Sequence record: PZ452595.1
Direction: 5' to 3' (one strand)
Length of the DNA stretch: 64,000 nt
From: a phage
Shown: positions 1-64,000 of the stretch, one piece after another
How positions within the stretch are numbered: position 1 is the stretch's first letter
How the letters are laid out: each line of letters starts with the position of its first letter
Notes under the pieces: generated by a model
Database searches by the model: none
Told to the model about the DNA's origin: nothing
The model's input: the letters and a program-made list of their open reading frames with translations, nothing else
Translations under genes and position numbers: made by a program

Positions 1-93
1 ACCGTAAGAAGCTAATTTAGCAGCCAGACTTTCCGGAGTCTCACGCGACAAAGCTTTATCTAACAGAGCTAAACGTTCTTTAAAAGTTTTCAT
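1..93 (-). CDS. hypothetical protein, N-terminal part only (gene runs off window start)
   Basis: ATG at 91-93 (minus) overlaps stop of 90..419 ORF (ATGA); open to window edge; begins MKTFKERLALLDKALS. Confidence 0.4.
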   Translation of the reverse strand, partial: MKTFKERLALLDKALSRETPESLAAKLASYG

Positions 94-419
94 TTAAACC
101 ATCCTTTAATACGTTGCCACAAAGTTTTCTGCTGAGCTTTGTTAACACCAATTGAGCGAATAACTGGTTGAGATTCCTGGAATTCTTTATAATCAGCAAG
201 ATAAATTTCGTAAGCTGCATCCGTAAATGAACTTATCGCTGCCATAAAATTATTGCGAATACCTACTGGAGCATCTTTACTTTCACGAATAATCATGTAT
301 TTACCAGTCTTAATCTTTACGATAGTTCCAAGATAAGCTCCATGATACCAGATGTCCCACCCCTCTTGAGTGGGTTCTGCGCAACGACGAAGTTCATTAA
401 CAATTTCTAACTTGTTCAT
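90..419 (-). CDS. hypothetical protein (109 aa) downstream of motA
   Basis: ORF track; tightly packed after motA on same strand. Confidence 0.55.
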   Translation of the reverse strand: MNKLEIVNELRRCAEPTQEGWDIWYHGAYLGTIVKIKTGKYMIIRESKDAPVGIRNNFMAAISSFTDAAYEIYLADYKEFQESQPVIRSIGVNKAQQKTLWQRIKGWFK

Positions 420-429
420 TATTTATTCC

Positions 430-1065
430 TCACAGTTCAGATGCTACAGTGATTACTGCTTCAATGTTTTCTGCCGAGCGTTTAATGTCAAGATACACAT
501 TACCGTTTTTAGCGATTTTACATGACATTCCAATATCAGTAAATTTCTGAATATGATGTTCCATCATTTTGTATCCAAAAATTCGCATATTTCCATTGTT
601 GTTAATTTCAAAATTACGAATTCCGTGAGTACGTTTTTCTAAAATAGCGAGATAGTTACTACGATAAGTTTCAACCTTTTTAAGAACAAATCCATTTTCA
701 TCTAAAAGTTTTAACATGAAGTCTTTATCTTCTTCCATATCGGAAGTAATTTCGCGAGCTTTACGAGTTGCTCGTTTTTTCAGCAGTTCCGGAGCATTTT
801 CTTGTGCGTATAAAGTTGCTGCATTTGAAATAATATCCTGAGCTTCGCCTGTAATGATTAATCCATCACCAGATTTCTCTACCAGGCCTTTTTTAATCAA
901 TACCCCAATATTACTATTAACTACTGCGTTACCTAAATCTGGATGCACTTCACGAACTTCTGCAGCTGTAATGAAATCTTTCTTAGCAATAGTAATTAAA
1001 ATCGCAGCAGTTTTTTCATTCAGAACATCGTTAGAAGCTTTGATGATGTAAGTTACTTTAGACAT
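430..1065 (-). CDS. motA: MotA, activator of middle transcription
   Basis: 211 aa; N-terminus MSKVTYIIKASNDVLNEK matches T4 MotA by recall; SD GGAG upstream. Confidence 0.9.
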   Translation of the reverse strand: MSKVTYIIKASNDVLNEKTAAILITIAKKDFITAAEVREVHPDLGNAVVNSNIGVLIKKGLVEKSGDGLIITGEAQDIISNAATLYAQENAPELLKKRATRKAREITSDMEEDKDFMLKLLDENGFVLKKVETYRSNYLAILEKRTHGIRNFEINNNGNMRIFGYKMMEHHIQKFTDIGMSCKIAKNGNVYLDIKRSAENIEAVITVASEL

Positions 1066-1106
1066 TTTCTAATCTCCGTAATTCTGTATCAGTAGTTGAT
1101 AGTTGT

Positions 1107-1136
1107 ATAGTACCACAGTATGCTTTGGTTGTAAAC
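1107..1136 (-). promoter_or_regulatory. T4-type early promoter upstream of motA
   Basis: Minus strand GTTTACA - 17 nt - TACTAT; conserved cassette. Confidence 0.6.
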
Positions 1137-1166
1137 CGTTTTGTGAAAAATTTTTGAAATAAAAAA

Positions 1167-1186
1167 GGGAGAGCCGAGGCTCTCCC
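1167..1186 (-). terminator. GC-rich hairpin after small gene downstream of 52 (terminator/RNA-stabilising)
   Basis: gggagagccgaggctctccc inverted repeat. Confidence 0.5.
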
Positions 1187-1191
1187 TAAAA

Positions 1192-1341
1192 TTACTGCTC
1201 GAACGCGATAACTATCGTGATAACACGTTGAATTCCGAACGCAAGAAGACCTCCTGCTACGGCTGGAACAACGCCTAAACCCGCCAGTAAAATGCTACCG
1301 GATACTAATGCAGCGCTTGTAATACCAATGAATGGACTCAT
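1192..1341 (-). CDS. small hydrophobic protein (~49 aa)
   Basis: Hand-translated; ATG overlaps gene 52 stop (ATGA); not in ORF track (<60 aa). Confidence 0.4.
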   Translation of the reverse strand: MSPFIGITSAALVSGSILLAGLGVVPAVAGGLLAFGIQRVITIVIAFEQ

Positions 1342-2666
1342 TTGATTTCCTCTAAATCTTTAGTGTATTCAGTAACTACATCAGTAGTTTTCCAATATTC
1401 ATTTTCTTCTTTTTTAGCTTTAGCTTCTTCAGCAAGTTTCTTTGCTTCATCGGAAGTCATATGAAAAATATTCATTCCAACTAGTTTATCAACATAAGAA
1501 GAATACATATCGATTTTCGAAAGTTCTTCGGTCAGTTCTTTACGAGTTTTACCCTGCACAACAATTTCACCTGAAATTACTTTCTTAATGAAATGTGCCT
1601 TGGCAAAGGCTAAACGAAAAGCTGACTCAGTTTCTTTAATTTTGTTATCAATTCGTTTTTGGACATAAGTTTTACGAACTTCAACGAAGTCTTTAATTAA
1701 ATCAACCACGTTATCGTAAACTTGTAGTTTTCCTTTCTCATTAATAACCGTAATATTCTGAGAACGACGCTCAATCAACCCGAAGTCTTTCATAATTTTT
1801 GCATGGCGTTCTTCTTCGTTATCGCTCAAAGAGTATTCTTTGCGGAATTTAACTTTGAAGCCAAAACCATGCTCACCACAAGCATCATCCCATGTAATGA
1901 AGCCTTTATCTTCAAGTGGGTCTAAGATTTTACTCACGTAAGTTTCACGATCATACTTATACGGAATCTCAGTGATATGCATTTGAGTTCGTGAAGTAAA
2001 CTTATATGTTCCACGAATTTCATATTGCCCATCAATTTCAACGACTTCACCACGAAATTCTGGGAATTCTACCTTCGGTTTAGTTACTTTCTTTCCTTGA
2101 AGAGCTTGTAGTACAGCTTTCTTGACAGAAGAAACACTATGAGGAAGAATGTAAGTTGCATAACCAGTTGCAATACCGGAAACGCCATTAAGAAGAACAG
2201 TAGGAATAATAGGCAAATAGAAAGCAGGCGGAATGTGTTCTTTATCTTGATGTACTGGAGCATATTCAGTATCTTTATATACGTTATAGAAATTTTTACT
2301 TACACGAGCAAAAATATAACGACTTGCCGCTGCCTTTTGGACAGTACGAGAACCGAAGTTTCCTTGACCATCTAACAGAGGAAAGTTATTATTCCAAGTG
2401 TTAGCCATCAAAGCTCCCGCATCTTGCGCAGAGTTTTCGCCATGGTGATATCCAAGGTCCGCTACACCACCTGCAATAGAAGCGAGTTTGTGAAACTTAT
2501 CTTTATTTCCTCGTGCCAAATCAAGAGCTCGAGCAATAACAAATCGTTGAACTGGCTTAAATCCATCAATCATATTTGGAATGGCACGATTTTCAACCGT
2601 GTACATAGCATAAGCCAATGCTTCATTATCAATGATACTTTTTAAATCGCGATTATTCAGTTGCAT
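1338..2666 (-). CDS. 52: DNA topoisomerase II medium subunit gp52 (GyrA-like)
   Basis: 442 aa as in T4 gp52; position between motA and ndd. Confidence 0.9.
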   Translation of the reverse strand: MQLNNRDLKSIIDNEALAYAMYTVENRAIPNMIDGFKPVQRFVIARALDLARGNKDKFHKLASIAGGVADLGYHHGENSAQDAGALMANTWNNNFPLLDGQGNFGSRTVQKAAASRYIFARVSKNFYNVYKDTEYAPVHQDKEHIPPAFYLPIIPTVLLNGVSGIATGYATYILPHSVSSVKKAVLQALQGKKVTKPKVEFPEFRGEVVEIDGQYEIRGTYKFTSRTQMHITEIPYKYDRETYVSKILDPLEDKGFITWDDACGEHGFGFKVKFRKEYSLSDNEEERHAKIMKDFGLIERRSQNITVINEKGKLQVYDNVVDLIKDFVEVRKTYVQKRIDNKIKETESAFRLAFAKAHFIKKVISGEIVVQGKTRKELTEELSKIDMYSSYVDKLVGMNIFHMTSDEAKKLAEEAKAKKEENEYWKTTDVVTEYTKDLEEIK

Positions 2667-2670
2667 AAAT

Positions 2671-2811
2671 TTACCATACTAGTGAATGTAGTGCCATAAT
2701 AACATCAGAAATGAAAAGCACGACTTGAATTAATCCGAACATTACTCCATAATATAGTGCTACCAATAAAGTAGCAAGGGCTAATGAATAGCCCAAGATT
2801 TTCTTAATCAT
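2671..2811 (-). CDS. small membrane peptide (~46 aa)
   Basis: Hand-translated MIKKILGYSLALATLLVALYYG...; ends 4 nt before gene 52 start. Confidence 0.4.
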   Translation of the reverse strand: MIKKILGYSLALATLLVALYYGVMFGLIQVVLFISDVIMALHSLVW

Positions 2812-2971
2812 TAGTAGATAACAACACAAATGTTAAATATGCACACATACCCTGGGCTAAAGCTTGTGAAAACACACTGCTAGCATCGATCAGATAGTTA
2901 AAACACATGCTACTATCCAACAAATAAATGAAATAACTCCTAATAATTTTGCGATATTCATAATATTCTCC

Positions 2972-3127
2972 TCAACTATTTTTAGAACCAATGTACGCGA
3001 ATAATGATAAAATCGCTAATACGCCCTGAGCTGATGCTTGTAAAAATACTGAAGTTTCTCCAGTTATTACTGTTCCGATGCATAAAAAGAACCAACAGAA
3101 AAAGGCTATACCGTGAACAAATTTCAT
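2972..3127 (-). CDS. small membrane protein (~51 aa), possibly ac (acridine sensitivity)
   Basis: Hand-translated MKFVHGIAFFCWFFLCIGTV...; size and position fit T4 ac by recall. Confidence 0.4.
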   Translation of the reverse strand: MKFVHGIAFFCWFFLCIGTVITGETSVFLQASAQGVLAILSLFAYIGSKNS

Positions 3128-3139
3128 ATTTTCCTCACT

Positions 3140-3155
3140 GGCGTCCGAAGACGCC
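3140..3155 (-). terminator. UUCG-tetraloop hairpin
   Basis: ggcgtccgaagacgcc; minus-strand loop UUCG. Confidence 0.5.
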
Positions 3156-3214
3156 TTTGGTTTTAAGATTGTTACGATAGAACTGCATCACATGTTCGTT
3201 ATGGAAATTACTCA

Positions 3215-3658
3215 TTAATATGCCTGCAAAACAAATTTAAAGTTATCAGCCAACATACGGTTCATTTCTTCAAGTGTTTGATACTCAGAATGATGATTAC
3301 GAGTAAACGCCAAAGCTAACTGACCTTTTCCAAATCCCGTCGTCAGAGGTTTCATCTTAGAAGCAGGCAGATAAAACACTGCGTATACCATATTGTTATT
3401 TGCAATAGTACGCGCAAGTTGAGACCGGCGTTGACGAATATGACTTAGAACTGCACTGAATCCTTGCTTAGAACGCTGATTACCTACATAAAATCGTGCA
3501 GATACGCATGAACCATCGAATTCACTTACTAAAAAGTAAAATCCAGGTTTAGACAAAATGTCTTTATGCGGAGTTCCCAAAAACCATTCACCACCCTTGA
3601 TTGTACCAATAACAGTAGCGCCTGCATCATTCAGATCAGTAACAGTCATATATTTCAT
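3215..3658 (-). CDS. ndd: Ndd, host nucleoid disruption protein
   Basis: C-terminal 147 aa (from [10 protein letters not shown]) match T4 Ndd by recall; SD GAGGAAA before ATG at 3658; track ORF extends to 3706. Confidence 0.8.
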
Positions 3659-3718
3659 ATTAATTTCCTCTAAATTATTTTCTACTCCAAGGCCGCATGA
3701 ATACACACGGCCATTAAA

Positions 3719-3934
3719 TTAATCGTCGCAGTCGACGCTCAATTCCCAAAACTCTTCTACAGTATAAGTTTCAGTATCATTTTCAATACAGAAACGTTCA
3801 TTACTATTATTTTCTAAAGTAGCGTTAACTGTCATTTTCTCGCTAGTGCTCTTAAGAGGTGAAATACGAATTAACTGATCACCGTTATCTAAACAAAAAA
3901 TTTCACCAACTTTTACATCTTTAAAGATTTTCAT
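3719..3934 (-). CDS. hypothetical protein (71 aa)
   Basis: ORF track; SD-like GAGG upstream. Confidence 0.55.
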   Translation of the reverse strand: MKIFKDVKVGEIFCLDNGDQLIRISPLKSTSEKMTVNATLENNSNERFCIENDTETYTVEEFWELSVDCDD

Positions 3935-4049
3935 AATTCACCTCAGGGAGTATAAAATCCAAACGCAGTTGTTGACCATCCCATCCAATACGGAAAATTT
4001 GCACCAATGTAAAACATAAGAATATAAAACCAACCGCTCAGCAAATTCA

Positions 4050-4268
4050 TCATTTTACACCGTTCCAAATTGTTTCAACCACAGATTTTAAACCATTTTG
4101 ATGAATATCAATTCCGACTACTGTCATCAAATAGATTCCAACTACAACTGAACCTAAGGCAAAAATCAGCATGAAAATGAATAAAGCCGGAAAAATATTA
4201 TCGAAAAACCATTCAATAAATGTAAAAGCACTGCGTTTACGCTTCATATTTTCCTCACATAAATCCAA
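4050..4268 (-). CDS. small membrane protein (72 aa)
   Basis: ORF track; long hydrophobic segment FPALFIFMLIFALGSVVVGIYLMTVVGI. Confidence 0.55.
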   Translation of the reverse strand: MDLCEENMKRKRSAFTFIEWFFDNIFPALFIFMLIFALGSVVVGIYLMTVVGIDIHQNGLKSVVETIWNGVK

Positions 4269-4368
4269 AGTAAACGTTTAATACATCAATCATTAAAACG
4301 ATTGGGAATATACTCAAAACTATTAGTATTATAACTACATTCCATATAGCTTTAACAATCTTTTTCAT
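4255..4368 (-). CDS. small membrane peptide (~37 aa)
   Basis: Internal ATG after conserved GGAGGAAC SD; track ORF (to 4464) is a read-through of the promoter cassette. Confidence 0.4.
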   Translation of the reverse strand: MKKIVKAIWNVVIILIVLSIFPIVLMIDVLNVYFGFM

Positions 4369-4396
4369 TTTCTGTTCCTCCGTAGTTGATAGGGTA

Positions 4397-4426
4397 ATAG
4401 TACCACGGAAGAACAGTCTTGTAAAC
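4397..4426 (-). promoter_or_regulatory. T4-type early promoter
   Basis: GTTTACA - 17 nt - TACTAT followed by conserved 5' UTR and GGAGGAAC SD. Confidence 0.55.
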
Positions 4427-4432
4427 AACTTT

Positions 4433-4531
4433 TTAAAAATATTCGTAATAAATGTGAATACCAACTACTACCGCTGAAACTTGCACAACCCACCACGCAC
4501 AAGCAATAAGTACAGAATTCAAAATTTTCAT
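4433..4531 (-). CDS. small hydrophobic peptide (~32 aa)
   Basis: Hand-translated MKILNSVLIACAWWVVQVSAVVVG...; ATGA coupling to upstream peptide ORF. Confidence 0.35.
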   Translation of the reverse strand: MKILNSVLIACAWWVVQVSAVVVGIHIYYEYF

Positions 4532-4614
4532 AATAACCTCATTACAAAAGTAAATGTTAAACAAATTACTGGAATACTAATTAACCAAACAAAACACCAC
4601 CACAGTGAACTCAT
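4528..4614 (-). CDS. small hydrophobic peptide (~28 aa)
   Basis: Hand-translated MSSLWWCFVWLISIPVICLTFTFVMRLL; coupled to 8-codon leader ORF starting ~4637. Confidence 0.3.
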   Translation of the reverse strand: MSSLWWCFVWLISIPVICLTFTFVMRLL

Positions 4615-4684
4615 AGTTCAATCTCAGCGATTTTCATTTTATTCTCCAAATCCGTATCAGTAGTTGTCAGTAGTTGATAGTTGT

Positions 4685-4714
4685 ATAGTACCACGGTCCT
4701 TGTGGTATGTAAAC
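4685..4714 (-). promoter_or_regulatory. T4-type early promoter
   Basis: GTTTACA - 17 nt - TACTAT just downstream of denB. Confidence 0.55.
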
Positions 4715-4729
4715 CATTTTGTGAAATTT

Positions 4730-5287
4730 TTAAATGGAAAGATACCATCCGTTGTAGTTGCTTTTTCTTACAACCTTACGAAGGTCTTCTCTATCACCGA
4801 TGAACTTCGGAGTGTACTGGATGACACCTGGATGAATTTCTTTAGTGTTGAATATAATTATACAGTCAGCGACTTGATGATTTAGAATGGGCCCTAGATT
4901 TATTCCAGAACCGTATGGATACTCTCCGCTGCATCCTGTTGTTACAGAAATCCAACGTGAGTCAGTTTGATGTGTCTTAACTTCTACACGAAGCCCGCAG
5001 TATTTTGGATGCGCCAATACATCCCATGCATATGTGTACGGATCATCGACATCTTCTTGGCCTTTATTGACATATCCGCTTAGCCAATCTGCCACAAAAA
5101 ACTCTGCGTACACAGCGATACGGCATCTTTCGATAACTTCTGCCTTATCCTGATTTGGGTTCTGTTTTAAAGAGTATCTTGCAGTATCAGCAATTTTGAC
5201 CTTCATTTCACTAGTCAAGTCACTGTTCGATAGGGTAAATGTCGGAATCTGAAACAGTCTCTGTAAACCCGGATTCGTTTTCTGCAT
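4730..5287 (-). CDS. denB: DenB, endonuclease IV
   Basis: 185 aa as T4 DenB; position next to rIIB. Confidence 0.8.
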   Translation of the reverse strand: MQKTNPGLQRLFQIPTFTLSNSDLTSEMKVKIADTARYSLKQNPNQDKAEVIERCRIAVYAEFFVADWLSGYVNKGQEDVDDPYTYAWDVLAHPKYCGLRVEVKTHQTDSRWISVTTGCSGEYPYGSGINLGPILNHQVADCIIIFNTKEIHPGVIQYTPKFIGDREDLRKVVRKSNYNGWYLSI

Positions 5288-5352
5288 TTAAACTTTCCTT
5301 TTATGTCGGAATCACCGATATTCATATAAATCATAATTTCTCTTAAAACAAA

Positions 5353-5367
5353 AGGGCCGAAGCCCCT
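5353..5367 (-). terminator. UUCG-tetraloop hairpin
   Basis: gggccgaagcccc after 5372..5566 ORF. Confidence 0.5.
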
Positions 5368-5371
5368 TATT

Positions 5372-5566
5372 TTACTTGAATTGTGCAATTCTTTTCTCTA
5401 GACATTCAGCATAAGATTTCATTGAGATAAACTGCGAAAGTAACAGTTCTTGCTCAACTGCATTAACTGTTAGAAACTTTGCGCTTTCTAAAAATTTGCT
5501 CAGTGCATTAATTTTGAGCATTAATTGATCGTATTCTTCTTTTACTCGTGCTTGATAACCTAACAT
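5372..5566 (-). CDS. hypothetical protein (64 aa)
   Basis: ORF track; followed by UUCG hairpin. Confidence 0.55.
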   Translation of the reverse strand: MLGYQARVKEEYDQLMLKINALSKFLESAKFLTVNAVEQELLLSQFISMKSYAECLEKRIAQFK

Positions 5567-5580
5567 AATTTTCCTTAGTT

Positions 5581-5596
5581 AAGGGCCGAAGCCCTT
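5581..5596 (-). terminator. UUCG-tetraloop hairpin after rIIB
   Basis: aagggccgaagccctt overlapping rIIB stop. Confidence 0.55.
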
Positions 5597-6533
5597 ATTT
5601 AAATTGTTCAGTAACGTCTTCAACTACTTCGTATTGGCAGGTACGCATTTTAGCATCGTTGTAATCAATCGGAATTGATACTACATCGCGAGGATGAACT
5701 TTAACTTTTACAACTCGGCTGGTTGAACTGCCAAAGTGACGAATATAAGATTTAGAACACACATGCAGACCACGAGAACAAGTTTGTGTATCATCGTCAT
5801 TCACACGAGTACGTGGCATTTTAACTACTTTACCCGGACTGTTATCAAAGGTATTTGAGTGACAGTCAAAGTAATTGCTACGAACTACTTTCCAAGCATA
5901 GAAGTAACCATCTTCTGTAATTTCAATATCGTTTGCTACCAAGAAATCAAAGAGTCGAGATACCGCTTTTTGGCTTGGGTTTTCCAGCAGATTTTCCAAG
6001 AACGGAAAATAAAATTCAAAGTTTTCGCCTTTTTCCATCGAGTCAAGAATACGATCAACCAAACCAGACCGCAATTCAATATTTTGATAGAACAAGCTTC
6101 CACCTTCAATTCGAACATCGCCGGAAATATATTTTTCAACAGCGCGACGAACATTAATTTTTTGTGCCGCTTCTTCCAACTTATCCGCTACAAGCAGATT
6201 AAGAATTTCCTGGAAGTTTGAATGAGTATTAGGAGTTGCATTATAAGTTACACCGTCAACAGTAATTGAAATGAATTTTTTAGATGCATTCCAAATAATG
6301 TCAGATTTAGCAACTGGAGCAATAACTGCATCGCTATTAACTTTAACTGTAATATCACCGCTAATAGTAACTTTAGGGCGTTTAGCTTCTTCAGCATTTT
6401 TCAAAACACGACGGATTGTGTCAACCGATACACCTTGCCAATCAGCCAATTCCTGTTGGGTGTAATTACCACTTGAATACAGTTTAACAATTTCAGCTTG
6501 TTCGTTTTTGGTCAGGCATTTAATATTGTACAT
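5595..6533 (-). CDS. rIIB: RIIB, rapid-lysis/membrane integrity protein
   Basis: 312 aa as T4 rIIB; adjacent to rIIA. Confidence 0.9.
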   Translation of the reverse strand: MYNIKCLTKNEQAEIVKLYSSGNYTQQELADWQGVSVDTIRRVLKNAEEAKRPKVTISGDITVKVNSDAVIAPVAKSDIIWNASKKFISITVDGVTYNATPNTHSNFQEILNLLVADKLEEAAQKINVRRAVEKYISGDVRIEGGSLFYQNIELRSGLVDRILDSMEKGENFEFYFPFLENLLENPSQKAVSRLFDFLVANDIEITEDGYFYAWKVVRSNYFDCHSNTFDNSPGKVVKMPRTRVNDDDTQTCSRGLHVCSKSYIRHFGSSTSRVVKVKVHPRDVVSIPIDYNDAKMRTCQYEVVEDVTEQFK

Positions 6534-6544
6534 AATTTTCCTTA

Positions 6545-8722
6545 TTAGGCCGCAAGGGCCTTCATAGTTTTAGCGATTTGGGAAACTTCATCATCACTTA
6601 AAGAGTTGCGATAACTGATGAAGTCGGAAACAATACGGAATTTCTTGGTAAACTCAGCAACCATTTTATCACTGTTTTTTGAAGCATTATTTGATAATAC
6701 ATCAAAAAGATTAGTTACTGTCCAGATGTCATGACCGATGGTATCTTTTCCACCATTAAAATATACACCCTGTAATGAACTAACCATATTAGCGAGTCGT
6801 GTATATTCTTCAGAAACTTCATCTACACTGAAGTACTTCATCATAAAATCTAACTCAGGATACTTGATAATTTTATCAATATATCGTTTAGCTGAACTTG
6901 AATAACCTACATACTTATCATAATCTACATCATCAAAAGCATCTACATATAAATCACGCAAAGCTTCAAAAATACATTGGCACTGACCGAGTTCTTTTAC
7001 CTTTTTCTGTAAAAGCGGACGAATAACATAAAATTCATTAATGCCAATAAGATTAGCCATACGAATCAAAATATTCATAGATGGATGACAAAGAGATGTA
7101 GTACCATCCATAGAGAAAATATCAGAACGATGCATATACGCTACATAACCAGTAATTTCATCTGCTTCTGACGTAAGTGTAAATAGTTCCTCTTTTTCCC
7201 AGCGCCCGTCTTTAATTTCAAACTTAAATGCTGTAGCAGCTTTAGGACGAGGAGCTTTACTTTTAACTACCTTTGGAATATAGCTTTTAACTAAAGCTTC
7301 AATTTCTGACAAATAATGAATGTTAACTTCATCACTTTCAAACATCGCCATAATATCAGGAAGTAAATCAATCTGCGATTCTACTTCTGGGTTAATAAAC
7401 AGAAGGCGTTCGTTATGATGAATATTTAAAGTGTTATTAAATTCACTATCATCTAACGCATGTGCTAATCCACGGACAATATTAACACGATTTTTAATAT
7501 CATCAATAACGATATTAATTTTTGTTGTATTAATACCAAACAGACGATAGCTTGATGCAACGGCTGAAGTTTCATGGCTTTGCTTAATACGTTTCAGCCG
7601 AGGGTCAAGATTTACTTCATACACAACTCCTGCATTGCATAACTTACTATCAGGTTCAAACATGCTCTGCATCTTTTTATATGACAGATTTTTAGTCGTG
7701 AATTTGACTGAATTACTAATCATATAATCTCGAGCAGAATACCCCATCTTCATCAATTCACGATATGTATGACGAGGAGATGTAGATTCTTTAAATCGTT
7801 TTACATCTTCATTAAATGCTTTCTCACTGAGTTCTTTAACTCGTTCAATAATATTTTTACGAGTACGATCATCCAGTGAAAGAGCCTCGCGAGATGGAGC
7901 AATATCAAGTGAACCCATTGGAAACTTAATGTAATTCACTTCATTGCGAATGCTTAGCCAGTTACGGTCTCTAATAACACCATCGATAGGATAAACAATA
8001 CCGCCGTAGATAGCATACAATCCACCACGATCAGGCCAGTATCTTTCTGGATTTACGCCGTAATAATCATCGAAATCCGGAAAATAATCAATTTCGCGGT
8101 CAAGACCATTAATGATAGCCAAATCTTTGAACGGTCGCATGATATAAGAAACTTCATAAGCAAAGTTTCTAAAGTCTTTTTCTTCAACTGGAACTACGAT
8201 TTCAATACCAGTTTTATCATCTGGACCCATTTCTTTTACGAATGTAGGTTTAATCTGTGGACCATCACCATCCATGTAAGCTACATAACCACGAATTTCA
8301 CCTTTATGATAAGAAGTAATACTAAACGTATCAGTATAACTAAACGGAGATTTAGAACCTAAACCAAATCCGCCAATAAAGTCATTAGATTCAGCTTTAG
8401 ATGAACTGAAGTATGAATTATACAACCCAGGAGAATTATCATCACCTTGAATATCAAAATCACTCATACCCGGACCAAAATCTCGACAAACAAATCGTGG
8501 GTCTAAACGTCCAGGAACTTGTATGATAAATTTCTCTGGATTTCCATTAAGTGCATGAGCATCAATCATGTTAGTAATCAATTCACGGACTACTGCGCGA
8601 ATCTTGTTTGTATATAAATCAGATGACAGAATTTTAAATACTTTAGGAGATGCTGTGATGCTAAATGCTTTTGATTTAGAACCATTGCCAAGAATTGTTT
8701 CTTTTTCAGTGGTGATAATCAT
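6545..8722 (-). CDS. rIIA: RIIA, rapid-lysis protein
   Basis: 725 aa as T4 rIIA; position. Confidence 0.9.
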
Positions 8723-8732
8723 AATTTCCTCA

Positions 8733-8936
8733 TTAATTCATATTACGCTTAATAACTTCAGCAACTTCTAGTAGTTCATCTTTAGTTGCGGTGTCGGATT
8801 GAATTTTATCTCTAATATCTTTAAAGCGGTTTTTAAATTCTTCGGCTTCTCCCATATCGAAAAAGCGTTGAATGATTCTATATTCTCGATGAACTGCTTT
8901 ATCAAAAAGTTCTAAATTTACTTTATATGATTTCAT
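8733..8936 (-). CDS. hypothetical protein (67 aa), rIIA.1-like position
   Basis: ORF track; SD GAGGA; early promoter just upstream. Confidence 0.6.
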
Positions 8937-8961
8937 TTCAATATCCTCATTTGCCCAATTA

Positions 8962-8991
8962 ATTATACCACATCCTTGTGGTAAAGTAAAC
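8962..8991 (-). promoter_or_regulatory. T4-type early promoter upstream of rIIA.1/rIIA
   Basis: GTTTACT - 17 nt - TATAAT; 32-nt identity with promoter at 53189. Confidence 0.65.
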
Positions 8992-10808
8992 TATTGGCTC
9001 ATCCATTCTTTACGAAGGTCAGCATTATCTCCCATGAGCATTTCAAAAAGCTCTTTCCAGTTCTCAGGAAGTTTAACAACATCATATACTGGGTTTTGAA
9101 TCATCTCACGATATTCAGATTTTTCCAAAGAGCCAAGTCCTTTAATATAACGGATGCTATGTTTAGGTAAAGCATCTTTAGCACTCTCATATTCAGCGAC
9201 TGTATAAAACCATTCTTGTTTTTTACCGACCTGAGCGATGATTACAGGAGTTTTGACGAAGCGAATTCGTCCTTGCTCAAACAATTCTGGCCAATTACTA
9301 AAAAATCCAAGCAGAGAAGGATAAATGCTTCCTAGACCATCATGGTCAGCATCAGTCATAATAGCAATATTATGATAATTCAAGTTTTCAGCTTTTTCAC
9401 CGAGAACTAATCCAGTGATTGCGCAAATATCAAATAGTTCTTTGTTTTTAAGCATATCTGCATAAGACATACCCCAGCTATTAAGAACTTTACCACGCAA
9501 TGGATAACCACCGTGAAGTTCTTTATCACGAACATCAATAAGATATCCGATAGCAGAATCACCCTCAGTCAAGAAAAGAGTAGTGTCAGCATCTTTACCA
9601 CAAAGATTCGCTTTGATATGTTTATGAACCTTAGCTTTAGAAGCCTTTTTAGCTGCTTTAGTTTCTGCTGCTTTTTCTGCCGCCAATTTACGAGCCAAAG
9701 CAGCTTCAATAATCGGCATTAGAATTGCTTCATTATTTAGAATAGCACGTGAAATCTTTTTAGCATCAAGCTGAATATGACTACGGATTTCACCAAATGG
9801 AGAAGTCAAACGCTCTTTAGTTTGAGAATCAAATCGCATGTTTTTCATATCACGAACAAACATAACGATTGTCAAACATTCTTTTACACGCGCTTTAGTT
9901 ACATCAATTTTGAACTTACGTTTGATTTGTGGAATAAGGTCTTCACAAATATCATCCATAACACAGTCAATGTGATGGCCACCATTCTTAGTGTGAATGT
10001 TATTGACGTATGTTAATTGACGAAAACCATCCGGTGAACGACCAACCGCAATAGAACAATTTTCTTGTTCTTGAACGATAGCATGCTCATCATATTGGCG
10101 TGCATATTTCTTAAAATTGCCCTGAACCTTTTTACCATTAAAGGTAAATTGAATATCAGGATAAACTACTGCAAGTGTCTGGAGACGATCTAGTGTAATG
10201 TCAAGATAAACTTGGGACAGCTCATTAGTTTCAAATGACATAAAATCAGGAATGAAAGTAACACGAGTTCCTTTCCATTTTCCAGGAATATCTTCCCATG
10301 ATTTATTTTCCATGCCATTTGAACAACGAACTACAATATTATTTTGACCATCACCAGTTTCACCGACAAACATCACAGAAAAAATGTTTGTCAAACTAGA
10401 ACCAACACCATTCATACCACCGGTGACGCGTTCTTTATCATCACCGAAGTTACCACCTGCTTTTGGAATAGTCCATGCAGCAACAGGACCAGGAATTTCT
10501 TCACCGGTAGGTGTTTTAACCATCGCTTGTGGAATACCACGACCGTTATCTTCAACTGTTACTTGATTGTTTTTAATAGTAACATTAATTTTATTTGCGA
10601 ATTTAAACTTAGTACGAATACCTTCATCTACTGAGTTATCGATAATTTCATCAATAAGCTTAACAAGACCAGGTACATACTGAACACTTTCCCATTTACC
10701 AAACAGAAAGCGCTCATGCATTTCATTAGCAGAAGAGCCGATGTACATGCCACTGCGCTTTTTGATATGTTCAATATCGCTCAGAATTTTAATTTCATTC
10801 TTAATCAT
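8991..10808 (-). CDS. 39: DNA topoisomerase II large subunit gp39 (GyrB-like ATPase), uninterrupted form
   Basis: 605 aa from ATG (track ORF begins one codon earlier at GTG); MIKNEIKILSDIEHIKKRSGMYIGS GHKL N-terminus; single ORF, no gene 60 split. Confidence 0.9.
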   Translation of the reverse strand: MIKNEIKILSDIEHIKKRSGMYIGSSANEMHERFLFGKWESVQYVPGLVKLIDEIIDNSVDEGIRTKFKFANKINVTIKNNQVTVEDNGRGIPQAMVKTPTGEEIPGPVAAWTIPKAGGNFGDDKERVTGGMNGVGSSLTNIFSVMFVGETGDGQNNIVVRCSNGMENKSWEDIPGKWKGTRVTFIPDFMSFETNELSQVYLDITLDRLQTLAVVYPDIQFTFNGKKVQGNFKKYARQYDEHAIVQEQENCSIAVGRSPDGFRQLTYVNNIHTKNGGHHIDCVMDDICEDLIPQIKRKFKIDVTKARVKECLTIVMFVRDMKNMRFDSQTKERLTSPFGEIRSHIQLDAKKISRAILNNEAILMPIIEAALARKLAAEKAAETKAAKKASKAKVHKHIKANLCGKDADTTLFLTEGDSAIGYLIDVRDKELHGGYPLRGKVLNSWGMSYADMLKNKELFDICAITGLVLGEKAENLNYHNIAIMTDADHDGLGSIYPSLLGFFSNWPELFEQGRIRFVKTPVIIAQVGKKQEWFYTVAEYESAKDALPKHSIRYIKGLGSLEKSEYREMIQNPVYDVVKLPENWKELFEMLMGDNADLRKEWMSQ

Positions 10809-10860
10809 CACTTATCCTCGTTTGGTTTCGGGAATATTATACTCCAATAATCATAAAGCT

Positions 10861-10878
10861 AAAGGCCCGAAGGCCTTT
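10861..10878 (-). terminator. UUCG-tetraloop hairpin
   Basis: aaaggcccgaaggccttt. Confidence 0.55.
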
Positions 10879-11147
10879 TATTTAAAACGGATAGTCGAAT
10901 CCTTAAAGAACAGCCCAGAACATACTGTTCCTTCTACTTTCTGCCCAGTAGGTCCAATAGCACGAAATCCAGTATGCTGGAAATCATTTTCAGAGCAACC
11001 GAACCAATTATATCCAGTGATTTCAATATTAGTAAAACCACTTGAAGATAAAACTTTGGTTGCATTATCAGCATCAGTACATCCTGCTAACGACACTGCT
11101 AATACTAATGCTGCGATAGAACGATTAATATATTTCATAATTTTCAC
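10878..11147 (-). CDS. putative lipoprotein (89 aa)
   Basis: ORF track; signal peptide with lipobox LAGC. Confidence 0.6.
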   Translation of the reverse strand: MKIMKYINRSIAALVLAVSLAGCTDADNATKVLSSSGFTNIEITGYNWFGCSENDFQHTGFRAIGPTGQKVEGTVCSGLFFKDSTIRFK

Positions 11148-11515
11148 TTAAATTTAATGGCTTGAAGAAGACTAATAACTCTCAAGCGACTTCTTTCATC
11201 TTTAACTGTAAAAGAAAGAGGGTCACCAGATTTCATAGTAATAGTACATTCAAAATCAAAATCTTCGGAAACTTCTTTGAAGAAGTCAAATTCTTCATCA
11301 TAAATTAGAACATTACTCTGACAACTATGAAGAATTTTTCCATCATTTCCAGATGCTGTACTAATCATTGTAACATTATGACCTTTCATATCTTCAACGA
11401 TAAATTCACTAGTCAATATTACAGCATTAATAGAACTATTCCTATTACTAGCAGAAAGTAGATATTTCTGTTCTTCACCTTCACGAATGCGATATTTCTT
11501 ACCGATTTTAAACAT
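11144..11515 (-). CDS. hypothetical protein (123 aa)
   Basis: ORF track; 4-nt overlap with downstream gene. Confidence 0.6.
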   Translation of the reverse strand: MFKIGKKYRIREGEEQKYLLSASNRNSSINAVILTSEFIVEDMKGHNVTMISTASGNDGKILHSCQSNVLIYDEEFDFFKEVSEDFDFECTITMKSGDPLSFTVKDERSRLRVISLLQAIKFK

Positions 11516-11517
11516 AA

Positions 11518-11694
11518 TTACCCTTTAAGTAAGTCGTAAAAACCACCATTCACATGCTTAGGAGCAGAAGGCCGACGAGTAGACAAACGATGACATTTAG
11601 GGCAAACATCATTTTCTCGTTCAGAAATCTTTTTAATTTTTTCATATTCATGCCCACAATCTTCGGATTGGCATTTATAATCATACATTGGCAT
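11518..11694 (-). CDS. FmdB-like zinc-ribbon protein (~58 aa)
   Basis: Hand-translated MPMYDYKCQSEDCGHEYEKI...CPKCH; two CxxC pairs; not in ORF track. Confidence 0.5.
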   Translation of the reverse strand: MPMYDYKCQSEDCGHEYEKIKKISERENDVCPKCHRLSTRRPSAPKHVNGGFYDLLKG

Positions 11695-11696
11695 AA

Positions 11697-12122
11697 TTAT
11701 TCCTTAAAGTGTGCTTTCAGCATTTGATACAAGGACCATGCCTGTTCATTATTTTCAATAGTAACTTTCATGACTGGGAATTCTGTGAAATCTTCTATTT
11801 GATCTTGCTCTTTCTCTTCCTGCTCTTGCTCTTCAACTGCCTGATATGGATTTTCCACTTCATCAAAGAACCCAGCTTCGTTAGTAGAAAGCCAGATAAA
11901 GTTTTCGTCAAGGATATCACCATGTGTTGCATATCCAACTGTGCCAGTAGATGTCACAATTTTAGTAGGACGACCAAGATGGTCAACATCTAAAATTTTA
12001 AAAGGATGCATACCTAAACGGCGCGCATAGATTCCGTTATCAGTATGATCTTTAATAAAATTTTCTTGAGCTTGTTTATTTTTAAATTGATACCATTTAT
12101 TAACTTCAAATCTAATAGCCAT
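11697..12122 (-). CDS. goF: GoF-like protein (141 aa)
   Basis: Size and position (between 39 and motB) as T4 goF by recall; acidic [11 protein letters not shown] tract. Confidence 0.6.
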
Positions 12123-12340
12123 TAATAAATTTCCTTCCAGTAAGTTGTACCGTCTTCAGTGATTTCACGGAATACACCATAAATCGGTTGTTTATCACCA
12201 ACCTTTTCATACACATAAACCGAAGTCAAGTGAGTAAACTTGATGGTGTGTTCCTTTTGAACTACTACCAAATTTGGATCAAATAATACATCTTCAAATT
12301 CATCATTAGTGCAATTCTGAACAATTTTACGTTTCATCAT
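12122..12340 (-). CDS. Cef-like small protein (72 aa)
   Basis: ORF track; position/size like T4 cef (recall only). Confidence 0.5.
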
Positions 12341-12350
12341 AATTTCCTCA

Positions 12351-12620
12351 TTAATTGAACATTGGAGCGATGCGTTTCAGAAGAGTAGCAGCACCTTTGG
12401 CGAATTTTACATCATGAAAAACAGTTTCTTCTTCCGTTACAACACGAGCTTTAATGTTTTCGCAATCCCAATTTTTGCGAACAATCTTCAAAAGCTGCAA
12501 TAAATCTTTACATTCAGCAATATCGATAACATATCCACGAGAATCTTCCATTATCGCACGATAACCATAAGCCATACCATAATCATTGAAAGATTGCTCG
12601 ATGATAATTAAGTTTTCCAT
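12351..12620 (-). CDS. hypothetical protein (~89 aa)
   Basis: ATG preceded by GGAG + AATAAA spacer; track ORF starts at TTG 12632. Confidence 0.55.
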   Translation of the reverse strand: MENLIIIEQSFNDYGMAYGYRAIMEDSRGYVIDIAECKDLLQLLKIVRKNWDCENIKARVVTEEETVFHDVKFAKGAATLLKRIAPMFN

Positions 12621-12717
12621 TTTATTCTCCAAGTTATTTTCTGTATCAGTAGTTGATATTGATATAGTACCATAATCAACTACTGATGTATATAGTTTTA
12701 TGAAAAAATTTTAAACT

Positions 12718-13209
12718 TTATGCATAGCGAGCTTTGCTGTAGTGTTTAATCCAACTTTCAGGAATGACTTTGTATGTTCCTAAAAATACCGCGTTGTATA
12801 ACTTAACGCCATCTTCTACCCATTGATCAGTAATGTATGCACACATGGCGCGAGTACGGTTAACAACCCCTTCCTCACCTTCAGTAAATTCAAACTCATA
12901 AGGAGCAACGAACTTAATAGCTTGACCGAGTTTCCACTTAAAGTCTACGCCTACATGCGAAGTATCAATCGTTTCAATTCCTTTAGCAGGAACAGCTTTT
13001 AAAAACGCAGACTCAAGAAATTTCGCACGAACATAGCCAAACTGAGGTTTAGACTTTCCATCTTTAGGAATGATACGCACTTTTACTTCAGAATCTTCAT
13101 CTTTAACACCGTGTTTAAGCTGAATGCTTACAACTTCAACCAATTTTCCTGCTGCTTTAGAACGGGATTTATCAGATACACGAGCAATTTCACCGATATT
13201 AATAATCAT
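12718..13209 (-). CDS. motB: MotB-like DNA-binding protein
   Basis: 163 aa; N-terminus MIINIGEIARVSDKS and position fit T4 MotB by recall. Confidence 0.65.
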   Translation of the reverse strand: MIINIGEIARVSDKSRSKAAGKLVEVVSIQLKHGVKDEDSEVKVRIIPKDGKSKPQFGYVRAKFLESAFLKAVPAKGIETIDTSHVGVDFKWKLGQAIKFVAPYEFEFTEGEEGVVNRTRAMCAYITDQWVEDGVKLYNAVFLGTYKVIPESWIKHYSKARYA

Positions 13210-13253
13210 AGTTATCTCTCACTTGTTAAAAAGATTTTATACTCCACGGGACC

Positions 13254-13283
13254 ATTATACTCTGGTCCCAAGAGTTTGTAAAC
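13254..13283 (-). promoter_or_regulatory. T4-type early promoter upstream of motB
   Basis: GTTTACA - 17 nt - TATAAT. Confidence 0.6.
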
Positions 13284-13285
13284 TA

Positions 13286-13828
13286 TTAATTCAAAATAGC
13301 TACCACTGCACTACGAGGTACTACGCTAAAATCACCTGCATGAACAACGTTCAGAAGTTCAACACCATCTTCAATCCACTGGTCTGTTACCCAACCACAG
13401 ACCGAAATAAATGGGGTCTTGATAGCTACTGCACGAGTCAAAAGGTCAGTAGGATCAACTTCTTGGAAGAGGATAATCTCTGCTTCAAAGACTATAGTTT
13501 TAATTACTTCATCATTATCTAAGCGATGTGCTCGAATCACGTAAGCTTTATTCTTATCATACCAATTACTTTTTGAAAAACTTTTAACCACAAACTCACC
13601 TTCACCAAAAACACTGGTCAATGCTTTATAACCCAAATTTAGTTCAGTAGTTTTAATTTCAGTTTCAACCAGTTTGTAGGTTTTGCCAGTTTCGATGGTC
13701 CGAGCAGTCATAAATGTTTCCTTAATTTCTAATGGTTTAACAAGAGTGCCGTACATGCTTGCTATATCCATATCAAACGGTTTATCTACAGGATTCGGTG
13801 TGTATTCAGGATTATAATTAAATTTCAT
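13286..13828 (-). CDS. MotB paralogue (180 aa, shared C-terminal domain)
   Basis: C-terminal TDQWIEDGVELLNVV aligns with TDQWVEDGVKLYNAV of 12718..13209. Confidence 0.6.
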   Translation of the reverse strand: MKFNYNPEYTPNPVDKPFDMDIASMYGTLVKPLEIKETFMTARTIETGKTYKLVETEIKTTELNLGYKALTSVFGEGEFVVKSFSKSNWYDKNKAYVIRAHRLDNDEVIKTIVFEAEIILFQEVDPTDLLTRAVAIKTPFISVCGWVTDQWIEDGVELLNVVHAGDFSVVPRSAVVAILN

Positions 13829-13830
13829 AA

Positions 13831-14343
13831 TTATCTCATTTCAATAAAATCTACAAGTTCAGCATGGGATTTACGGAACATTACTTGATGCCCACCAATG
13901 ATAACTTGGTCATCTGGCACTTCATAAATCGCAATGTACATTCCACGATCTTTTAAGTCTTCACGCTCTTCTCGGGTGAACCATCTCATCATATCATATT
14001 CAGTAGCGAAAGCAAAATGATATAATGCAATAAACCACAATGGAATATAATTTTCAATTCGTGAATAATCTTTATTCCATTTAGTTTTAATAGCATCATT
14101 AGCATTTTCAACTAATAACTTATCATCGTGCGGAATAGGAATACTTTCATGACTTTCATAATTATCGCTATGATGATGAAATGACGATGAATTAATACCG
14201 CAAAATTTTAGCCAAGTTCGAGTTTTCATAGAATCAAATCCACGATAAGGAGTTGATTGAACGCATAACTCTTGCCTAATTTTCATTATACCACTATCAT
14301 CATTTAATGCGCTAAACGATGATTCAACACGATAAATTTTCAT
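13831..14343 (-). CDS. hypothetical protein (~170 aa)
   Basis: ATG after GAGGA SD; track ORF starts at TTG and reads through the upstream promoter. Confidence 0.55.
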   Translation of the reverse strand: MKIYRVESSFSALNDDSGIMKIRQELCVQSTPYRGFDSMKTRTWLKFCGINSSSFHHHSDNYESHESIPIPHDDKLLVENANDAIKTKWNKDYSRIENYIPLWFIALYHFAFATEYDMMRWFTREEREDLKDRGMYIAIYEVPDDQVIIGGHQVMFRKSHAELVDFIEMR

Positions 14344-14370
14344 TTTATTATCCTCAGTAGCTATGGTGTT

Positions 14371-14400
14371 ATAATACCACAACTGACCGAGGAAGTAAAC
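14371..14400 (-). promoter_or_regulatory. T4-type early promoter
   Basis: GTTTACT - 17 nt - TATTAT. Confidence 0.5.
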
Positions 14401-14406
14401 AACTTT

Positions 14407-15090
14407 TTATCGTTTTGTTGGAAGAGACAGAGGATCGCATTCTTCCTCTGACGGAGCATCTTCAAGACCCATAGCGTATCGCAAAGCATACTTCATCATC
14501 AGGATGTCTTTCGCACAGTCATGAATAGAATCATGTGCAACGAATCCATCTAAGGTTCCCTTTGGAAGAGGACATGTGGTCATATCACGAACAAGCAGAA
14601 GTGCTTCAATTCTGGTACGAATATCACGCTGATTCCAGAATTTACACGGTTCTAACTTAAATGTGTCAAGCTCATTCTCAGAAACACCATTAAGACGTTG
14701 AATATCACGAATGAGATCGACTAAAATTGGAAAATCAAACGACATTCCGCGACACCAGCCTTGAGATTTCCAAGGATCGATATTATGTGCATTGATGTAA
14801 TCATTAAATTTTGTAATACCATCGATAGTGCTTACATCTTCATCTGATGGTGCAATATTTTTTCTAGCTTCAGGAGATTGATTTTTCCACCATTCGATAG
14901 TGCTTTTAGTAAAAAGACGATGTCCTTTTTGGCTTTTTAAATCAAATTTGATTTTAATGCCACGTGAAACTAATTCATCAAACGTTTCAACTACTTCTGG
15001 ATTAGGGTCAAAAGCAATTACAGCCAAATCAATAACAGCTGCTTTTTCACCGCTTCCCATTGTTTCAAAATCTATAATAAAATCAAACAT
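14407..15090 (-). CDS. dexA: DexA, exonuclease A
   Basis: 227 aa as T4 DexA; acidic exonuclease motif FIIDFETMG. Confidence 0.85.
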   Translation of the reverse strand: MFDFIIDFETMGSGEKAAVIDLAVIAFDPNPEVVETFDELVSRGIKIKFDLKSQKGHRLFTKSTIEWWKNQSPEARKNIAPSDEDVSTIDGITKFNDYINAHNIDPWKSQGWCRGMSFDFPILVDLIRDIQRLNGVSENELDTFKLEPCKFWNQRDIRTRIEALLLVRDMTTCPLPKGTLDGFVAHDSIHDCAKDILMMKYALRYAMGLEDAPSEEECDPLSLPTKR

Positions 15091-15347
15091 TAAATTTTCC
15101 TCGCTAAATCACGAATTTGATCTACAGTATAGTCTTGAATATAAACTTTATTGATAGGCTCATCAATAAATTTTGCCATAGATTCAATGTCTTTTTGTAT
15201 TTCTTCAAGACTGTATACTATCTTTAAAGCTTTTTCGCGAATAGTAATATTTTCAGGACCCTGATTTTCTTCAATGACAGCTTTAACATTTGTCATAAGA
15301 GATTTAAATTGGTACCAACTTAATTCAATCATTAATAATCGCCTCAT
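15090..15347 (-). CDS. hypothetical small protein (85 aa), member of tandem trio
   Basis: ORF track; shares LEEIQKDI-type motif with neighbour. Confidence 0.5.
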   Translation of the reverse strand: MRRLLMIELSWYQFKSLMTNVKAVIEENQGPENITIREKALKIVYSLEEIQKDIESMAKFIDEPINKVYIQDYTVDQIRDLARKI

Positions 15348-15585
15348 AAAGATAGCTAATTTCGCCTAAAACATAATCATTAATTGTAACAGTTTTCACT
15401 TCACCACAAAAGAATTCTAACGCAATTAAATCTCGTTCAATTTCTTCTAATTGAAGCATCAACTTACTAGATTCAATTTTTACAGTTTCACGATTTTTAC
15501 CATGAGCAATTTCATAAATTTCGCTAACTTTATCCTGAAGAAGATAAAACTGATCTTTAGTTATTTCCACGAATAGCTTCCTCAA
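15325..15585 (-). CDS. hypothetical small protein (86 aa), member of tandem trio
   Basis: ORF track; LQLEEIERDL motif. Confidence 0.5.
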   Translation of the reverse strand: MRKLFVEITKDQFYLLQDKVSEIYEIAHGKNRETVKIESSKLMLQLEEIERDLIALEFFCGEVKTVTINDYVLGEISYLYEAIIND

Positions 15586-15817
15586 ATTTAATTAGTAATT
15601 TACAGACACTTTCATCTAGTGTAATTACCGTATCTGTATTACTGTGATATGATTGTTTTTCAATTCGTTTAATTGCTAATATAGTATCACTTATAAGATA
15701 AAGCTTATGAAGGAGCTCAGCTCCTGTTACCATAACATTAAGATTATCTTGCTTATTAGTATGCTTCCTTATACCATCTATTAGACGATTTAAATATTTT
15801 GAATTGATGTTAATCAT
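15557..15817 (-). CDS. hypothetical small protein (86 aa), member of tandem trio
   Basis: ORF track; overlaps neighbours by ~25 nt. Confidence 0.5.
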   Translation of the reverse strand: MININSKYLNRLIDGIRKHTNKQDNLNVMVTGAELLHKLYLISDTILAIKRIEKQSYHSNTDTVITLDESVCKLLIKFEEAIRGNN

Positions 15818-15823
15818 ATATCC

Positions 15824-17143
15824 TCACACATAAAACACATCATAACGACCACGAGTGACACCTACATAAAGAAGTTGCTGAGCTAATTCAGCATCTGCAT
15901 AATGAATACAAGGCGTATAGATGAAAGCACGGTCTACAGACATACCCTGTGCTTTATGGAATGTTGATGCAGGAAGTGCTTTCACTTTACTAAACTGTGA
16001 TTTAGCATCCCAAAAATCACTCCATGGAGCTTTTCCGCCTTTGTTCCAATTTTTATAAGTTTCTGCTGTTTTACCTAAAAATAGGTTAAACTTATACAAT
16101 TCTTCATCAGATGAAATTATTTTAATCTTTTCACGATAATATTCATCATCGCCGTAAGTTTCTACTGTTAAATCCCAATGACGAATTAAGTATTCTCCTG
16201 GAACACCACGAGCTTTAACAAACGTTGATGTATACTCTGCTTCTATAATACGAACTAACTGTCCGTTATTAAAAATAATTTCTGACACAGGCTTTCCATC
16301 AATTTTATATGTTTTAATTAATGGTTCCTGCATTACAATAATTTCACCGACAATAAAATCTTTATCGGTTTCAAAAATCTTTTTACGAATAATGCTATTT
16401 AACTTGTCAACAGATTTATTCGTAAATGCCATTACGCGATTTTCAAACAAATCATCTAGTGATTTTACGATTGAAAAATAATTTACCATAAAATCACGTA
16501 AAGCAGTATCACCAGTAAATCCACGTACTCCATGCCCGTCAACAACTTTGTCATAAATCCACTTACCGTTGCGAACGTCAGTAGCTACATCAATAATAGG
16601 AGCATTACTGCGTTTAACTTCAGTAAGTTCACACTGATAAAAATCTTTATGTGTAAAGAATGGACTGATATAAGCACTGTTTTCTCCTGGGTCAACAGGT
16701 CTAATTTGCTTATTATCGCCTATTCCAATTATAGTACACCAAGGTGGAATAGTTGAAAGCAGAATTTTAAACAGCTTTCTATCATACATTGACACTTCGT
16801 CACAGATTAATACTCTGCATTTAGCTAAATCTGGTACTTCCTTCTGCTCAAAGAGGACATTTTCTTCATATGTTACCGGGTTAATTTTAAGAATACTATG
16901 AATAGTACTTGCTTCTTTCCCTGATAGTTTTGAAAGAATCTTTTTAGCTGCATGAGTAGGAGCTGCTAAAATAATACCAGTTTCACCCGTAGATATTAAA
17001 GCTTCAATGATGAATTTGGTAAGAGTAGTCTTACCGGTGCCAGCAGGTCCATTAATAGTTACATGATGTTTCTTTTCTTTAATAGCCTTCATAACAATGT
17101 TAAAGGCATTTTTCTGGCCTTCGGTCAAATCATCAAATGTCAT
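15824..17143 (-). CDS. dda: Dda DNA helicase (SF1B)
   Basis: 439 aa as T4 Dda; Walker A GPAGTGKTT. Confidence 0.9.
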   Translation of the reverse strand: MTFDDLTEGQKNAFNIVMKAIKEKKHHVTINGPAGTGKTTLTKFIIEALISTGETGIILAAPTHAAKKILSKLSGKEASTIHSILKINPVTYEENVLFEQKEVPDLAKCRVLICDEVSMYDRKLFKILLSTIPPWCTIIGIGDNKQIRPVDPGENSAYISPFFTHKDFYQCELTEVKRSNAPIIDVATDVRNGKWIYDKVVDGHGVRGFTGDTALRDFMVNYFSIVKSLDDLFENRVMAFTNKSVDKLNSIIRKKIFETDKDFIVGEIIVMQEPLIKTYKIDGKPVSEIIFNNGQLVRIIEAEYTSTFVKARGVPGEYLIRHWDLTVETYGDDEYYREKIKIISSDEELYKFNLFLGKTAETYKNWNKGGKAPWSDFWDAKSQFSKVKALPASTFHKAQGMSVDRAFIYTPCIHYADAELAQQLLYVGVTRGRYDVFYV

Positions 17144-17451
17144 CGTAAATTCCCTGCAATTGGTATACTAACAATACGCCCAGTATCTAAAATTCGCTGA
17201 TATAATCTTTGTGTGTCTACGTCAGGCTTAACATGTTTAACTTCTATTTTATTAAACCAAAACTTACGTGGAGTCTCAACTAATCTTGGAATTCCCTTAC
17301 CTAAAGCTAGTCGATACTGTTCTTTAAGAGTAGTAAATACTTTATCAGCAATCTTCCATTCAAAAAATACAGCAGGACGATGTTCATCAAGCGGAACTGG
17401 CGCCGTAAATCCGTCTTTGTCTCGGTAAACTATCGCATATACATAAACCAT
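17140..17451 (-). CDS. hypothetical protein (103 aa)
   Basis: ORF track; 4-nt overlap with dda. Confidence 0.6.
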   Translation of the reverse strand: MVYVYAIVYRDKDGFTAPVPLDEHRPAVFFEWKIADKVFTTLKEQYRLALGKGIPRLVETPRKFWFNKIEVKHVKPDVDTQRLYQRILDTGRIVSIPIAGNLR

Positions 17452-17452
17452 A

Positions 17453-18199
17453 TTATCCTCGGATAAGTTTAAAAATTGAACAATTTAGCGGATATCCTCT
17501 TTTCAGTTTAAGTTTATCAATAAAAGACAAATTTTGATACCGCTCTACACCTTGAATAATTTTATCACACATATCATATTGCATTTCTGCTTCTGACAAC
17601 TTTTTCACAATTTTCCAATCCGAGCCTTTAAGAAGAACGTTCAATTTAACAACTTCAGCGCCTTCTGCTATGCGAGAACCATCAATACGAGCTTTAAGTG
17701 CTATAATTCTTAGCTTAATGTCAGAGGTCTGTTTTGATTTAGAAAGCTGAGAAATGTGTTCAATTCGGTTTTCACGTTTTTTCTGTATAGCTTTAATTTG
17801 ATTATAAGTCTTTTTGATTTTAGCCCATTTCTTTTCATCTAAATTTAGTTTATGAACTTTTTTCGCAGATGAACGACCAATTCGCAAAGCAAATAAATCA
17901 CGCTTTTCAATTAACTCTTCTAAAGTATAATCAGAACGAAATGTATTATACTTTTTCTTTACTGCAATAACATTCCCTTTAATGTATCCAACGTTATTAT
18001 CAAAACGTTCTAATGATAATTTCTCTCCTTCAATACGATTATCAAAAGGTTCTCCCGAGTAAGCGCAAACTTTTTGATCTAAAATGTTCTTAATGTAATT
18101 GAAGTCTAAGTTAAAATCTTTAGAACGTCTTTTTGCAGATGCCTGAGTATGCTCTAAACGACGTTTAATTTTACGAATTTGGTTATTAGACAGCTTCAT
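17453..18199 (-). CDS. Srd-like protein (248 aa)
   Basis: Size/position as T4 srd between dda and modA (recall); basic, helical. Confidence 0.55.
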   Translation of the reverse strand: MKLSNNQIRKIKRRLEHTQASAKRRSKDFNLDFNYIKNILDQKVCAYSGEPFDNRIEGEKLSLERFDNNVGYIKGNVIAVKKKYNTFRSDYTLEELIEKRDLFALRIGRSSAKKVHKLNLDEKKWAKIKKTYNQIKAIQKKRENRIEHISQLSKSKQTSDIKLRIIALKARIDGSRIAEGAEVVKLNVLLKGSDWKIVKKLSEAEMQYDMCDKIIQGVERYQNLSFIDKLKLKRGYPLNCSIFKLIRG

Positions 18200-18235
18200 A
18201 TTTTTCTCACATCTTACGGACGGTTAACTACTTAT

Positions 18236-18265
18236 ACTATAACATTTTTACTTTAACTTGTAAAC
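18236..18265 (-). promoter_or_regulatory. T4-type early promoter upstream of srd-like gene
   Basis: GTTTACA - 17 nt - TATAGT. Confidence 0.5.
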
Positions 18266-18280
18266 AACTTTATGTAAAAA

Positions 18281-18305
18281 TGCTTTAAAACTTTCATGGT
18301 ATAAT
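18281..18305 (+). promoter_or_regulatory. MotA-box middle-promoter match on the plus strand (antisense to modA)
   Basis: Plus strand TGCTTTA - 12 nt - TATAAT; no plus-strand ORF >=60 aa downstream. Confidence 0.4.
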
Positions 18306-18322
18306 GAATCTAAGTCCTTCCA

Positions 18323-18925
18323 TTATAGATTAAATCCTTCAAATTCAAGAGTATAGATAGTGTATGTTGAATACTTTTTGTACTCATATCTATCTGCAAT
18401 TCTAAATACACTTCCAGCTGGTATCATTACTTCTTGTTCATCTGAAACTAATTCCATATTACGATAACGATGGCTATCCGGAAACTTAAAGTTTGGATTG
18501 TATTCTTTACAGCGTAGAGCTTTTATAGCATACTCCTGGAAATTGAATACCATAGGAGCTTTGAATTCAAAAATAACTTGTGTGTTATACTCTAAACCAG
18601 AAGCAAAATGTAGAGCTATATTTTTATCATATGAAGCTGATACTACTTTATCAAATGTAATAATATCAATTCCTTGATTTAACACCTGCTTAGTCTCAGC
18701 TGGAACACCTCTCCAAAGAGGTTTATCGTTTGGAACCAAACGAGATTTGATTATTTCATTTAACCAAGAATGATCGTCTGGTTTATTAGTAATACAATGA
18801 ATTAAAAGTTCAATTTCAGATAAATTAAACCCTTCAGAAAGTAATTCTTCACGAATAGAAGCACGCACCGATGCATCCATTGATTTTATTTTAAAATCTT
18901 TTAGTTGCATTACTGAGTATTTCAT
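18323..18925 (-). CDS. modA: ModA ADP-ribosyltransferase
   Basis: 200 aa as T4 ModA; tandem with modB. Confidence 0.8.
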   Translation of the reverse strand: MKYSVMQLKDFKIKSMDASVRASIREELLSEGFNLSEIELLIHCITNKPDDHSWLNEIIKSRLVPNDKPLWRGVPAETKQVLNQGIDIITFDKVVSASYDKNIALHFASGLEYNTQVIFEFKAPMVFNFQEYAIKALRCKEYNPNFKFPDSHRYRNMELVSDEQEVMIPAGSVFRIADRYEYKKYSTYTIYTLEFEGFNL

Positions 18926-19545
18926 TCAACTACCTCAATATCATAAACTTTAAATGTTCCAAATGAATCGTGTAATTTTTCTTTTGAAATAGAAGTTATT
19001 CTATACTTTCCAATTGGAATCATCCATTCTTGTTCACGCACAATCATCATTAAGTTATCAGTACGCTCTGAATCTAGCCCATCAGTATCTTCATACGTGT
19101 ACTTAAACTCAGTATTAGGAGAAGAAAGTATAATATCGCTGATATGGTCAGAATAATTAAAAGCTTTATTAGTTTTTAAGCGAAGTATTATTTTAGTAAA
19201 ATATTCAGCGTAAGAAAAAGAACATGCTGTGAGCAAACTAGTAGTAAATGAATCTACTCTATTCGTTGAAAACACTTCTCCAACTTGTAAATCTTTAATA
19301 AGTTCTTCTGTTGATTTTGATATACCACGATATAACTGATAAGGTGATTTAGTTAAATGCTTTTTAATGATTTTATTCAACTGCCGATGAAGAGCTTCAT
19401 TCTTTTTGGCTTCCATACGTTGCCAAAGAACTGACTGCTCAAAGTCAGTAAATTTTTCACAGACCTTTTTATACATATCATATTGAAAATCGACGCTTTC
19501 AGCTTTTATAGATAACTGTTCAACATCTGCAAGATTAATAATCAT
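18922..19545 (-). CDS. modB: ModB ADP-ribosyltransferase
   Basis: 207 aa as T4 ModB; SD GGAGG; early promoter upstream. Confidence 0.8.
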   Translation of the reverse strand: MIINLADVEQLSIKAESVDFQYDMYKKVCEKFTDFEQSVLWQRMEAKKNEALHRQLNKIIKKHLTKSPYQLYRGISKSTEELIKDLQVGEVFSTNRVDSFTTSLLTACSFSYAEYFTKIILRLKTNKAFNYSDHISDIILSSPNTEFKYTYEDTDGLDSERTDNLMMIVREQEWMIPIGKYRITSISKEKLHDSFGTFKVYDIEVVE

Positions 19546-19571
19546 GATAGCCTCCGTATACTTCAGAAGCT

Positions 19572-19601
19572 ATCATATCATCGTTAGAAAGGAAAGTAAA
19601 C
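19572..19601 (-). promoter_or_regulatory. T4-type early promoter upstream of modB
   Basis: GTTTACT - 17 nt - TATGAT. Confidence 0.5.
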
Positions 19602-19612
19602 AACTTTTTGAA

Positions 19613-19795
19613 TTATTTTGCCCAGGGAGCCCAGGGCGGAGGGTCAAGATGGTATGAAGCTAGTTCTTCTAGAAGAGCATCTGGGGCTTCAATTCCATAA
19701 TTCTGTAATACTATACGGTACTCTTTCTTATAATCACTGGAATCATTCTGGTTATTCGTAGAATGATTATCTTCTAACATCTCAAATAAATCCAT
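19613..19795 (-). CDS. hypothetical protein (60 aa)
   Basis: ORF track. Confidence 0.5.
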   Translation of the reverse strand: MDLFEMLEDNHSTNNQNDSSDYKKEYRIVLQNYGIEAPDALLEELASYHLDPPPWAPWAK

Positions 19796-19803
19796 ATTAA
19801 TTC

Positions 19804-20274
19804 CTAGCGATAAAAACCAAATTGACGATTAGCTTCAATAATCTTTCTTTCTTCTTCGGACATTCTCCAGCGTAGTCCAACGTCAAAATGAGCCCAGACC
19901 ATCTTAACAAATGCATTTATATCTTTAATATCTTCAATAATGAATGTTTTACTTTTAAAAGGCTGACTCGCTAATTTAACTTTATCATCTTCAAACAGGT
20001 CAAAAAGACCATATTCATGAGCTCTTTTATAGCCTTTAATAGTTAAAGCTTCAGAAGAAGAAAACGGTGAATCAGTATTCTGCAAAATATCTTCAGTATG
20101 CTTTATAATTAGAATAATATTTTCTGGATATTTTCTTTCTTTTATATCTTTAATTAAAAAATCCGGATTTTCTGCTAAAGGAATAATTAATGAGCATTTT
20201 TTATCAAGTGTATTTACTGATTTACCTTCTTTAGACATAAATTCTATTGAATAATGTTTTGCTACTTCAATCAT
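19804..20274 (-). CDS. hypothetical protein (156 aa)
   Basis: ORF track. Confidence 0.55.
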
Positions 20275-20427
20275 GGGATTTCCTTTTGCCTACTAATGGA
20301 CCATCGGGAATTTTGTTTTCCTGGATATATTTCTCATTTTCTTCCATCATTTTACTACCAATTTTAAGAAGCAAATCCAGTGCTTCATTTGCTTTAGCTT
20401 TAGCCTCTTCCAGCGTCATATCTTTGT

Positions 20428-20631
20428 TCACGATTTATCCCCATAGATGTCTCTCATCAATTTAAGCGCTGAGCGTTCTAATTTCTTTTCTTTCTCAGCA
20501 CTAATCATTGATTTCATCCATTCTTCTGATTCGTTCTGCATTTCTTTATTTGCTTGTTCAACCCAACCATCATCAATGTACATTGAGTTTGGTCTATTGA
20601 ACCATTCAAGAATCTTCTTGAGAGCTTTCAT
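20428..20631 (-). CDS. hypothetical protein (67 aa)
   Basis: ORF track. Confidence 0.5.
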
Positions 20632-21091
20632 TTATTTTACCTAAAACAATAGTAGGAGCATCGTCAAATTTATGAATTTTGAGTAAATTTGGATTTAAAT
20701 TATTCCATAAAGAGGTAATAAAATATGATAGCGCATTTTCTTCTGTAATTATAAATTTATTTCCCTTATCTATTTTCCAGTCATATATTGAATCATATGA
20801 ATAGAAGGACAATGGTTTATTATTATAATATGCTTCACTAACATCAATATAGTTAGATTTAGTAAATGCTTGAATTGCCATAAATGGAGAATTTTGTACA
20901 GTTTCAATAATTCCGATCTTTTTAAGTTTTATTTCAACATCTTCTGGAATTGGCATTGAAATAAAATCTTCTACTAGATACATATTATTGTCATATCTTT
21001 TATCAATCATTACTGCTACGGTAATTGGAACATCCTTGACAAACGCCATACTAATACTATTGATAGACATTTCAAACAAAATTGCTTCCAT
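20606..21091 (-). CDS. hypothetical protein (~161 aa)
   Basis: ATG with GAGGAAA SD; track ORF begins at TTG 21124. Confidence 0.5.
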
Positions 21092-21099
21092 AATTTTCC

Positions 21100-21441
21100 T
21101 CAATCGCAAGATGTAGATGAACAACTAGAATCACAAGAACTTCCACATGAATCGCCCGTCCATACATGAACAGGAACATTAGTATCATATGAATCAGAAC
21201 TAGACTGTGTTTTCTGTGTGTTAGATGATGTAGTAGGTACTGACCAGCGCCAAGGATTTTTATAATATTCTTGGGCTTCTTCATAAGTCATAGTAACTGC
21301 TTCTACTGTTCCATCTCCCATATAAACATATTCAACTACAGTTAAAGGAAGGTAGTCATTTGAAATAGGAACTACACCTTCCCCAGGAGTCGTAGAGAAA
21401 AAATCCGTAAAGAAACTTTTAAACCAGTTAAAGATAAACAT
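21100..21441 (-). CDS. hypothetical protein (113 aa) with Cys/Ser-rich C-terminus
   Basis: ORF track; C-terminal [15 protein letters not shown]. Confidence 0.55.
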
Positions 21442-21647
21442 TACAAAAAGCCTCTCTTGAATTCGACTTGCTTTTCGCCATAATCATATCGAATCTCTGC
21501 ATTAAATTCGACAGAACCATCTGCGTACATCATAAATGAATGCACAACAACTTCTGTAGACCATGGTTGTAGTTCATATTTCTTCATTACATGCCGTGAA
21601 ATGATAATATCTAAATCTTCATTTGGTTTAATCCAGCGATTTAACAT
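21441..21647 (-). CDS. hypothetical protein (68 aa)
   Basis: ORF track; SD GAGGAG; early promoter upstream. Confidence 0.55.
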   Translation of the reverse strand: MLNRWIKPNEDLDIIISRHVMKKYELQPWSTEVVVHSFMMYADGSVEFNAEIRYDYGEKQVEFKRGFL

Positions 21648-21673
21648 AGTACTCTCCTCTATAAGATAATTCT

Positions 21674-21703
21674 ATTATACCATACTCATTTTGGAAAGTA
21701 AAC
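21674..21703 (-). promoter_or_regulatory. T4-type early promoter
   Basis: GTTTACT - 17 nt - TATAAT. Confidence 0.6.
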
Positions 21704-21720
21704 CGTTTAAATGAAAAAAA

Positions 21721-21738
21721 GGACTCCCGAAGGAGTCC
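21721..21738 (-). terminator. UUCG-tetraloop hairpin after soc
   Basis: ggactcccgaaggagtcc. Confidence 0.55.
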
Positions 21739-21744
21739 TTGAAT

Positions 21745-21990
21745 TTATTCACCAGTTACTTTCCACAAATCTTCATTTGCAGCAATCCATTCAGTACGTT
21801 GATTTTCTTCATATACTGTAGAATATGCTGCTTTTTCTGAAGGGAATGTCTGGTAATGAGCACCAGAAATTTTGTGAACGTCAGAGTAAAGAGGGAAAGC
21901 TACGGAAATTTCCTTTCCTTCAATTTTCTTATTTCCATCTAATTTCTGCTCAAATGTTTTAATATTAACATAACCGCGAGTACTAGCCAT
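21745..21990 (-). CDS. soc: Soc, small outer capsid protein
   Basis: 81-aa ORF, MASTRGYVNIKTFEQ...WKVTGE matches T4 Soc; late promoter TATAAATA upstream. Confidence 0.9.
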   Translation of the reverse strand: MASTRGYVNIKTFEQKLDGNKKIEGKEISVAFPLYSDVHKISGAHYQTFPSEKAAYSTVYEENQRTEWIAANEDLWKVTGE

Positions 21991-22020
21991 GTAATTCTCC
22001 TTTTATTTAAATTACATGAT

Positions 22021-22028
22021 TATTTATA
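22021..22028 (-). promoter_or_regulatory. late promoter for soc
   Basis: Minus strand TATAAATA ~30 nt upstream of soc ATG. Confidence 0.6.
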
Positions 22029-22073
22029 ATAAATTCTCGCGGCTTTTAAGTCGTCGTTTAAATAAACGAGCTA

Positions 22074-22592
22074 TTAATAGCCTCGATCTTGACGTGCGAA
22101 ATTTTCGGCATTTTTCAGATAATAAAGTTTAAAGATTTCCTCAGCTGACATTCCAAGAGCAATAAATTTATTCATAAAAAAGTGAAATTGGTCAATCAGT
22201 TCAAATTTAATTTCAAGCTGATCTTCAGGAGATAAGTCTTGAATTTTCTTGGATTGCATTTCAGAATAACGTTTCTTCCAAGGTTTCCATACGGCAGAAG
22301 CTTCTTTTTCACCATTACTCATACCACCAAGAGAAGTATATAGCTCGCGAGTTTCATCTGCGATATAATCGTCTTGGTTTCGCAGCCAAGCAAGAACTTC
22401 TCCTGCGGTTTCAAGTGAATCAGGATGACGATTTGTTTCTGGCTTATCATTAGCCAAACGAATCTGTAAAGACCGCTGCATATCAAGCATAACCTGCAAT
22501 GGGTCTTTTTCATCACCGAGAATATCCCAGTATTCATTTTGAGCTTTATCAACACCTTCGATCAAATGAGCGCATTCATTAAAGTGAGCCAT
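22074..22592 (-). CDS. 56: gp56 dCTPase/dUTPase
   Basis: 172 aa from MAHFNECAHLIEG; track ORF has spurious GTG-initiated extension. Confidence 0.85.
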   Translation of the reverse strand: MAHFNECAHLIEGVDKAQNEYWDILGDEKDPLQVMLDMQRSLQIRLANDKPETNRHPDSLETAGEVLAWLRNQDDYIADETRELYTSLGGMSNGEKEASAVWKPWKKRYSEMQSKKIQDLSPEDQLEIKFELIDQFHFFMNKFIALGMSAEEIFKLYYLKNAENFARQDRGY

Positions 22593-22617
22593 TATTTTTC
22601 CTTTCAATTCATGGGTT

Positions 22618-22641
22618 AGTAGATTAATTATACAATAAATA
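22618..22641 (-). promoter_or_regulatory. MotA-box middle promoter upstream of gene 56
   Basis: TGCTTTA - 11 nt - TATAAT. Confidence 0.5.
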
Positions 22642-22663
22642 TATAAAGCAATAAGGAGGACAT

Positions 22664-22864
22664 ATGGTACAAAAATTAATGGCACTTGTTGATGCCATAA
22701 AAGGTAATAAGAAACGTATAGCTTTTACTATTTCTGCTATGGTAGGAATTTTACTCTGGAACTTTATTCTATCACCTGTTGCGATTGCACATGGTATTAA
22801 TATTCCAGTAGTTACTCTTGATACATTCGTAGATTTAGCATTTGCTTTAGTTGGGTTAATTTAA
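22664..22864 (+). CDS. small predicted membrane protein (66 aa), plus strand
   Basis: Perfect SD AAGGAGGA 6 nt before ATG; hydrophobic core; convergent with gene 61 (stop codons overlap). Confidence 0.5.
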   Translation: MVQKLMALVDAIKGNKKRIAFTISAMVGILLWNFILSPVAIAHGINIPVVTLDTFVDLAFALVGLI

Positions 22865-23889
22865 ATCTTGGCATATTTAGATAGCCGCATTTTAGCCATC
22901 AACCCCTGGGCAATATTATTTTTCATATATTCCATAATTTGTTCAGTGGTTGCACCTTCCTTTCTAATCATATCATTAACATCTTTTGATTTCCAGGGAG
23001 ATTTATCCCAAAACATAACCCTTTCTCCTGCATCAACTAATTTAGTCATTCGCTTAATAGTGTCAGGATGACGAGGTTCATTATCTAAAACCCACACACG
23101 TCTATCTTTAAATGGAACAACTTCTAGGTCTAATTGACCACCCGTAATAGCTATACCATTTTCAATAAAAAGTGAATCTATAGGTCCTTCTAGAACATAT
23201 ACATCACCATCTTTAACTCGTTCTACTCCATAGATTTTTGTTGCCTCAGGATAAGCTTTGATGGTGATATATTTTTGAGGAGCATCTTTCTTTAATGCAC
23301 GTCCTTGAAAAGACTCAGCTTTTCCATTAGCATTATAAATTGGAATAACAAGACGAGGCTCAGAAATTTCCTTTTTATATGTTCCCGGTGCTATACTATT
23401 AACTAATTTAGGCCATTCGGTTGTAAACCAAAGATATTTCCATTTATCCTTTGGAATACAACGAGCTTTTACGTATTTTATAATTGGATGGTCTTCCGCC
23501 AGTTTATCTAATCTAACACATGACGGAAGAGATTTAATTATTTTCTTTTCAGGTTGTTTAGGAAGTTCTTTAAGTTTTTCTACTGGACGGCTTTTACCTT
23601 TTTCTTTTCTTATTTCAAAGATATACTCACGATATAAATCAGGTTCAAACTCCTTTAAATATATTCCGATTGGTGCATGATAGTTACAGTTATAACAATG
23701 AATATTTCCTTCATTATTATCACCATAATACCATCCACGAGCTTTATTTTGGTCGGTTTTTGAATCTCCACAAACAGGGCATCTAAACCGTAATTTAAAA
23801 GTTGAACTATTATTTACTTGTGTGAATTTAGGTAAATGGGCTAATGCACGGTATGCAAACTCATTATCAATCCAAGGTATTGATGACAT
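22861..23889 (-). CDS. 61: gp61 DNA primase
   Basis: 342 aa as T4 gp61; zinc ribbon CPVCGDS...CYNC. Confidence 0.9.
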   Translation of the reverse strand: MSSIPWIDNEFAYRALAHLPKFTQVNNSSTFKLRFRCPVCGDSKTDQNKARGWYYGDNNEGNIHCYNCNYHAPIGIYLKEFEPDLYREYIFEIRKEKGKSRPVEKLKELPKQPEKKIIKSLPSCVRLDKLAEDHPIIKYVKARCIPKDKWKYLWFTTEWPKLVNSIAPGTYKKEISEPRLVIPIYNANGKAESFQGRALKKDAPQKYITIKAYPEATKIYGVERVKDGDVYVLEGPIDSLFIENGIAITGGQLDLEVVPFKDRRVWVLDNEPRHPDTIKRMTKLVDAGERVMFWDKSPWKSKDVNDMIRKEGATTEQIMEYMKNNIAQGLMAKMRLSKYAKI

Positions 23890-23891
23890 TT

Positions 23892-24056
23892 TTACTCTTC
23901 TTTTTCTTTAGATTCCTCTTTTTTCTTTTTAGGAATCTGTTCAGGACCTTTATTTACTACAGCGCCTGATGTTGTTCCAGTAGAGATATTTTCAGGATTA
24001 CCACCTGAATCTCCAGCGACCATATCTTCTTTGATAAATTCTTTATATGTTTTCAT
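23892..24056 (-). CDS. small acidic/lysine-rich protein (~54 aa)
   Basis: Hand-translated MKTYKEFIKEDMVAGDSGGNPEN...; ends 2 nt before gene 61 ATG. Confidence 0.45.
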   Translation of the reverse strand: MKTYKEFIKEDMVAGDSGGNPENISTGTTSGAVVNKGPEQIPKKKKEESKEKEE

Positions 24057-24057
24057 A

Positions 24058-24684
24058 TTAACCTCTATTCATAAAAGCATTAAAAATTTGGTCATCAATA
24101 GAAACATTTACTTTAGACTGTTTTTCAGATGGCAATTCATATCCACATATTACAATTTTATGATCAATATCAAAATACACAGAAGCAATATGATTAATGA
24201 TATTTTCAGTGAAGTCTAAATCAACATCAATGTCTTTTTGACCAAAGCCCAAAGGATAAATAATGCGAGTAATTCGATTATCTTTAACAAAGATTCCACC
24301 GACATACTCTGTGCTGCGTTTAAAGTCTACACGCCGACGAAATGAAAAATATTCAGGCTCTTTATGAGCTCGGCTCATAGGGCACAACGAATAACTAGAA
24401 TAAGAGATGTCAAATCCTACGCCTTCAATATGAACTAAATTGTCATGATTAAACCAATTATAATCGTATGCCAAGTCCATTAGATTGTCATATGTGAAAG
24501 GCACCGGATTAACATCATTGGTCACAAGCATATAATTAGCAACTGCTATAATTTCATTATTTTTAACGAATACAAACCGTGATTGATGCGAATGGCCTGG
24601 ACCTGCGTTTTCACGATTAATGATATAACACTGGGCACCTTTATATGTGTACGTGTCTTTACACTTGTGCATTTGATAAAGCAT
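24058..24684 (-). CDS. hypothetical protein (208 aa) at the T4 61.2 position; candidate AdfA (anti-DarT)
   Basis: Position between 61 and sp; assignment from memory of T4 61.2, not verified. Confidence 0.55.
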   Translation of the reverse strand: MLYQMHKCKDTYTYKGAQCYIINRENAGPGHSHQSRFVFVKNNEIIAVANYMLVTNDVNPVPFTYDNLMDLAYDYNWFNHDNLVHIEGVGFDISYSSYSLCPMSRAHKEPEYFSFRRRVDFKRSTEYVGGIFVKDNRITRIIYPLGFGQKDIDVDLDFTENIINHIASVYFDIDHKIVICGYELPSEKQSKVNVSIDDQIFNAFMNRG

Positions 24685-24977
24685 TATTCACCTACCACTT
24701 CAGCGATGATATTTTTATTATTAAAGTTTTTATCACAATACAGAACATAATTATACTGCATTACACCACCAGACTTAAGCTGTTTTTGCACTTCAGCTTT
24801 CATTTCAGGGCGATCGCGCTCAACGATATTCATAATATCTGCTTCAATTTGAGTTTCAACCTCAGTCTGATCTGCCGTCATAGACCATTCGCACAAATCT
24901 TTATCATAACCTGCCATAGCAGGCTGAGCAGCACAAGAAGCTAAAGCAAAAATTGTAGCAAAGATAAATTTTTTCAT
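24684..24977 (-). CDS. sp: Sp (spackle), periplasmic superinfection-exclusion protein
   Basis: 97 aa with signal peptide MKKFIFATIFALASCAAQPAMA as T4 Sp. Confidence 0.85.
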   Translation of the reverse strand: MKKFIFATIFALASCAAQPAMAGYDKDLCEWSMTADQTEVETQIEADIMNIVERDRPEMKAEVQKQLKSGGVMQYNYVLYCDKNFNNKNIIAEVVGE

Positions 24978-25037
24978 GATAATCTCCTCAGTAGTTTATG
25001 TTTATATAGTATCTCAATTTCCAACAAAAGTAAACAG

Positions 25038-25295
25038 TTATTTTAAAATTTCTGCGTAATCACATGTTACAAACTGTTTCTCTAGCTTAACGATCTTACG
25101 AAAATACCTTTTACACTGACGAATCTGTCGCTTCGTAGGACGTACAGCAAACTTAATAAATTCCACTCGACCAAATGGAGGACTTTCTTCTGCTGGAATA
25201 TCTAACACCAATTCCCACGTATCTGCAATAAGTGCTTTAAATTGTGTATTTTTCCTGACGTTATACGGAGTAGGTTTAAATAAAACAATATGCAT
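25038..25295 (-). CDS. small basic protein (~85 aa) at the T4 61.4 position; candidate TifA
   Basis: ATG with GAGGA SD ending 1 nt before dmd stop; Arg/Lys-rich; assignment by synteny only. Confidence 0.5.
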   Translation of the reverse strand: MHIVLFKPTPYNVRKNTQFKALIADTWELVLDIPAEESPPFGRVEFIKFAVRPTKRQIRQCKRYFRKIVKLEKQFVTCDYAEILK

Positions 25296-25296
25296 A

Positions 25297-25479
25297 TTAT
25301 CCTCGGCAATCCACTTCACATACTTTCTTGTCATCAATGAAAGCTTTAACTAATGCTTTATTAACTTCAGCATACTGAGTAGTAGCCCATTGAACGTCAT
25401 CTTTCATCATTGTGGTTTCTTTAGTAAACATGCTTTCATTCTTAAACCACCCCATAAAAACTACCTTTACCAATTCCAT
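25297..25479 (-). CDS. dmd: Dmd, antitoxin against RnlA/LsoA
   Basis: 60 aa as T4 Dmd; early promoter 25509-25538. Confidence 0.85.
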   Translation of the reverse strand: MELVKVVFMGWFKNESMFTKETTMMKDDVQWATTQYAEVNKALVKAFIDDKKVCEVDCRG

Positions 25480-25508
25480 AACAATCTCCTCATTTAACCA
25501 ACAAGACT

Positions 25509-25538
25509 ACTATACCATAGTCTCGTCAGCTTGTAAAC
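25509..25538 (-). promoter_or_regulatory. T4-type early promoter upstream of dmd
   Basis: GTTTACA - 17 nt - TATAGT. Confidence 0.6.
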
Positions 25539-26965
25539 TAAAATTTTAATTCATTCGCCAAAGCATCTAACTGAGCTCGAGTGGATTCATTTCTTTGATA
25601 GCGATTCTGCTCAGCCTGAATCTGTTGTGAACCTGCTACTTCGTTCACTTCAGTTGGAGTAGAATCTTGTTCAATTTCTACCCATTTCTGATTTCCCTTT
25701 TGAACACCCATCAAAAACTTATTCCACTTATTCTTATCACCATATCGTGATTTGATTTGCTTAATGAGTTGTTGTTCAGCAGCTGCTAGCTCCTCGGTTT
25801 CAATGACCGCAAGCATAAAATCAGCTGTCGCTGGAAGACCAGCAGATTCTGCGATATCACTCATGTTAACATCAGAAGAATCCCAAGCTTGTTTGCCGAC
25901 CTGCGCTGCAGTCCAAAGAACAGTTTCGGTTTCAACAGCCAAAGCACGCAATTCCTCTGCAATAGCTTTAACAGTTGTGTAACTATTTTCTGAATAAACT
26001 CTAATACGGCAAGATTTACAAATACCAAGATAGTCGACAATAATGATTGTTGGAACAAAATTCTTCTTGAGCTTCAATTCGTTTAAAAGTGATCGAAATG
26101 TATTAGCATCTGCTCCACCAGTAGGATACTGTTTAACGATTAAACGCCCGAGAGTAGATTTCTCGCGCCATTTTTCCATTTTTCCTTTATACTCAGCGTA
26201 AGAAATATGCCCATCATCAATATCATCAAGAGAAACATCAAGCATATTAGCATCAATACGCTTAGCACAGACTTCTTCTGCCATTTCCATGGAAATGTAA
26301 AGAACGTTATGACCAAGCTGCAAATAATCTGCTGCCAATGAACACAATCCTAATGACTTACCAACGTTAACGCCAGCCATTAAAACGTTCAGTGTTCCAG
26401 TCTCAGCTCCGCCTTTAGTAATTTTGTTTAGAATTCTGAGTTTAAATGGAACCTTACGAGCTTTATTCATATAAGATAGCCAACGTGCTTCGTAGTCATC
26501 CATCCAGTCATGACCAACGTAGCTATCAAATGAAATTGATAATGCTTGCCGCATAATGTCAGGAATAGCACCAACATCCGGCATTTTCTTATTTCGTTTT
26601 TCCGGAGGAAGCTCAGCATTAGTTTGAATTTCGATTATTTTAGATGTAGCATTAAACATCGCCCTTTGCTGAACATATTTTTCTGTTTCTTTTACTAACC
26701 AGCTGTGGTCTTCCGGAGAATCAGCCAGTTTTGAAATAAGTGTTTTTACACCAGAATATTCTGTTTCAGTAAATGAACTATTTTCTAATGCAACATTTAA
26801 CGCATTAATAGATGGAACGCTATGATACTCATTGACATGAGATTTAATTAATTTGAATGTATTTTTAGCTGGACCACTTTCAAAATATTCTGAATCCATA
26901 TATGGCCAAACTTTTGAAAAATAAGCTTGATCAAATATGAGATGAGAAAGAATAATTTCTACCAC
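25538..26965 (-). CDS. 41: gp41 replicative DNA helicase
   Basis: 475 aa as T4 gp41; Walker A GVNVGKS. Confidence 0.9.
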   Translation of the reverse strand: MVEIILSHLIFDQAYFSKVWPYMDSEYFESGPAKNTFKLIKSHVNEYHSVPSINALNVALENSSFTETEYSGVKTLISKLADSPEDHSWLVKETEKYVQQRAMFNATSKIIEIQTNAELPPEKRNKKMPDVGAIPDIMRQALSISFDSYVGHDWMDDYEARWLSYMNKARKVPFKLRILNKITKGGAETGTLNVLMAGVNVGKSLGLCSLAADYLQLGHNVLYISMEMAEEVCAKRIDANMLDVSLDDIDDGHISYAEYKGKMEKWREKSTLGRLIVKQYPTGGADANTFRSLLNELKLKKNFVPTIIIVDYLGICKSCRIRVYSENSYTTVKAIAEELRALAVETETVLWTAAQVGKQAWDSSDVNMSDIAESAGLPATADFMLAVIETEELAAAEQQLIKQIKSRYGDKNKWNKFLMGVQKGNQKWVEIEQDSTPTEVNEVAGSQQIQAEQNRYQRNESTRAQLDALANELKF

Positions 26966-26974
26966 ACTTACTCC

Positions 26975-27337
26975 TTAAAAGAATTTAAATTTTTTCTTTG
27001 ACCTTTTATTAAATGCATCTTGTAGTTGCATTGTAATACATTTTTCTACATGAGGAGCTAACTCAGCTTTTCTTTCTTGGTCAAGAACAGCAAAGTCCAT
27101 TACAACCTTTCCATCAACCCAATCCAGTTTAGTTACATACACTATATGTGTAGAACCATCTTCTAGTTTAATGACAATCTCCTGGATAACATTTTCCATA
27201 GCAGATTTAATTATCTTAAGAGACTCATTAAAAAGACGTTCTTTTCTTTCTTCTTCCCCCTCCGAAGAGGGGGATTCATCGATAATTTCTAGATCTAAAT
27301 CTAAATCATCTTTATTCATTAAATTCTTCCATATCAC
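26975..27337 (-). CDS. 40: gp40-like protein (120 aa)
   Basis: Position between uvsX and 41 as T4 gene 40; acidic N-terminus. Confidence 0.65.
   Translation of the reverse strand: MIWKNLMNKDDLDLDLEIIDESPSSEGEEERKERLFNESLKIIKSAMENVIQEIVIKLEDGSTHIVYVTKLDWVDGKVVMDFAVLDQERKAELAPHVEKCITMQLQDAFNKRSKKKFKFF
27256..27273 (-). terminator. UUCG-tetraloop hairpin inside gene 40 coding sequence, just 3' of uvsX
   Basis: ccccctccgaagaggggg; 7-bp GC stem within codons ESPSSEGEE. Confidence 0.45.
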
Positions 27338-28493
27338 TTAACTGATCTAGATCAGTTTCTAAATCAGCTGCTGATTTACTTTTACTTTCTGGAGATTTAA
27401 ATTTTTCAACCTTTGAGTTAATCAATTCATCAACTTCAGCTTCAACAATTTCATTACTATCAATAGCACCTAACTGATAAGCACGTTTAATAGCATCTCG
27501 GAATGGTTGATGCTTAAATAAAGGACCCCAGAATGTAGTGCAGTTGGTATCTTTTGCACGCCAAGATTTTTCTTCGCGAATCATCTCGCCGGTTTCTTCG
27601 TCAAGAAATTCACGAGCATACCAACCGTTCTTAGGTTTTACCACGAATCCTAATTCTAGAGCCATATCTAACAATCCAGAATAAGGATCGATACCACCGT
27701 CAAATTTAACATCAATAAAGAATTTACTTTTTTCTTTAACGGTACGAGATTTTTCTACATTTAGAACAAATTGATACCCCTGAAGATCAGAACCATCTTT
27801 AATCTGGCGTTTACCGATAATGAATACAGTATCAGCCGAATACATTACGCCTGTACCACCTGTCATCACGGTTTTACTAAACATTTCAATTGTTTCAATT
27901 GTATGGTTAACCGCAACACATGGAATATTTTTAATGCTAAAATAAGGAGTAACAATACGGAATAATGACTTCAGTGATTTAGCACGAGTCATATCTGCCA
28001 CAGATTTTTCATTCAAGGCATCTTCCGTTTCTTTCTTAGAAGCCATATTACCGATTGAGTCGATGAATACAATAACCTTTTCACCACGCTCAATAGCTTC
28101 AAGCTGATTCACCATATCAATTTTCAGCTGTTCAACTGACTGAATTGGCGTATGAATTACTCGTTCCGGGTCAACTCCCATGGAACGTAAATAAGCTGGA
28201 GTAATACCAAATTCGCTATCATAGAATAGACAAACCGCGTCAGGATATTTGTTCAAATATGCCGCAACCATAGTCAAAGACATATTTGATTTAAAGTGTT
28301 TAGAAGGCCCTGCGAAAATAGTTAAACCAGACTGCATACCACCATCAATCGCACCAGAAATAGCGATATTAAGCATTGGGATTTTTGTACGGATTACATC
28401 CTTTTCATTAAAGAATTTAGATGTAGTCAGTTCAGCAGTCATTTTAGAAGTGGAAGCTTTAATCAAACGGGATTTTAAATCTGCAATAGACAT
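27312..28493 (-). CDS. uvsX: UvsX recombinase (RecA-like)
   Basis: 393 aa; MSIADLKSRLIKASTSK N-terminus as T4 UvsX. Confidence 0.9.
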   Translation of the reverse strand: MSIADLKSRLIKASTSKMTAELTTSKFFNEKDVIRTKIPMLNIAISGAIDGGMQSGLTIFAGPSKHFKSNMSLTMVAAYLNKYPDAVCLFYDSEFGITPAYLRSMGVDPERVIHTPIQSVEQLKIDMVNQLEAIERGEKVIVFIDSIGNMASKKETEDALNEKSVADMTRAKSLKSLFRIVTPYFSIKNIPCVAVNHTIETIEMFSKTVMTGGTGVMYSADTVFIIGKRQIKDGSDLQGYQFVLNVEKSRTVKEKSKFFIDVKFDGGIDPYSGLLDMALELGFVVKPKNGWYAREFLDEETGEMIREEKSWRAKDTNCTTFWGPLFKHQPFRDAIKRAYQLGAIDSNEIVEAEVDELINSKVEKFKSPESKSKSAADLETDLDQLSDMEEFNE

Positions 28494-28546
28494 TCATTTT
28501 TTCCATAGGCATCATTATATTTTCCTCACTGGTTAAAGATAGAGTA

Positions 28547-28571
28547 ATTATAACACAATAAATTTAGGCAT
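28547..28571 (-). promoter_or_regulatory. promoter-like element upstream of uvsX (extended -10)
   Basis: TGTTATAAT with TGCCTAA MotA-box-like element ~11 nt upstream. Confidence 0.35.
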
Positions 28572-29413
28572 TAATCAACTGCTATTGGATGAATAGCATT
28601 AAACTTATGAAATGCTTCTGATTTTTCTTTACGCGAAACACACATGCGAAGAACCTTTAATGGCTCATCTTCTTCACCCAACGATTTTCGTTTTTCAATA
28701 TTAGAAGTTTTCCAACGAGCTTGTTCTGGAAACTCTCTATTGATTTGCTCAAGCGCTCTATTATGTTTAGAATTACTACGAATTGAACTGCACCCGCCAG
28801 GAGCTTGTGCTTTTCCAGATACAACCAGATATTTGAACAAGGCCAAATGCGGATAACCTTGATTAATTAAATTGAGAAATGCATACATATCTTCGCATAA
28901 ATCAATTTTTCCATACCCAATTTGTTCTGTCGTAAGTTTTCCGAGGTCATACCATGTATTCGTGAATCCATATGAATTTTCACGATAATTACCCCAAGAT
29001 GAAGTAATTTTAAAAATAGGTAGACGAGCATGGCCATGATAATACCCGCAATCCATGGCATCTTCAACGTATTGAATCAATTCATAGAACTGTTCACGAG
29101 TTAATTGATTAACTTTATCTACGCAGCGACGATCATCTCTCTTTCGCATTGAACTCATACGAATAGTAGTATCATCGTCAATCATCCAGATTCGTTGACC
29201 TGCATACATATCAGTAATAGCTTTACGAGTACCGGCAATTCCATTTACATCATCAGGAATAGTTATAATTTTAGCTCTAGACCCATAGGCATCACAATAA
29301 GCTTTTTCTTCGTGTTCACGCACTACAATATGCGGTTCATAATCAGTCGGAAACATATCAAGGGCAGAAACTGCCCCAACACGCTGATAACTTGGAATTA
29401 CGAATTGAATCAT
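28571..29413 (-). CDS. glycosyltransferase (DxD type), occupying the T4 beta-gt position
   Basis: ~280 aa from ATG (track start is GTG); IWMIDDDTTI DxD motif; ATGA coupling with gene 42. Confidence 0.6.
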   Translation of the reverse strand: MIQFVIPSYQRVGAVSALDMFPTDYEPHIVVREHEEKAYCDAYGSRAKIITIPDDVNGIAGTRKAITDMYAGQRIWMIDDDTTIRMSSMRKRDDRRCVDKVNQLTREQFYELIQYVEDAMDCGYYHGHARLPIFKITSSWGNYRENSYGFTNTWYDLGKLTTEQIGYGKIDLCEDMYAFLNLINQGYPHLALFKYLVVSGKAQAPGGCSSIRSNSKHNRALEQINREFPEQARWKTSNIEKRKSLGEEDEPLKVLRMCVSRKEKSEAFHKFNAIHPIAVD

Positions 29414-30150
29414 TTCCACTCACCTTTATAGTCTTTTTTCACAATATGAGTTTCGCCAGTATTCCACCAATGATCAACCAAGTAAAAATGACGAGAATAT
29501 ACATGAAGACTTCCAACATTCCATATAATAGAACCTGCTTTATACTGACGAGTTGAATCGCCTGCATTCAAATCAGATACTAATTTATCTAATACGTATT
29601 TTTGCCATGCATAATCATTACGGAATCCGAAGACTACGTCATTTGAGCGCATGTTAACAACTGCATTGATTTTCTTGTCACGAATCAGGTATTGTACTGT
29701 ATTCGTACACATGAAATCTGACATACCATCTTTATTGTAGTCAAATTGCATAGATGGACGAGTATAAATCATGATACCACGTCGAGAATCAGGATTTTGA
29801 CCAAGTTCAGCTAAACACATATCATACTGAGCATAATTATCTTCTGACCAAATAGCCCAACCATAATTCGAGTTAATTTCACCTTTAGAAGATGCTACTT
29901 GTTGCCAAATCTTCGGTGTTTCACCCGGAATATCTTTAACGAACAAGCTCTTAGATTTATACCATTCAAGTTCACGCTGGATGTATTCATCATTAAGAGC
30001 GCCAAAAATAAACGGTTCATCTGCTACAAATGATGCGCCAATAATTTCAATAGTTTTAACGCCAGTTTTATCAACTACGAAATCTTTTTCTTTTAATGCA
30101 AGCCCCAAATGAAGACGGATTTCTTCAACTGTCATAGAGTCACTAATCAT
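29410..30150 (-). CDS. 42: gp42 dCMP hydroxymethylase
   Basis: 246 aa as T4 gp42; thymidylate-synthase-like with catalytic Cys in FMCTNT. Confidence 0.85.
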   Translation of the reverse strand: MISDSMTVEEIRLHLGLALKEKDFVVDKTGVKTIEIIGASFVADEPFIFGALNDEYIQRELEWYKSKSLFVKDIPGETPKIWQQVASSKGEINSNYGWAIWSEDNYAQYDMCLAELGQNPDSRRGIMIYTRPSMQFDYNKDGMSDFMCTNTVQYLIRDKKINAVVNMRSNDVVFGFRNDYAWQKYVLDKLVSDLNAGDSTRQYKAGSIIWNVGSLHVYSRHFYLVDHWWNTGETHIVKKDYKGEWK

Positions 30151-30303
30151 TTAAACCTCAATTGATACATTCATATTTAACTTGTAACAGTAATAAACTC
30201 CAACCTAAAATAATAGTTGGAATCATAAGAGGAACCGTTACACTATAGTATATACTTATTATAACCATCAAGATTAAAAGCAACACTGCTATAATTTTGC
30301 TTT

Positions 30304-30555
30304 TCATTCCTTCTCTCTGATGATAATTACTTGATTTGGCTGTGCAGACTTTTTAGTTTCACCCGCAATTGACCAAATAAATGTAATAAACCAACCAATA
30401 ATTGACCAGTTAAACAGCAAAGATGTGAAAAAGATTCCTACTGTCGATTTTGACCCACGCATCAAGGCGATGAACCATGGAAGCATGTATATAATAATAG
30501 CCAACACGCCTGAAACTAAAACCATAAAAATTGAACCTGTTACTAAAGTTTCCAT
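30304..30555 (-). CDS. imm: Imm, superinfection immunity membrane protein
   Basis: 83 aa, two TM segments, as T4 Imm. Confidence 0.8.
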   Translation of the reverse strand: METLVTGSIFMVLVSGVLAIIIYMLPWFIALMRGSKSTVGIFFTSLLFNWSIIGWFITFIWSIAGETKKSAQPNQVIIIREKE

Positions 30556-30562
30556 CTTTTCC

Positions 30563-30943
30563 TCACTTAGTCAAATTTTTTACGCATGAATTATAAGAAT
30601 TCACTACATACTCCATCGGAGCATTTTTACCAGTACGCCATTGGTAATTATTAGCCCAATTAGCCCAAATTTCGGCGCAGTAGTTTTCAATTTTTTCTTC
30701 GCGTGTAATTACATCCGAATTACGATATGCTTGAGCAGATTCATCTGGGCGAATAGCTTCGTCAAAATTCGCCTGCATTTGTTCTACTGTCTGTTTTGGA
30801 GCTTCTTTATAACACTTGACATTAGGATTATAAAATTTGCTTGAACAGTTTACAATTTTTCCTACATCAGACTGATTTACTACCGGTCCTTGAGCTACAC
30901 AACCAGTAAGACCTAATGCAATAACCAAAATAGCGATTTTCAT
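30563..30943 (-). CDS. putative lipoprotein (126 aa)
   Basis: ORF track; signal peptide with lipobox LTGC. Confidence 0.6.
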   Translation of the reverse strand: MKIAILVIALGLTGCVAQGPVVNQSDVGKIVNCSSKFYNPNVKCYKEAPKQTVEQMQANFDEAIRPDESAQAYRNSDVITREEKIENYCAEIWANWANNYQWRTGKNAPMEYVVNSYNSCVKNLTK

Positions 30944-30955
30944 AATAATTTCCTC

Positions 30956-31207
30956 TTAAAACTTAACAAATAACTTTAAAGCATCTTCAGTTTTAATTCC
31001 TTTTCTTACACCCATAACAGAAATTGGCTGTGACTGAAATTTTCCTTTACCATTATAAATTTCTAATCCAGTCACCATTCCATTTTGTTCTATAATACCG
31101 TAAGTGTTACCTTCATTTTCAAATTCTTTAACTTTAAAGAGTTTATTAGCTTTTTCTGCATTAACAACTTTTAAATTTTGAATAAAATTAGTTTGAATAT
31201 TTTTCAT
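30956..31207 (-). CDS. hypothetical protein (83 aa)
   Basis: ORF track; conserved early promoter + SD cassette upstream. Confidence 0.55.
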   Translation of the reverse strand: MKNIQTNFIQNLKVVNAEKANKLFKVKEFENEGNTYGIIEQNGMVTGLEIYNGKGKFQSQPISVMGVRKGIKTEDALKLFVKF

Positions 31208-31235
31208 TTTGTGTTCCTCCGTAGTTGATAGTTGT

Positions 31236-31265
31236 ATAGTACCACAGAGGAACAGTCTTGTAAAC
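31236..31265 (-). promoter_or_regulatory. T4-type early promoter
   Basis: GTTTACA - 17 nt - TACTAT; 54-nt identity with cassette at 56150. Confidence 0.6.
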
Positions 31266-31352
31266 AGTTTTGTGAAAAAATTTTTAGGGAATTCTAAAGG
31301 TCCAGAATCATCTGTTTTTCATAAGTATAGATTTATATTACTTGTATGAAAA

Positions 31353-31370
31353 AGGGACCCGGAGGTCCCT
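31353..31370 (-). terminator. tetraloop hairpin after gene 43
   Basis: agggacccggaggtccct; loop UCCG on minus strand. Confidence 0.55.
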
Positions 31371-31382
31371 AGATTTATTCTA

Positions 31383-34079
31383 TCAGCCAAACAGGAAGTC
31401 TAACGAAGCTTTTTCTTCATAGTCCATACCAGCCGATTCACACATACCCGCAAGCGGTTTAACAAACGATTTTTGGAACAAAGTTGAGTAGTCAATCCAA
31501 GACAGTACATCAGAACGAATTTCTTTTGGAAGTTCTGTGCCCGACGGCCAAGCAATGCACTTGTCACCAAATGGATTTCCTTCACGCAATGGAAGAACCA
31601 TTACCTTATTTCCATCCAAAATTGGAGCTACACCCAGACCACTAACAGCTCGACGATAAGTTAGCACACCACGAATATGGAACGGGCATTTAAATCCTGG
31701 CCAACCTTTATCATCATATTTCGCTATATCGTTCGCAGTTTTTACTTCAGCAATAACTTTATAGTCAAGTTGACGATATTCTTTCTCGAAGTTCTTGTAA
31801 TATTCTTGGACAGACTCTTCGCCTTCCTGAAGAATACGACGAATACTTTCTTCGAGAGCTTCTTGCACTGCTTTTGGTGTTGAGCTCTGCTGAGTTTCCA
31901 TACCCATGATTTTTAGATGTGGTTCAGCAAATCGCTTATCTTCCATATCATAAACGTTCAGAGCATAACGCTTTTTCGCTTTCCAAAATCCACCGACGCC
32001 CTTTGAACCAAGCGGAGGGCAAGAAATAGCTTCACGGTCCATATGCATCAGATGCTCGCGGTTATTCATATAATCACATAACTCACGATATGCAACATCA
32101 ATCATAGGTTCCATCTTTTTCTTACCGAACTGATTCATGAATTCAACTAAATCGTTCTGCTCTTTGAATCGGTCAAGACCAACTTTTTCAATAACTTTAT
32201 CTACGCAAACATATACCGAATCAGTATCACCTGCCGCGATGAAATCTTCACCATTAGTTCCGCATACTTTATTCAGATATTCATTAATTTTACGAGCAAT
32301 CCACTGAATACCAACTTGGCCGAAAATTGTGATAGCAGTAGCATTTCGCAAATCATAGTAACGGAAATGAATATTACCAAGAGCACCATAAAGACTGTTA
32401 ATAAGAATTTTACGGTTCAGCTGATTTGTGTTAGCAAGTGTAGCTGCTTTTTCACATTCCTCAATCAGACTATTGAGAACAGATTCAGTATAATTCGATA
32501 GTTCATTTAAGAAATCATCACTGAACTTAACATATCGTTCAACTTCTGGTTTAGTTGAACAGGACCCTGCGCCTTTCATAATAATCTTTTTAATAGCTTC
32601 GGCATTCATTTCTTCAGCGAACATTTTCTTTTTCCAATCTTTACGCTGGAAAAATACTTTAGCGATTTCCTTTGGAATGATACCTTCTTGATGCTTATCA
32701 TACATCCATCCATTCGGAGAACAAGAATATTCATCACTTGGTTTAGGAGCTGTTCCTGCGATATATTCATGAATTGGATGAACTTTAAACTGTCCACGAA
32801 TAGTCTCAGGACTAATGTTAACCTGACGAATAATGCTCGGATACAGAGACGTCAAGTCAAAACTCATAATATATCGACGAGCAATTGGTTTAGGTTCAAA
32901 CACAAATGCACCCGGAAAACTCTGTTTAACGTGCGAACCTTGTTGAGGAATAACCTTATGTTCACCTTTCAATGAGTTAAAAATAATAGCATCCCAAGTT
33001 TTAATAGGACTCATTACACCAGAAAAAGGCATTTTAGCGTAATAAGACATACTTAAAACTAGATCGATAAACCCGCGAATTTTATCAATTGCTTGAACTG
33101 ATTCTACGTCAATGATGTTATAACTAATGTATCGTTGATGATTAGTCTCACGAAGTTTATTAATAGGACCGTCGTATGGTAATTTACCTTTTTTGGTTTC
33201 ATGTTGAGCAACTGATTCCAAAGAGAATGACGGCAAATTAGTAAAAGCGAATTTCTTGTACAAATCTAAATAATCAAGAATAGATACGCCATCAATAGAA
33301 TAAATTTCTTTGCTACCGTACATATTTTGAATTAGTTTAGATTTTACCCGACCGATTGGAGAGAAACGTTTCATACTGCGTTCACCTAGAATCATTTTAA
33401 CGCGATTCATAATATATGGAACGTCAAACCCCTCAATATTCCAACCAGTAAAAATAGCAGGTCGTTTCTGTTCCCAGAGATTGATATATTCCATGAGCAT
33501 ATCACGCTCATTATCGAATGGCATATAAATTACTCGGTCAAGAATTTCTTGAGGAACTTCATCACCACCTTCACAGTCAAGCTTAGCAGCTAACTTTGCA
33601 TCCCATTTTGATACTGAACCGTACATTGAATTCAACAAATCAAAGACATAAAAACGGTCATCAATTGAATCGTAATGAGTGATAGCATCAATTTCATATT
33701 CTGCTTTCATTGGGTCAGGAAATTTATCACCAGTAACCTCAATGTCACAGTTAGCTACACGAACAAATTTTCGGTCATAAACAATTTCTGAACCATATGT
33801 ATCACTGATATAAGCGAGTTTAAAATCGTTCATACCGAGAGCTTCGAGACCGATGTCTTCCATTCGCTTCATCCAATCTCGAGCATCTTTCATTGATGGA
33901 AATTTTTGAGGAGCACAGTTTTTACCATAGATGTCTTTGTATTTTGACTCTTCCTTACAATGCCTAAACATAGTCGGAAGATATTCTACTTCACGGGTAC
34001 GTTCCTTTCCATTTTCATCAATATAACGTTCAACAATGTTATTTCCGACTGTTTCAATAGAGATATAAAATTCTTTCAT
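31383..34079 (-). CDS. 43: gp43 DNA polymerase (family B)
   Basis: 898 aa as T4 gp43; exonuclease and polymerase motifs (YGDTDS). Confidence 0.95.
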   Translation of the reverse strand: MKEFYISIETVGNNIVERYIDENGKERTREVEYLPTMFRHCKEESKYKDIYGKNCAPQKFPSMKDARDWMKRMEDIGLEALGMNDFKLAYISDTYGSEIVYDRKFVRVANCDIEVTGDKFPDPMKAEYEIDAITHYDSIDDRFYVFDLLNSMYGSVSKWDAKLAAKLDCEGGDEVPQEILDRVIYMPFDNERDMLMEYINLWEQKRPAIFTGWNIEGFDVPYIMNRVKMILGERSMKRFSPIGRVKSKLIQNMYGSKEIYSIDGVSILDYLDLYKKFAFTNLPSFSLESVAQHETKKGKLPYDGPINKLRETNHQRYISYNIIDVESVQAIDKIRGFIDLVLSMSYYAKMPFSGVMSPIKTWDAIIFNSLKGEHKVIPQQGSHVKQSFPGAFVFEPKPIARRYIMSFDLTSLYPSIIRQVNISPETIRGQFKVHPIHEYIAGTAPKPSDEYSCSPNGWMYDKHQEGIIPKEIAKVFFQRKDWKKKMFAEEMNAEAIKKIIMKGAGSCSTKPEVERYVKFSDDFLNELSNYTESVLNSLIEECEKAATLANTNQLNRKILINSLYGALGNIHFRYYDLRNATAITIFGQVGIQWIARKINEYLNKVCGTNGEDFIAAGDTDSVYVCVDKVIEKVGLDRFKEQNDLVEFMNQFGKKKMEPMIDVAYRELCDYMNNREHLMHMDREAISCPPLGSKGVGGFWKAKKRYALNVYDMEDKRFAEPHLKIMGMETQQSSTPKAVQEALEESIRRILQEGEESVQEYYKNFEKEYRQLDYKVIAEVKTANDIAKYDDKGWPGFKCPFHIRGVLTYRRAVSGLGVAPILDGNKVMVLPLREGNPFGDKCIAWPSGTELPKEIRSDVLSWIDYSTLFQKSFVKPLAGMCESAGMDYEEKASLDFLFG

Positions 34080-34096
34080 AGATATTCCTTAGTTTA

Positions 34097-34116
34097 TAGC
34101 CCGAGTTATTAGGCTC
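34097..34116 (-). promoter_or_regulatory. gene 43 translational operator hairpin (autogenous repression by gp43)
   Basis: Minus-strand RNA GAGCCUAAUAACUCGGGCU just 5' of gene 43 SD; loop AAUAACUC is the wild-type T4 operator loop as I recall. Confidence 0.65.
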
Positions 34117-34137
34117 TTGATATATTATACTCCAAAT

Positions 34138-34155
34138 AAGGGGCCGAAGCCCCTT
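34138..34155 (-). terminator. UUCG-tetraloop hairpin between regA operon and gene 43
   Basis: aaggggccgaagcccctt. Confidence 0.55.
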
Positions 34156-34157
34156 GC

Positions 34158-34379
34158 TTAAATTAGTACTATTTGTCGGTGAAAAATTGTCATTCCATCT
34201 GCATTAATTGACTTAACGACTGCGGTAAAGTGTTTTTGTTCTGGATGAATTAATTTTTGAAATTCTACCTGAAATTTTAGTTGAAGGTTTTCTGGTAAAT
34301 CAAAAAGTGTTTCTGTTGCAGAAAGATTATATTTTTCTTTAAGAGACGCCATGTATTCTTGTGGAGTTATAGCAGTCAT
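34158..34379 (-). CDS. hypothetical protein (~73 aa) between regA and 43
   Basis: ATG 1 nt after regA stop; track ORF extends to 34421; followed by UUCG hairpin. Confidence 0.5.
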   Translation of the reverse strand: MTAITPQEYMASLKEKYNLSATETLFDLPENLQLKFQVEFQKLIHPEQKHFTAVVKSINADGMTIFHRQIVLI

Positions 34380-34380
34380 A

Positions 34381-34749
34381 TTAATTACCAATCGTATATT
34401 TAGGAACGAGTTTCCATTCATGCTTTTGTTTAAAAGAAATAACTCGGAAGTTATTAGTTAAATCTTTCATAAAAGTTCTTTGACCAGGAACGATTTCAAT
34501 CAGTCCCCAATCTTCTAACAACCATGCAATCGAATCACGACGAACTTCATCTTCTTCTGTCATTTCAACTTGGCGACCATCCATACGAAGCATTTCTTTA
34601 AAATGAACGATATAGTATAGTCCTTTTTTCTGAAGAATATGACAGGACTGATACAGAACTTTATCTTTATTATTAGCAATTCCCATACGAGTCAAAGTTT
34701 CTTTTACTTTCAGAAAATCTTCAGGTTTTTTAAGAGTAATTTCAATCAT
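34381..34749 (-). CDS. regA: RegA translational repressor
   Basis: 122 aa as T4 RegA. Confidence 0.85.
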   Translation of the reverse strand: MIEITLKKPEDFLKVKETLTRMGIANNKDKVLYQSCHILQKKGLYYIVHFKEMLRMDGRQVEMTEEDEVRRDSIAWLLEDWGLIEIVPGQRTFMKDLTNNFRVISFKQKHEWKLVPKYTIGN

Positions 34750-34750
34750 T

Positions 34751-35314
34751 TTACCATTCCAATGCTAGTTTTTTGAGTTGTTTCTGTTCTTTTACGTTCT
34801 TAGTCACTTCTTTCAAAAAATCATCCGTGACTAAACCTTTTAGTTCTTTTAATACTAAAGGAAGTTTTCCATTTTTAGTAAGAATTGATTTATAGTTAAT
34901 TGCATCATTTGTATTAACTTGATACCGTTTAGCAAGTAACTTAATAATCAATACTTCGGTGGAATCTTCAACCAGTTTTGCCCATTTACCGTATCTTTTA
35001 CCACGAGGAACAGCAGCCATTAGATAATTAAAATGAGCTTCATCACTTAATCCAGAACCGATTAAATTCATTGCATATACAGCTGGCATGCACTCCGGAA
35101 ATTGTGATAATGCATTTTCGACCATGAATTTTGAATAATCTTTTTGAGCAATAGAGCATTTAGTTTTATTATTGATAGCTCCAATTATTTCAAAAAATTC
35201 ATTTTCAGCTTTTTCTTTAAAAGAATCAGCAGCGGATTGGACAGCTGTCCAATCTTTTGAATACCAAGCAATCTGATGCTCGTTTAATTGAATATCATCT
35301 TCAAATAAGCTCAT
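34751..35314 (-). CDS. 62: gp62 clamp-loader subunit
   Basis: 187 aa as T4 gp62. Confidence 0.85.
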
Positions 35315-35315
35315 A

Positions 35316-36275
35316 TCACTTCCACTGCATTTCGCATGCTAATTGAATGAAAAGATAAGCTAAATGCAATTCAGTATTAGCTGCAATACCATGATACTGA
35401 TTATTTTCGCCGACAATTTCGTACATACGAATAATACTTTGTGGAGTTACACGTGAATAGATTTCTTCGGCAAGTTTACCAACGAACCACGAATAATCAG
35501 CCGCATATTTTGGTGCTAAAGCTCTGAGTTGTTTAACATCTTTATTTTTGAGAGACTCAAGAACATCATCAATAGCACCACAATCGTTAGTAACCAGTGA
35601 TAAAATACCAGCATCCAAAACACCTTTAGATGAATAACTATCGAGCTCGCCAATAGTTTTACGAAAATCAGGAAAATTCTTTTTAACCAAAGCTGCTACA
35701 ACTTTCATATCAGCTATAGCAATTCCTTCATGCTTGCAGATTTCAGTCAATCGACGAATCATCTGCTTCATCATTTCAATTTTATCTTCATCGGTCGGTT
35801 GACCGAATGTAATAACTCGGCAGCGTGACTGGAGAGGTTTAATAATACCATCAATATTGTTAGCAGTAATAATAATACTACAGTTTGAACTATAAGCTTC
35901 CATAAAGGAACGAAGATGTCGCTGAGACTCTGCTAACCCTGAGCGGTCAAATTCATCAATAACGATTACTTTTTGACGACCATCAAATGAAGCTGCACTA
36001 GCAAAATTAGTCAAAGGACCACGAACGAAATCAATTTTACAATCTGACCCATTCACAAACATCATATCAGCATTTACATCATGACACAATGCTTTTGCTA
36101 CAGTTGTTTTACCTGTTCCTGGAGAAGGAGAATGAAGAATAATATGTGGAATCTTACCTTTACTTGTAATAGATTTAAAGGTTTCTTTATCAAAGGCTGG
36201 AAGAATACATTCATCGATAGTAGATGGACGATATTTCTGTTCAAGAATGTGTTCTTTTTCATTTACGGTAATCAT
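35316..36275 (-). CDS. 44: gp44 clamp-loader ATPase subunit
   Basis: 319 aa from [17 protein letters not shown] (track start is TTG); Walker A SPGTGKTT. Confidence 0.85.
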
Positions 36276-36307
36276 AATTTCCTCATTCAAGTTTTAGTGT
36301 AAATTAT

Positions 36308-36325
36308 AAAGGGCCGAAGCCCTTT
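36308..36325 (-). terminator. UUCG-tetraloop hairpin after gene 45
   Basis: aaagggccgaagcccttt. Confidence 0.55.
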
Positions 36326-36326
36326 A

Positions 36327-37013
36327 TTAAAAATCGTGGGTAGAATCAGCTTCAAGAGCTACTACATAATTCGCGTGTTCACCTTCAAATTTAGCAGCAC
36401 CTTGTTTACCTTTTGCCCAGAGCAGAAGTTTATAATTTCCTGGTTGCATTTTCATATTTGCCATATTGATAATGAAATTAAATGTATTTTCACCATCATA
36501 ATCACCAAGAGTCAAAGAATATTTAACACGGGTCAGAGCAGAATCTTCTACTTTATTAAAACCGTTAATTACGATTTTACCTTCTTTTACTGTGATAGCA
36601 ATTGTATCAATCTGCAGACCACGAGATACACGCAACAGTTGTTGAAGGTCTTCAGCTTTAATTTCAGTAACAACAGATGCTACCGGGAATGGAATTGGTT
36701 TATTAGGAGCAACTACTGTACTCGGATCGGCTGCTGGCCAAAAAATTGTTGAGCGGGCATCAGCAATTTTAATATTTCCATCTTCTGACTGGGAAATTTC
36801 TGCATCATCATTAACTAGAGACAGAATACCGAGAAAACCGTTCAAATCGTAAATTGCTACATCAAAATCAATAACGTCAGAAATATTTGCTTCCGCATAA
36901 GTTGTGCCATTAACTGCGCGAGTCATAATAAATTGACCGGATTTAAGCATAATACCGGAGTTAATAGTAGCGAAATTTTTAAGCAGAGCAGTAGTATCTT
37001 TAGACAGTTTCAT
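36327..37013 (-). CDS. 45: gp45 sliding clamp
   Basis: 228 aa as T4 gp45; MotA-box promoter upstream. Confidence 0.9.
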   Translation of the reverse strand: MKLSKDTTALLKNFATINSGIMLKSGQFIMTRAVNGTTYAEANISDVIDFDVAIYDLNGFLGILSLVNDDAEISQSEDGNIKIADARSTIFWPAADPSTVVAPNKPIPFPVASVVTEIKAEDLQQLLRVSRGLQIDTIAITVKEGKIVINGFNKVEDSALTRVKYSLTLGDYDGENTFNFIINMANMKMQPGNYKLLLWAKGKQGAAKFEGEHANYVVALEADSTHDF

Positions 37014-37042
37014 GTAATTTCCTTCAATTCAAATGAGATTTA

Positions 37043-37067
37043 ATTTTATAACTAATTTAATAAAGCA
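37043..37067 (-). promoter_or_regulatory. MotA-box middle promoter upstream of gene 45
   Basis: TGCTTTA - 12 nt - TAAAAT. Confidence 0.45.
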
Positions 37068-37068
37068 A

Positions 37069-37458
37069 TTAACGATTAAAATCAGCCGCAATTGTTTCCG
37101 CAACAATTTGTGCAGCAACAATTAGACGTTCATCTGCATTGCCGCAATAATCATCTTCAAGGCGTTCACCACATGAAGTCATAATAAATTTAGCACCGGC
37201 GTTTAGGGATTCTGCAGTATGTTTGCGCATTAGTTCAATCCATTTATTACTTACTTCACGATCGATAGCTTCATAATACGCATGACGAGCAGGTGCAGAT
37301 TTAATTTTGTTCTGAATAACTTCCATTGCGTTATCAGAAAGAGACAAAACCCATGCTCGACGAATTTTATTTTGGTTTTGTGGATTTGATTCAGAACGCA
37401 CGTGTTTTGGCTGAATATCTTTTACATCAACAGTATAATTCACAGTAATTTTAGTCAT
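37069..37458 (-). CDS. rpbA: RpbA, RNA polymerase-binding protein
   Basis: 129 aa as T4 RpbA; position. Confidence 0.7.
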
Positions 37459-37467
37459 AATACACCT

Positions 37468-37656
37468 TTAGTCATAATAATCAGTAACAGTCCAAGCTTC
37501 ATTTCTATTGGACATTATTTTTGTATATTCTGCTTTAAATGCATTCCTAAGCATAGATTCAGTAACTATATGCTCTTCATTAGAAAAATTATTTCTCAGA
37601 ATATATCGTTTTATTTCAGGAATAGTTAATAGATGCTGTCCAGTTGAATATTCCAT
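37468..37656 (-). CDS. hypothetical protein (62 aa)
   Basis: ORF track; SD GGAGG; MotA-box promoter upstream. Confidence 0.5.
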   Translation of the reverse strand: MEYSTGQHLLTIPEIKRYILRNNFSNEEHIVTESMLRNAFKAEYTKIMSNRNEAWTVTDYYD

Positions 37657-37684
37657 GTTTTTCCTCCATAGAGATTATACTCTA

Positions 37685-37708
37685 ATAAATTAAAGCATAA
37701 TCTCTTAT
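37685..37708 (-). promoter_or_regulatory. MotA-box middle promoter upstream of 37468..37656/rpbA
   Basis: TGCTTTA - 11 nt - TATAAT. Confidence 0.5.
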
Positions 37709-37711
37709 AAA

Positions 37712-39394
37712 TTAAACCATTACAGTAAATCGACCAACTTTCTTCATTTGAAGATGCTGACCATATGCTTGTGGGTCATGGTCTCTATGCGAAATAACAA
37801 AAACATTAGTATTTTTTAAACTATCTAAAATAGTTGAAATAGCTTTTACACCTTCAACATCGGTCGCTGAATCAAAAACTTCGTCAAGAATTAACGTGTT
37901 TATTTTAACACCTGAAACTTTTTCAGCAATATCACGCCAAGTAAATAAAAGAGCAATATCAATTCGTGCTTTTTCACCTTGACTGAATGAAGCATAACTA
38001 AAATCTTCACGACCACGGGATTTAATTGTCTCATTAAATTCTTCATCTAATGTAAACACATAATCCGCTTCCATTATTTTAAGATAATGGTTAATCTGCT
38101 TATTAAATAATGGAATGTACTTTTTAATAATAGCACCTTTAATACCAGAATCTTTGAGCATATCAGTCAAAATTCCTCGGTGGTATTTTTCCATTACTAA
38201 ATTAGTTTTTGTCTTAACAATTTTATCAAGTTCTTCTTGAAGCAGTGCTATTTCATCAGCATGGTCAATAAACTCAGAAGATGCTTTTTCTATAGCCGCT
38301 TTAACTTTTTTAGCTTTATCTACCGTCGTGATTAGAGATTGCTTTTTATTGCGAATATCATTTGCCAACGACTGTTGGGTTTTAATATTATCTCGGTATT
38401 CATCAACAAGAACTTTTAAATTATCACGATGTGTTGAAAGCTGTTCAAACGAATGCGTACATTCAGAAACTTTATCTTTAATTTTAGAAACAACTTTATC
38501 ACCGGAACTCAATTGTGACAAACAGGTTGGACATAATCCACCTTCGTGATACATATTAATGACTTTATTATACGAGTCAATTTTTGATTTAATTAAAACT
38601 GCTTCTTGACCGATTTTATTAAATGCATCAGTCGGGTCTTCATCTAAAACAATATTAACTAATCTTTCGTTAGCTTCTTCTATTTCCGATTTTAGCGTTC
38701 TAGCTTCTTTTGCCAAATCATCATACATATTTTGCAGACGAGTAAGGTTGTCACCCGTTAATTTTTTCTGGCGTTCAACGTTATCATTATATATTTTAAT
38801 TTGTTGGATAATACTATATTTTTTAACATCAAGCACTTGGTTCTGCGAATTTAATTCACGTATTAGTGCTTTATTAAGCTTATCCATTTCAGCTAATGTT
38901 CCTACCTCGAGCAGGTCTTCCACAAGCTTTCTTCGCGCAGGGGTCGACAAACCCATGAAAGGGGTATACCCTGCTGTACCAAGGACAACAATCTGCTTGA
39001 AACTGGCATATGACATTCCGATAAGCTGTTCAAATTCTGCTTGGAAATCTTTACTGCTGGCAGATTCATTAAGACGTGTACCGTTAACGGTGATTTCAAA
39101 AACGTTTGGTTTTTGTCCTCTTTTGATATAGTATTTTTTCTCATCATATTCCATCCACAGTTCAACTAAAAGTTCTTTCTTATTTGTGCTGTTTATTAAT
39201 TGACCTTTCTTTACATCACGAAATGGCTTACCAAAAAGCCCAAATGTGATGGCTTCTAGCATAGTAGACTTACCACCGCCATTTCGGCCAGTAATAAGAG
39301 TTTTTTGAACCTTATCTAATTGAATGTCAATAGGATTTCCACCTACTGACATTATATTTTGATACCTAACTCGGTTTAGTTTAAAATTCTTCAC
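37712..39394 (-). CDS. 46: gp46 recombination nuclease subunit (Rad50/SbcC-like)
   Basis: 560 aa as T4 gp46; Walker A GRNGGGKST. Confidence 0.85.
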   Translation of the reverse strand: MKNFKLNRVRYQNIMSVGGNPIDIQLDKVQKTLITGRNGGGKSTMLEAITFGLFGKPFRDVKKGQLINSTNKKELLVELWMEYDEKKYYIKRGQKPNVFEITVNGTRLNESASSKDFQAEFEQLIGMSYASFKQIVVLGTAGYTPFMGLSTPARRKLVEDLLEVGTLAEMDKLNKALIRELNSQNQVLDVKKYSIIQQIKIYNDNVERQKKLTGDNLTRLQNMYDDLAKEARTLKSEIEEANERLVNIVLDEDPTDAFNKIGQEAVLIKSKIDSYNKVINMYHEGGLCPTCLSQLSSGDKVVSKIKDKVSECTHSFEQLSTHRDNLKVLVDEYRDNIKTQQSLANDIRNKKQSLITTVDKAKKVKAAIEKASSEFIDHADEIALLQEELDKIVKTKTNLVMEKYHRGILTDMLKDSGIKGAIIKKYIPLFNKQINHYLKIMEADYVFTLDEEFNETIKSRGREDFSYASFSQGEKARIDIALLFTWRDIAEKVSGVKINTLILDEVFDSATDVEGVKAISTILDSLKNTNVFVISHRDHDPQAYGQHLQMKKVGRFTVMV

Positions 39395-39606
39395 AAAAGA
39401 TTCCTTTTAATGTATCTTTTAGACCATTCTATCATATCATCATAATCTAAAAAGTATTCATCAAATTCAGCCATGCAAACAACACCTTGTGCTGTTTTTG
39501 ATGTAATATAAATTATTCCAACATATCTAGAATCTTCTTCGGTATAATCAATATTTGCTATGAATTCATCATTAATGTCAAATGTCGAAAACTTCACAGT
39601 ATGCAT
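39391..39606 (-). CDS. hypothetical protein (~71 aa)
   Basis: Internal ATG of track ORF 39391..39654; overlaps neighbour. Confidence 0.45.
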   Translation of the reverse strand: MHTVKFSTFDINDEFIANIDYTEEDSRYVGIIYITSKTAQGVVCMAEFDEYFLDYDDMIEWSKRYIKRNLL

Positions 39607-39841
39607 CCTTAATACAAGATACAGCCATATCTCGCAATGATTTAGGTGTGTCATTATCTAAAATGTTGAAGTTAAAAGATACAGCCCAGTCAGTGCAGAC
39701 TGTAACCTTTTTAATACAATTATCTTCAACCTCTAACGGTTCAAACCAATATTCAATAATTTCTTTATGCCCAATATCATCTTTTACTTCGCATTCAAAA
39801 TGCTGACTCATCATAACATTTTTAAATTCATCAAAAGTCAT
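39578..39841 (-). CDS. hypothetical protein (87 aa)
   Basis: ORF track; 4-nt overlap with gene 47. Confidence 0.5.
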   Translation of the reverse strand: MTFDEFKNVMMSQHFECEVKDDIGHKEIIEYWFEPLEVEDNCIKKVTVCTDWAVSFNFNILDNDTPKSLRDMAVSCIKDAYCEVFDI

Positions 39842-40857
39842 TGTGTTGCCTCTACATATAACTGATTTGCATATTGAATAAGTGCTTCACGGTCAGAATC
39901 AGTGATGTCTGGAATTGCATTAATATACTCTTCCATTAATGTCTGAAGCGATTGAACTTCAACTTCTTCACTGTCATCTGACTCGACAGAGTTATCAATC
40001 TTTGACACAACTCGTAATGAATGCACAACTTTTTCTAGTTCAGATTCGAACTTCGTCAGATTTTTGTCTACTTCAGTTACTATAACACGTACTGATAGAT
40101 TTGTAAAATCTTTATAGTCAATTTTTCCTTTAAATGGATAATGAATTCTACGGTGCCAGGTAGTATTGTTTGGAATAAATTCCATTCGTTCTGTTTCTGT
40201 ATCAAACATCCAGAACCCACGAGGGTCATTCTCGTCACCTGCAGTTAGTGTCCATGGTGTCCCAATATATCTGACGTTAGCAGCCTCAGAGATAGTATGG
40301 AAGTGACCAGACCACACCTCTTTATAAGTCTTAAGGAAATCAGGTTCAAGGCCGTGAGATTTCATTCCTTTATAAAAATAAAATCCATTCAGCTCCCAGT
40401 GACCAACACAAAAAGAAGCAGATGAAGTTTTGATGTGTTCAAGAATTTCACCAGTATTTTCTTCACACATCCAAGGAATTAAATCAATCAAACATCCGTC
40501 AAAATCTACTGTAGTAGGCTTATCATATACTTTAACATTAGGATATTTAGCCAAAAGCTCAGTAGAAGCATTTGGAGTTAAAGTATTTTTAAAGTGCATA
40601 TCATGGTTTCCTACAACAGTATGTAGGGTAATACCAGCATCATCAAGCATTTGAACTATTTCACGAGCGAACTCCATAGTTTTATGCGTGATTGCTTTTC
40701 GCACATCAAAAATATCGCCGTATTGAATCCATGTAGTAATTCCATTTTTCTTAGAATATTCTATTGCTTGTTTAATTCCATCCAACTGAATAGATTGAAC
40801 CCACTCATCATCAGCTTTAACGCCTAAATGCCAATCACCTAAATTTAAAATTTTCAT
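39838..40857 (-). CDS. 47: gp47 recombination nuclease subunit (Mre11/SbcD-like)
   Basis: 339 aa as T4 gp47; phosphoesterase motifs (GDWH, GNHD). Confidence 0.85.
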   Translation of the reverse strand: MKILNLGDWHLGVKADDEWVQSIQLDGIKQAIEYSKKNGITTWIQYGDIFDVRKAITHKTMEFAREIVQMLDDAGITLHTVVGNHDMHFKNTLTPNASTELLAKYPNVKVYDKPTTVDFDGCLIDLIPWMCEENTGEILEHIKTSSASFCVGHWELNGFYFYKGMKSHGLEPDFLKTYKEVWSGHFHTISEAANVRYIGTPWTLTAGDENDPRGFWMFDTETERMEFIPNNTTWHRRIHYPFKGKIDYKDFTNLSVRVIVTEVDKNLTKFESELEKVVHSLRVVSKIDNSVESDDSEEVEVQSLQTLMEEYINAIPDITDSDREALIQYANQLYVEATQ

Positions 40858-40992
40858 ATATCAAGAACCGTCATTGAAATGCAAAATAAAATTATTGAAA
40901 TAAATCCATCTGGAGTGCTAAAGAACCCAATCCAACATGCTCTAGTGAATAGATAGAATGCAAGAAAAAGTATCACATATCCAAGAAATATC

Positions 40993-41017
40993 ATTATATC
41001 AAACTCCGTATAAAGCT
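40993..41017 (-). promoter_or_regulatory. MotA-box middle promoter upstream of gene 47
   Basis: AGCTTTA - 12 nt - TATAAT; conflicts with a possible 47-aa ORF start inside the -10. Confidence 0.4.
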
Positions 41018-41035
41018 AAAGGGCCGAAGCCCTTT
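41018..41035 (-). terminator. UUCG-tetraloop hairpin after a-gt
   Basis: aaagggccgaagcccttt. Confidence 0.55.
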
Positions 41036-42236
41036 ATTTTGTAATAATGTCAAACTGTTCTTTAAAGCAGAAGCTTGAATCTTGATGCTGATACAAAAAT
41101 TCATATGCTTTTTCTCGCTCACGGTCATAAAGAGCTCGATCAGATGACAGTTCTTTAATACGCTCGAATGTTGATTCCATGTCATTTTCATCAAACCAAA
41201 TGATACCGCTATCATGCGAGGTCAAAGGAGTATTATCAACACGGAATTTCAAATTATCACCCGTTGATTTCCAGAAAACAGGAATTGTACCGCAAGCACC
41301 AAGCTCGAGATGAGTATATTCTAAAGAACGTTGTAGATATTTTTTGTCCAACTTACTCAGCTGATAACCAAATCCGGATTTACTCATGCGTTCAAGCATT
41401 TCGCTATTTACATAACGGTCAAGAATTTGCGTTGGCAAATTAGGAGCAATTTTAATTTGGTCTACTTGATGAAGACGATAATACTCGTATGGAATTCCTT
41501 TTTCTTTAATAGGAATGAACGCTGGAGAACGTTCCAGACCTTCCATAACAGTACTTAGTCCTGCAGGTTTAAGATGTTTTTCGTGAAAATCAAACATCTG
41601 ATAAAAACCTTTCCATGTAGTCGTACGACCAATCCAACGGTTGATATTCATGTTAATTTCAGAAACATCTTTCCAGTAGGTTGATCGAACCTTCGCAATA
41701 TCCATAGGAGGCTGAAAGTTATATACGGTTGGTGCTTCTTCAATATCATCAAACAGAGAAACTGTTTCTGGATACCATTCTTTCATCAGAACTTTATTAA
41801 AATCACCATTATCAGAATGGCTAAAAATAACATCAGCTCGACGAACAGTTTCTTCTAATCCCAAATTTCGGCGCAAAGAAAGAGAAGAATGGTCATGTTG
41901 ATAAACTACAACACGAACCGAAGGTTTAATGTTATCAATAATTTTTTTATAGTTATTAATAGTATCTTCTTCAACTGAAGTAGCAGGAACTGAATTGATA
42001 ATTAGAATATCACAATCATTTACCAGCTTAAGTGTTTTATCGTATTCTTTTGCCAATAAAACCGGAATTGAAAATGATTTATAATCATGTGCACAGTTAC
42101 GAGTAAATGATTTATCTTTAGCATAAACCAAAGTTACTTCATGACCATTTTTAATAAACCAATCACGTTGCTCAAGAGAAAATTTAGTTACACCACAACC
42201 TTCAAGACCTCGAGCCATAAAAATACATACTTTCAT
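41034..42236 (-). CDS. agt: alpha-glucosyltransferase
   Basis: 400 aa; near-identical to T4 a-gt by recall (CIFMARGLEGCGVTKFSLEQ). Confidence 0.85.
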   Translation of the reverse strand: MKVCIFMARGLEGCGVTKFSLEQRDWFIKNGHEVTLVYAKDKSFTRNCAHDYKSFSIPVLLAKEYDKTLKLVNDCDILIINSVPATSVEEDTINNYKKIIDNIKPSVRVVVYQHDHSSLSLRRNLGLEETVRRADVIFSHSDNGDFNKVLMKEWYPETVSLFDDIEEAPTVYNFQPPMDIAKVRSTYWKDVSEINMNINRWIGRTTTWKGFYQMFDFHEKHLKPAGLSTVMEGLERSPAFIPIKEKGIPYEYYRLHQVDQIKIAPNLPTQILDRYVNSEMLERMSKSGFGYQLSKLDKKYLQRSLEYTHLELGACGTIPVFWKSTGDNLKFRVDNTPLTSHDSGIIWFDENDMESTFERIKELSSDRALYDREREKAYEFLYQHQDSSFCFKEQFDIITK

Positions 42237-42260
42237 TTAATATCCTCTTTGTTTTGGTTT

Positions 42261-42284
42261 ATTTTACCAAAAATTTATAAAGCA
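42261..42284 (-). promoter_or_regulatory. MotA-box middle promoter upstream of a-gt
   Basis: TGCTTTA - 11 nt - TAAAAT. Confidence 0.4.
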
Positions 42285-42286
42285 AT

Positions 42287-42306
42287 ATAGGAGCCGAAGC
42301 TCCTAT
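42287..42306 (-). terminator. UUCG-tetraloop hairpin upstream of a-gt promoter
   Basis: ataggagccgaagctcctat. Confidence 0.5.
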
Positions 42307-42479
42307 CCACATAATACGCCATACAGAGGCTCGTTAGAACTTTTAAATTTTATGCGCTTATATTTTATAGTTCCTTCTGCTTTAGCTTTATCATGAGACT
42401 CTTTAAAGCGTCTCATCATTTCCTCTTTAGAGGAACGAATTTTATTATAATCTATTTCAGAAGTCTGGGTGTTCATCTT

Positions 42480-42683
42480 TCACAGTTGCCACCATTTTTT
42501 AACTTGATAAGAATCAACCCACACTTTCATATTAGGGTCTGCTCTTACAATAGGAGGATTAACTTCTTTAATTGAACTATCATGGTATTCTTTTTCAGAA
42601 ATTTTCACACAAAGATGACCATTCAAAGATTCAGTAAATCCTGCATTAATTTTAAGACGCTTGAATTTTACGTGTGTAAGCAT
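42480..42683 (-). CDS. hypothetical protein (67 aa)
   Basis: ORF track. Confidence 0.45.
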   Translation of the reverse strand: MLTHVKFKRLKINAGFTESLNGHLCVKISEKEYHDSSIKEVNPPIVRADPNMKVWVDSYQVKKWWQL

Positions 42684-42969
42684 TAATCATATCCTCAATT
42701 TGCGATCTAGTAGTCTTCCAAAGAATACTGATGAGTTCATCGTTATATGGCTGTTTTAGAATATCCCGACTTTTCTTGATAGCATATTCGTATTGAGCAA
42801 AATTATTATTTTCAGCTGCAATCTGAGCGTGCTTATAAAGACGATTCAGTTCGCGTTTGTTTTTAGACAATAACTTATTTGCTTTTCTTTCTGCTTCAAG
42901 ACGGTTCTTTTCTTCAATAGAAGAAATAAGCTTTTCCACTTCATCATTAATTTCGGGTTTATCAGTCAT
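42652..42969 (-). CDS. hypothetical protein (105 aa)
   Basis: ORF track. Confidence 0.5.
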   Translation of the reverse strand: MTDKPEINDEVEKLISSIEEKNRLEAERKANKLLSKNKRELNRLYKHAQIAAENNNFAQYEYAIKKSRDILKQPYNDELISILWKTTRSQIEDMINAYTRKIQAS

Positions 42970-42970
42970 A

Positions 42971-43189
42971 TTATTTCTCTAATATAAAATAAAAATCATC
43001 ATCTGTTAAATGATACCGATAATTTAATTCTACACCATTAGATTTAAAAGCGGTATCATACGGATTTTCTGGATCAATATCAATGTCAAGAGCTAAAACT
43101 TCCCTGAGATACATTTTAAGTAAATAGGGAATAGCTTCAACTTCAGGTATTTCTTCCAAAAATCCGGAGAGGTTAATCGTTAGCCTCAT
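42971..43189 (-). CDS. hypothetical protein (72 aa)
   Basis: ORF track. Confidence 0.5.
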
Positions 43190-43730
43190 ATAAAAAATCC
43201 AAACTAGGAGAATCGTCTACAACACTTTTCTTTTCAGCCCCCGGTGTTCTATAGGTTGATTCTTCGTAATGCGTCATTTTATCGTAGATGTCTTGAATAA
43301 AAGTTTCATCTACTAACGCAACCATATCGTCGTCACGGCTGTCATAGACATTGTGAACGAAGTAACTATATTTCTTTGCAACTTCCTTACGTTCTTTTTT
43401 AATACGTTGGACGAATGCATTAAAACAAGCTTGAGTTATATATGCATGTGGGTTTTTATATTTCGTTTCATCAAAATTGTGAAGCCCCTTAATAGAAGCT
43501 TCTATACCATCTGCAATCATTTCTTGTTTCCAAGACTGGGTGTATCCTGAAAAGTTGAAACGTTTAGATAAGCCTTCTGCAATAAGCATAATGGCTAATC
43601 CGATAGTATCATTCTGACGAACTACTTTATTTGGGTCTTTATTATTTGCTAATTCTGTTTTCCAATCAATAATAGCTTGTAAAAGCTCTTTATTGTTTAC
43701 GTAATTATATTTAGGCTTAGTTTCTGACAT
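43173..43730 (-). CDS. 55: gp55 late-transcription sigma factor
   Basis: 185 aa from [18 protein letters not shown] as T4 gp55; track ORF starts 2 codons earlier at GTG. Confidence 0.9.
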
Positions 43731-43808
43731 TTTCACCTCTTAGCTCAATTCATAGATCTATTATATCATAATATTTGAAGATCTATCTTAAAGCATAGAG
43801 GATATCAG

Positions 43809-44078
43809 TTATCTAAGTAAACAGTATGCTTGGAATACTTTCTCCATCATCTTTTTAAATTCATGAATATCTATATAATGACTAGTTAGTTCAGCATGAT
43901 ATAAAAAGTCTAAAAACTTTTCATGTGTACTAACATATTCACTTTCATTTAATTCAGAAACATGGCTTTCCCAATATCCAACACCAGTCTTATTTGGGAA
44001 AAATGAAATTTTCATGTATTGGTCAACATAGAAAATGCCATAATTTTCAATAGTAATAGAAATATTAATAAATTTCAT
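43809..44078 (-). CDS. hypothetical protein (89 aa)
   Basis: ORF track. Confidence 0.5.
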   Translation of the reverse strand: MKFINISITIENYGIFYVDQYMKISFFPNKTGVGYWESHVSELNESEYVSTHEKFLDFLYHAELTSHYIDIHEFKKMMEKVFQAYCLLR

Positions 44079-44290
44079 ACATTTATCAGCTTAGCCGCTC
44101 CAAGAGCTGCATCTAGTGAATCAAATTGATCGACATATTCAATCAGTTTGCCGTAATTAGCATATAACCACCATTGGCTAAATTCATACTCAAGGATGAA
44201 TCCATTTCCTTCAATTTGAGTTAAACCATTGCCGTTTGTATTTACTTCATATCCGGCAAGACGTAAATCGTTAATAAGAGCTTCGTTCAT
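44075..44290 (-). CDS. hypothetical protein (71 aa)
   Basis: ORF track. Confidence 0.5.
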   Translation of the reverse strand: MNEALINDLRLAGYEVNTNGNGLTQIEGNGFILEYEFSQWWLYANYGKLIEYVDQFDSLDAALGAAKLINV

Positions 44291-44292
44291 AA

Positions 44293-44517
44293 TTATGCCT
44301 TAGTAATTTTCAGGTCTGCAAATTTTTTCTTGCGTTGATTTTTCATGCGACGAATAGTTTTATCGGAAATTTCATGCTTTTGATAAGCTTTAGATTCTAC
44401 ACCAAAAGCTTTAACATCAAATTCCGACAAGATATATTGAACCAACAATTCACGGACAGTATTGCGTCCAATTTTCTGATCATTCTGTTTCATCGTCTGA
44501 TGAAGCTCTTTTTCCAT
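44293..44517 (-). CDS. hypothetical basic protein (74 aa)
   Basis: ORF track. Confidence 0.5.
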   Translation of the reverse strand: MEKELHQTMKQNDQKIGRNTVRELLVQYILSEFDVKAFGVESKAYQKHEISDKTIRRMKNQRKKKFADLKITKA

Positions 44518-44670
44518 TTATCCAAAATTTGAGGAGTTACAATATCGCCTTTTTCTAGCAAAGAAACTACTTTATCATATGCGTAAGAATTGATGGCGTT
44601 TTTAATTTGAATAGTCATACATTATCCTCAATTGCGTTAAAATTTTATTATCCAAAAAGGGCCGAAGCCC

Positions 44671-44871
44671 TTAGCTAAACTTTTTGGCACCCTTCCAGCC
44701 TTCGTACATCATTGCGGCTGATATTAATATTGCTCCTGAGCAACTTGAATATTTGTGATTCCAAAACCAGTTTAGAAAAACTTCGTCATCAATACCTTGG
44801 GCTATCATATTTTCAAAGAACTGACGACGAGCTTCGGCAATTCGCTGCGATAATTTAGATTCAGGATTCAT
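44671..44871 (-). CDS. hypothetical protein (66 aa)
   Basis: ORF track; hairpin immediately downstream. Confidence 0.5.
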   Translation of the reverse strand: MNPESKLSQRIAEARRQFFENMIAQGIDDEVFLNWFWNHKYSSCSGAILISAAMMYEGWKGAKKFS

Positions 44872-45010
44872 TTAAATTTTCCAGTTACCGTTTTCATCAA
44901 TAAATTCAATCCAGTCATTTACTGACCACTTAGTTGTATCACCTTTTGGAGTAACATTTAAAGTGTATAACCCCTGCTTAAAAAGCATTCGTTTGATATT
45001 CATATTTTCC

Positions 45011-45349
45011 TCAGCTGTAACGATAACACTCGTTTGATTTACGTTTAGCAACTCGTTGAGATGTATTATAATCTAATTCATCGTCGATGTAAACATCTTT
45101 TTTCAACTTTCTCACTTCATTACGTAATTGACGATTTAATTCATTCTTAACCTCTGAATCAACACCTCGCATACGTCGCCATTTATCTGAACGAAAAATG
45201 TTTTCAACCATATCTTTATGACTTACACCATCAGGAGCTTTACGCTTTCCGAAATAGTCATAATCACGTACTTTTAAATCTTTACGACGATACGTTTTAC
45301 CCATGGAGTTTAATTTCCTTAGCAACTGAACTAAATACAGCACGGTCAC
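45011..45349 (-). CDS. hypothetical basic protein (112 aa)
   Basis: ORF track. Confidence 0.5.
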   Translation of the reverse strand: MTVLYLVQLLRKLNSMGKTYRRKDLKVRDYDYFGKRKAPDGVSHKDMVENIFRSDKWRRMRGVDSEVKNELNRQLRNEVRKLKKDVYIDDELDYNTSQRVAKRKSNECYRYS

Positions 45350-45479
45350 AAATCATCTGTTTATGTAACTTAAGTATAAGATAATAAACTTCAAAACCGT
45401 TTACATAAGTAACACGAACAACATTACCATTAATAAAATAATATTGTCCCCTTTTAATTTCTTTATCAACCACAACCAT
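45297..45479 (-). CDS. hypothetical protein (60 aa)
   Basis: ORF track; SD GAGGA; early promoter upstream. Confidence 0.5.
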   Translation of the reverse strand: MVVVDKEIKRGQYYFINGNVVRVTYVNGFEVYYLILKLHKQMICDRAVFSSVAKEIKLHG

Positions 45480-45509
45480 ATCAAATCCTCAAAGGCAATT
45501 CATATGTTA

Positions 45510-45539
45510 ATAATACCACAGTTTGAACTTGTTGTAAAC
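45510..45539 (-). promoter_or_regulatory. T4-type early promoter
   Basis: GTTTACA - 17 nt - TATTAT. Confidence 0.5.
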
Positions 45540-45620
45540 AACTTTGTGAAAAATATTTTAGGGAATGACAAGAAGGGAACGATAGCTTAGAATGGTAATA
45601 TACAGAATGCGAGAAAGAAA

Positions 45621-45634
45621 GGCCCAGAGGGCCC
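45621..45634 (-). terminator. GC hairpin after nrdH
   Basis: ggcccagagggccc. Confidence 0.45.
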
Positions 45635-45637
45635 GTC

Positions 45638-45961
45638 TTAATCTTCTATGATATCTCTATCATATCCAAGTGAAATGAGAGTTTCTTTGAAGTGTTTAAT
45701 GTTCTTTTGTCTAGAATCATTAATGAAAATGACTGGATAACGAATGTTAAGAGATGTGAATCCAGCGCGTTTAGCAAGAGATACAATCAGTGGACGATCA
45801 TACTCAATCTTACCGTTATTTGTAAGAACTTTATAGAAAGTAAAAGGAGCATTGAGCTCCTTTAGAAGTTTTGTAACTGATTGACATCCAGGACAACGAC
45901 CTACTTCATCTGGAATTCCATAGACTTCAATCTTATTCTTTAAGTTCGAGTTTTGTTCCAC
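45638..45961 (-). CDS. nrdH: NrdH-like glutaredoxin/thioredoxin-fold protein
   Basis: KIEVYGIPDEVGRCPGCQ redox motif; start uncertain (GTG at 45961 with AAGGAA SD, or ATG at 46009). Confidence 0.55.
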   Translation of the reverse strand: MEQNSNLKNKIEVYGIPDEVGRCPGCQSVTKLLKELNAPFTFYKVLTNNGKIEYDRPLIVSLAKRAGFTSLNIRYPVIFINDSRQKNIKHFKETLISLGYDRDIIED

Positions 45962-46244
45962 GAGAAATAATTCCTTGGTAAGCCCAATAAGGAGGATTAA
46001 CAGAATCATCACCAGAATTTTCTTCAGGGAAATAAACCTGGATAACGAAGCCGGATTCATCAAAGGTGAAATAAGTAGTAGGCAGTTCACCTAACAAATC
46101 GGCACGAGCGTCGATTTCTTCGAGGTCTTGTTCACGTCCAGCCCAGAAGCTTGGGTTCAGACTACATTCATAGAAATAATAGTCATTACCGAACATATCA
46201 AAACCATTCCAACTCTCTACTACATACCGCTCAAAACTAATCAT
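45933..46244 (-). CDS. hypothetical protein (103 aa)
   Basis: ORF track. Confidence 0.5.
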   Translation of the reverse strand: MISFERYVVESWNGFDMFGNDYYFYECSLNPSFWAGREQDLEEIDARADLLGELPTTYFTFDESGFVIQVYFPEENSGDDSVNPPYWAYQGIISRGTKLELKE

Positions 46245-46246
46245 AA

Positions 46247-46462
46247 TTAAGCCTTTTTATCAAGAACAGCATTCAGCTTGTTAGTAATTTTATCCAGACG
46301 CTCATTGAACTCACTAGAAGATAAGCCCTTTTCTGGAGAAATTAAACTAATAACGAAAAATACAACAATAAAAGGAATAAGAAAAATAGCTCCAACTGCC
46401 ATAAACAGAAAGAATGTTACAGTTGTAAGAAAATCAGCTAAACCTTTACGAAATTTATACAT
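46247..46462 (-). CDS. small membrane protein (71 aa)
   Basis: ORF track; TM segment VTFFLFMAVGAIFLIPFIVVFFVISLI. Confidence 0.5.
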   Translation of the reverse strand: MYKFRKGLADFLTTVTFFLFMAVGAIFLIPFIVVFFVISLISPEKGLSSSEFNERLDKITNKLNAVLDKKA

Positions 46463-46577
46463 ATTTTACCCTTAATTGATTAACCAAGCATTGATAAGCA
46501 CTAAACTATATTGCGAATAAAATTCTGGACCAAAATGAAAAATCATATCATTTATAGTATCCATAATGTAATTCAAT

Positions 46578-47048
46578 TTAATCATGTGTCCACCCCTCAT
46601 CGGTATTTGACCAAAGTCGCTGATTATCTGATCCTCGCCACAGCTTTTTGGTCGGAAGATTTTTCTCATACTTCCCATCAATAATAACATCAACATATTT
46701 AAGCATTTCTAGTTGTTTAATATCTTCAAACTTATATCCTGTCCACAACCAAATGCTTTTATTGGGATAAAGATTTTTAATAGTTTGAACCACAGAGTGA
46801 ATCACGTCTCTGTTATCAGGATAAAGAGGGTCTCCTCCAGTTATAGTTAATCCTTCTATATAATCATTATTCAAACATTCAATTAATTGCTCTAGTGTTT
46901 CACCAGTGAATGGAATGCCATTTCTAGCATTCCATGTTGATTTATTATAACACCCTTCACATTTATGCAAACAACCTGTAACGAAAAGAACGACCCTGCA
47001 ACCAGGGCCATTCACAAAATCGCAAGGATAAAATCTATCATAATTCAT
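46578..47048 (-). CDS. nrdG: NrdG, anaerobic ribonucleotide reductase activase (radical SAM)
   Basis: 156 aa as T4 NrdG; cysteine cluster CLHKCEGC. Confidence 0.85.
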   Translation of the reverse strand: MNYDRFYPCDFVNGPGCRVVLFVTGCLHKCEGCYNKSTWNARNGIPFTGETLEQLIECLNNDYIEGLTITGGDPLYPDNRDVIHSVVQTIKNLYPNKSIWLWTGYKFEDIKQLEMLKYVDVIIDGKYEKNLPTKKLWRGSDNQRLWSNTDEGWTHD

Positions 47049-48862
47049 TGGTGTTTAACCCTATGCATGATTTCTTTATTTTTACCGAGATTAAATCCGC
47101 GTTCGTTCGGATTTCCCAAATAACCACATGTTCTTCTTATTGTATTCATCTTTTTAGGATCAGTTTCTCCACAAATAGAACAAACAAATCCGTTTTCAGT
47201 AGGAGTCATTTCATGGGTACTTCCGCATGTAAAACATTTATCTACTGGCATATTAACACCAAAATAATCTAAATGTTGTGCAGCATAATCCCATACGGCC
47301 TCAAGACCTTTTAAGTTATTTTTCATATCAGGAAGTTCAACATAAGAAATGTGACCACCTGTCGCAATGAAATGATATGGCGCTTCACGAGAAATCTTTT
47401 CAAACGGAGTAATATTTTCTTCTACTGAAACATGGAAACTGTTAGTGTACCAACCTTTATCGGTAACATCTTTTACGCTTCCATATTTTTCTGTATCGAG
47501 TTTACAGAAGCGATAACAAAGGTTTTCAGCAGGAGTCGAATATAAACTAAAAGCAAATCCGGTTCTTTCAGTCCACTGTTTAAGATGAGCATTCATTTTA
47601 GTTAAAATTTCTCGTCCAATATCACGACCGACAAGAATATTCAATTCGTGAATACCAATGTATCCTAAAGACACTGAACTTCTACCGTTTTTAAATAACT
47701 CAATTATGTCGTCATCAGGTTTAAGACGAACCCCGAATGCACCTTCTTGGTAAAGAATAGGAGCAACAGTAGCTTTAACTCCTTTTAAGGAACTAATTCT
47801 ACACATCAAAGCTTCAAAACATAAATCCATTCGTTCATTGAATAATTCGATAAATTTCTGTTCATTGAACTGTGTTCCAATATAAGAATCTAACGCGATG
47901 CGAGGAAGATTTAATGTTACAACACCGAGATTATTACGTCCATCAAGAATTTCATTACCGGTTGAATCTTTCCACACACTCAAGAAACTACGGCAACCCA
48001 TTGGAGAAACAGGAATAGATGAGCCGGTGATAGCTTTATTGTTCTTAGCTGAAATAATATCAGGATACATTCTTTTGCTTGCGCACTCTAGAGCAAGCTG
48101 TTTAATATCATAGTTCGGATCGTCTTTATAAAGATTAACACCTTCTTCAACGAACATAACAAGTTTAGGGAAAATAGGAGTTATCCCATCACGACCAAGA
48201 CCTTTAATACGATTTTTCAGAATTGCTTTCTGAATCATTCGTTCAGTCCAGTCAGTTCCTGTACCAAATGTAATTGTTACAAAAGGTGTTTGTCCGTTTG
48301 AACTAAAGAGAGTATTTACTTCATATTCATAAGCTTGGAATGCATCGTATACATCTTTTTCTGTTTTAGATTGAGCATAATTCAACGCATCAGCGATTTG
48401 CCATTTTTCTGCATCCTCAATATGTTTTGCATAGGTGCGTTTAACATAAGGAGAAAGTACTTTATCGACATTAGCAAATGTAGTTCCGCCATATTGGTGA
48501 GAAGCAACCTGTGCAGTAATTTGTGCCATAATTGCAGTAGCAACACCGATTGATTTAGGAGTTTCAATCTGTGCATTACCAAGCTTAAATCCGTTCTCAA
48601 GCATTCCTTTTAAATCTACTAAACAGCAATTAGTAAATGGAAGAGCAGGGGAATAATCAATATCGTGGAAATGAATAATTCCGCTTTCATGCGCTTTCAT
48701 AATAAAAGACGGGACCTTATTTTTGGCAATGTGTTTAGACACAATACCAGCCATAAGGTCCCGTTGAGTTGGAAAAACACGAGAATCTTTATTAGCATTC
48801 TCGTTTAAAAGGTCTTTATTAGTTTTATGAATCAATCCTTCAATTTCTTTTTCAATTGTCAT
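47045..48862 (-). CDS. nrdD: NrdD, anaerobic ribonucleoside-triphosphate reductase (intronless)
   Basis: 605 aa continuous ORF; C-terminal glycyl-radical region RRTCGYLG; ATGA coupling with nrdG. Confidence 0.9.
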   Translation of the reverse strand: MTIEKEIEGLIHKTNKDLLNENANKDSRVFPTQRDLMAGIVSKHIAKNKVPSFIMKAHESGIIHFHDIDYSPALPFTNCCLVDLKGMLENGFKLGNAQIETPKSIGVATAIMAQITAQVASHQYGGTTFANVDKVLSPYVKRTYAKHIEDAEKWQIADALNYAQSKTEKDVYDAFQAYEYEVNTLFSSNGQTPFVTITFGTGTDWTERMIQKAILKNRIKGLGRDGITPIFPKLVMFVEEGVNLYKDDPNYDIKQLALECASKRMYPDIISAKNNKAITGSSIPVSPMGCRSFLSVWKDSTGNEILDGRNNLGVVTLNLPRIALDSYIGTQFNEQKFIELFNERMDLCFEALMCRISSLKGVKATVAPILYQEGAFGVRLKPDDDIIELFKNGRSSVSLGYIGIHELNILVGRDIGREILTKMNAHLKQWTERTGFAFSLYSTPAENLCYRFCKLDTEKYGSVKDVTDKGWYTNSFHVSVEENITPFEKISREAPYHFIATGGHISYVELPDMKNNLKGLEAVWDYAAQHLDYFGVNMPVDKCFTCGSTHEMTPTENGFVCSICGETDPKKMNTIRRTCGYLGNPNERGFNLGKNKEIMHRVKHQ

Positions 48863-49332
48863 TTTAAACTCTTTCTAAGCTGCTTCTTAAATGAAGCTAT
48901 TAACTGTGTTTTGGTGTCAGATTCATTATATTCAAATCCTCTTTGAAGCATCTCGGCCATCATTTCCTCTTTTCCTAAACGAGAAAATTCCTTTGATTTA
49001 TCTCCAACAAAGTTAGGGTGAATATTATTTTGGGTGTAATCGGATTTTAAATAAGTAAGTAAATTTTCTAACCATTCAAGATAATCAACACCTTGTCCCT
49101 TTAAGCCAGAACGATTAAATTTATGCTTCATTTGACCTTCTGCGGCATTGCAGAGATTACAAAGCAATCCACGTACCTTTCCAGCTTTCGGTCCGTTTAA
49201 TTCATGGTCATGGTCGAGGTGATTAGCTTGAACATCAGGATTTAGTTCTCGTTGGCAAATTAAGCATTTACCGTTTTGCGCATCATAAAATTTCTGTTTT
49301 TCTTCTTTATATAATTTGCCAGTCAATAACAT
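48859..49332 (-). CDS. 49: gp49 endonuclease VII (Holliday junction resolvase)
   Basis: 157 aa as T4 gp49; zinc-binding CLICQ...HLDHDH. Confidence 0.85.
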   Translation of the reverse strand: MLLTGKLYKEEKQKFYDAQNGKCLICQRELNPDVQANHLDHDHELNGPKAGKVRGLLCNLCNAAEGQMKHKFNRSGLKGQGVDYLEWLENLLTYLKSDYTQNNIHPNFVGDKSKEFSRLGKEEMMAEMLQRGFEYNESDTKTQLIASFKKQLRKSLK

Positions 49333-49373
49333 AATAAACCCTTACCTTAAATAGATAAGGGTATTTATTATTT

Positions 49374-49859
49374 TCAAGTATTGTAAAACATTTGATGCAA
49401 TCGCTTATATTGCCGAATCTTTTGGTCAGAAAAAGAAATTTGATTTTCAAGCCATTCAATGTATTCTGCGGCAGCTTGCATCAGGTTACCTTCATAGCCA
49501 TCGTTATTTTCTTGTGCAGCTAATTTAGCTAATGCGTATGAAATACGTTCACCTTGAAAATCGGCTTTAGGCTTCTGAACAACTTGATTAGTTCGCTCTA
49601 CAACTTCTTCAATTTCGCCATTTTCGACTGATTCAGTATTCCACAAGCACCAATACGTAATTGGCTTATCGTAGATGTTAATAATTTTTCCATCAGAAAG
49701 TTCAATTTCAATAATTCCAGTGTCAGGCTCTATATCATCTTCACATTCTTTTGCAAGTTCACGAACTTTAAAGACAGTACCTGCACTAAGTTCCGGCCAG
49801 TAATTACACAGCCCTGTATCAGCACGATTAATTCTAAACCACTTATCTACTGTAATCAT
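49374..49859 (-). CDS. pin: Pin, inhibitor of host Lon protease
   Basis: 161 aa from MITVDKWFRINR (track start is TTG); position after gene 49. Confidence 0.7.
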   Translation of the reverse strand: MITVDKWFRINRADTGLCNYWPELSAGTVFKVRELAKECEDDIEPDTGIIEIELSDGKIINIYDKPITYWCLWNTESVENGEIEEVVERTNQVVQKPKADFQGERISYALAKLAAQENNDGYEGNLMQAAAEYIEWLENQISFSDQKIRQYKRLHQMFYNT

Positions 49860-49981
49860 GTCCCATCTCCATATCAATTAAGTCATTTATCGTTGGTTCA
49901 TTATATACTGTTTCTTCATCAGTGTAAACCGGTTCTTCCGGCTCTGGCTCTACAGTTTCCCATCTAGCCGCCCACCAAGGT

Positions 49982-50191
49982 TTAACCCCGAAGCTTATTA
50001 AGTTCTTCATAATCAATCCAGGATTCTAATCCTGATGGCAGGTCACATTCAATTTCCCAAAGAAGTTCTTCAATTTTATGAAGACGATCTAATTCTTCAA
50101 CAGGAATAGTAACCATTGATGGAGCTCTTGCTGCACTAATATCGTATATCATATTTACCCCAGTTTGACCATGCAATCGCCGTATTTCCAC
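49982..50191 (-). CDS. hypothetical protein (69 aa)
   Basis: ORF track. Confidence 0.5.
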   Translation of the reverse strand: MEIRRLHGQTGVNMIYDISAARAPSMVTIPVEELDRLHKIEELLWEIECDLPSGLESWIDYEELNKLRG

Positions 50192-50370
50192 TTAGAAATA
50201 GACTTTTCGCCGTTAGAATAATAAACTTCGAGTTTAGCACGATTATTTTTAATTTGAATAACCTTGGCTGTCATCAAAGTTCCATACCCATAGTAAACTG
50301 CAACTTCATCACCTACATATACCGCGCTGCCGCGGTAATCGTGAATATAGTCAGTTCCTTCAAGCATCAT
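50155..50370 (-). CDS. hypothetical protein (71 aa)
   Basis: ORF track; ATGA-type coupling with nrdC. Confidence 0.5.
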   Translation of the reverse strand: MMLEGTDYIHDYRGSAVYVGDEVAVYYGYGTLMTAKVIQIKNNRAKLEVYYSNGEKSISKWKYGDCMVKLG

Positions 50371-50630
50371 TTAAAATATTCTCGCAATTGGTCAAATCCA
50401 CCAATATGACTTCCATCAGGAGCAAATACCTGAGGCATTGTCAAGCCGATTTGAGTATCACGACCTAGTTTAGTCAGAAGCTCAGCAATTTTCTCATCAT
50501 CAAAAACACCTTTTTCTGGCATAATGTTGATAAATTCAAACGGCTGTTTCTTCACAGTCAAAAGACGTTTTGCATTATCGCAGTACACGCATTTATGGAT
50601 GTTGCTATCATAACCATATACTTTAAACAT
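50367..50630 (-). CDS. nrdC: NrdC thioredoxin/glutaredoxin
   Basis: 87 aa; MFKVYGYDSNIHKCVYCDNAKRLL as T4 thioredoxin. Confidence 0.85.
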   Translation of the reverse strand: MFKVYGYDSNIHKCVYCDNAKRLLTVKKQPFEFINIMPEKGVFDDEKIAELLTKLGRDTQIGLTMPQVFAPDGSHIGGFDQLREYFK

Positions 50631-50631
50631 A

Positions 50632-50874
50632 TTATTCCTTAATTCCTAGTACTTGTTTAAAAGTCTCGTCGTAATCAAGACTTTGGCCCGTTTGTTCTTT
50701 ATGTTTGTATATAATATCACTTACTTCTGATAGCATATTTTTATATGAACGAGTTAAAGCTGATTTAAGCACGCTGTATCTATCAGGAAATTTACCATGT
50801 TCATTATAATAAGCTATTGCTAATTCACGGACTGCCTTTTCAGCAGCCTCCATATATTCTTTACGCTTTGTCAT
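50632..50874 (-). CDS. hypothetical protein (~80 aa)
   Basis: Internal ATG ([13 protein letters not shown]); track ORF 50632..51033 overlaps 50861..51178 in another frame. Confidence 0.45.
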
Positions 50875-51178
50875 TTTCTTCTCGGTCAAATCGGTGTTTA
50901 CAATGACGACATTTATAACGAAGATTATTAGTCTGCCAATGGACCAATTGCACCTGTTCAGTTCCACACTCAGGGCAATTAGGAACGTTTTTAGAAGCTC
51001 TTTCACGTCGTTCAACCATAGCCATAATAGCATCCCATGCTGGAGGTTTAAAATCTAAATCGTCGCAGCCGTGAATCTTTCCACGCATTTCCATATCATC
51101 TTCCTCACCAGCCATAATAATTTTAATTAGACTGGAATTACTTGAAGCTGCAATATCTTCTAATAAACGCTTTTTCAT
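50861..51178 (-). CDS. zinc-ribbon protein (105 aa)
   Basis: ORF track; CPECG...CRHCKH. Confidence 0.55.
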
Positions 51179-52098
51179 TTCAGTACCTCAATAGCATCAC
51201 GTAAACCATTTGCTTTGGCTGTTAAAGCCTTAAGAACTTTAGTATGCTCTTCAATCTGTTTTTCAACTTCAATCAAACGAGCACTGAGATATTCGCGTTC
51301 TTCTTTCATAGTATCATTCCCATGATTGGGCTTTGGTGTAGGTTTAAATTTACTAGGGTCCTTTAACTTAATAACAATTTTAGTTTCAAACAGTGAAAGA
51401 CCATAATTCGTATTATCATCAAAGGATTCAACTACGTCCATTTTAGACAATAACGTACGAAGATTATAAGTCAAAGAACGAATCGTTTTATTATGTTTAT
51501 TAGCTTCGCATGGTTTCATATATGGAAGATTTTTATATATTTCATGTGGAGCACAAACAATAATTGACAATTCAACTGGTCCATTCTGCGATGGAATGAA
51601 TTTAGCCGTAACCCAATCTTTTACATTTACATTAATAGTACGGTCATCGCCATGACAAAACAGTCTACGAGAATGCTTAAAAAGCATATTCACATTATTA
51701 TTAAATTCGTGTGAAAACTCACTAGCAAATTTTTCTTTACTATTTTTAGAAAACCATTCTTCTAAATAAGTTCTTTTCACGTCATTAATAATATTAAATG
51801 TAACAACATTAGCATTTGATACATTAGTCTCAATGTAGCTTGGATACATAAATTTTTTAACATTATTAACAGCTATCACAGAAGATAGTAATCGGGAACG
51901 TTTGAACCACTCGAGCAAAGAACCAAGAGAATGTGAATACGCATTTTGTGTATCTTTACAAATATGATTTTCCCATCCAATATAGTCTAAAAAATCACGA
52001 AGAATATTATTGATTACTGCTCTGTGTCCTATCTGATAATTACGATGTTTAGTAATAAGACTGTCAAAATAATCAATATAATGTTTACGAGTTTTCAT
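51175..52098 (-). CDS. hypothetical protein, paralogue family member 1 (307 aa, C-terminal coiled coil)
   Basis: Shares FKHSRRLFCHGDD core and heptad-like C-terminal tail with three neighbours. Confidence 0.6.
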   Translation of the reverse strand: MKTRKHYIDYFDSLITKHRNYQIGHRAVINNILRDFLDYIGWENHICKDTQNAYSHSLGSLLEWFKRSRLLSSVIAVNNVKKFMYPSYIETNVSNANVVTFNIINDVKRTYLEEWFSKNSKEKFASEFSHEFNNNVNMLFKHSRRLFCHGDDRTINVNVKDWVTAKFIPSQNGPVELSIIVCAPHEIYKNLPYMKPCEANKHNKTIRSLTYNLRTLLSKMDVVESFDDNTNYGLSLFETKIVIKLKDPSKFKPTPKPNHGNDTMKEEREYLSARLIEVEKQIEEHTKVLKALTAKANGLRDAIEVLK

Positions 52099-52152
52099 GT
52101 TCTTCTCACTTGGTTAATGATTTATACTCCGAGCCATCCTTGGCTTTAAATT

Positions 52153-53154
52153 TTACTTAATTAACTGTAAAGCTTGTTCAAGACGATCAAGACGATTAAC
52201 AGATTCTTCCCAAATCCTTTTAGCCTGCTCATATTCTTTCTGCGCTTTATTAGAAATTTCTAGAACTTCTTTATAAGCTTTTTCTAATGCAATAACTTCT
52301 GGACGAATTTCTATCGGTTCAGGTGAATCGTCAAGACATTCCATTAGTTCCTCAAGGGTAGTTTCTTCTTTAGGAGTATTCACAATTTCATCACATTTTT
52401 GCTGGTAAATTTCTTTATCAGTCAGTGAGTACGCACACTTTACTTCACGAAGACTAACTACAATTTTATATCCTTCCCAGCCGCATATATTCTTAAAAGG
52501 ATATGTATGAATATTTTCTACTGTTTCCATACAAAGTAATGCGGTCTCTAATTGACGAGTTATAGTGCTAGCAATTGAGAAAAATTTATTAATATTCTTT
52601 TGGTTAGTTTCTGGTGTAAAAAATCTGTAATTAATAAAAATAGCTACTTTGTTTTTATCAAGCTCATATTCTTCTGCTATAATCATATCATCAGCTAATG
52701 GATGAATTTGACGATAATCGCCATAACATAATTTAGAAGCTGATTTTAGAATTTGCTTCGTAAAACTCCTAAATTCACTAACCCAACGACGAGTAAAAAT
52801 ATTCTCAGGGTCTTCTTTATTATTAAGATGATAAGAATTAACATCACCGAACCAATTATATCCTACTACATCTTTGGTTCGTTTAATTTCTTTCCCAAAT
52901 TTACTAAGAATATCTTGATTAACTAAATATGAAAGAAGACGAGACCCTTTAAAGGTTTCCTTAATATCATCTTTATCTGCACGACTAGAAATTTTATGAA
53001 CTTCATGAATAAATTTGCTGGAAGAAACAATACTTGCATCAGTATTATTGAGCCATTGATTGATAATGGAAATAACGCTATTCTGACTAGACATAGGTTT
53101 AACTTTATCATCAATAACGCTATTGAATGATTTGATATATTCGTTACGAGTCAT
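52153..53154 (-). CDS. hypothetical protein, paralogue family member 2 (~333 aa)
   Basis: ATG with GGAG SD (track start 53190 reads through promoter); FTKQILKSASKLCYGD core; coiled-coil tail. Confidence 0.6.
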   Translation of the reverse strand: MTRNEYIKSFNSVIDDKVKPMSSQNSVISIINQWLNNTDASIVSSSKFIHEVHKISSRADKDDIKETFKGSRLLSYLVNQDILSKFGKEIKRTKDVVGYNWFGDVNSYHLNNKEDPENIFTRRWVSEFRSFTKQILKSASKLCYGDYRQIHPLADDMIIAEEYELDKNKVAIFINYRFFTPETNQKNINKFFSIASTITRQLETALLCMETVENIHTYPFKNICGWEGYKIVVSLREVKCAYSLTDKEIYQQKCDEIVNTPKEETTLEELMECLDDSPEPIEIRPEVIALEKAYKEVLEISNKAQKEYEQAKRIWEESVNRLDRLEQALQLIK

Positions 53155-53188
53155 AATAATAATAATCTCCTCAGTAGAAAGTAAGAAC

Positions 53189-53218
53189 ATTATACCACAT
53201 CCTTGTGGTAAAGTAAAC
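53189..53218 (-). promoter_or_regulatory. T4-type early promoter upstream of paralogue 2
   Basis: GTTTACT - 17 nt - TATAAT; identical to 8962-8993. Confidence 0.6.
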
Positions 53219-54246
53219 TAGTTTAGTGCATTTAGTGCATTGTTCAGTTTAGAACGTTGCTTCGTGAGATTTTTGACTTTTTCTTGAGCTTTTTCTAGCA
53301 TCTTTTCAGCTTCTAACACTTCATTGGTTGCTTTAACGAGTTCATCATCTACAGCCTTAAGAGACTTCTCAATCGCGTCAGCGTGCCATTTTTCAACAGG
53401 TTTAAGACTCGGATTTTCAATAGGAAGAAAATTCACTTTATTGAATTTCCATGCATCCTTATTACCTGAACTATACATCCAAAATTTAGGATCGTTTGAT
53501 GAGTAATTGGATAAATTTAAATTTAAGTTATCTTGCACTTCTTGCTTTTTCTCTTGCGTGACTTCGTCTTTTCTCAAAAAATCGTATTTAAATGAAACGA
53601 TCATATCAAGTTCATATGTTGTTGTGTCTAATTTAAATCGTTCGAAATGCTGTGAAATCTTAGACTGAACAGCGGCAACAACATCCATATACTTAAATGC
53701 TTCTGTCAGCTGTGATTTAAGGCATTCGCAAATTGAAAGAGAATTTTTTGTATTAGGTTTAAAGCTAATTCGTGCAGTTCTATTATTTTCTTTTAACGGT
53801 CTTACTTCCATCTGAAGAGTATAACCATCAAATTTCAGGTTCTTTAAGTTAATATCAGAACCTTTTAATCGACTAGCCGTCGACAAAATTTGCTTTAATT
53901 GTTTACGGAATAGAGCAATAAATCTCCATTCAATACGATAATGATTTGGATTAAAAAATCCAGATGATAAATCAACCTTACTCTGACCAACACCTTGAAC
54001 AAATAGAGGATTTTTATAATCAATAGTTTTACAGAAATCAGTGAGCTGCTCACGAGCAGTCATTTGAGTAATATACCCAGCTTCATTAAAATTACGCACC
54101 CATTCACTGCTGTTCAGATGTTTAAAGGCGTGAATGGAACAATTAACTTTACCAAGGTCTAAATTATTTTCGCACAAAAATGTCATAGCATCACGAGTAT
54201 AGCTGGCATTACGAACCATATCTTCAATTTGAGAACGAGTTTTCAT
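53218..54246 (-). CDS. hypothetical protein, paralogue family member 3 (342 aa)
   Basis: FRKQLKQILSTASRLKGSD core; coiled-coil tail. Confidence 0.6.
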   Translation of the reverse strand: MKTRSQIEDMVRNASYTRDAMTFLCENNLDLGKVNCSIHAFKHLNSSEWVRNFNEAGYITQMTAREQLTDFCKTIDYKNPLFVQGVGQSKVDLSSGFFNPNHYRIEWRFIALFRKQLKQILSTASRLKGSDINLKNLKFDGYTLQMEVRPLKENNRTARISFKPNTKNSLSICECLKSQLTEAFKYMDVVAAVQSKISQHFERFKLDTTTYELDMIVSFKYDFLRKDEVTQEKKQEVQDNLNLNLSNYSSNDPKFWMYSSGNKDAWKFNKVNFLPIENPSLKPVEKWHADAIEKSLKAVDDELVKATNEVLEAEKMLEKAQEKVKNLTKQRSKLNNALNALN

Positions 54247-54254
54247 AGTGTTCC

Positions 54255-55157
54255 TTAAGATTTAAGTAAATCAACAATTTTAATTAATTTTTCACGCTCA
54301 GATTTAGCTTTACTACTCAATCCAGATAGTCTGAAAATTTCATCGTCATATTGTTGAATAGAAATATTCAGCTCTTCAATTTGCTTATTAAAATAATCAA
54401 TTTGTTCAGAATGTTTTTCGTTACTACGAACTGGTACAGGTTTTGTAGGCAATTTAGTTGAACTGGATTCATCCGGGCGATAAATTAAAATACAACTTGA
54501 ACCAATAGGGCATTTAGCACCAGATGAATATTCTAACGTTCCAGCTTCTTTTAAAACTTCAAAAGCTAAACAGAGATGATGCCCCATATTAACATAATCT
54601 GTAGAGCGAGCTCTGATATAATAATCATCGCCGCGAATACTAAATTTAAAGCATTTAAGGTCTTCTGTATTATTGGTCTTAAAAATCATTTGTTTATCTA
54701 GACCTTTAGCTAATCGAGCGCCTAATGCTAATAATCGTCGTTGATTTTCCCACAAATCTGCGATCATTTGGTCAAATGATAATTTCGGCATTAGTCGACC
54801 ATAAAGGTCATATCCTTTATTATAATTGCGAAGGATTTCACTCGCATTAATACGAGACAACGCTCCAATTTTATTAAGGGCTTTCATGATGCGATTAGAT
54901 AAACCCATTCCAGACCCGTTTGTTCGTTGTAAATGTTTATCTAATCCAAACCCAATATCAACTTTAAATTTATCTAAAATTTCAGCATGAACATCTCTGT
55001 CAATAACATTCAAATCCAAAGTTGGGTTAAATCTATGAAAAAATTTATCTGGCTCTCCACGACGAAGTACAGTCCATTCATTTAATTTTTTATTAACTAA
55101 AGATTTAATTACTGTATTGACATTATTAATTACTACTGACATATTTTTCTCACTCAA
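54255..55157 (-). CDS. hypothetical protein, paralogue family member 4 (300 aa)
   Basis: NQRRLLALGARLAKGLD core; coiled-coil tail. Confidence 0.6.
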   Translation of the reverse strand: MSEKNMSVVINNVNTVIKSLVNKKLNEWTVLRRGEPDKFFHRFNPTLDLNVIDRDVHAEILDKFKVDIGFGLDKHLQRTNGSGMGLSNRIMKALNKIGALSRINASEILRNYNKGYDLYGRLMPKLSFDQMIADLWENQRRLLALGARLAKGLDKQMIFKTNNTEDLKCFKFSIRGDDYYIRARSTDYVNMGHHLCLAFEVLKEAGTLEYSSGAKCPIGSSCILIYRPDESSSTKLPTKPVPVRSNEKHSEQIDYFNKQIEELNISIQQYDDEIFRLSGLSSKAKSEREKLIKIVDLLKS

Positions 55158-55558
55158 TTTTCAATTTTACTAAATACACAGAATATGATGGAAAAGACTA
55201 TATAAGCACCGCATACAGATTGAACTAATACCATTCCAAAGAACCAAACAATATTATCAAACCATGTCTGTTTTACGTCGAAAGGACGTAAACTTACAGT
55301 AATATTATCGCCTTTTTCTATTGATGAATACATCTCTGGTGAAATATATTCGCTAAATCTATAACCGTCTTTGAGTTCATATACGGCAATAAACGATAAA
55401 CTAGACCCCTTTCCTTGAGTTCCTGTAAAGGTATTAACTACAGTAACATCATAATCTTTATAATGCATATAATCATTAATTGCGTAATAACCATATGCAA
55501 CTACTACACATAAACAACATATCAATAAATTCAATCTTTTAATTATCAACTGTTTCAT
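55154..55558 (-). CDS. membrane protein (134 aa, two TM segments)
   Basis: ORF track; first gene of the operon containing the four paralogues. Confidence 0.55.
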   Translation of the reverse strand: MKQLIIKRLNLLICCLCVVVAYGYYAINDYMHYKDYDVTVVNTFTGTQGKGSSLSFIAVYELKDGYRFSEYISPEMYSSIEKGDNITVSLRPFDVKQTWFDNIVWFFGMVLVQSVCGAYIVFSIIFCVFSKIEN

Positions 55559-55613
55559 AATAATCTCAATTAAAAGAGCTTAGAACCATTATACCATCCT
55601 TGGTATAAAGCGG

Positions 55614-56141
55614 TTATGCGAGTACCGTCTTTAACCGTTCTTCAAACTTCCGAAGAGTATTTTGGCGTTCAGCTCTTTGCTTTTTGTAAGTTTCAATACG
55701 CTCTGAAATGAGAGTGTATCGTTCATTTACTGATTCTTTCATAAAATCAGGAATTTCACGAGAAGCTTTAATCTCGTCAAATTTATCAATAACAGCTTGC
55801 TCTTCAGCAATTAAGTTATCATACATCAAAATATCTTTCTTGATGAACTCAATATCTTCTTGAGTTACACGAGATAACTTAGATGCTTTATCCTTTTTGT
55901 ACTGTTCGTTAGTATCACGAGACCAGTGTAATGTACGATTTTTATTCGTATTCTTGTAAATTTCTACAATACCAATCTCATCGATAATAACGATCCAATT
56001 CCAACGGGATTTGTAAATTTGTCCTCCATCAACAGTGATTTCACCTCCGATTGAGATGTCATTAAAGAACTTGCTTTGTGCTTCAGATTTAAATTTACCA
56101 TCATTGTAGTTTACCAAGTTGAAAATATCTTTAGCATTCAT
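55614..56141 (-). CDS. hypothetical protein (~175 aa)
   Basis: ATG after conserved GGAGGAAC SD; track N-terminal extension is promoter read-through. Confidence 0.6.
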   Translation of the reverse strand: MNAKDIFNLVNYNDGKFKSEAQSKFFNDISIGGEITVDGGQIYKSRWNWIVIIDEIGIVEIYKNTNKNRTLHWSRDTNEQYKKDKASKLSRVTQEDIEFIKKDILMYDNLIAEEQAVIDKFDEIKASREIPDFMKESVNERYTLISERIETYKKQRAERQNTLRKFEERLKTVLA

Positions 56142-56169
56142 TTTCTGTTCCTCCGTAGTTGATAGTTGT

Positions 56170-56199
56170 ATAGTACCACAGAGGAACAGTCTTGTAAAC
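56170..56199 (-). promoter_or_regulatory. T4-type early promoter
   Basis: GTTTACA - 17 nt - TACTAT; same cassette as 31236. Confidence 0.6.
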
Positions 56200-56201
56200 A
56201 A

Positions 56202-56504
56202 CTAAAAGAAACTTCTTTCACAATTTTTTCCACTGAACCACGCGCTCACTGCTTTCTTAGTCTCAGGAGCGGTGTTATCCATAAACCATTCAAAGGCAGC
56301 CTTTTTATGATTCTGGAGGGCTTCTCGGGCTTTAATCTGCTCACGGTCTATTAACACTAACATATGAGCCTTTCTTGTCACCAAGGGCTTCTTATGATTC
56401 TTGGAGTATTCCCAGTCATTTGTCCAACGCATTGTCGTTGCGAACTGATGAACTGCGTCTTTAATTTTAGTTTCATAAATTTCACGAGCCTTTGAGTATA
56501 ACAT
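56202..56504 (-). CDS. hypothetical protein (~100 aa)
   Basis: ATG with GGAGG SD; track ORF begins 4 codons earlier. Confidence 0.5.
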   Translation of the reverse strand: MLYSKAREIYETKIKDAVHQFATTMRWTNDWEYSKNHKKPLVTRKAHMLVLIDREQIKAREALQNHKKAAFEWFMDNTAPETKKAVSAWFSGKNCERSFF

Positions 56505-56605
56505 CACTACCTCCATTTACCAGTTTAATTCTAGTCATCTTTTTAATGGCAGTCCATATAATCTATTTCTGAACTGCCTTTTTGTCATAGAAGTCCTCTT
56601 ATGAA

Positions 56606-57574
56606 TTATTTCAGAAGAGTAACCTCAGCAATTTCTTCCCAACCGTTTTTGTCGGTCATAATAAAGTCAGCAAGATAAAGAGCAGTACGCAGTGAAACAT
56701 TGCGTAAACGATTAACATTAACTTTCATCCATGATAATGCTTTATAAGTTTCTTCATCAGAAAGACCACGCTTTTGCATCATGTCGGTTGAAAGAATAAC
56801 ATCTTCAACCCTGACCATAATTTCTTCATTAGTGTGAACACCCAAATCCAAATAAACTGAGCGGGACACTAATGCTTGTAAATGTGGAGCAAGTTTAGTA
56901 CCACGGTCTAATTCGCGGTCAATGTCAACGTTTGTGATAAAAACAATCGTTCCTTTAAATTCAAACTCACGCTCAATGCCTTTTTCTTCTAAGTAAGAAG
57001 ATGCGGTACTCCAGCAGACTTTACGGGTCTCTCCAGTGTCCAGAGCAGCTTTCAGAAGATTAAGAATGTCCATATCAGAGAAAACATCCACATCATCAAT
57101 CAAAAGGACAGAATTCTCTTCACGATTATTCCAAAGCTGCTCATAAAGACCAATACCAGAGATTTTACCATTAATGCTTTTATACTCAATGTATCCAATA
57201 TCATTTGCTTTATTTAAAGCTTTATCTAAAGAATACGTTTTACCAATACCCGCCGCACCAGAGATAATTAATGAACGAATATTTCCGTTAATAATACCGT
57301 TCGTCATCATTCCCATAACATTAAATCTTTTATTAATGCGGGTTTTCATATCTTCATATGATTCTTTAACTTCTTCAACTTTTACACCATCATATGAAAT
57401 GTCTGATTTGTAAACCCAAACACCGCGACGCTTACCGTCAATTTCAACAAAAACTTTACCATCTCCTTGTGCATCTACCGGAGCATTATCTGGGAACCAT
57501 TCGCCCAAGAGTTCAAAAGTTCCAGAGATTTCTTTACCGAAGTAGATACCCTTATTGATAGTTACAGTTTTCAT
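56606..57574 (-). CDS. P-loop (AAA-like) ATPase, uncharacterised
   Basis: Walker A GAAGIGKT, Walker B VLLIDDVD; ATG after GGAG; track start 57691 reads through terminator and promoter. Confidence 0.65.
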   Translation of the reverse strand: MKTVTINKGIYFGKEISGTFELLGEWFPDNAPVDAQGDGKVFVEIDGKRRGVWVYKSDISYDGVKVEEVKESYEDMKTRINKRFNVMGMMTNGIINGNIRSLIISGAAGIGKTYSLDKALNKANDIGYIEYKSINGKISGIGLYEQLWNNREENSVLLIDDVDVFSDMDILNLLKAALDTGETRKVCWSTASSYLEEKGIEREFEFKGTIVFITNVDIDRELDRGTKLAPHLQALVSRSVYLDLGVHTNEEIMVRVEDVILSTDMMQKRGLSDEETYKALSWMKVNVNRLRNVSLRTALYLADFIMTDKNGWEEIAEVTLLK

Positions 57575-57608
57575 TTTATTCTCCAAATCCGTATCAGTTG
57601 ATAGTTGT

Positions 57609-57638
57609 ATAGTACCATAAAGCTTTATGCTTGTAAAC
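57609..57638 (-). promoter_or_regulatory. T4-type early promoter upstream of P-loop ATPase gene
   Basis: GTTTACA - 17 nt - TACTAT. Confidence 0.55.
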
Positions 57639-57667
57639 AGTTTTGTGAAAAATTTTTGAAATAAAAA

Positions 57668-57685
57668 GGGAGCCCGAAGGCTCCC
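57668..57685 (-). terminator. UUCG-tetraloop hairpin after nucleotidyltransferase-like gene
   Basis: gggagcccgaaggctccc. Confidence 0.55.
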
Positions 57686-57687
57686 TA

Positions 57688-58701
57688 TCATTTATAATAA
57701 CTTCGGTGGTTTTCAAGATAGACCTTCTCAAGGAAGTCATCCCAGAAACCCATGTCTACTTTTTGCTGCATACCATTCTTAGAAGCTTCAGTAGATGCTG
57801 CTTCTACTTGATCGACCACATCTTCCAAAAACTCTTGAACCGTTTTAAATGGATGTTTACCCAACTTCACGTCGAGAATAAATGGAGCATCTTGGAGTGG
57901 ATAAACCAGGTCACCAGTTTTGTAAATTTCCAATAGTTGGAGTCCACCACGACAAGCATGACTCAGAGCTTTCCAGTCAATACCTTCATTGGCTTCGGCC
58001 TTACGAGCGCGTTCACCATATTCAGCATCTAATTTGTTCAGTGACTGCTTAAGCTCAATAAGAGAAAGAGTTGTCTGATATTTACGACCCAACACTGTGT
58101 AAAACATCTGTGGGCCTGTTTTCTCATGATTATGGAACACCCATTCACAGAATTCGTTTTCTGGAAGACGATGCTTAATATCTTCAACTTTAGTACGACG
58201 CTGCTTAATAGAACCATCTTCTTGGTAATCAACCCATTGCTCAGGGATTTGATTAACTACTTTCAATACATCACGTAATGCAGCCAAACGAGAACCCTTG
58301 ACACCGTATTTAGAAGCTTGCTTGCGGACATATCCTAAATATGATTTCATGTTAGTCGTATAAAAACGAGAACGGTTGTCTTGGATAAACTTCCACACAT
58401 CAGGCAAATCAGATTTAACCACTAGTTCAGGTGGAGTGTGAAGCATATCTAATGCTACGGTTTCACCATCTGCTGCTAATTTAAAGAAATACTTAAGACT
58501 GTATAGTTCATGGTCAATATCATCTTTAGTGTTTTTAGATGATGTGTTGTTGGTATTTTTACTCATATGCTCTTTGACGTTTCCGATAAGAATATCGCGA
58601 GCAGGAGGAACAAAGATTTCTTTAAAATCTAAGTCAGATTCTGGGGTAGAAGTTCCATACAGATGACTACCAAAATAGCTTTTCATTACTGTTTTCATCA
58701 T
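57688..58701 (-). CDS. pol-beta-superfamily nucleotidyltransferase-like protein, uncharacterised
   Basis: N-terminal GSHLYGTSTPESDLDF fits hG[GS]x9-13Dx[DE]; 337 aa. Confidence 0.6.
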   Translation of the reverse strand: MMKTVMKSYFGSHLYGTSTPESDLDFKEIFVPPARDILIGNVKEHMSKNTNNTSSKNTKDDIDHELYSLKYFFKLAADGETVALDMLHTPPELVVKSDLPDVWKFIQDNRSRFYTTNMKSYLGYVRKQASKYGVKGSRLAALRDVLKVVNQIPEQWVDYQEDGSIKQRRTKVEDIKHRLPENEFCEWVFHNHEKTGPQMFYTVLGRKYQTTLSLIELKQSLNKLDAEYGERARKAEANEGIDWKALSHACRGGLQLLEIYKTGDLVYPLQDAPFILDVKLGKHPFKTVQEFLEDVVDQVEAASTEASKNGMQQKVDMGFWDDFLEKVYLENHRSYYK

Positions 58702-59159
58702 TCAGCCTTATATTCAATAACAGGACATACTTTAGCTTTACGCGCTTTTAAAAATTCGACGATAATCGATTTCTTTGGTTGAATAGGAGGTAAACCTTTA
58801 TACGCCCTATCAATATTTTCTAGGTGTAAAGCATAATCCTTTTTCCATTTATAATCTTTATATTTTTCACGCAAATGTGCAGGAATAACAAATGAACCGA
58901 TAATAAGTAAAACAACCAAAAGCGCAAGTATAAATGCCGATGGAAGAAGAGTCCATAAACTACCGAAAATAAGCCAACGTTGTAGGCTTTCTGCACAAAT
59001 AATTGTTAACCCTACGAGTATAGCACACCCAAAAATAGAAACGAAAAATGTAGGAATGACAATAGACCAAAAATATGCGCATAGTGTCTTAGGTCGTTGC
59101 CATTCATCGTTAAACAATTTGAATAATTTATAGTGCCAAGAGTTTTCATTAATAATCAT
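58698..59159 (-). CDS. membrane protein (153 aa)
   Basis: ORF track; two long hydrophobic segments. Confidence 0.55.
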   Translation of the reverse strand: MIINENSWHYKLFKLFNDEWQRPKTLCAYFWSIVIPTFFVSIFGCAILVGLTIICAESLQRWLIFGSLWTLLPSAFILALLVVLLIIGSFVIPAHLREKYKDYKWKKDYALHLENIDRAYKGLPPIQPKKSIIVEFLKARKAKVCPVIEYKAE

Positions 59160-59161
59160 AA

Positions 59162-59683
59162 TTATCCTTTCATTGAAGGCGTAACGGTTGTTAAATACTT
59201 AATCATAGCTTCAGCTTCTGATTTTGATAATGAAATTTCTCCATTGTTTTGACGAATAGAAATAAAATCCGGATGACGGTCACCACCAGCTTTTAAAACA
59301 CACATATAAGTATCAACTTCGCCTTCAATATTTGAAATGATTGAAGCAGTTCCACATGAATGCGGTTTTTGATAAATCAATACAGCTTTTCTTCCACCGT
59401 TTGACTGCTCATAGGCTTTTAATACATCAAGCAAATCAGTTCTTTTATCAATAGCTAAAATGTTGTTTTCATCTTCAATGTTAAATCCTTCGGATACTTC
59501 ATAAAGCGTTACCCATAAATCACCAATGTCAATAACAGCATTTACTTTTCCACGGCTTTTAAGAGTATGACAAATTTTCTTGATTTCGTCATAACTCATT
59601 TTAATAATATCATCTCCTTGACTAAGGAAGATGTCATTTTTAAATTCAACACGAATTAAACCACTTCCACTTGAAATAAACAT
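59162..59683 (-). CDS. hypothetical protein (173 aa), tandem paralogue A
   Basis: C-terminal SKSEAEAMIKYLTTVTPSM aligns with neighbour. Confidence 0.55.
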   Translation of the reverse strand: MFISSGSGLIRVEFKNDIFLSQGDDIIKMSYDEIKKICHTLKSRGKVNAVIDIGDLWVTLYEVSEGFNIEDENNILAIDKRTDLLDVLKAYEQSNGGRKAVLIYQKPHSCGTASIISNIEGEVDTYMCVLKAGGDRHPDFISIRQNNGEISLSKSEAEAMIKYLTTVTPSMKG

Positions 59684-59689
59684 ATTTCC

Positions 59690-60244
59690 TCACTTTGAAA
59701 TCATAGTTGGAATAACAGAATCAAGATAAGTCTTTAGTGCAATAGCTTCGTCTTTGGTAAATGTGACAATATGTGCTCGAGAATCATCAATTTGACGAAT
59801 AGTTAAGACGTCTCCATCTTCATAACATTTTGATACATTTAAAACAGTTTCATCATTCTGATCGCAAGCGTTAGTAATAATAGCATTGCAATTTTTAAGC
59901 CATTTTAGACTGTGTTTTCTTTCATTAGAATAATAAAAATATTTAATCTTAGTTATAAAATTATCCCAATTATTAATTGATAAGCATATTGACTCGCTTT
60001 CAATGTTAAATCCTGGGCATAAAGAATAAAAATGAATTTTATGCTCATCATTAATGCTTACAATTTTATCAGTATAAGAATTTTCAATTTGGGTTAAATG
60101 AATAATTTCGTTAGGCGTAAAATATAGCATATCGTCTTCTTGTGTCAAACGATACATATTATTTACTTTTTCTATGGTCAATTCACCAAAAAGTGAACTA
60201 ACTTCTAATACTAATCGTTTCATATTAATCCTTTTTAATGGCAT
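59690..60244 (-). CDS. hypothetical protein (184 aa), tandem paralogue B
   Basis: C-terminal TKDEAIALKTYLDSVIPTM; shared GFNIE motif. Confidence 0.55.
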   Translation of the reverse strand: MPLKRINMKRLVLEVSSLFGELTIEKVNNMYRLTQEDDMLYFTPNEIIHLTQIENSYTDKIVSINDEHKIHFYSLCPGFNIESESICLSINNWDNFITKIKYFYYSNERKHSLKWLKNCNAIITNACDQNDETVLNVSKCYEDGDVLTIRQIDDSRAHIVTFTKDEAIALKTYLDSVIPTMISK

Positions 60245-60503
60245 GAATTTGTTCTAAAATTTTAGAGTATTCCTTTATATCAGATTTACGTACAATCGAT
60301 ACACTATAAGGCATACTATCGGTGTCTTTTATAAAGCGTTCCAAATGACACTCTAACAAAATTTCTGGATTATAAATCGTGTACATCAAATTACCTGTTG
60401 CTCCACGATATTGACAGATTTCTACTGATTGAGCATCATTCCACAATTTTGTTAAGACTAAATCACCTACTTCTAATTTAGGAAAGCCCATGTTATTCAC
60501 CAA
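60225..60503 (-). CDS. hypothetical protein (92 aa)
   Basis: ORF track. Confidence 0.5.
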   Translation of the reverse strand: MVNNMGFPKLEVGDLVLTKLWNDAQSVEICQYRGATGNLMYTIYNPEILLECHLERFIKDTDSMPYSVSIVRKSDIKEYSKILEQIHAIKKD

Positions 60504-60678
60504 TTAAAGTTTCAATATAAGAATCAAGATTTACTTTAGCTTCTTCCATAAGAGTTTTGTATTTAATCTTGTTAGCATGTCCGGAGAAAGCTGATTCATC
60601 AATAACTGTTGCTGTATGAACAGCTTTGCTATATGTTTCAATTAATTCTCTTAATTTAAAAGCCTGCTCACTTGTCAT
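60493..60678 (-). CDS. small helical protein (61 aa), member of small-protein family
   Basis: ORF track; SD GAGGAG; MTSEQAFKLRELIETYSKAV. Confidence 0.5.
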   Translation of the reverse strand: MTSEQAFKLRELIETYSKAVHTATVIDESAFSGHANKIKYKTLMEEAKVNLDSYIETLIGE

Positions 60679-60782
60679 TACATACTCCTCTGAATCATAT
60701 CAATAATGTTATTCACCAAATTATAAGTAAACATTGGGTAATTATATTGAATCATCACATACACAACAAACAAAACTTTCAT
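60678..60782 (-). CDS. small hydrophobic peptide (~34 aa)
   Basis: Hand-translated; AAGGAG SD; stop overlaps next ATG (TAATG); follows early promoter 60811-60840. Confidence 0.4.
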   Translation of the reverse strand: MKVLFVVYVMIQYNYPMFTYNLVNNIIDMIQRSM

Positions 60783-60810
60783 TCTCTTCTCCTTGGCAGT
60801 TGACAAGATT

Positions 60811-60840
60811 ACTATACCATAACCTTGCCAACTTGTAAAC
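60811..60840 (-). promoter_or_regulatory. T4-type early promoter
   Basis: GTTTACA - 17 nt - TATAGT. Confidence 0.55.
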
Positions 60841-60842
60841 CA

Positions 60843-61016
60843 TTAAATGACGTTTTCGATAAAATTCTGAAGCTTTGTATGAGCATCAACCATGATTTTC
60901 ATTTCTTCTTTGGCGAAAGCTATACCTCTTTCCCGAGAAGAACATTCATAGTCAGAAACTGCATTAGCGTATTCTTCAATTAGCTTCATTAAAAACATCT
61001 GCTTTTCAGTTTTCAT
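60843..61016 (-). CDS. small helical protein (~57 aa), member of small-protein family
   Basis: Hand-translated MKTEKQMFLMKLIEEYANAV...; paralogous to 60493..60678. Confidence 0.45.
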   Translation of the reverse strand: MKTEKQMFLMKLIEEYANAVSDYECSSRERGIAFAKEEMKIMVDAHTKLQNFIENVI

Positions 61017-61200
61017 TATTCCACCTAATCATTTCAAGATATTGAACTAACTTAGCTTTAGATTTATCCAAATCCTTTTTAGCTGCTTCTATACCGTCGT
61101 ATGAATATCCTTCACAATGCTCAACTGCTAATTGATATGAATCTATTTCAATATCATGCGCTAATTTAATGATTTTTTCAAACTGTTCGCGTGTTAGCAT
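61006..61200 (-). CDS. small helical protein (64 aa)
   Basis: ORF track; MLTREQFEKIIKL. Confidence 0.5.
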   Translation of the reverse strand: MLTREQFEKIIKLAHDIEIDSYQLAVEHCEGYSYDGIEAAKKDLDKSKAKLVQYLEMIRWNNEN

Positions 61201-61202
61201 AC

Positions 61203-61394
61203 TTACACTCTCGTATTATGATCGATAATTTCATCAAGAAACATATCTAACGCTTCTACAGCATTATTAAATTTAGCTTCAAATTCTTCAATACCTGATA
61301 AACCTGATAAGGCAAAGTTAATGCGTTCCTCATCTGCTTTACGAATTAAAGCTACCAATTCCTTAATTTTATCCGCTTGTTCGATACTAATCAT
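61203..61394 (-). CDS. small helical protein (~63 aa)
   Basis: Internal ATG ([13 protein letters not shown]) overlapping upstream stop by 1 nt; track ORF to 61430. Confidence 0.5.
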   Translation of the reverse strand: MISIEQADKIKELVALIRKADEERINFALSGLSGIEEFEAKFNNAVEALDMFLDEIIDHNTRV

Positions 61395-61582
61395 TATTCC
61401 ACCACATATGAAAGAGAGAATATTGCACACGCCATGTGAGTTGCAACTTCATCACACATATTATAACGTTTCTTAAGAAGTTCTACAAGTTCTTCACTAG
61501 TAACTTCATCCATGTCGACGAAAAAATCACCATTAATGATGACGTAGATATTTCCTTCTTGATTGAGTGCTTCAATTTTCAT
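61394..61582 (-). CDS. small acidic protein (~62 aa)
   Basis: ATG after promoter cassette; track start 61627 is TTG read-through. Confidence 0.5.
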
Positions 61583-61610
61583 GATGTTCTCCTCTTTATC
61601 CGATAGTTGT

Positions 61611-61640
61611 ATAGTACCACAGCTCAAACGGAAAGTAAAC
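61611..61640 (-). promoter_or_regulatory. T4-type early promoter
   Basis: GTTTACT - 17 nt - TACTAT. Confidence 0.55.
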
Positions 61641-61656
61641 CGGTAAAATGAAAAAA

Positions 61657-61672
61657 GTCTCCCGAAGGAGAC
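61657..61672 (-). terminator. UUCG-tetraloop hairpin after rI.-1-like gene
   Basis: gtctcccgaaggagac. Confidence 0.5.
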
Positions 61673-61677
61673 TAATG

Positions 61678-62064
61678 TTATTCGAGGGAAAGAAGATACT
61701 TACTCTGGTAAAACATTCCAGTAATATCATCTATCGTGCTTTGGATGGCTGGAGGCATTTCTTTATAAATGCTGTTAGATTGGTCTAGTATGCGATCAAT
61801 CATTTTAATTGTGTCGGTAGGAAGTTTACTGGCATCTGGAATTGAAGGTGTGTATTTTCTACCAGAATACCCCAAATACTGCTCACCAAATTTGTCAATC
61901 AAATCTGGTAACTCGGAAAAAATAAAATCGTATGCTTTGTGTCTAGCATAGCTTTTAGTTTCAAAATGCGCAGAATGAAAATAAGCTTGTGCAGCCATTA
62001 ATAAACCTAAGTATTCATCTGCCTTTGAAGGTTTTCCACTTTGTGAAAAGTCGCTGAATTTCAT
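61678..62064 (-). CDS. hypothetical protein (128 aa), rI.-1-like position
   Basis: ORF track; 4-nt overlap with rI; hairpin downstream. Confidence 0.55.
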
Positions 62065-62354
62065 TCAGTCTCCAATTTAATGTTCATAATTCTAGCGTAT
62101 GATTGTGCCATCTCCGCGCCTCGCTCTATACATTCAAAATCAGAAGAGCACGGGTCATTTTTATAGGTCGTTCTCATAAAACTATAGAATTGTTCAGACG
62201 ATTCTACGCTTTTATTTTCAAAAAGCATATAAACATGTCTAATACCAGATTCCATAAATTTATCAAAATGAGGATCGACATTCGCTTCAATCGATGGAGA
62301 TAAAACAAATGACAATCCTAGCATGGCAAAAAGTGCCGTTGCTTTTAAGGCCAT
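62061..62354 (-). CDS. rI: RI antiholin (lysis inhibition)
   Basis: 97 aa with N-terminal signal-anchor MALKATALFAMLGLSFVLSPSIEA as T4 RI. Confidence 0.85.
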   Translation of the reverse strand: MALKATALFAMLGLSFVLSPSIEANVDPHFDKFMESGIRHVYMLFENKSVESSEQFYSFMRTTYKNDPCSSDFECIERGAEMAQSYARIMNIKLETE

Positions 62355-62366
62355 AAAGGCCTCCTA

Positions 62367-62579
62367 TCATTTTTGTCCTGTATTTACTTTATGCCGATGC
62401 ACGGCCTTAACTTTATCAAGGTATTTTTCAAAATTTCGCAATCTAGTATAGTCTGCCGGAGATTGGTTGAGTGATACTTCTCGACGCAAAGCTGAAATGA
62501 TATTTCCAACTTCCCTACGAATTTCATCTAATTGAAGCACAGTAAGATTGCGAAGTTGCTTTTCAGTTAATTGTAGCAT
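62367..62579 (-). CDS. hypothetical protein (70 aa)
   Basis: ORF track. Confidence 0.5.
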
Positions 62580-62621
62580 ATATACCCCTTTAGTTAGATA
62601 AACCTATTTATAACTTTTGCA

Positions 62622-63203
62622 CTAACCGAGCTTTTTAGTTAATTCATTCCAATGTTTTCTACACAAAGAAACATAAATTTCATCACCAATACAGATTTGA
62701 TTACCTTCTTTAACTGGTGTTCCATCTTCCATTAATCGAGCTGTCATAATCGCTTTTTTGCCGCAATGACAAACTGCCTTTAGTTCAATAAGTTTATCTG
62801 CAATCGCTAAAAGTTCTTTAGAACCTTCAAACAATTTTCCAGCGAAATCAGTCCTTAATCCATAAGCCATAACAGGAACATTATATGTATCAACAATTCG
62901 GCTCAATTGATGCACCTGTTCAGTTTTTAAAAACTGGGCTTCATCTACAAATACGCAATGAATATCTTTTTGTGCTTCAGCCCATTTATAGAACTCGAAA
63001 ATATCCATATCATCTGTAATAATATTTGCTTCCTGCCTAATTCCAATGCGAGAAACGACTTCACAGACAGAATCGCGAGTATCAATAGCAGGCTTAAGAA
63101 CTAATACACTCATTCCACGTTCTTTATAATTGTGCGCAGCAGTCAAAAGAGAAGCAGATTTTCCAGCATTCATTGCTGCATAAGTAAAAATTAAACTCGC
63201 CAT
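62622..63203 (-). CDS. tk: thymidine kinase
   Basis: 193 aa; P-loop NAGKSASL; zinc site CHCGKKA as T4 Tk. Confidence 0.9.
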   Translation of the reverse strand: MASLIFTYAAMNAGKSASLLTAAHNYKERGMSVLVLKPAIDTRDSVCEVVSRIGIRQEANIITDDMDIFEFYKWAEAQKDIHCVFVDEAQFLKTEQVHQLSRIVDTYNVPVMAYGLRTDFAGKLFEGSKELLAIADKLIELKAVCHCGKKAIMTARLMEDGTPVKEGNQICIGDEIYVSLCRKHWNELTKKLG

Positions 63204-63204
63204 C

Positions 63205-63393
63205 TTAGTCCTTAGTTAAATTTTCTAAATATGTTTCTAAATCATTTTCAGCTTTATCGATAGATTTTACTAATTCGTAATATGTTTCGGCATCTCCATA
63301 TTCAGAAGATATTTCAAAAGACAAATCCTTTTCTAAACTAATAATTTCACCAACTAAAAATAATATTTCGTTCTTTTGTTCGCGAGTAATCAT
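63205..63393 (-). CDS. small helical protein (62 aa)
   Basis: ORF track; MITREQKNEILFL resembles small-protein family. Confidence 0.5.
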   Translation of the reverse strand: MITREQKNEILFLVGEIISLEKDLSFEISSEYGDAETYYELVKSIDKAENDLETYLENLTKD

Positions 63394-63575
63394 AAGGAAT
63401 TTATATAATCAATGAGTTCTTGTTCTTTATTATCGAATTCTTTAGAAAGTTCTTCGTATTCGTCAGTATTAAAAGGACCGCATTCATTACAAACTTTTTC
63501 CAATTCACTATTTTTATCCATAACTTCGTGGATAAGAGAAAAGAGTTTGTCTTTTTGTTCTTTGCTTAGGCTCAT
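63390..63575 (-). CDS. small helical protein (61 aa)
   Basis: ORF track; MSLSKEQKDKLFSL; ATGA coupling. Confidence 0.5.
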   Translation of the reverse strand: MSLSKEQKDKLFSLIHEVMDKNSELEKVCNECGPFNTDEYEELSKEFDNKEQELIDYINSL

Positions 63576-63745
63576 ATATTAATTTCCAGAAGTTTTAAAA
63601 TAATTCGCTTTTGCTTAAATATTTCCATAGTTAAATGATCAGTATCTTTTTGACCAATTCCAATGGCAAAACCTTTATTAGCAGCGAGTTCAATTAAATT
63701 ATCAAGTTCACGTGACACTTCATATTGTAACTCAGAACTATTCAT
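63572..63745 (-). CDS. small protein (~57 aa)
   Basis: Hand-translated MNSSELQYEVSRELDNLIEL...; ATGA overlaps at both ends. Confidence 0.4.
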   Translation of the reverse strand: MNSSELQYEVSRELDNLIELAANKGFAIGIGQKDTDHLTMEIFKQKRIILKLLEINI

Positions 63746-63954
63746 TTCGGTTTACCTTCTTTAACGAAATCTGGATAAGGATAAAATCCCGAATAAAATC
63801 CTTCACCTTTATGATTGATGCATCCTTTATTAGAACAATAGCACCAATAATCGAAATCACAAGCCATTTCATCGTTGCATAAAGCAAAAACAACTGGCCA
63901 TTTACACTTTTCACAATGGGCATTTTTAAGAATACTAGTTTGGCTCATAACCAT
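63742..63954 (-). CDS. Cys-rich small protein (70 aa)
   Basis: ORF track; CEKCKW...CYCSNKGC; preferred over overlapping frame 63738..63923. Confidence 0.5.
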   Translation of the reverse strand: MVMSQTSILKNAHCEKCKWPVVFALCNDEMACDFDYWCYCSNKGCINHKGEGFYSGFYPYPDFVKEGKPK

Positions 63955-64000
63955 GTAACCTTTAAGCAGTATTCTTCTACATGCTGTTTACGACCTTTCT

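Follow-up and report, generated by a model that had tools for sequence, protein, structure and literature searches.

A minus-strand block of small hydrophobic protein genes around ndd in a T4-like coliphage corresponds to catalogued early genes of T4

The DNA analysed here, a 64,000-nucleotide stretch of sequence record PZ452595.1 that we refer to as the window, belongs to a T4-like coliphage (Tequatrovirus) whose nearest public relatives are ~96% identical. We located the following features in the neighbourhood of ndd, with pooled dN/dS given for the called reading frame:

1107..1135, minus strand: third early promoter-like site, TTTACA-17-TACTAT with extended TG, in a cassette at 1089-1153 directly after the terminator
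1166..1187, minus strand: intrinsic terminator hairpin, ending a long early transcription unit
1192..1341, minus strand: motA.1 orthologue, 49 aa, Gly/Ala-rich and hydrophobic; phrog_3487, E 2e-29; dN/dS 0.25
2671..2811, minus strand: 52.1 orthologue, 46 aa, hydrophobic; Pfam DUF7396, E 3.5e-23; phrog_3595, E 1.2e-25; dN/dS 0.125
2804..2961, minus strand: orthologue of T4 ac, frameshifted; repaired protein phrog_2501, E 3.3e-21
2972..3127, minus strand: Ac-family paralogue, 51 aa, predicted two-helix hairpin; phrog_2501, E 4.9e-26; dN/dS 0.10
3135..3215, minus strand: stp, 26 aa, hydrophilic; Pfam Nuclease_act, E 2e-21; 100% identical to T4 Stp
3943..4053, minus strand: ndd.2 orthologue, 36 aa, aromatic-rich and hydrophobic; phrog_4135, E 1.7e-24; dN/dS 0.10
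4050..4247, minus strand: ndd.2a orthologue, 65 aa; Pfam DUF7248, E 6.5e-19; phrog_2401, E 3.5e-29; dN/dS 0.085
4255..4368, minus strand: ndd.4 orthologue, 37 aa; phrog_3098, E 2.9e-21; dN/dS 0.18
4397..4425, minus strand: second early promoter-like site, TTTACA-17-TACTAT with TG, in a cassette at 4379-4443, upstream of ndd.4
4433..4531, minus strand: ndd.5 orthologue, 32 aa, hydrophobic; phrog_5011, E 1.6e-25; dN/dS 0.04
4528..4614, minus strand: ndd.6 orthologue, 28 aa, one hydrophobic helix; phrog_8851, E 1.6e-17; dN/dS 0.15
4611..4637, minus strand: 8-codon ORF, MKIAEIEL, with its own Shine-Dalgarno (SD) sequence (GGAG) and an ATGA overlap with ndd.6
4685..4713, minus strand: early (sigma-70) promoter-like site, TTTACA-17-TACTAT with extended TG, in a cassette at 4667-4731

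The original prediction had proposed clusters of tiny hydrophobic peptide genes, missed by a 60-aa ORF threshold, at 2671-4637. The minus strand holds the ORFs of 46, 51, 37, 32 and 28 aa and of 8 codons as they had been listed, but a 72-aa call among them was mis-started; three genes were absent from that list, namely ndd.2 (3943-4053), stp (3135-3215) and the frameshifted ac orthologue (2804-2961). A further small ORF that it had named, 1192..1341, proved to be the motA.1 orthologue. Profile searches returned full-length PHROG family matches for all of the listed small ORFs (E 1e-17 to 1e-29), NCBI phage records already contain every one of their exact protein sequences, and the small genes of the window correspond one-to-one to those of the T4 annotation (NC_000866). 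T4 carries this set (52.1, ac, stp, ndd.2, ndd.2a/'ndd.3', ndd.4, ndd.5, ndd.6 and motA.1) with the same gene order, strand, sizes, junctions and promoters, the order being identical both for ndd.2, ndd.4, ndd.5 and ndd.6 in the ndd-denB interval and for motA.1 in the 52-motA interval; the small proteins of the two phages share 90-100% amino-acid identity, and on the T4 map these genes form one of the clusters of predicted membrane proteins. They were thus missed by the first-stage 60-aa filter, a cut-off that conceals about a dozen real genes within one 5-kb stretch, but not by the existing T4 annotation. Judged from their sequences, the small ORFs near ndd are real and conserved but previously catalogued T4-type early membrane-protein genes, and finding them again is a rediscovery of little discovery value, since the T4 map has shown these genes for decades, PHROG and Pfam families cover them, and hundreds of phage genomes have them annotated.

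Alignment of the individual families revealed conserved positions in several of them. Ndd.6 is 100% identical to T4 Ndd.6, and its residues W, C, W, I-P, C and F do not vary among 11 distinct aligned sequences; ndd.5 is limited to 11 close (Tequatrovirus) loci among 42 related loci; and Ndd.2 shows the conserved motif F..G.N.PYW.G. Ndd.4, found in 31 of the 42 loci, has a Lys-rich N-terminus followed by one transmembrane helix and carries the conserved motif K.IWN...IFP.V..ID. One related locus, L043, encodes an Ndd.4 homologue of identical length that is matched by the Pfam family Phage_T4_Y16N, together with homologues of motA.1 and ac that match Phage_T4_Y16H and Phage_T4_Ac, respectively. 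The 52.1 protein, present in 37 of the 42 loci, matches PF24129 (DUF7396) at 81.9 bits, against a cut-off of 27, over residues 1-46 of 46.

The mis-started call was a 72-aa ORF at 4050-4268 opening on TTG. We place the start instead at the ATG at 4247, which follows a GAGG, gives a 65-aa protein (4050-4247) and is annotated or conserved in 10 close relatives. The protein matches PF23906 (DUF7248) over its full length with 68.1 bits (cut-off 27), and comprises an N-terminal KRKR, one long hydrophobic segment and a conserved C-terminal tail, GLKSVV.xIWNG, within which GLKS...W.G is invariant across 16 distinct sequences. A 1-base difference in the T4 reference splits the gene into 'ndd.2a' (40 aa) and 'ndd.3' (26 aa), whereas the window form is intact, as is the 65-aa ndd.2a of an independently sequenced T4 clone. 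These comparisons indicate that T4 'ndd.3' is an artefact ORF and that the real ndd.2a encodes 65 aa. A wide protein search for cellular homologues of Ndd.2a returned only 8 clusters and, because all of them are T4-like phage or phage-derived records, provides no link to cellular proteins.

The 51-aa ORF at 2972-3127 had been tentatively named ac. It does belong to the Ac family, but as a paralogue with only 42.5% identity to T4 Ac; the true orthologue is the adjoining gene at 2804-2961, whose repaired protein is 92-96% identical to T4 Ac. The two copies are clearly related (hhalign probability 99.7%). T4 lacks the extra paralogue, which occurs at 100% amino-acid identity in loci L002-L006 and is missing in L001, L007-L010, L033 and L043; many Tequatroviruses carry two Ac paralogues. 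The orthologue has lost 1 base between 2890 and 2891 (ATCTG[T]ATCG), which introduces a TGA after codon 23, and the C-terminal 28 codons past the deletion run on in the -1 frame to 2804. This deletion was found in 0 of 459 matching phage records, making it private to this genome among them, and the truncated 23-aa product has no copy in a collection of 15 billion proteins. Programmed -1 frameshifting or recoding was rejected on the grounds that the deletion is private among the 459 records and that no slippery heptamer lies at the site. The phage would be classed as an ac frameshift mutant, whether of natural origin or only at the sequencing level, and this yields a testable prediction about acriflavine resistance. 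The adjacent stp encodes an anticodon-nuclease activator and restriction inhibitor.

At 4611-4637 the original prediction had placed an 8-codon leader. MKIAEIEL consists of the start codon and the last 7 codons of an 87-aa gene (phrog_2390) that is complete, at the same place, in 10 of 11 close relatives, while T4 and the window carry the 8-codon form; a conserved leader is therefore not what this ORF represents, and a regulatory leader peptide was rejected because the short form occurs in T4 and the window only. In both phages the deletion, at the ndd.6/denB junction, is clean and in-frame and falls between AATGAAA repeats within the 87-aa gene, and this internal deletion, rather than an exchange at the PeSL cassette, is the source of the difference in gene content there. 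The 8-codon ORF is an in-frame deletion remnant of the 87-aa gene, present also in T4. OQ174500, a phage with an exactly matching Ndd protein, carries the 87-aa gene along with only one ac, which is intact. The annotation of the block is tidied with respect to the 'ndd.3' artefact, the length of ndd.2a, the 8-codon deletion scar and the two Ac paralogues.

Conservation of the reading frames across relatives had been named beforehand as a check on the coding status of these ORFs, and it was borne out. Reading frames and ORF lengths are kept in as many as 37 of the 42 related loci, and the lengths are preserved even where the Ndd of the locus is only 46-65% identical. Pooled dN/dS, a measure whose pairwise counts rest on non-independent pairs, was 0.04-0.25 in the called frame versus 0.6-4.9 in the two shifted frames, compared with 0.095 for ndd as a control gene. 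Family-specific polar and aromatic motifs are conserved as well, for example GLKSVV.xIWNG in Ndd.2a, K.IWN..P..D in Ndd.4, WC..W..IP..C in Ndd.6 and SV.SQ..AQ in Ac. Since lengths are kept and dN/dS is low in the called frame alone, we conclude that the ORFs are protein-coding and under purifying selection, which upholds the view of them as genuine tiny hydrophobic peptide genes; that they are genuine, known protein-coding genes is close to certain. We also considered expansion of a single hydrophobic peptide family. An all-against-all hhalign comparison gave a probability of at most 9% per pair, the two Ac copies excepted, so that the families are otherwise mutually unrelated; a K-x-[IV]-V-x-x-IWN pattern seemingly common to the Ndd.4 N-terminus and the Ndd.2a C-terminus was likewise not significant (2.4%).

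The early promoter cassettes behind which the genes had been said to sit are real, with three copies of a ~65-nt repeat (1089-1153, 4379-4443 and 4667-4731), but 52.1 and the Ac genes do not lie directly behind one. All three promoter-like sites fit the PST/T4 PeSL promoter consensus TTTACW-N17-TAYWAT (PMC4122927), and PeSL cassettes of T4-type phages, like the copies in the window, flank small variable ORFs (Arbiol et al. 2010, PMC2839356; Comeau et al. 2014, PMC4122927). The segment 1107-1187 forms a complete PeSL (stem-loop and promoter) upstream of motA; a scan that finds only G+C-rich hairpins with T runs gave no stem-loop by the copies at 4379-4443 and 4667-4731, and Rfam at E<=1 gave only sub-threshold matches, at the terminator hairpin. 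The genes lie in one minus-strand unit that begins at the promoter-like sites at 4713-4685 and 4425-4397, takes in ndd, stp, both ac genes, 52.1, gene 52 and motA.1, and ends with the terminator at 1187-1166; within it, the site at 4685..4713 would serve the mini-ORF together with ndd.6 and ndd.5. RNA-seq of T4 assigns the transcripts of 52.1, ac, stp, ndd.2-ndd.6 and motA.1 to the 'early' class (PMC9697503 Table S2), and on that basis host RNA polymerase would transcribe the small genes in the first minutes of infection. T4 proteomics detected none of these small hydrophobic proteins (Class_P = NA; PMC9697503 Table S2), a result that is expected from peptide size and hydrophobicity and is still a gap. 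A search of one paper collection found no ribosome-profiling study of T4 infection, and the main texts of the CRISPRi-ART and HIDEN-SEQ papers make no mention of per-gene data on ndd.x or 52.1.

The hydrophobic character of the peptides was confirmed, with GRAVY values of 0.85-1.87 and, in each listed small protein, a 19-residue window with a Kyte-Doolittle mean of at least 2.1. Their predicted location in the inner membrane is highly probable; there the peptides would insert as single helices or hairpins, and an N-in orientation is expected of those whose N-terminus is rich in Lys/Arg. The T4 annotation labels some of the small proteins 'outer membrane' or 'periplasmic', these labels also being predictions. 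The explanation that we favor with considerable confidence is that the ORFs are annotated, non-essential early T4-type genes for very small inner-membrane proteins.

How such proteins would act is a matter on which we are more guarded. Each peptide would bind a particular host envelope protein and alter its activity, as the E. coli proteins AcrZ (which binds AcrB) and MgrB (which binds PhoQ) do. The analogy is functional only: like AcrZ and MgrB, the window proteins have 28-65 residues that form one hydrophobic helix or two and include a handful of conserved polar or aromatic residues, but they are phage-encoded and expressed solely during infection. Ac alone among them has an action that is documented in part: cells infected with T4 or expressing Ac accumulate acridines (bioRxiv 10.1101/2025.06.30.662393; PMC13250531), the sensitisation to acriflavine, with resistance on loss of the gene, being documented for T4 ac only. 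Ac has been proposed, in a preprint reporting phenotypes and a predicted structure, to block AcrAB-TolC, the pump bound by AcrZ (bioRxiv 10.1101/2025.06.30.662393). PDB sequence searches with Ac, Ndd.2a and 52.1 gave no significant match, and PADLOC defence models gave 0 matches. We suggest tentatively, and with somewhat more doubt than belief, that the small proteins modulate particular host membrane proteins and do not perturb the membrane in a general way.

Alternatively, the peptides may be general membrane-active toxins of type I toxin or holin-like character that depolarise or permeabilise the inner membrane without specific targets, aiding host shut-off or excluding superinfecting phage. 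Hok- or TisB-type peptides are of comparable size and hydrophobicity. Many small T4 immediate-early genes are host-lethal once cloned (PMC6071114), and a leaky membrane could also explain why cells that express Ac become more sensitive to acriflavine and ampicillin (bioRxiv 10.1101/2025.06.30.662393). We nevertheless consider this unlikely, as eight mutually unrelated families each keep specific polar or aromatic residues and Ndd.2a has a conserved non-membrane tail, all of them features that generic membrane disruption would not need, and the proteins show neither a holin-like charged C-terminus nor late expression. Expression, moreover, begins in the first minutes, at a stage at which T4 still needs an energised membrane. 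Holins and antiholins in the strict sense were rejected on the early T4 transcripts, the hydrophobic or aromatic C-termini and the neighbours ndd, stp, denB and gene 52.

Returning to specific modulation, its furthest form, which we offer as a rather unlikely speculation, would be that the block encodes at least 8 unrelated micro-proteins, each specifically inhibiting or modulating its own machine in the host inner membrane; efflux pumps, enzymes of phospholipid synthesis, transporters and membrane-bound sensors of defence systems are examples of such targets. T4 sa-delta-9, from which the whole block is deleted, lacks the phage-induced rise in phosphatidylglycerol synthesis and has a halved burst (PMC6071114), and such a battery, if it exists, would jointly explain both phenotypes. 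In this phage, the natural knockout of the T4-type ac beside an intact paralogue would, in that event, show the Ac copies to be target-diverged or redundant.

The junctions between the genes bear on a second alternative, in which the short ORFs act mainly in cis by relaying ribosomes along a polycistronic early mRNA towards genes that include ndd and 52, the peptides being incidental. Neighbouring ORFs form a dense chain: some overlap through ATGA or TAATG, and others are separated by gaps of 4-10 nt, with the stop of one ORF overlapping the SD of the next. Translational coupling is therefore possible. Of the ATGA start/stop overlaps that had been claimed, four pairs stand (4637-ORF/ndd.6, ndd.6/ndd.5, ndd.2a/ndd.2 and gp52/motA.1), but the 4268/4255 pair is an artefact of the wrong TTG start. 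Genes 52.1, ndd.6, stp and 52 have no SD of their own; the start of 52.1 and the last part of the ac frame share 8 nt (ATGATTAA), and the 52.1 stop (2671) lies 4 nt before the start of gene 52 (2666) on the same strand, an arrangement shared with T4. The 8-codon remnant, despite losing 79 codons, retains its SD, ATG and ATGA junction to ndd.6 in both T4 and the window. A pure relay, however, needs merely an open frame, yet the amino-acid sequences are under purifying selection and contain invariant residues. The Ac phenotype, too, is at the protein level, in that a G38R substitution confers resistance and plasmid expression is effective in trans, and gene 52 can be supplied independently by a middle promoter with a MotA-box-like element that lies within 52.1 (2720-2696), making a primarily cis-acting role improbable.

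The weakest alternative, by which the frames are open by chance in spacer or regulatory DNA of AT-rich and T-rich composition (PeSL, hyperplastic regions) and yield no functional products, gains from the frequency of small hydrophobic ORFs and from the proteomic non-detection, but is extremely improbable and already effectively refuted by the length conservation and the low dN/dS confined to the called frame, alongside the conserved motifs, SD motifs, coupled junctions and full-length family matches for all ORFs. Those two measures are the deciding evidence for coding, whereas an open frame combined with hydrophobicity does not exceed chance in AT-rich DNA, as the six frames of the 64-kb window contain 41 ATG-ORFs of 25-75 aa with KD19 >= 2.0 and the first 6.5 kb alone hold 91 ORFs of at least 20 aa. 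An SD-like motif accompanies 9 of the 41 hydrophobic ATG-ORFs, and five of these nine fall in the 1.2-4.6 kb region.

Database matching of a 2.1-kb region returned 571 phage records, nearly all of them Escherichia, Shigella and Yersinia T4-like phages (Tequatrovirus), and the first 25 kb of the window gave the same picture. As the best matches to the 2.1-kb region were 95-97% identical, the window represents a relative of T4 and not the T4 reference itself. Every gene between 1 and 6 kb lies on the minus strand; names and order were assigned against the T4 annotation, and the terminators come from a hairpin scan.

5368-5351, terminator hairpin
4730-5287, minus strand, denB
4611-4637, minus strand, 8-codon ORF (by comparison with the T4 annotation)
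4528-4614, minus strand, ndd.6
4433-4531, minus strand, ndd.5
4255-4368, minus strand, ndd.4
4050-4247, minus strand, ndd.2a
3943-4053, minus strand, ndd.2
3719-3934, minus strand, ndd.1
3215-3658, minus strand, ndd
3135-3215, minus strand, stp
2972-3127, minus strand, Ac-family gene (by comparison with the T4 annotation)
2804-2961, minus strand, ac, frameshifted
2671-2811, minus strand, 52.1
1338-2666, minus strand, gene 52
1192-1341, minus strand, motA.1
1187-1166, terminator hairpin
430-1065, minus strand, motA

All of the ORFs listed in the original prediction were found in the window, and their peptides are as strongly hydrophobic as it claimed (GRAVY 0.85-1.87; top 19-residue hydropathy windows 2.15-3.06); their neighbours ndd, ndd.1 and stp are hydrophilic. 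One start was revised: the proposed 72-aa ORF at 4050-4268 rests on a TTG overlapping ndd.4, whereas the ATG at 4247, which has GAGG upstream and is used or conserved in ten close relatives, gives 65 aa. The genes are laid out as an operon in which ATGA overlaps join the 8-codon ORF to ndd.6, ndd.6 to ndd.5, ndd.2a to ndd.2 and gene 52 to motA.1; ndd and stp share a TAATG overlap, ac and 52.1 overlap by 8 nt, and the remaining junctions are 4-10-nt gaps with the stop codon overlapping the next Shine-Dalgarno (SD) sequence. The anticipated early promoter cassettes are also present, as three copies of a ~65-nt repeat (1089-1153, 4379-4443 and 4667-4731), each containing a promoter-like TTTACA-17-TACTAT with an extended TG that fits the consensus TTTACW-N17-TAYWAT of the promoter-early stem-loop (PeSL) cassettes in the PST/T4 pair (PMC4122927). 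Separately, a MotA-box-like middle promoter, TGCTTTTCA-N12-TATTAT, lies at 2696-2720 (minus strand) within the coding region of 52.1, shortly before gene 52 begins; this putative promoter would permit gene 52 transcription independent of the upstream early unit.

An ORF and hydrophobicity are not by themselves beyond chance. Across its six frames the window holds 41 ATG-ORFs of 25-75 aa that include a strongly hydrophobic stretch; only 9 also carry an SD-like motif, five of them within 1.2-4.6 kb. The decisive test was a comparison of 42 related loci, located via Ndd at 46-98% identity; annotated phage records supplied 6 of them and IMG/VR the other 36. By tblastn, 52.1 was present in 37, ndd.4 in 31, ndd.6 in 26, ndd.2a in 21, ndd.2 in 18, the Ac family in 16, ndd.5 in 11 and motA.1 in 10, with near-constant lengths across loci (25 loci, for example, encode a 46-aa 52.1, and another 10 a version of 44-45 aa). 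Pooling Nei-Gojobori counts across pairs with 80% identity or more, which are non-independent and make the values descriptive, gave dN/dS of 0.04-0.25 in the called frames (ndd, 0.095) vs 0.6-4.9 in the +1 and +2 frames of the same alignments, a contrast that holds for all eleven genes and marks purifying selection. Frame conservation in relatives, the check proposed at the outset, was thus observed, with lengths kept and dN/dS low in the called frame only, and we treat the reading of these ORFs as open by chance as excluded. We also noted that 52.1 is 87-93% identical in a clade of nine loci (L011-L017, L035 and L041) where Ndd is only 60-64% identical, far stronger conservation than in neighbouring genes; because synonymous change is frequent (pS 0.29), this constraint acts at the protein level.

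The ORFs are real, and they are known small early membrane-protein genes of T4-type phages; ac itself sits in one of three T4 clusters of predicted membrane-protein genes (bioRxiv 10.1101/2025.06.30.662393, citing Miller et al. 2003). All have full-length PHROG matches (E 1.6e-17 to 2.1e-29), Pfam assigns 52.1 to DUF7396, ndd.2a to DUF7248 and stp to Nuclease_act, and precomputed Pfam on one relative adds Phage_T4_Ac, Phage_T4_Y16N (ndd.4) and Phage_T4_Y16H (motA.1). The exact amino acid sequences of the nine intact small proteins are all in NCBI phage records, and the four other small ORFs originally listed are likewise known.

11518-11694, FmdB-like zinc ribbon gp39.2
23892-24056, gp61.1
60678-60782, MobD.2
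63572-63745, RB32ORF110c-type protein

The added value is modest: gene models were corrected, the 8-codon ORF was explained, an Ac paralogue was recognised, and a private frameshift was found in ac whose phenotype can be tested. Several database entries for the peptides at 1192-1341, 3943-4053, 4255-4368, 4433-4531 and 60678-60782 carry misleading propagated names, such as 'naphthalene 1,2-dioxygenase', 'flagellar motor protein MotA', 'transcriptional regulator' and 'molybdopterin-guanine dinucleotide biosynthesis protein MobD' for peptides of 28-49 aa. Two more small hydrophobic ORFs with SD-like motifs, 46247-46462 (minus strand, 71 aa) and 22664-22864 (plus strand, 66 aa), also have exact counterparts in public phage records, where they are labelled hypothetical or putative membrane proteins.

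By hhalign no family is related to another, the Ac pair excepted, and in alignments every family conserves its own polar or aromatic positions.

52.1: YYG; LF..DV...SL.W
Ndd.4: K.IWN; IFP.V..ID
Ndd.6: WC..W...IP..C..F, with two invariant cysteines
Ndd.2: F..G.N.PYW.G
Ac family: W......T......SV.SQ..AQ
Ndd.2a: poorly conserved membrane segment, then nearly invariant C-terminal GLKSVV.xIWNG

In Ndd.6, a 28-aa helix, the two cysteines lie 11 residues apart and, with W, W and I-P, are invariant across distant relatives. Residues 8-11 of Ndd.5 form a lipobox-like L-I-A-C, preceded by a segment very short for a signal peptide; the protein's 'outer membrane' label probably traces to this motif.

In T4, all these genes have early transcripts, and the small hydrophobic proteins were undetected by mass spectrometry (PMC9697503 Table S2). 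Ac makes cells more sensitive to acriflavine, whether they are infected or merely express it; its loss gives resistance, and blocking of AcrAB-TolC has been proposed (bioRxiv 10.1101/2025.06.30.662393; PMC13250531). With the T4 deletion sa-delta-9, which spans 52.1 through denB, the phage no longer stimulates phosphatidylglycerol synthesis and its burst is halved (PMC6071114). We tentatively favor a model in which, within minutes of infection, the peptides would insert into the inner membrane, each modulating one specific host envelope protein. That they are general membrane-active toxins seems rather unlikely, and a purely cis role as translational relays is improbable. PDB sequence searches with Ac, Ndd.2a and 52.1 matched no solved structure, defence-system models and Rfam families gave no match, and every hit of a wide protein search with Ndd.2a was a protein of T4-like phages. 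Our literature search found neither a T4 ribosome-profiling paper nor per-gene functional data for ndd.x or 52.1.

The 51-aa ORF at 2972-3127, originally suggested to be ac, shares only 42.5% identity with T4 Ac; the true orthologue lies directly downstream at 2804-2961, and the two are clear paralogues (hhalign 99.7%). The upstream paralogue occurs in 5 of the 11 close relatives and in the window phage, whereas T4 lacks it. One T is missing from the orthologue (ATCTG[T]ATCG, between 2890 and 2891); codon 23 is consequently followed by a TGA, and the last 28 codons run on in the -1 frame. Since this deletion is shared by none of 459 matching phage records, does not fall in a homopolymer and gives a 23-aa product absent from every database searched, it represents either a private mutation or an assembly error. 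As 52.1 lacks an SD and its start codon falls within the 3' end of ac, the frameshift may also lower 52.1 translation. Should the deletion be genuine, the phage would be expected to resist acriflavine, provided that the adjoining paralogue does not take over.

The presumed 8-codon leader at 4611-4637 is instead a deletion scar in which the SD, the ATG and the coupled junction happen to survive. Ten of the 11 close relatives (L002-L010 and L033) carry an 87-aa gene (phrog_2390) ending in NEMKIAEIEL and ATGA-coupled to ndd.6; among the compared loci, the sequence between two AATGAAA direct repeats is absent in the window and T4 only, which share the same remnant upstream of ndd.6, a start codon fused to the final seven codons of that gene.

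The T4 reference reads ATGAACGT, whereas this phage, ten relatives and a T4 clone sequenced independently (OL964735; 99.87% identity across 3.9 kb) have ATGAAGCGT. One G is thus missing just after the start codon in NC_000866 (6433-6629) vs the window (4050-4247) and the clone (3007-3204), and through this loss the 65-aa gene is broken into a 26-aa 'ndd.3' in the wrong frame and a 'ndd.2a' cut down to 40 aa. 'ndd.3' therefore appears to be an artefact ORF, one that persists in RefSeq and omics tables. Yersinia phage PST holds intact ndd.5 and ndd.6 at 3658-3836 (97-100% identity), unannotated in its record. The PeSL example described as an 'exchange of ndd.4/.5 in T4 for ORF268/269 in PST' (PMC4122927, Fig. 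6A legend) may partly reflect annotation gaps and deletion of ORF268 in T4, perhaps with no cassette swap.

Follow-up and report, generated by a model that had tools for sequence, protein, structure and literature searches.

Introduction

In phage T4 the large subunit of DNA topoisomerase II is specified by a split gene. Manning and Atkins (bioRxiv 10.1101/2022.08.31.505936) describe this arrangement as a ~1.1-kb MobA mobile element, which removes 64 nt of the parental gene when it inserts. The 5′ limit of the element lies at nt 1399-1419 (RB14 numbering) and its 3′ limit in clade 1 lies 9 nt past G491; as a homing element, the cassette spreads horizontally, with many independent insertions (bioRxiv 10.1101/2022.08.31.505936). 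In the account of Bonocora et al. (2011) given in that preprint, the MobA nick in T2 gene 39 falls within the 64-nt segment, at a distance of ~20 nt on the upstream side of the bypass position. Phages that carry the bypass insert are shielded by it from being cleaved again by MobA. The corresponding 1117-nt stretch of T4 carries a 43-aa gp39 tail, the mobA pseudogene, 60.1, and the start of gp60 with ~30 novel amino acids; it also holds a recoded copy of the NY-N-AIMTDADHDG segment (the DxDxD of the Toprim domain) and the 50-nt gap.

Phages T2 and T6 have a two-subunit topoisomerase II, and for the T6 enzyme both structures and a measured relaxation activity exist (PMC11461880). Their gp39, like the '60plus39' protein of RB14 and RB32, has the same 605 aa as the protein described here, in the same locus order (rIIA - rIIA.1 - 39 - 39.1). 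Cellular ParE, GyrB, and the N-terminal half of eukaryotic Topo II share with this protein the domain order GHKL ATPase, transducer, Toprim. By the T4/T6 literature the T-even enzyme relaxes DNA without supercoiling it.

We analysed gene 39 in a 64-kb stretch of phage DNA (64,000 nt, record PZ452595.1; the window, throughout). With a probability of about 97%, we read the locus as the standard never-split T-even large-subunit allele ('60plus39'), which with gp52 would form a two-subunit enzyme and which contains an uninserted MobA target. What we observe directly is the ORF, its colinearity with known genes, its sequence identities, the lack of any cassette feature, and the gene for the partner subunit. 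The unsplit gene 39 is not new: It has been annotated before, and the structure of the T6 protein has been solved.

The gene 39 reading frame and its product

8991..10808, minus strand: gene 39, uninterrupted, topoisomerase II large (GyrB/ParE-like) subunit, 605 aa (ORF list, Pfam, blastp, PDB 8ylu_C, PHROG)
10816..10819, minus strand: Shine-Dalgarno GAGG, 7 nt 5′ of ATG 10808 (read off the sequence)

The minus-strand ORF as listed runs from a GTG at 10811 to a stop at 8991, a total of 606 codons with no internal stop. One codon inside the GTG lies an ATG (10808), which is the start used by T4 gp39, T6 gp39, and RB14 '60plus39'. Because of this homology and the spacing of the Shine-Dalgarno sequence, we take ATG 10808 rather than GTG 10811 as the likely start. 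The gene then has the same length (1818 nt) as gene 39 of RB14, T2, and T6. The preliminary description had placed it at 8991-10811 with ~605 aa: The length holds, and the 5′ coordinate is one codon too long.

All three expected domains are found in the protein. The Pfam HATPase_c model matches aa 48-150 (E = 2e-9), and the GHKL ATPase motifs comprise EIIDNSVDE at 54 (N-box), DNGRGIP at 87 (G1), and GGMNGVGSS at 130 (G2). DNA_gyraseB (Pfam) matches aa 251-385 (E = 1.5e-13), where QTKERL at 329 is the QTK loop of the transducer. The Toprim motifs EGDSA (415) and DADHDG (486) both lie on the single ORF, making up a complete Toprim domain with the catalytic Glu and the DxD. The Pfam model for Toprim itself stays below threshold in gp39, and TOPRIM_C alone passes (E = 4.2e-7); we nevertheless accept the domain because EGDSA and DxDxD are present and because it is resolved in the structure of the 99.7% identical T6 protein. 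That structure (PDB 8ylu chain C, T6 gp39, cryo-EM) aligns without gaps over residues 1-605, with 603 of 605 identical and two substitutions. A PHROG search assigns the protein to phrog_543, "DNA topoisomerase II large subunit" (E = 2.4e-295). Among cellular proteins, full-length matches include yeast Topo II and both human forms, alpha and beta (E = 1e-56 to 1e-59), and ParE (1e-47). Compared with cellular B subunits, gp39 is compact, without the GyrB-type insertion, and GyrB is more distant from it than ParE and eukaryotic Topo II are.

1338..2666, minus strand: gene 52, topoisomerase II medium (GyrA-like, DNA breakage-reunion) subunit, partner of gp39 (PDB match, phrog_551)

The gene for the cognate GyrA-like subunit lies in the same genome, 6 kb from gene 39, and its product is nearly identical to gp52 as seen in the solved T4/T6 complexes (PDB 8yo3_A/8ylu_A; E = 1e-297). 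Conventional translation of the unsplit gene would yield one 605-aa chain with GHKL ATPase, transducer, and complete Toprim. Together with gp52 this chain is predicted to form a (gp39)2(gp52)2 ATP-dependent type IIA topoisomerase, a two-subunit enzyme as in T2/T6, which would relax supercoils and support phage DNA replication. For the ATP-dependent relaxation activity and the quaternary structure we infer as much from the 99.7% identity to T6 gp39.

Colinearity with T4 gp39 and gp60

8733..8936, minus strand: rIIA.1, 67 aa, the sole gene between rIIA and 39 (PF24210, T4_RIIA1, E = 1.4e-33)
6545..8722, minus strand: rIIA, 725 aa, downstream neighbour (nucleotide alignment)

For comparison with T4 we used positions 1-7500 of its genome (NC_000866), with gp60 assembled from its two annotated exons. 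In blastp, with the ORF numbered from the GTG, residues 2-474 match T4 gp39 1-473 (466/473 identical, 99%) and residues 473-606 match T4 gp60 27-160 (128/134, 96%). In the 605-aa numbering these are residues 1-473 and 472-605, and the two matches abut at aa 473/474. A single ORF of 605 codons, gapless against T6, thus spans gp39 and the gp60-equivalent C terminus, as had been proposed. The C terminus is indeed gp60-like, and T2 gp39 differs from the whole protein by one amino acid; the ~160 aa first assigned to this region were too many, with a counterpart for only 134 of the 160 gp60 residues. Neither T4 gp39 aa 474-516 nor gp60 aa 1-26 has a counterpart in the window protein by blastp: The last 43 aa of gp39 and the first ~26-30 aa of gp60, both cassette-encoded in T4, are missing here.

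The nucleotide alignment agrees. Two blastn blocks pair window 11140-9391 with T4 5661-3911 and window 9326-8600 with T4 2793-2067; between them lie 64 nt in the window (9327-9390; gene nt 1419-1482) versus 1117 nt in T4 (2794-3910). Within the comparison of window 8600-11200 with T4 2000-5800, the whole span is aligned except for these 64 nt opposite the 1117-nt stretch, and T4 2794-3910 has no homologue at the locus, so that mobA is absent both as an intact gene and as a pseudogene. The recoded Toprim copy and the 50-nt gap that T4 holds there are likewise absent. On the downstream side the rIIA region is 98.4% identical to T4 1-2793, and rIIA.1 lies 54 nt away from the stop of gene 39; the statement that only a 67-aa ORF lies between rIIA and 39 is borne out by rIIA.1 and this spacer. 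The T4 enzyme is otherwise the same enzyme, 99% and 96% identical in the shared protein parts and 97.2% in their DNA, with the same neighbours.

Two peculiarities concern the T4 reference itself. At gene 39 codons ~326-328, NC_000866 reads MRLIRQTK, whereas the window (~9825-9839), T2, and T6 read MRFDSQTK. In the DNA this is a -1/+1 compensating frameshift beside the QTK loop (CGATTGATTCGTCAA in T4, CGATTTGATTCTCAA in the window), and MRLIRQTK in the old reference is probably a sequence error. In addition, the NC_000866 cassette exceeds that of other T4 records by 11 nt.

Absence of the bypass element

9333..9338, minus strand: codons Gly491-Leu492 (GGT CTA), the equivalent of the T4 take-off GGA / 50-nt gap / resume UUA (sequence reading, hairpin search, folding)

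The T4 bypass site reads GAT GGA / UAG CCUUCGGGCUAUC ... UUGGA / UUA GGU UCU. The window reads GAC CAT GAT GGT CTA GGA AGC at this place, without a stop and without an insertion: Gly491 is GGT (9338-9336) and is contiguous with Leu492. On direct reading the site has no GGA-UAG take-off, no adjacent stop, and no matched GGA landing codon. The T4 take-off hairpin (GGATAGCCTTCGGGCTATC), searched with up to three mismatches, has zero matches across the whole 64-kb window, and we therefore reject a displaced bypass element elsewhere in it. Folding gives the T4 take-off stem-loop -14.7 kcal/mol and z = -3.66, compared with z = -0.8 for the corresponding 41 nt in the window. Around the site, RNA folding finds only a weak 5-bp hairpin (z = -0.8 to -1.4) and no other cryptic structure.

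The earlier claim that gene 60, mobA, and the bypass gap are all lacking is thus confirmed by the 64 nt that stand opposite 1117 nt in T4 and by the absence of both take-off context and hairpin, and the gene can be read through without any frameshift or bypass. For annotation, the name should be DNA topoisomerase II large subunit (gp39, unsplit '60plus39' form), with no recoding event.

The MobA target segment and the origin of the empty site

9327..9390, minus strand: 64-nt segment (gene nt 1419-1482, aa ~473-494, ...ENLNYHNIAIMTDADHDGLGS), unoccupied homing site (blastn vs T4; identity to T2)

The breakpoints in the window (nt 1419 and 1482, with G491 = GGT) match the published limits of the MobA element exactly, and the 64-nt segment equals the T2 sequence at every position. 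Insertion of the MobA homing-endonuclease cassette into the Toprim-coding region accounts for the three-subunit enzyme of T4 and its 50-nt bypass, and the window holds the uninserted target. We take the empty site as the ancestral state. The locus adds one more case to the view that the split gene and ribosomal bypass of T4 are the exception, derived from a mobile homing cassette, and that most T4-like phages keep the gene intact.

Other histories could also leave an unsplit gene. If an unsplit allele had replaced the cassette completely by gene conversion, the result would look the same as a site that was never inserted. Secondary loss, in which a cassette once present went by "hit and run" or by precise excision so that the fused state is not ancestral, has precedents: Clades that lost endonuclease and bypass after insertion have been described (Manning and Atkins, bioRxiv 10.1101/2022.08.31.505936), and mixed infection and recombination with an uninserted phage could restore the site. 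The documented losses, however, keep the cassette-encoded C- and N-terminal extensions, and none is left in the window, where the protein is gapless against T6 gp39. Moreover, the 64 nt have the parental sequence, equal to T2, with many synonymous differences from the homologous region borne by the T4 cassette. With no remnants of extensions and a segment of parental type, we reject secondary loss as unlikely, with only a slight chance of being correct. A split gene masked by an error in sequencing or assembly, or by cryptic recoding (frameshift or bypass), is excluded for practical purposes because the alignment is colinear and 450 records share at least 99% protein identity. Nothing was found in favour of this reading: 605 sense codons stand in one frame, the proteins of hundreds of independent genomes are at least 99% identical, and the site has no stop codon, GGA-UAG, or hairpin.

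On the never-split reading, the 64-nt site is probably sensitive to MobA, with the MobA nick site inside it, because the 64 nt are identical to the T2 target. By the same reasoning the target is naive. There is a very small chance that it makes the phage a natural recipient for the bypass cassette, or alternatively that small synonymous differences just outside the segment alter its sensitivity; either way, knowledge of the system would be unchanged.

Relatives and the lineage-marker question

The protein is 100% identical to '60plus39' of RB14 and RB32, to that of HP3, and to others, and lies one amino acid from T2 and two from T6; 450 records encode a protein at least 99% identical to it. 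At the nucleotide level the gene is 96.8%-98.1% identical to that of RB14, RB32, T2, and T6, and the differences are only synonymous or near-synonymous. Over the 1754 nt common to five phages, identity to the window is 98.2% for RB14, 97.6% for T6, 97.2% for T4, and 96.6% for T2. T4 is no outlier in the pairwise identities of these shared gene parts (window, RB14, T6, T2, and T4).

The locus query returned 565 phage records, of which ~501 reach at least 90% identity (the Tequatrovirus level). The T4 cassette occurs in 43 phage records, ~9% of the Tequatrovirus records, leaving about nine in 10 unsplit, and the unsplit gene is the rule among ~2000 phage records that cover at least 80% of the protein in one piece. 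In the preliminary description the phage was called T2/T6-like at this locus and the uninterrupted gene a useful lineage marker. The first statement is right for the arrangement (one and two amino acid differences) and not for kinship, the likeness being a shared ancestral state of low discrimination. The second is overstated: About nine in 10 records are unsplit, the cassette is mobile, and the T4 flanks (97.2%) are as close as T6/T2. For these same reasons the absence of the cassette indicates the ancestral state, "not T4-type at this site", and not T2/T6 kinship; we reject it as a lineage marker, T4 not being set apart by the identities of the shared parts. As a typing character it splits the cassette carriers from the rest, and nothing more. 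The first 25 kb of the window are ~96% identical to the nearest records, AV122 and MLF4, and the source phage is a typical mosaic Tequatrovirus.

Upstream signals and neighbouring genes

10836..10877, minus strand: upstream signals of gene 39, comprising a hairpin, TTTAGCTTTA, and TATAAT (sequence and consensus)

Directly after the 39.1 stop lies a GGCC-UUCG-GGCC tetraloop hairpin (10877-10862, minus strand). On its 3′ side stands TTTAGCTTTA, then a 12-nt spacer, and then TATAAT (10841-10836, minus strand). The geometry of TTTAGCTTTA, 12 nt, and TATAAT resembles the consensus of a MotA-box middle promoter, and it is a candidate for a MotA-dependent one that would serve gene 39. A sigma-70 scan found no -35/-10 pair at this candidate, and sigma-70 and terminator scans of 8500-11600 performed no better than shuffles. 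The motA gene is present in the window at 430-1065.

Gene 39.1 (10878-11147, minus strand) has 89 aa in the ORF list and 86 aa in the RB14 annotation, and its N terminus is lipoprotein-like (…LAVSLAGC). In T4 it is annotated as only 65 aa, although DNA homology extends upstream to T4 5661. Between 39.1 and 39.2 lies a 123-aa ORF (11144-11515, minus strand; phrog_622), annotated RB32ORF005c in RB14 and T6. This ORF (window 11141-11512) is without a T4 counterpart: The alignment with T4 stops at window 11140 and resumes at 11513, with T4 5657-5661 at the junction. Another small-ORF indel relative to T4 occurs between cef and motB, where ~200 nt (window ~12413-12612) within a 93-aa ORF (12351-12632, minus strand; phrog_3720) are unaligned to T4 1-7500.

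Across the 64-kb window ARAGORN found no tRNA genes, and no Rfam family reached its gathering threshold. GC skew is negative throughout the window, consistent with nearly all genes being on the minus strand.

Follow-up and report, generated by a model that had tools for sequence, protein, structure and literature searches.

What would a middle promoter be doing behind a gene, pointed against it? The question is raised by the spacer between srd and modA in the 64-kb window (the whole stretch of phage DNA analyzed here, record PZ452595.1), where dda, dda.1, srd, modA and modB are arranged as in T4 and are all encoded on the minus strand. The plus strand of this spacer carries a MotA-box promoter sequence that runs toward modA. 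The reading we favor, at a probability of about 0.6, is that the site is a MotA/AsiA-dependent antisense middle promoter opposing early mod and srd transcription. The parts of this reading carry different weights. The site is very probably a functional MotA/AsiA-dependent promoter; that it serves, if it fires, to oppose the early mod unit and the adjacent srd early promoter is an even bet. The support comes from sequence comparisons, which show a consensus match, rarity, deep conservation, co-occurrence with motA and near-identity to a mapped promoter.

Anatomy and rarity of the site

Read directly from the window, the plus strand at 18278-18314 is aaaTGCTTTA aaactttcaTGg TATAAT gaatctAag. The MotA box with its A-rich lead, aaaTGCTTTA (18278..18287, with TGCTTTA at 18281-18287), is centered near -30 of the predicted start and agrees with the consensus (a/t)(a/t)(a/t)TGCTTtA (PMC2988021) at 10 of 10 positions. 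A 12-nt spacer, aaactttcatgg (18288..18299), separates it from the -10 hexamer TATAAT (18300..18305), a 6/6 match that is followed by gaatctaag; the box-to--10 distance lies within the middle-promoter criterion of 12 +/- 1 bp. A MotA box, a 12-nt spacer and TATAAT on the plus strand are what the sequence-only reading had described, and the window bears this out in every detail. Absent from that reading is an extended -10: the last three spacer letters are TGg (T 18297, G 18298). At the -35 position stands aaaatg, which agrees with TTGACA at 1 of 6 positions, and a sigma-70 scan reported no plus-strand promoter at the modA-srd site. The discriminator and start region, GAATCTAAG (18306..18314), is conserved and holds the predicted +1, the A at 18312 (T4 11897).

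Such sequences are rare, and on this strand rarer still. The window holds three copies of the exact pattern TGCTTTA-N11-13-TATAAT, where shuffles give an expectation of 0.02, and the other two are on the minus strand. A relaxed scan of the window finds 10 sites matching at least 12 of 13 positions, nine of them on the minus strand, with the modA-srd site the sole one on the plus strand. The exact-pattern and relaxed scans thus agree with the earlier claim that the remaining MotA-box promoters are all on the minus strand.

A mapped promoter with the same core

A second copy of the core is found on the minus strand at 55579-55612 of the window, between nrdC.8 and nrdC.7, reading CGCTTTA taccaaggatgg TATAAT ggttctAag. 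It is the orthologue of the mapped T4 promoter PnrdC.7, and the core shared with the modA-srd site is atggTATAATGgtTCTAAG. The published start of PnrdC.7 is T4 position 53325 (PMC2988021 Table 1), which in the T4 sequence (TATAATGGTTCTAAG) is the A seven nt after TATAAT. Both sites have a spacer of 12 nt whose last letters are atgg, followed by TATAAT and G(G/A)(T/A)TCTAAG, so that they share atggTATAATG..TCTAAG. Because PnrdC.7 starts at the equivalent A, the start of the modA-srd promoter is predicted at A 18312. The two differ in setting: PnrdC.7 has the weaker box CGCTTTA, runs with its genes and serves an ORF, whereas the modA-srd site has a perfect box, runs against its neighbors and has no ORF. 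(The coordinate offset between window and T4 is 6414 at srd and 2255 at nrdC.7, so that between these points the window phage is about 4.1 kb shorter than T4, presumably for lack of T4 mobile endonuclease genes.)

The same -10 and start region is seen at a third site, on the minus strand at 48916-48950 of the window: TGCTTCA, 13 nt, TATAATGAATCTGAC. The sequence GGTTCTAAG after the -10 was considered as a separate element and rejected, as other middle promoters, PnrdC.7 and the site at 48916-48950, have it too. This comparison favors assigning the conserved bases after the -10 to the promoter and its start region.

The site in T4 and in the published record

The window phage is a Tequatrovirus, and about 500 genomes of T4-like phages are 92-99% identical to it over the 251 nt around the site. 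T4 itself carries the identical sequence, with the box at 11866-11872, the -10 at 11885-11890 and the predicted +1 at 11897, directed clockwise. None of the 58 experimentally identified T4 middle promoters tabulated in PMC2988021 is at modA-srd, the nearest being Pdda.1 at 11138. The T4 records NC_000866 and AF158101 have no regulatory annotation in the modA-srd spacer, and the sole annotation there in the records of fPS-65 and JB75 is a predicted minus-strand early promoter. For RB69, a supplementary row lists 'Pm:12081' on the plus strand at 12081-12122, an HMM prediction with a score of 7.9 that is not discussed (Nolan et al. 2006, PMC1524935, Additional file 4). This is the orthologous site between srd and modA, which appears there as a low-score prediction, not compared across phages. 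A full-text literature search found no description of an antisense promoter or RNA at modA-srd. A T4 dRNA-seq preprint reports 150 start sites, 22 of them antisense (bioRxiv 10.1101/2024.04.04.588121). The antisense MotA middle promoter proposed here is overlooked in the curated T4 list, and is preceded by one uncommented computational hit in RB69.

Conservation within and beyond Tequatrovirus

Within Tequatrovirus, 329 of about 508 records match a 41-nt core (18278-18318) at 100% identity, and 178 differ from it by one or two mismatches. The adjacent 78 nt, comprising the srd leader and early promoter, reach at least 99% identity in only 27 records, with 227 at 90-95% and 41 at 80-90%. The few variants examined (a TGCTTCA box in AR1, spacer changes in T2 and AR1) fall at tolerated positions. 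Judged by this comparison, the site is under strong selection.

BLAST similarity extending from srd is lost about 28 nt beyond the start codon of that gene; a search with just the 41-nt core does find 171 records from other genera. It is the sole part of the spacer to persist in Mosig-, Gapriver-, Dhaka-, Karam-like, Winkler-, Gelderland-, Moon-, Teguna-, Jiaoda- and Hadassahvirus phages. The shared pattern is [T/C]GCTTT[A/T/C], 12-14 nt, TATAATG(G/A)(T/A/G)T, antisense to srd/mod in every spacer read. Carriers include RB69, JM17 and PHB12 (Mosigvirus), TH57 (Gaprivervirus), VR5 and NC-G (Dhakavirus), LC53 (Winklervirus), NP4 (Gelderlandvirus), CF1 (Moonvirus), TG1 (Tegunavirus) and KpV477 (Jiaodavirus), and further the CIP9-related Enterobacter phages, Pectobacterium phage PM2, an unclassified Klebsiella phage and Acinetobacter phage AbTZA1. 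In the most distant carriers, identity of Srd to that of the window is down to 30-35%.

By chance the relaxed motif would be found in 0.1-0.7% of shuffles per spacer; it is observed in 11 of 11 genera, once in each and antisense, and never on the sense strand. Across these genera the box positions are kept in 8-11 of 11 (TGCTTT in 10-11) and TATAAT in 11 of 11, against 3-8 of 11 for flanks and spacer. The G at -6, directly after TATAAT, and the T at -3 are also kept in all 11. Spacer letters vary among genera while the length stays at 12-13 nt (14 nt in one Acinetobacter phage), and the TGn of the extended -10 is missing in TH57, the CIP9-like phages, PM2, LC53 and KpV477. The sequence-only reading had proposed a look for the motif in relatives, with lack of conservation there as a refuting outcome; the result clearly goes the other way, with an antisense motif kept in 11 genera and missing in one that lacks MotA.

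Co-occurrence with MotA

Searches by tblastn find MotA homologues in every motif-bearing group sampled, including 67 Acinetobacter phage records. The motA gene of the window phage falls outside the window, and the near-identical relatives ACG-C40 and JB75 have MotA homologues. In Krischvirus JSE, representing the single MotA-less genus sampled, the mod-srd junction is present and the motif was not found there; for its genus (RB49), neither motA nor middle promoters were detectable (PMC1524935).

These distributions bear on the alternative that fares best, a MotA-independent sigma-70 promoter that would work through the extended -10 TGgTATAAT with no -35 and be active from the start of infection. 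In its favor, TGn is present and the -35 position matches at 1 of 6, as expected of an extended -10 promoter; TGn is also found in about half of the T4 middle promoters (PMC2988021). Against it, TGCTTT is kept in 10-11 of 11 genera while TGn is lost in several, and the MotA-less genus is without the site. We consider this alternative unlikely. That the box is kept while TGn is often missing points to MotA as the selected input. Even for a MotA-dependent middle promoter, the extended -10 might permit some MotA-independent firing, so that its timing is uncertain.

The predicted transcript

From the predicted +1 at 18312 it is 11 nt to the stop codon of modA (18323..18925, minus strand), which encodes an RNA polymerase ADP-ribosyltransferase, and the predicted transcript then enters the modA 3' end. 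Since the promoter is oriented against modA, this transcript would overlap modA mRNA. Next in its path is modB (18922..19545, minus strand). The start of modB has a feature of its own, a 14-bp hairpin at 19543-19577 on the minus strand in which the leader pairs with the region holding the Shine-Dalgarno GGAGG and the ATG (TATGATAGCTTCTGAAGTATACGGAGGCTATCATG); this hairpin may limit modB translation.

The largest plus-strand ORFs nearby encode 35 and 59 aa, in keeping with the earlier statement that no plus-strand ORF of at least 60 aa follows the site. Downstream ORFs are short and different in each lineage, and the nearest plus-strand ORF of at least 90 aa is over 6 kb away. A small protein product, from the 35-aa GTG ORF at 18360-18467, was considered and set aside, as this ORF has no counterpart in other genera. 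Searches of the downstream region found no tRNA and no Rfam match, and the fold of the first 119 nt is not more stable than that of shuffled sequence (z = -0.25). No convincing plus-strand terminator was found (hairpins inside modA are weak), leaving no defined 3' end. An independent small RNA gene at modA is not supported, given the lack of a stable fold, of an Rfam match and of a convincing terminator. With no ORF, tRNA or known RNA family downstream, an antisense RNA is the most likely consequence of transcription from the site: most simply, the product would be an untranslated RNA complementary to modA and perhaps to modB.

A promoter that has no coding target might instead make a replication primer, in the manner of oriF and oriG, with a persistent R-loop priming clockwise leading-strand synthesis. 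T4 oriF and oriG do use middle-promoter transcripts, and there is "some evidence" tying a MotA-dependent promoter to oriA (PMC3016281). Published origin maps, however, contain only oriA, C, E, F and G, with oriA placed near soc, several kb clockwise (PMC3016281), for which reason a link to oriA was rejected; and what stays constant across genera is the place behind mod and not an origin-like element. Priming of replication is in our view improbable as the role of the site.

Architecture of the mod-srd junction

The early promoter serving srd (17453..18199, minus strand) lies at 18236..18265 on the minus strand, with GTTTAC/TTTACA, 17 nt and TGtTATAGT. It had been named in the sequence-only reading as a divergent neighbor of the MotA site, and a promoter scan finds it at 18264-18236. 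The two promoters stand back-to-back, with 16 bp (18265-18280) between the -35 GTTTAC and the MotA box. Farther into the srd 5' leader, at 18213-18223 on the minus strand, is a block, CTTACGGACGG, that can form a small 4-bp hairpin. Phages of Tequatro-, Mosig-, Gapriver- and Dhakavirus retain this block, and in KpV477 (Jiaodavirus) it sits inside the antisense-promoter spacer.

The arrangement of the two promoters is not constant. In Tequatro-, Mosig-, Gapriver- and CIP9-like phages the site is upstream of the srd early promoter, back-to-back with it, and the gap from box to -35 varies. Placement is the same in VR5 and PM2, 77 nt from the srd ATG, with no early promoter at the scan threshold. 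In the Winkler-, Gelderland- and Moonvirus phages (LC53, NP4, CF1) the site falls inside the stretch from the early promoter to the srd ATG, so that the two promoters are face-to-face. The early promoter in these genera consists of GTTTAC, 18 nt, and TAGAAT or TAAACT; the two -10s are 13-14 bp apart and the predicted starts coincide, so both promoters cannot be occupied simultaneously. The Teguna- and Jiaodavirus phages have the same short distance from site to srd ATG, with no early promoter above the scan threshold. The box and -10 are fixed while the spacer is free and the order relative to the early promoter flips, which places the constraint on the box/-10 pair itself. The site is therefore not an UP element, since its register is with its own -10 rather than with the early promoter.

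The same data weigh on the suggestion that conservation reflects the sense strand (a mod-srd mRNA element, an UP element for srd, or a processing or termination signal) and that the promoter look is incidental. In favor of this, the reverse complement of the site falls within the srd 5' UTR in Winkler-, Gelderland- and Moonvirus phages, and the Tequatrovirus site occupies the position expected of an UP element for the srd early promoter. But lineages differ in how far the site is from the early -35, and even in the order of the two; what is conserved is two blocks 12-14 nt apart with a free spacer, together with TATAAT in all 11 genera and a start region common to PnrdC.7; the sense-strand RNA fold is unremarkable (z = -0.15); and MotA-less JSE is without the site. 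A sense-strand cause is, on balance, highly improbable. As for a chance match without function, retained through short divergence time, the 92-99% identity of the whole region within Tequatrovirus would allow it, but the site evolves more slowly than the adjacent spacer inside Tequatrovirus and is kept across genera in which the spacer is unalignable and Srd only 30-50% identical, and these cross-genus data exclude it with negligible residual doubt.

The sequence-only reading had offered two interpretations, an antisense middle promoter or a bidirectional regulatory site. The MotA middle promoter is strongly supported, given the full consensus, the conservation in 11 genera and the absence from the MotA-less genus. 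The bidirectional site is not supported as stated, as the position of the srd early promoter relative to the box shifts between lineages.

Relative to mod, the site is placed more regularly. The distance from predicted start to mod stop is about 10-40 nt in most genera sampled, and 121 nt in CF1. In Klebsiella phage CP-p-KP-21072 a dmd-like gene (1251-1442) is inserted between mod and srd, and the site still adjoins the mod stop. (No early promoter for this antitoxin-like Dmd gene was detected in its 67-nt spacer, which is mostly filled by the antisense promoter.) Acinetobacter phage AbTZA1 has the site without an adjacent mod gene, a phosphatase gene being found there instead, whereas in the other carriers it is just 3' of mod; by this exception mod is not universal as a target. 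The AbTZA1 locus is of interest in itself. At about 1085-1245, on the minus strand of the locus, the orthologous promoter (TGCTTTA, 14 nt, TATAATGGTTCTA) is followed by about 125 nt of GC-rich, hairpin-forming DNA ending in a strong two-way terminator, AAAGGAGCCATTTGGCTCCTTTT. The downstream RNA has a fold z-score of only -1.2 and no Rfam match above threshold. From its sequence the element looks like a free-standing small RNA gene.

Tequatrovirus phages have one further feature at the junction. CATTATA, at 18321..18327 on the plus strand, is the inverted-repeat partner of TATAATG (18300-18306) and is specific to Tequatrovirus. On the minus strand it reads TATAATG. The hexamer TATAAT within it (18322-18327) shares bases with the modA stop codon and is directed toward the middle promoter, from whose -10 it is separated by 16 bp; the only -35 available to it is poor (TTGAAT at 15 nt). 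This hexamer may be a remnant of the face-to-face layout of other genera. A terminator role for the TATAATG...CATTATA repeat was rejected, as its hairpin of -8.3 kcal/mol is no better than shuffles (z = -0.15) and the repeat is confined to Tequatrovirus.

Proposed mechanism and significance

From these features we infer firing in vivo, dependence on MotA, and an effect of the transcript, and the following sequence of events may be proposed. Early in infection, host RNA polymerase would transcribe modB-modA and srd leftwards from their early promoters. After about 2 min, MotA and AsiA would have accumulated; AsiA would remodel sigma-70 region 4, leaving MotA on the box at -30 and region 2 on the -10 (TGgTATAAT). 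Sigma appropriation of this kind is an established T4 mechanism (PMC2988021). Transcription would then start at about 18312 and proceed rightward into the modA 3' end and onward into modB, giving a non-coding antisense RNA. Polymerases on this path would collide with those arriving from the modB early promoter, and the RNA could pair with mod mRNA. The DNA occupied at the site would adjoin the srd early promoter in Tequatrovirus and overlap it in other genera; in the face-to-face genera an open complex at the site would physically exclude the early promoter. The net effect would be to curtail the toxic ADP-ribosyltransferases, and srd as driven by its early promoter, at the early-to-middle switch.

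ModA is highly toxic, and shut-off of T4 early promoters has been credited to "as yet unknown strategies" (PMC2988021). We suggest, tentatively and at somewhat less than even odds, that the MotA/AsiA switch also actively shuts off a toxic early unit, through an ancient antisense promoter present in at least 11 genera and acting by convergent transcription or antisense RNA. If true, this would account concretely for part of how T4 early transcription is shut off, a question long without an explanation. Studies of sigma appropriation take T4 as their reference system, and shut-off may be partly built into the middle-promoter regulon, a view supported by persistence of the site from Escherichia to Acinetobacter phages. 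Since the site is intergenic, its -10 or box can be mutated without altering any protein. The transcript, if it exists, would also give a model phage a conserved antisense RNA that is well defined.

Comparison with known systems

Promoters behind or inside a gene that fire against it are familiar from other phages, as with lambda oop and PaQ, P22 sar, and pR/pL of coliphage 186. Such antisense or convergent promoters lower gene expression by RNA pairing, by polymerase collision, or by both. The overlapping convergent promoters of 186 have a parallel in the face-to-face layout of Winkler-, Gelderland- and Moonvirus phages. Within T4, Belin et al. in 1987 reportedly described both sense and antisense transcription of gene 32, which makes gene 32 antisense RNA a T4 precedent at a different locus; that work is listed beside the middle promoter P32 in Table 1 of PMC2988021. 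The oriF and oriG promoters are likewise MotA-dependent, and their transcript matters as RNA rather than as message, although no origin is mapped at modA-srd. Known from its sequence, the modA-srd promoter would differ from the lambda, P22 and 186 examples in how it is switched on: by sigma appropriation through MotA and AsiA, at the transition from early to middle transcription.

Follow-up and report, generated by a model that had tools for sequence, protein, structure and literature searches.

Identification of a lone plus-strand gene as dam.1

The lone plus-strand open reading frame (ORF) in the window (the whole stretch of phage DNA analyzed, 64,000 nucleotides) is, as judged from its sequence, a genuine protein-coding gene, namely dam.1 of the T-even phages (PHROG 2024). 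The gene is already known, as it is annotated in other phages, though it is uncharacterized. We consider it likely that the combined explanation holds, in which a genuine dam.1 is preceded by an inferred late promoter, its product resides in the inner membrane, and the interval that houses it between genes 56 and 61 is a common dam-less one. The features of this interval and its flanks, in window coordinates, are:

22074..22592, minus strand: gene 56 (dCTPase), left neighbor
22627..22651, minus strand: MotA-dependent middle promoter of gene 56, with Mot box TTGCTTTA (22651->22644), an 11-nt spacer, and -10 TATAAT (22632->22627)
22634..22641, plus strand: candidate gp55-type late promoter -10 element AATAAATA (consensus TATAAATA; A at -13)
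22653..22660, plus strand: Shine-Dalgarno (SD) sequence AAGGAGGA, 3 nt upstream of the dam.1 ATG
22664..22864, plus strand: dam.1 coding sequence, ATG to TAA in the ORF list, 66 amino acids plus TAA (MVQKLMALVDAIKGNKKRIAFTISAMVGILLWNFILSPVAIAHGINIPVVTLDTFVDLAFALVGLI)
22679..22698, minus strand: weak terminator-like hairpin (7 bp, 3 GC) and then TAATTTTTGT, oriented as gene 61 and lying within the 5' portion of dam.1
22861..22864, no strand: TTAA common to two convergent stop codons (dam.1 TAA at 22862-22864; gene 61 TAA as the complement of 22861-22863)
22861..23889, minus strand: gene 61 (DNA primase), convergent right neighbor

The preliminary description of the window had reported a plus-strand ORF of 66 amino acids that ends convergently with gene 61, and both points are borne out by the sequence and the ORF list. 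The two stop codons overlap in the 4-nt palindrome TTAA, an arrangement also present in T4, T2, T6, PhAPEC2, Marfa, and JS10. Genes 56 and 61, described as about 270 nt apart, are separated by 268 nt, and 71 nt lie between gene 56 and the start of dam.1. The ORF also proved to be as isolated on its strand as had been claimed: it is the sole plus-strand coding sequence among 89 in the first 50 kb (annotation of Shigella phage JK38) and, in the whole 64-kb window, the only plus-strand ORF of at least 40 amino acids with an ATG start that is not mostly under a minus-strand ORF. The ORF list contains several other hydrophobic plus-strand ORFs of 60–99 amino acids, all antisense shadows of real genes. 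Because such shadow ORFs recur on the T-rich plus strand, the length and hydrophobicity of dam.1 are not evidence by themselves.

The start codon is preceded by AAGGAGG at 22653-22659, which position 22660 completes to AAGGAGGA. The gap to the ATG is 3 nt (cat), or 4 nt if counted from GGAGG. Thus, the SD sequence is strong and its spacing workable, and the wording of a “perfect” ribosome-binding site at “ideal spacing” went slightly too far. Every genus examined has AGGAG(G) in the equivalent place. The only other copy of AAGGAGG in the window (45989-45995, plus strand) was rejected as a ribosome-binding site, as it has no ATG at a usable spacing and no ORF and represents a chance match inside a minus-strand gene.

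The closest record is that of Shigella phage JK38 (Tequatrovirus), in which the ORF is the coding sequence JK38_00030, a “hypothetical protein”. The name dam.1 is used in T4T (ADJ39749, T4Tp032) and T6 (AXN58073), and the homolog in the Mosigvirus PhAPEC2 is annotated as “similar to RB69ORF029w”. Dam.1 of T4T and T6 and RB69ORF029w are the same gene as the window ORF, equal to it in length, joined stop-to-stop with gene 61 in the same way, and likewise preceded by ATAAATA and AGGAGG. Residues 2-66 of dam.1 match profile positions 1-65 (of 65) of PHROG 2024, a family of unknown function, with an E value of 4.1e-31. By contrast with this full-length match, searches of Pfam at E values up to 10 and of NCBIfam retrieved no family. 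Tblastn with dam.1 retrieved 693 phage records, 686 of them at a coverage of at least 80%. The alignment with T4, T2, T6, and relatives that had been proposed as a check shows that the ORF is kept, with 95-98% identity in T4, T2, and T6 and about 52% in Mosigvirus. The T4 copy (NC_000866, 17738..17938; 97% identity) lies between dam and 61, inside a 309-nt gap in which the T4 reference record has no annotation for it.

A segment of 1,027 nt (22074-23100) with gene 56, dam.1, and the start of gene 61 is 100% identical to JK38 and shares 95-99% identity with T6, RB18, and about 125 other T-even phage records. Outside this segment, the window matches positions 1-50000 of JK38 at 89-98% identity, in blocks with indels, and therefore comes from a different, mosaic Tequatrovirus. 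An exhaustive phmmer search of 1.8 billion representatives produced eight matches and no relatives outside the T4-like phage group. Two long matches (P0032 and P0036) were discarded as repeat proteins whose similarity reflects composition or a coincidental “LLWN..SPAVANG”. The search of IMG/VR for related loci found only five, all near-identical, and a fold search of BFVD with the dam.1 model returned only its own family.

Homologs of dam.1 carry a variety of product names that are wrong or unsupported: “putative head morphogenesis protein”, “Holin”, “holin family protein”, “dCTP pyrophosphatase”, “DNA packaging ATPase”, and “thymidylate synthase”. The first of these (AP018813/AP018814) was dismissed as propagated noise, gene 61.1 bearing the identical label. 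Our literature searches found no paper naming dam.1 (with phage or bacteriophage) or RB69ORF029w and nothing relevant on T4 ribosome profiling or Ribo-seq. Neither dam nor unannotated ORFs come up in the CRISPRi-ART paper, and T4-type Tn-seq data are not reported in the accessible part of a phage Tn-seq preprint. Nor did the searchable literature yield a transcript, a ribosome footprint, a peptide, or other experimental work on dam.1.

Gene order between genes 56 and 61

The gene order is soc-segF-56-dam-dam.1-61 in T4, 56-dam-extra ORF-dam.1-61 in T2, and 56-dam.1-61 in T6, JK38, and the window. The preliminary description had thus correctly placed dam and segF around gene 56 in T4, but dam.1 itself is not a product of remodeling. 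T4, T2, and T6 all have dam.1 stop-to-stop with gene 61, a junction that is fixed across these phages, JK38, and the window, and only the slot between gene 56 and dam.1 differs. This slot holds dam in T4 and dam plus one ORF in T2, and it is empty in T6, JK38, and the window. A T4-type dam (at least 90% identity) is present in 182 phage records versus about 503 for dam.1 (at least 80% identity), and the compact dam-less layout is therefore the majority state. As read from these gene orders, the absence of dam and segF is an ordinary presence/absence polymorphism, as in T6, and belongs to the well-known mosaic gain and loss of these two genes. With neither dam nor segF, the compact 56-61 interval has the layout that is ordinary for T6 and most Tequatroviruses.

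On the other side of gene 56, soc (21745..21990) is separated from it by only 83 nt (21991-22073), which hold the soc late promoter TATAAATA (22021-22028, minus strand). The genes found between soc and 56 in other phages (segF in T4; soc.1 and soc.2 in T6 and T2) are all missing from the window. Therefore, the soc-56-61 region is here in its most compact form.

Conservation of the dam.1 frame

The family has two subfamilies, both of which match PHROG 2024 and adjoin gene 61. Subfamily A, to which the window ORF belongs, is found in Tequatro-, Mosig-, and Gaprivervirus. Dhaka-, Marfa-, Kanagawa-, and Gelderlandvirus carry subfamily B, whose members match PHROG 2024 with E values of 2.8e-28 and 4.7e-25; weaker matches to this subfamily come from many Klebsiella T4-like phages. 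Synteny with gene 61 is kept in each of the genera named. Subfamily B proteins (VR26 gp032, JS10, Marfa_028, ZX14 orf00083, and CGG41_026) resemble dam.1 in their position relative to gene 61, size, late-type signals, and helix (WN...P.A...G..LP.V), but differ in their N-terminus (MGTIFYQIWKL...) and in their C-terminus (...FFTGIPS), which is less hydrophobic. Across the family, the proteins are 61-74 amino acids long and have a central hydrophobic helix with an invariant W-N, P, G, P motif, which is also present in the window ORF. An alignment of 16 members identified W32-N33, P38, A40, G44, P48, V50, and G64 as invariant in both subfamilies.

Substitution patterns point in the same direction as these invariant residues. 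Synonymous sites are saturated between genera (pS of 0.64-0.93), yet the protein is still alignable, with 44-54% amino acid identity across genera. The dN/dS ratio (Nei-Gojobori) is 0.05-0.55 in every informative pair, and the variable sites of subfamily A are distributed 44/22/55 over codon positions 1/2/3. From these sequence comparisons, we conclude that purifying selection maintains the dam.1 frame in at least eight genera of the Tevenvirinae type.

Some relatives carry additional or altered copies of the gene. Gaprivervirus VR26 has subfamilies A and B in tandem (2495-2692 and 2701-2901, in locus coordinates), and the second (B) copy has its own SD sequence without a promoter of its own. 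The B copy is broken or partly deleted in TH40 (about 2700-2900) and SP18 (1399-1520), also in locus coordinates. The pattern in VR26, TH40, and SP18 looks like a snapshot of paralog turnover. In T6 (MH550421, locus 3091-3108, equivalent to window 22664-22681), the first dam.1 codon is ATT, not ATG (acatATTgtacaaaaattaATGgca), and annotators therefore place the start at Met6, which is 18 nt away from the SD sequence. Either AUU initiates in T6, or less or shorter dam.1 protein is made. In two unrelated records, T4_ev240 and vB_Eco_T-01, the A-run of codons 16-17 is one nucleotide shorter (AATAAGAAACG to AATAAAAACG, equivalent to window 22709-22715), which frameshifts dam.1. We considered these frameshifts as natural knock-outs showing dispensability and set them aside, as a homopolymer sequencing error is possible.

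A candidate late promoter upstream of dam.1

The element AATAAATA (22634-22641) is located 22 nt upstream of the dam.1 ATG and deviates from the late promoter consensus TATAAATA at a single position, -13. Its ATAAATA core occupies 22635-22641, and transcription would start at about 22647-22649. The order of ATAAATA, 16-22 nt upstream of the ATG, and then AGGAG(G) is shared by the window, T4, T2, T6, PhAPEC2, VR26, TH40, SP18, JS10, Marfa, and ZX14. Eight of the nine genera sampled have the upstream ATAAATA, the exception being Gelderlandvirus CGG4-1, which has only ATTAAATA. The element is a perfect TATAAATA in Marfa and ZX14, and position -13 is A in the window, G in T4 and T2, and C in Gaprivervirus. 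When T4 and T2, with dam upstream, are compared with the window and T6, with gene 56 upstream, nothing else is conserved upstream besides the ATAAATA and SD signals.

The promoter core is rare in the window. ATAAATA is depleted about 7-fold on the two strands (6 observed versus 40.5 expected) and the full TATAAATA is found 2 times versus 10.2 expected, which is consistent with selection against spurious late starts in an early-gene region. The composite ATAAATA-N10-24-AGGAG occurs twice on both strands of the 64 kb versus 0.27 expected, once at the known late gene soc and once at dam.1. The promoter-plus-SD composite at dam.1 is beyond chance. Furthermore, a published list of 50 T4 late promoter sites comprises 32 perfect ones and, as the most frequent variant, 9 with A at -13 (Geiduschek and Kassavetis, PMC2988020). 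T4 late transcripts are of either polarity (PMC2988020). The conservation of an otherwise depleted ATAAATA together with the SD sequence, the precedent for the A(-13) variant, and the occurrence of late transcripts in either polarity lead us to infer a gp55-dependent late promoter. This candidate probably drives dam.1 and is probably switched on late in infection. A T4 dRNA-seq data set with 150 transcription start sites exists, according to the accessible part of an NAD-cap preprint (bioRxiv 10.1101/2024.04.04.588121).

Besides dam.1, the window has just one late-type promoter-plus-SD unit, that of T4 soc, which is likewise a short late-type gene amid early and middle genes. Unlike dam.1, soc lies on the strand of its neighbors, has a perfect TATAAATA, and codes for a soluble capsid decoration protein, whereas dam.1 is on the opposite strand and codes for a predicted membrane peptide. 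The remaining ATAAATA sites are at 420 (minus strand), 24256 (plus strand), 49362 (minus strand), and 62605 (minus strand, a perfect TATAAATA). The site at 24256, inside gene 61.2, is directly followed by an ATG ORF of 34 amino acids (24263..24367) with no room for an SD sequence, and this plus-strand signal (24256-24367) is probably due to chance.

The gene 56 middle promoter had been placed on the opposite strand within the same 70 nt or so, and its MotA-box layout can indeed be read directly in the 71-nt gap. In T4, the equivalent is TTGCTTA-N12-TATAAT, to which record X01416 of 1984 gives the name P(M)16.53. The candidate late -10 element of dam.1 falls within the spacer of this divergent middle promoter. 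In T4 and T2, dam.1 comes after dam, whereas in the window, T6, and JK38 it is directly beside the gene 56 middle promoter. As a result of this proximity, the candidate late promoter and the middle promoter overlap in the window, facing away from each other.

The terminator-like hairpin on the gene 61 strand (22698..22679) is the one such site in the region versus a chance expectation of 1.1, and its centroid fold has an energy of -8.2 kcal/mol (z of -1.2). On the plus strand, no terminator-like sites were found between 22000 and 24200, so late RNA probably runs on, antisense to gene 61. Such RNA could be the main function of the locus, with the late promoter (22634-22641) producing an antisense transcript across gene 61 and beyond that shuts off primase and early genes and with the ORF playing a secondary part. 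Read-through into gene 61 is what the overlapping stop codons and the lack of plus-strand terminator-like sites would lead one to expect. Yet a purely antisense function needs neither a strong SD sequence nor an intact frame of 61-74 amino acids in 686 of 693 records, does not need dN/dS values of 0.05-0.55 with saturated synonymous sites, and leaves the VR26 tandem paralog with its own SD sequence unexplained. We regard it as unlikely that antisense RNA is the main function, although antisense-RNA and protein functions of the dam.1 locus are compatible and can coexist.

Predicted membrane topology of the dam.1 protein

As a protein-coding gene, dam.1 would yield a small membrane protein. The product has a GRAVY score of 1.25, with five K/R and three D/E residues, and its hydropathy (KD19) is highest, at 2.0, in the stretch of residues 23-41. 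The C-terminal segment (46-66) has a KD value of 1.7, yet it contains D53 and D57 and is less hydrophobic in subfamily B. AlphaFold2 (AF2), run with a 12-sequence alignment, returned a model with a pLDDT of 82 and helices at residues 2-12, 16-42, and 52-63. Hydropathy and AF2 agree on one clear helix at about residues 16-42, in keeping with the hydrophobic, transmembrane-like peptide described earlier. The model suggests one long membrane-spanning helix preceded by a short amphipathic N-terminal helix ending in KGNKKR and followed by a C-terminal helix that, at 12 residues, would be too short for the bilayer. Given the two Asp residues and the moderate hydropathy of the C-terminal segment, the protein may be either single-pass or a hairpin.

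Under the positive-inside rule, basic clusters remain on the cytoplasmic side of the membrane, which would place the N-terminus of dam.1 in the cytoplasm. The membrane-spanning helix contains the invariant Trp-Asn pair, and conserved Pro and Gly residues come after it. Asn residues midway along a helix are well known to promote the association of transmembrane helices. Thus, dam.1 most likely binds itself or another membrane protein through its conserved Asn. Small inner-membrane proteins are represented in T-even phages by T4 Imm, an 83-amino-acid superinfection immunity protein with two transmembrane segments. However, dam.1 has no sequence similarity to Imm (no BLASTP alignment at E values up to 100), and Imm is encoded on the early/middle strand, in contrast with the late-type signals of dam.1.

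A small hydrophobic protein with a predicted late promoter also invites comparison with holins. Class II holins and pinholins such as S68 of phage 21 are, like dam.1, about 65-70 amino acids long, hydrophobic, and expressed late (as predicted for dam.1), and two homologs are labeled “Holin” (UniProt, phage OE5505) and “holin family protein” (phage EAWsc9). The charged residues within the hydrophobic C-terminal segment of dam.1 would also suit a holin or pinholin-like hole former. However, the protein matches no curated holin family, whether in Pfam (at E values up to 10) or in NCBIfam. It lacks the charged hydrophilic C-terminal tail, ending in ...DLAFALVGLI with its last charge at D57, and the second helix in the AF2 model, about 12 residues, may be too short to span the membrane. 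The neighbors of dam.1 are genes 56 and 61, with no linkage to an endolysin. The two labels carry no experimental note, and clearly wrong labels sit on other homologs. T-even phages already use the T holin, which also counts against the idea. Hence, a hole-forming role for dam.1 appears very unlikely.

The chance that dam.1 is just an open frame in a spacer, its conserved bases serving the 56/dam promoters and the gene 61 terminator, is negligible: hydrophobic plus-strand ORFs of 60-99 amino acids are common by chance in this AT-rich window, the hairpin for gene 61 lies inside the ORF, and the T4 reference annotation omits it, but purifying selection excludes a chance frame for practical purposes, given the 44-54% amino acid identity across genera despite saturated synonymous sites, the skew of variable sites to codon positions 3 (55) and 1 (44) over 2 (22), the conserved SD sequence and ATG, and the WN, P, G, P, and G residues invariant in both subfamilies.

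Proposed role and significance

We propose that dam.1 would be transcribed clockwise, against the surrounding early and middle genes, from the gp55/gp33/gp45-dependent late promoter AATAAATA. The late transcript would have a leader of about 15 nt, like that of the neighboring late gene soc. The predicted product would insert in the inner membrane with the KGNKKR cluster in the cytoplasm and the short C-terminal helix at, or folded back into, the periplasmic leaflet. There, it may act by intramembrane helix-helix association via the polar Asn, either with itself or with a partner. A likely by-product would be read-through of the late transcript as antisense RNA into gene 61.

Lysis and lysis inhibition in T4 are already explained genetically by t, rI, rIII, e, and the spanins. 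We tentatively suggest, as one possibility, that dam.1 has an accessory role in which it modulates some event at the envelope late in infection, such as the timing of lysis, its inhibition, or the integrity of the membrane, and that it is not a primary holin. The roles in superinfection exclusion or toxicity raised in the preliminary description are guesses. A more doubtful proposal is that dam.1 is a late inner-membrane microprotein that has gone unrecognized in a T-even membrane phenotype and binds a phage or host membrane protein via its Trp-Asn helix. Such phenotypes would include lysis timing, lysis inhibition, late superinfection exclusion, or membrane-bound assembly.

For more than two decades, the reference annotation of T4 has lacked the gene. 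T4 is the reference of its phage family, and dam.1 stays invisible to omics and knock-down screens that use NC_000866 because that record leaves it in an unannotated gap. Flagging dam.1 as a probable late membrane microprotein leaves current concepts unchanged and offers T4 workers a small, cheap target. The value of the finding is modest and resides in an omission from the T4 annotation and in the signature of a probable late, opposite-strand membrane microprotein that is conserved across the Tevenvirinae.
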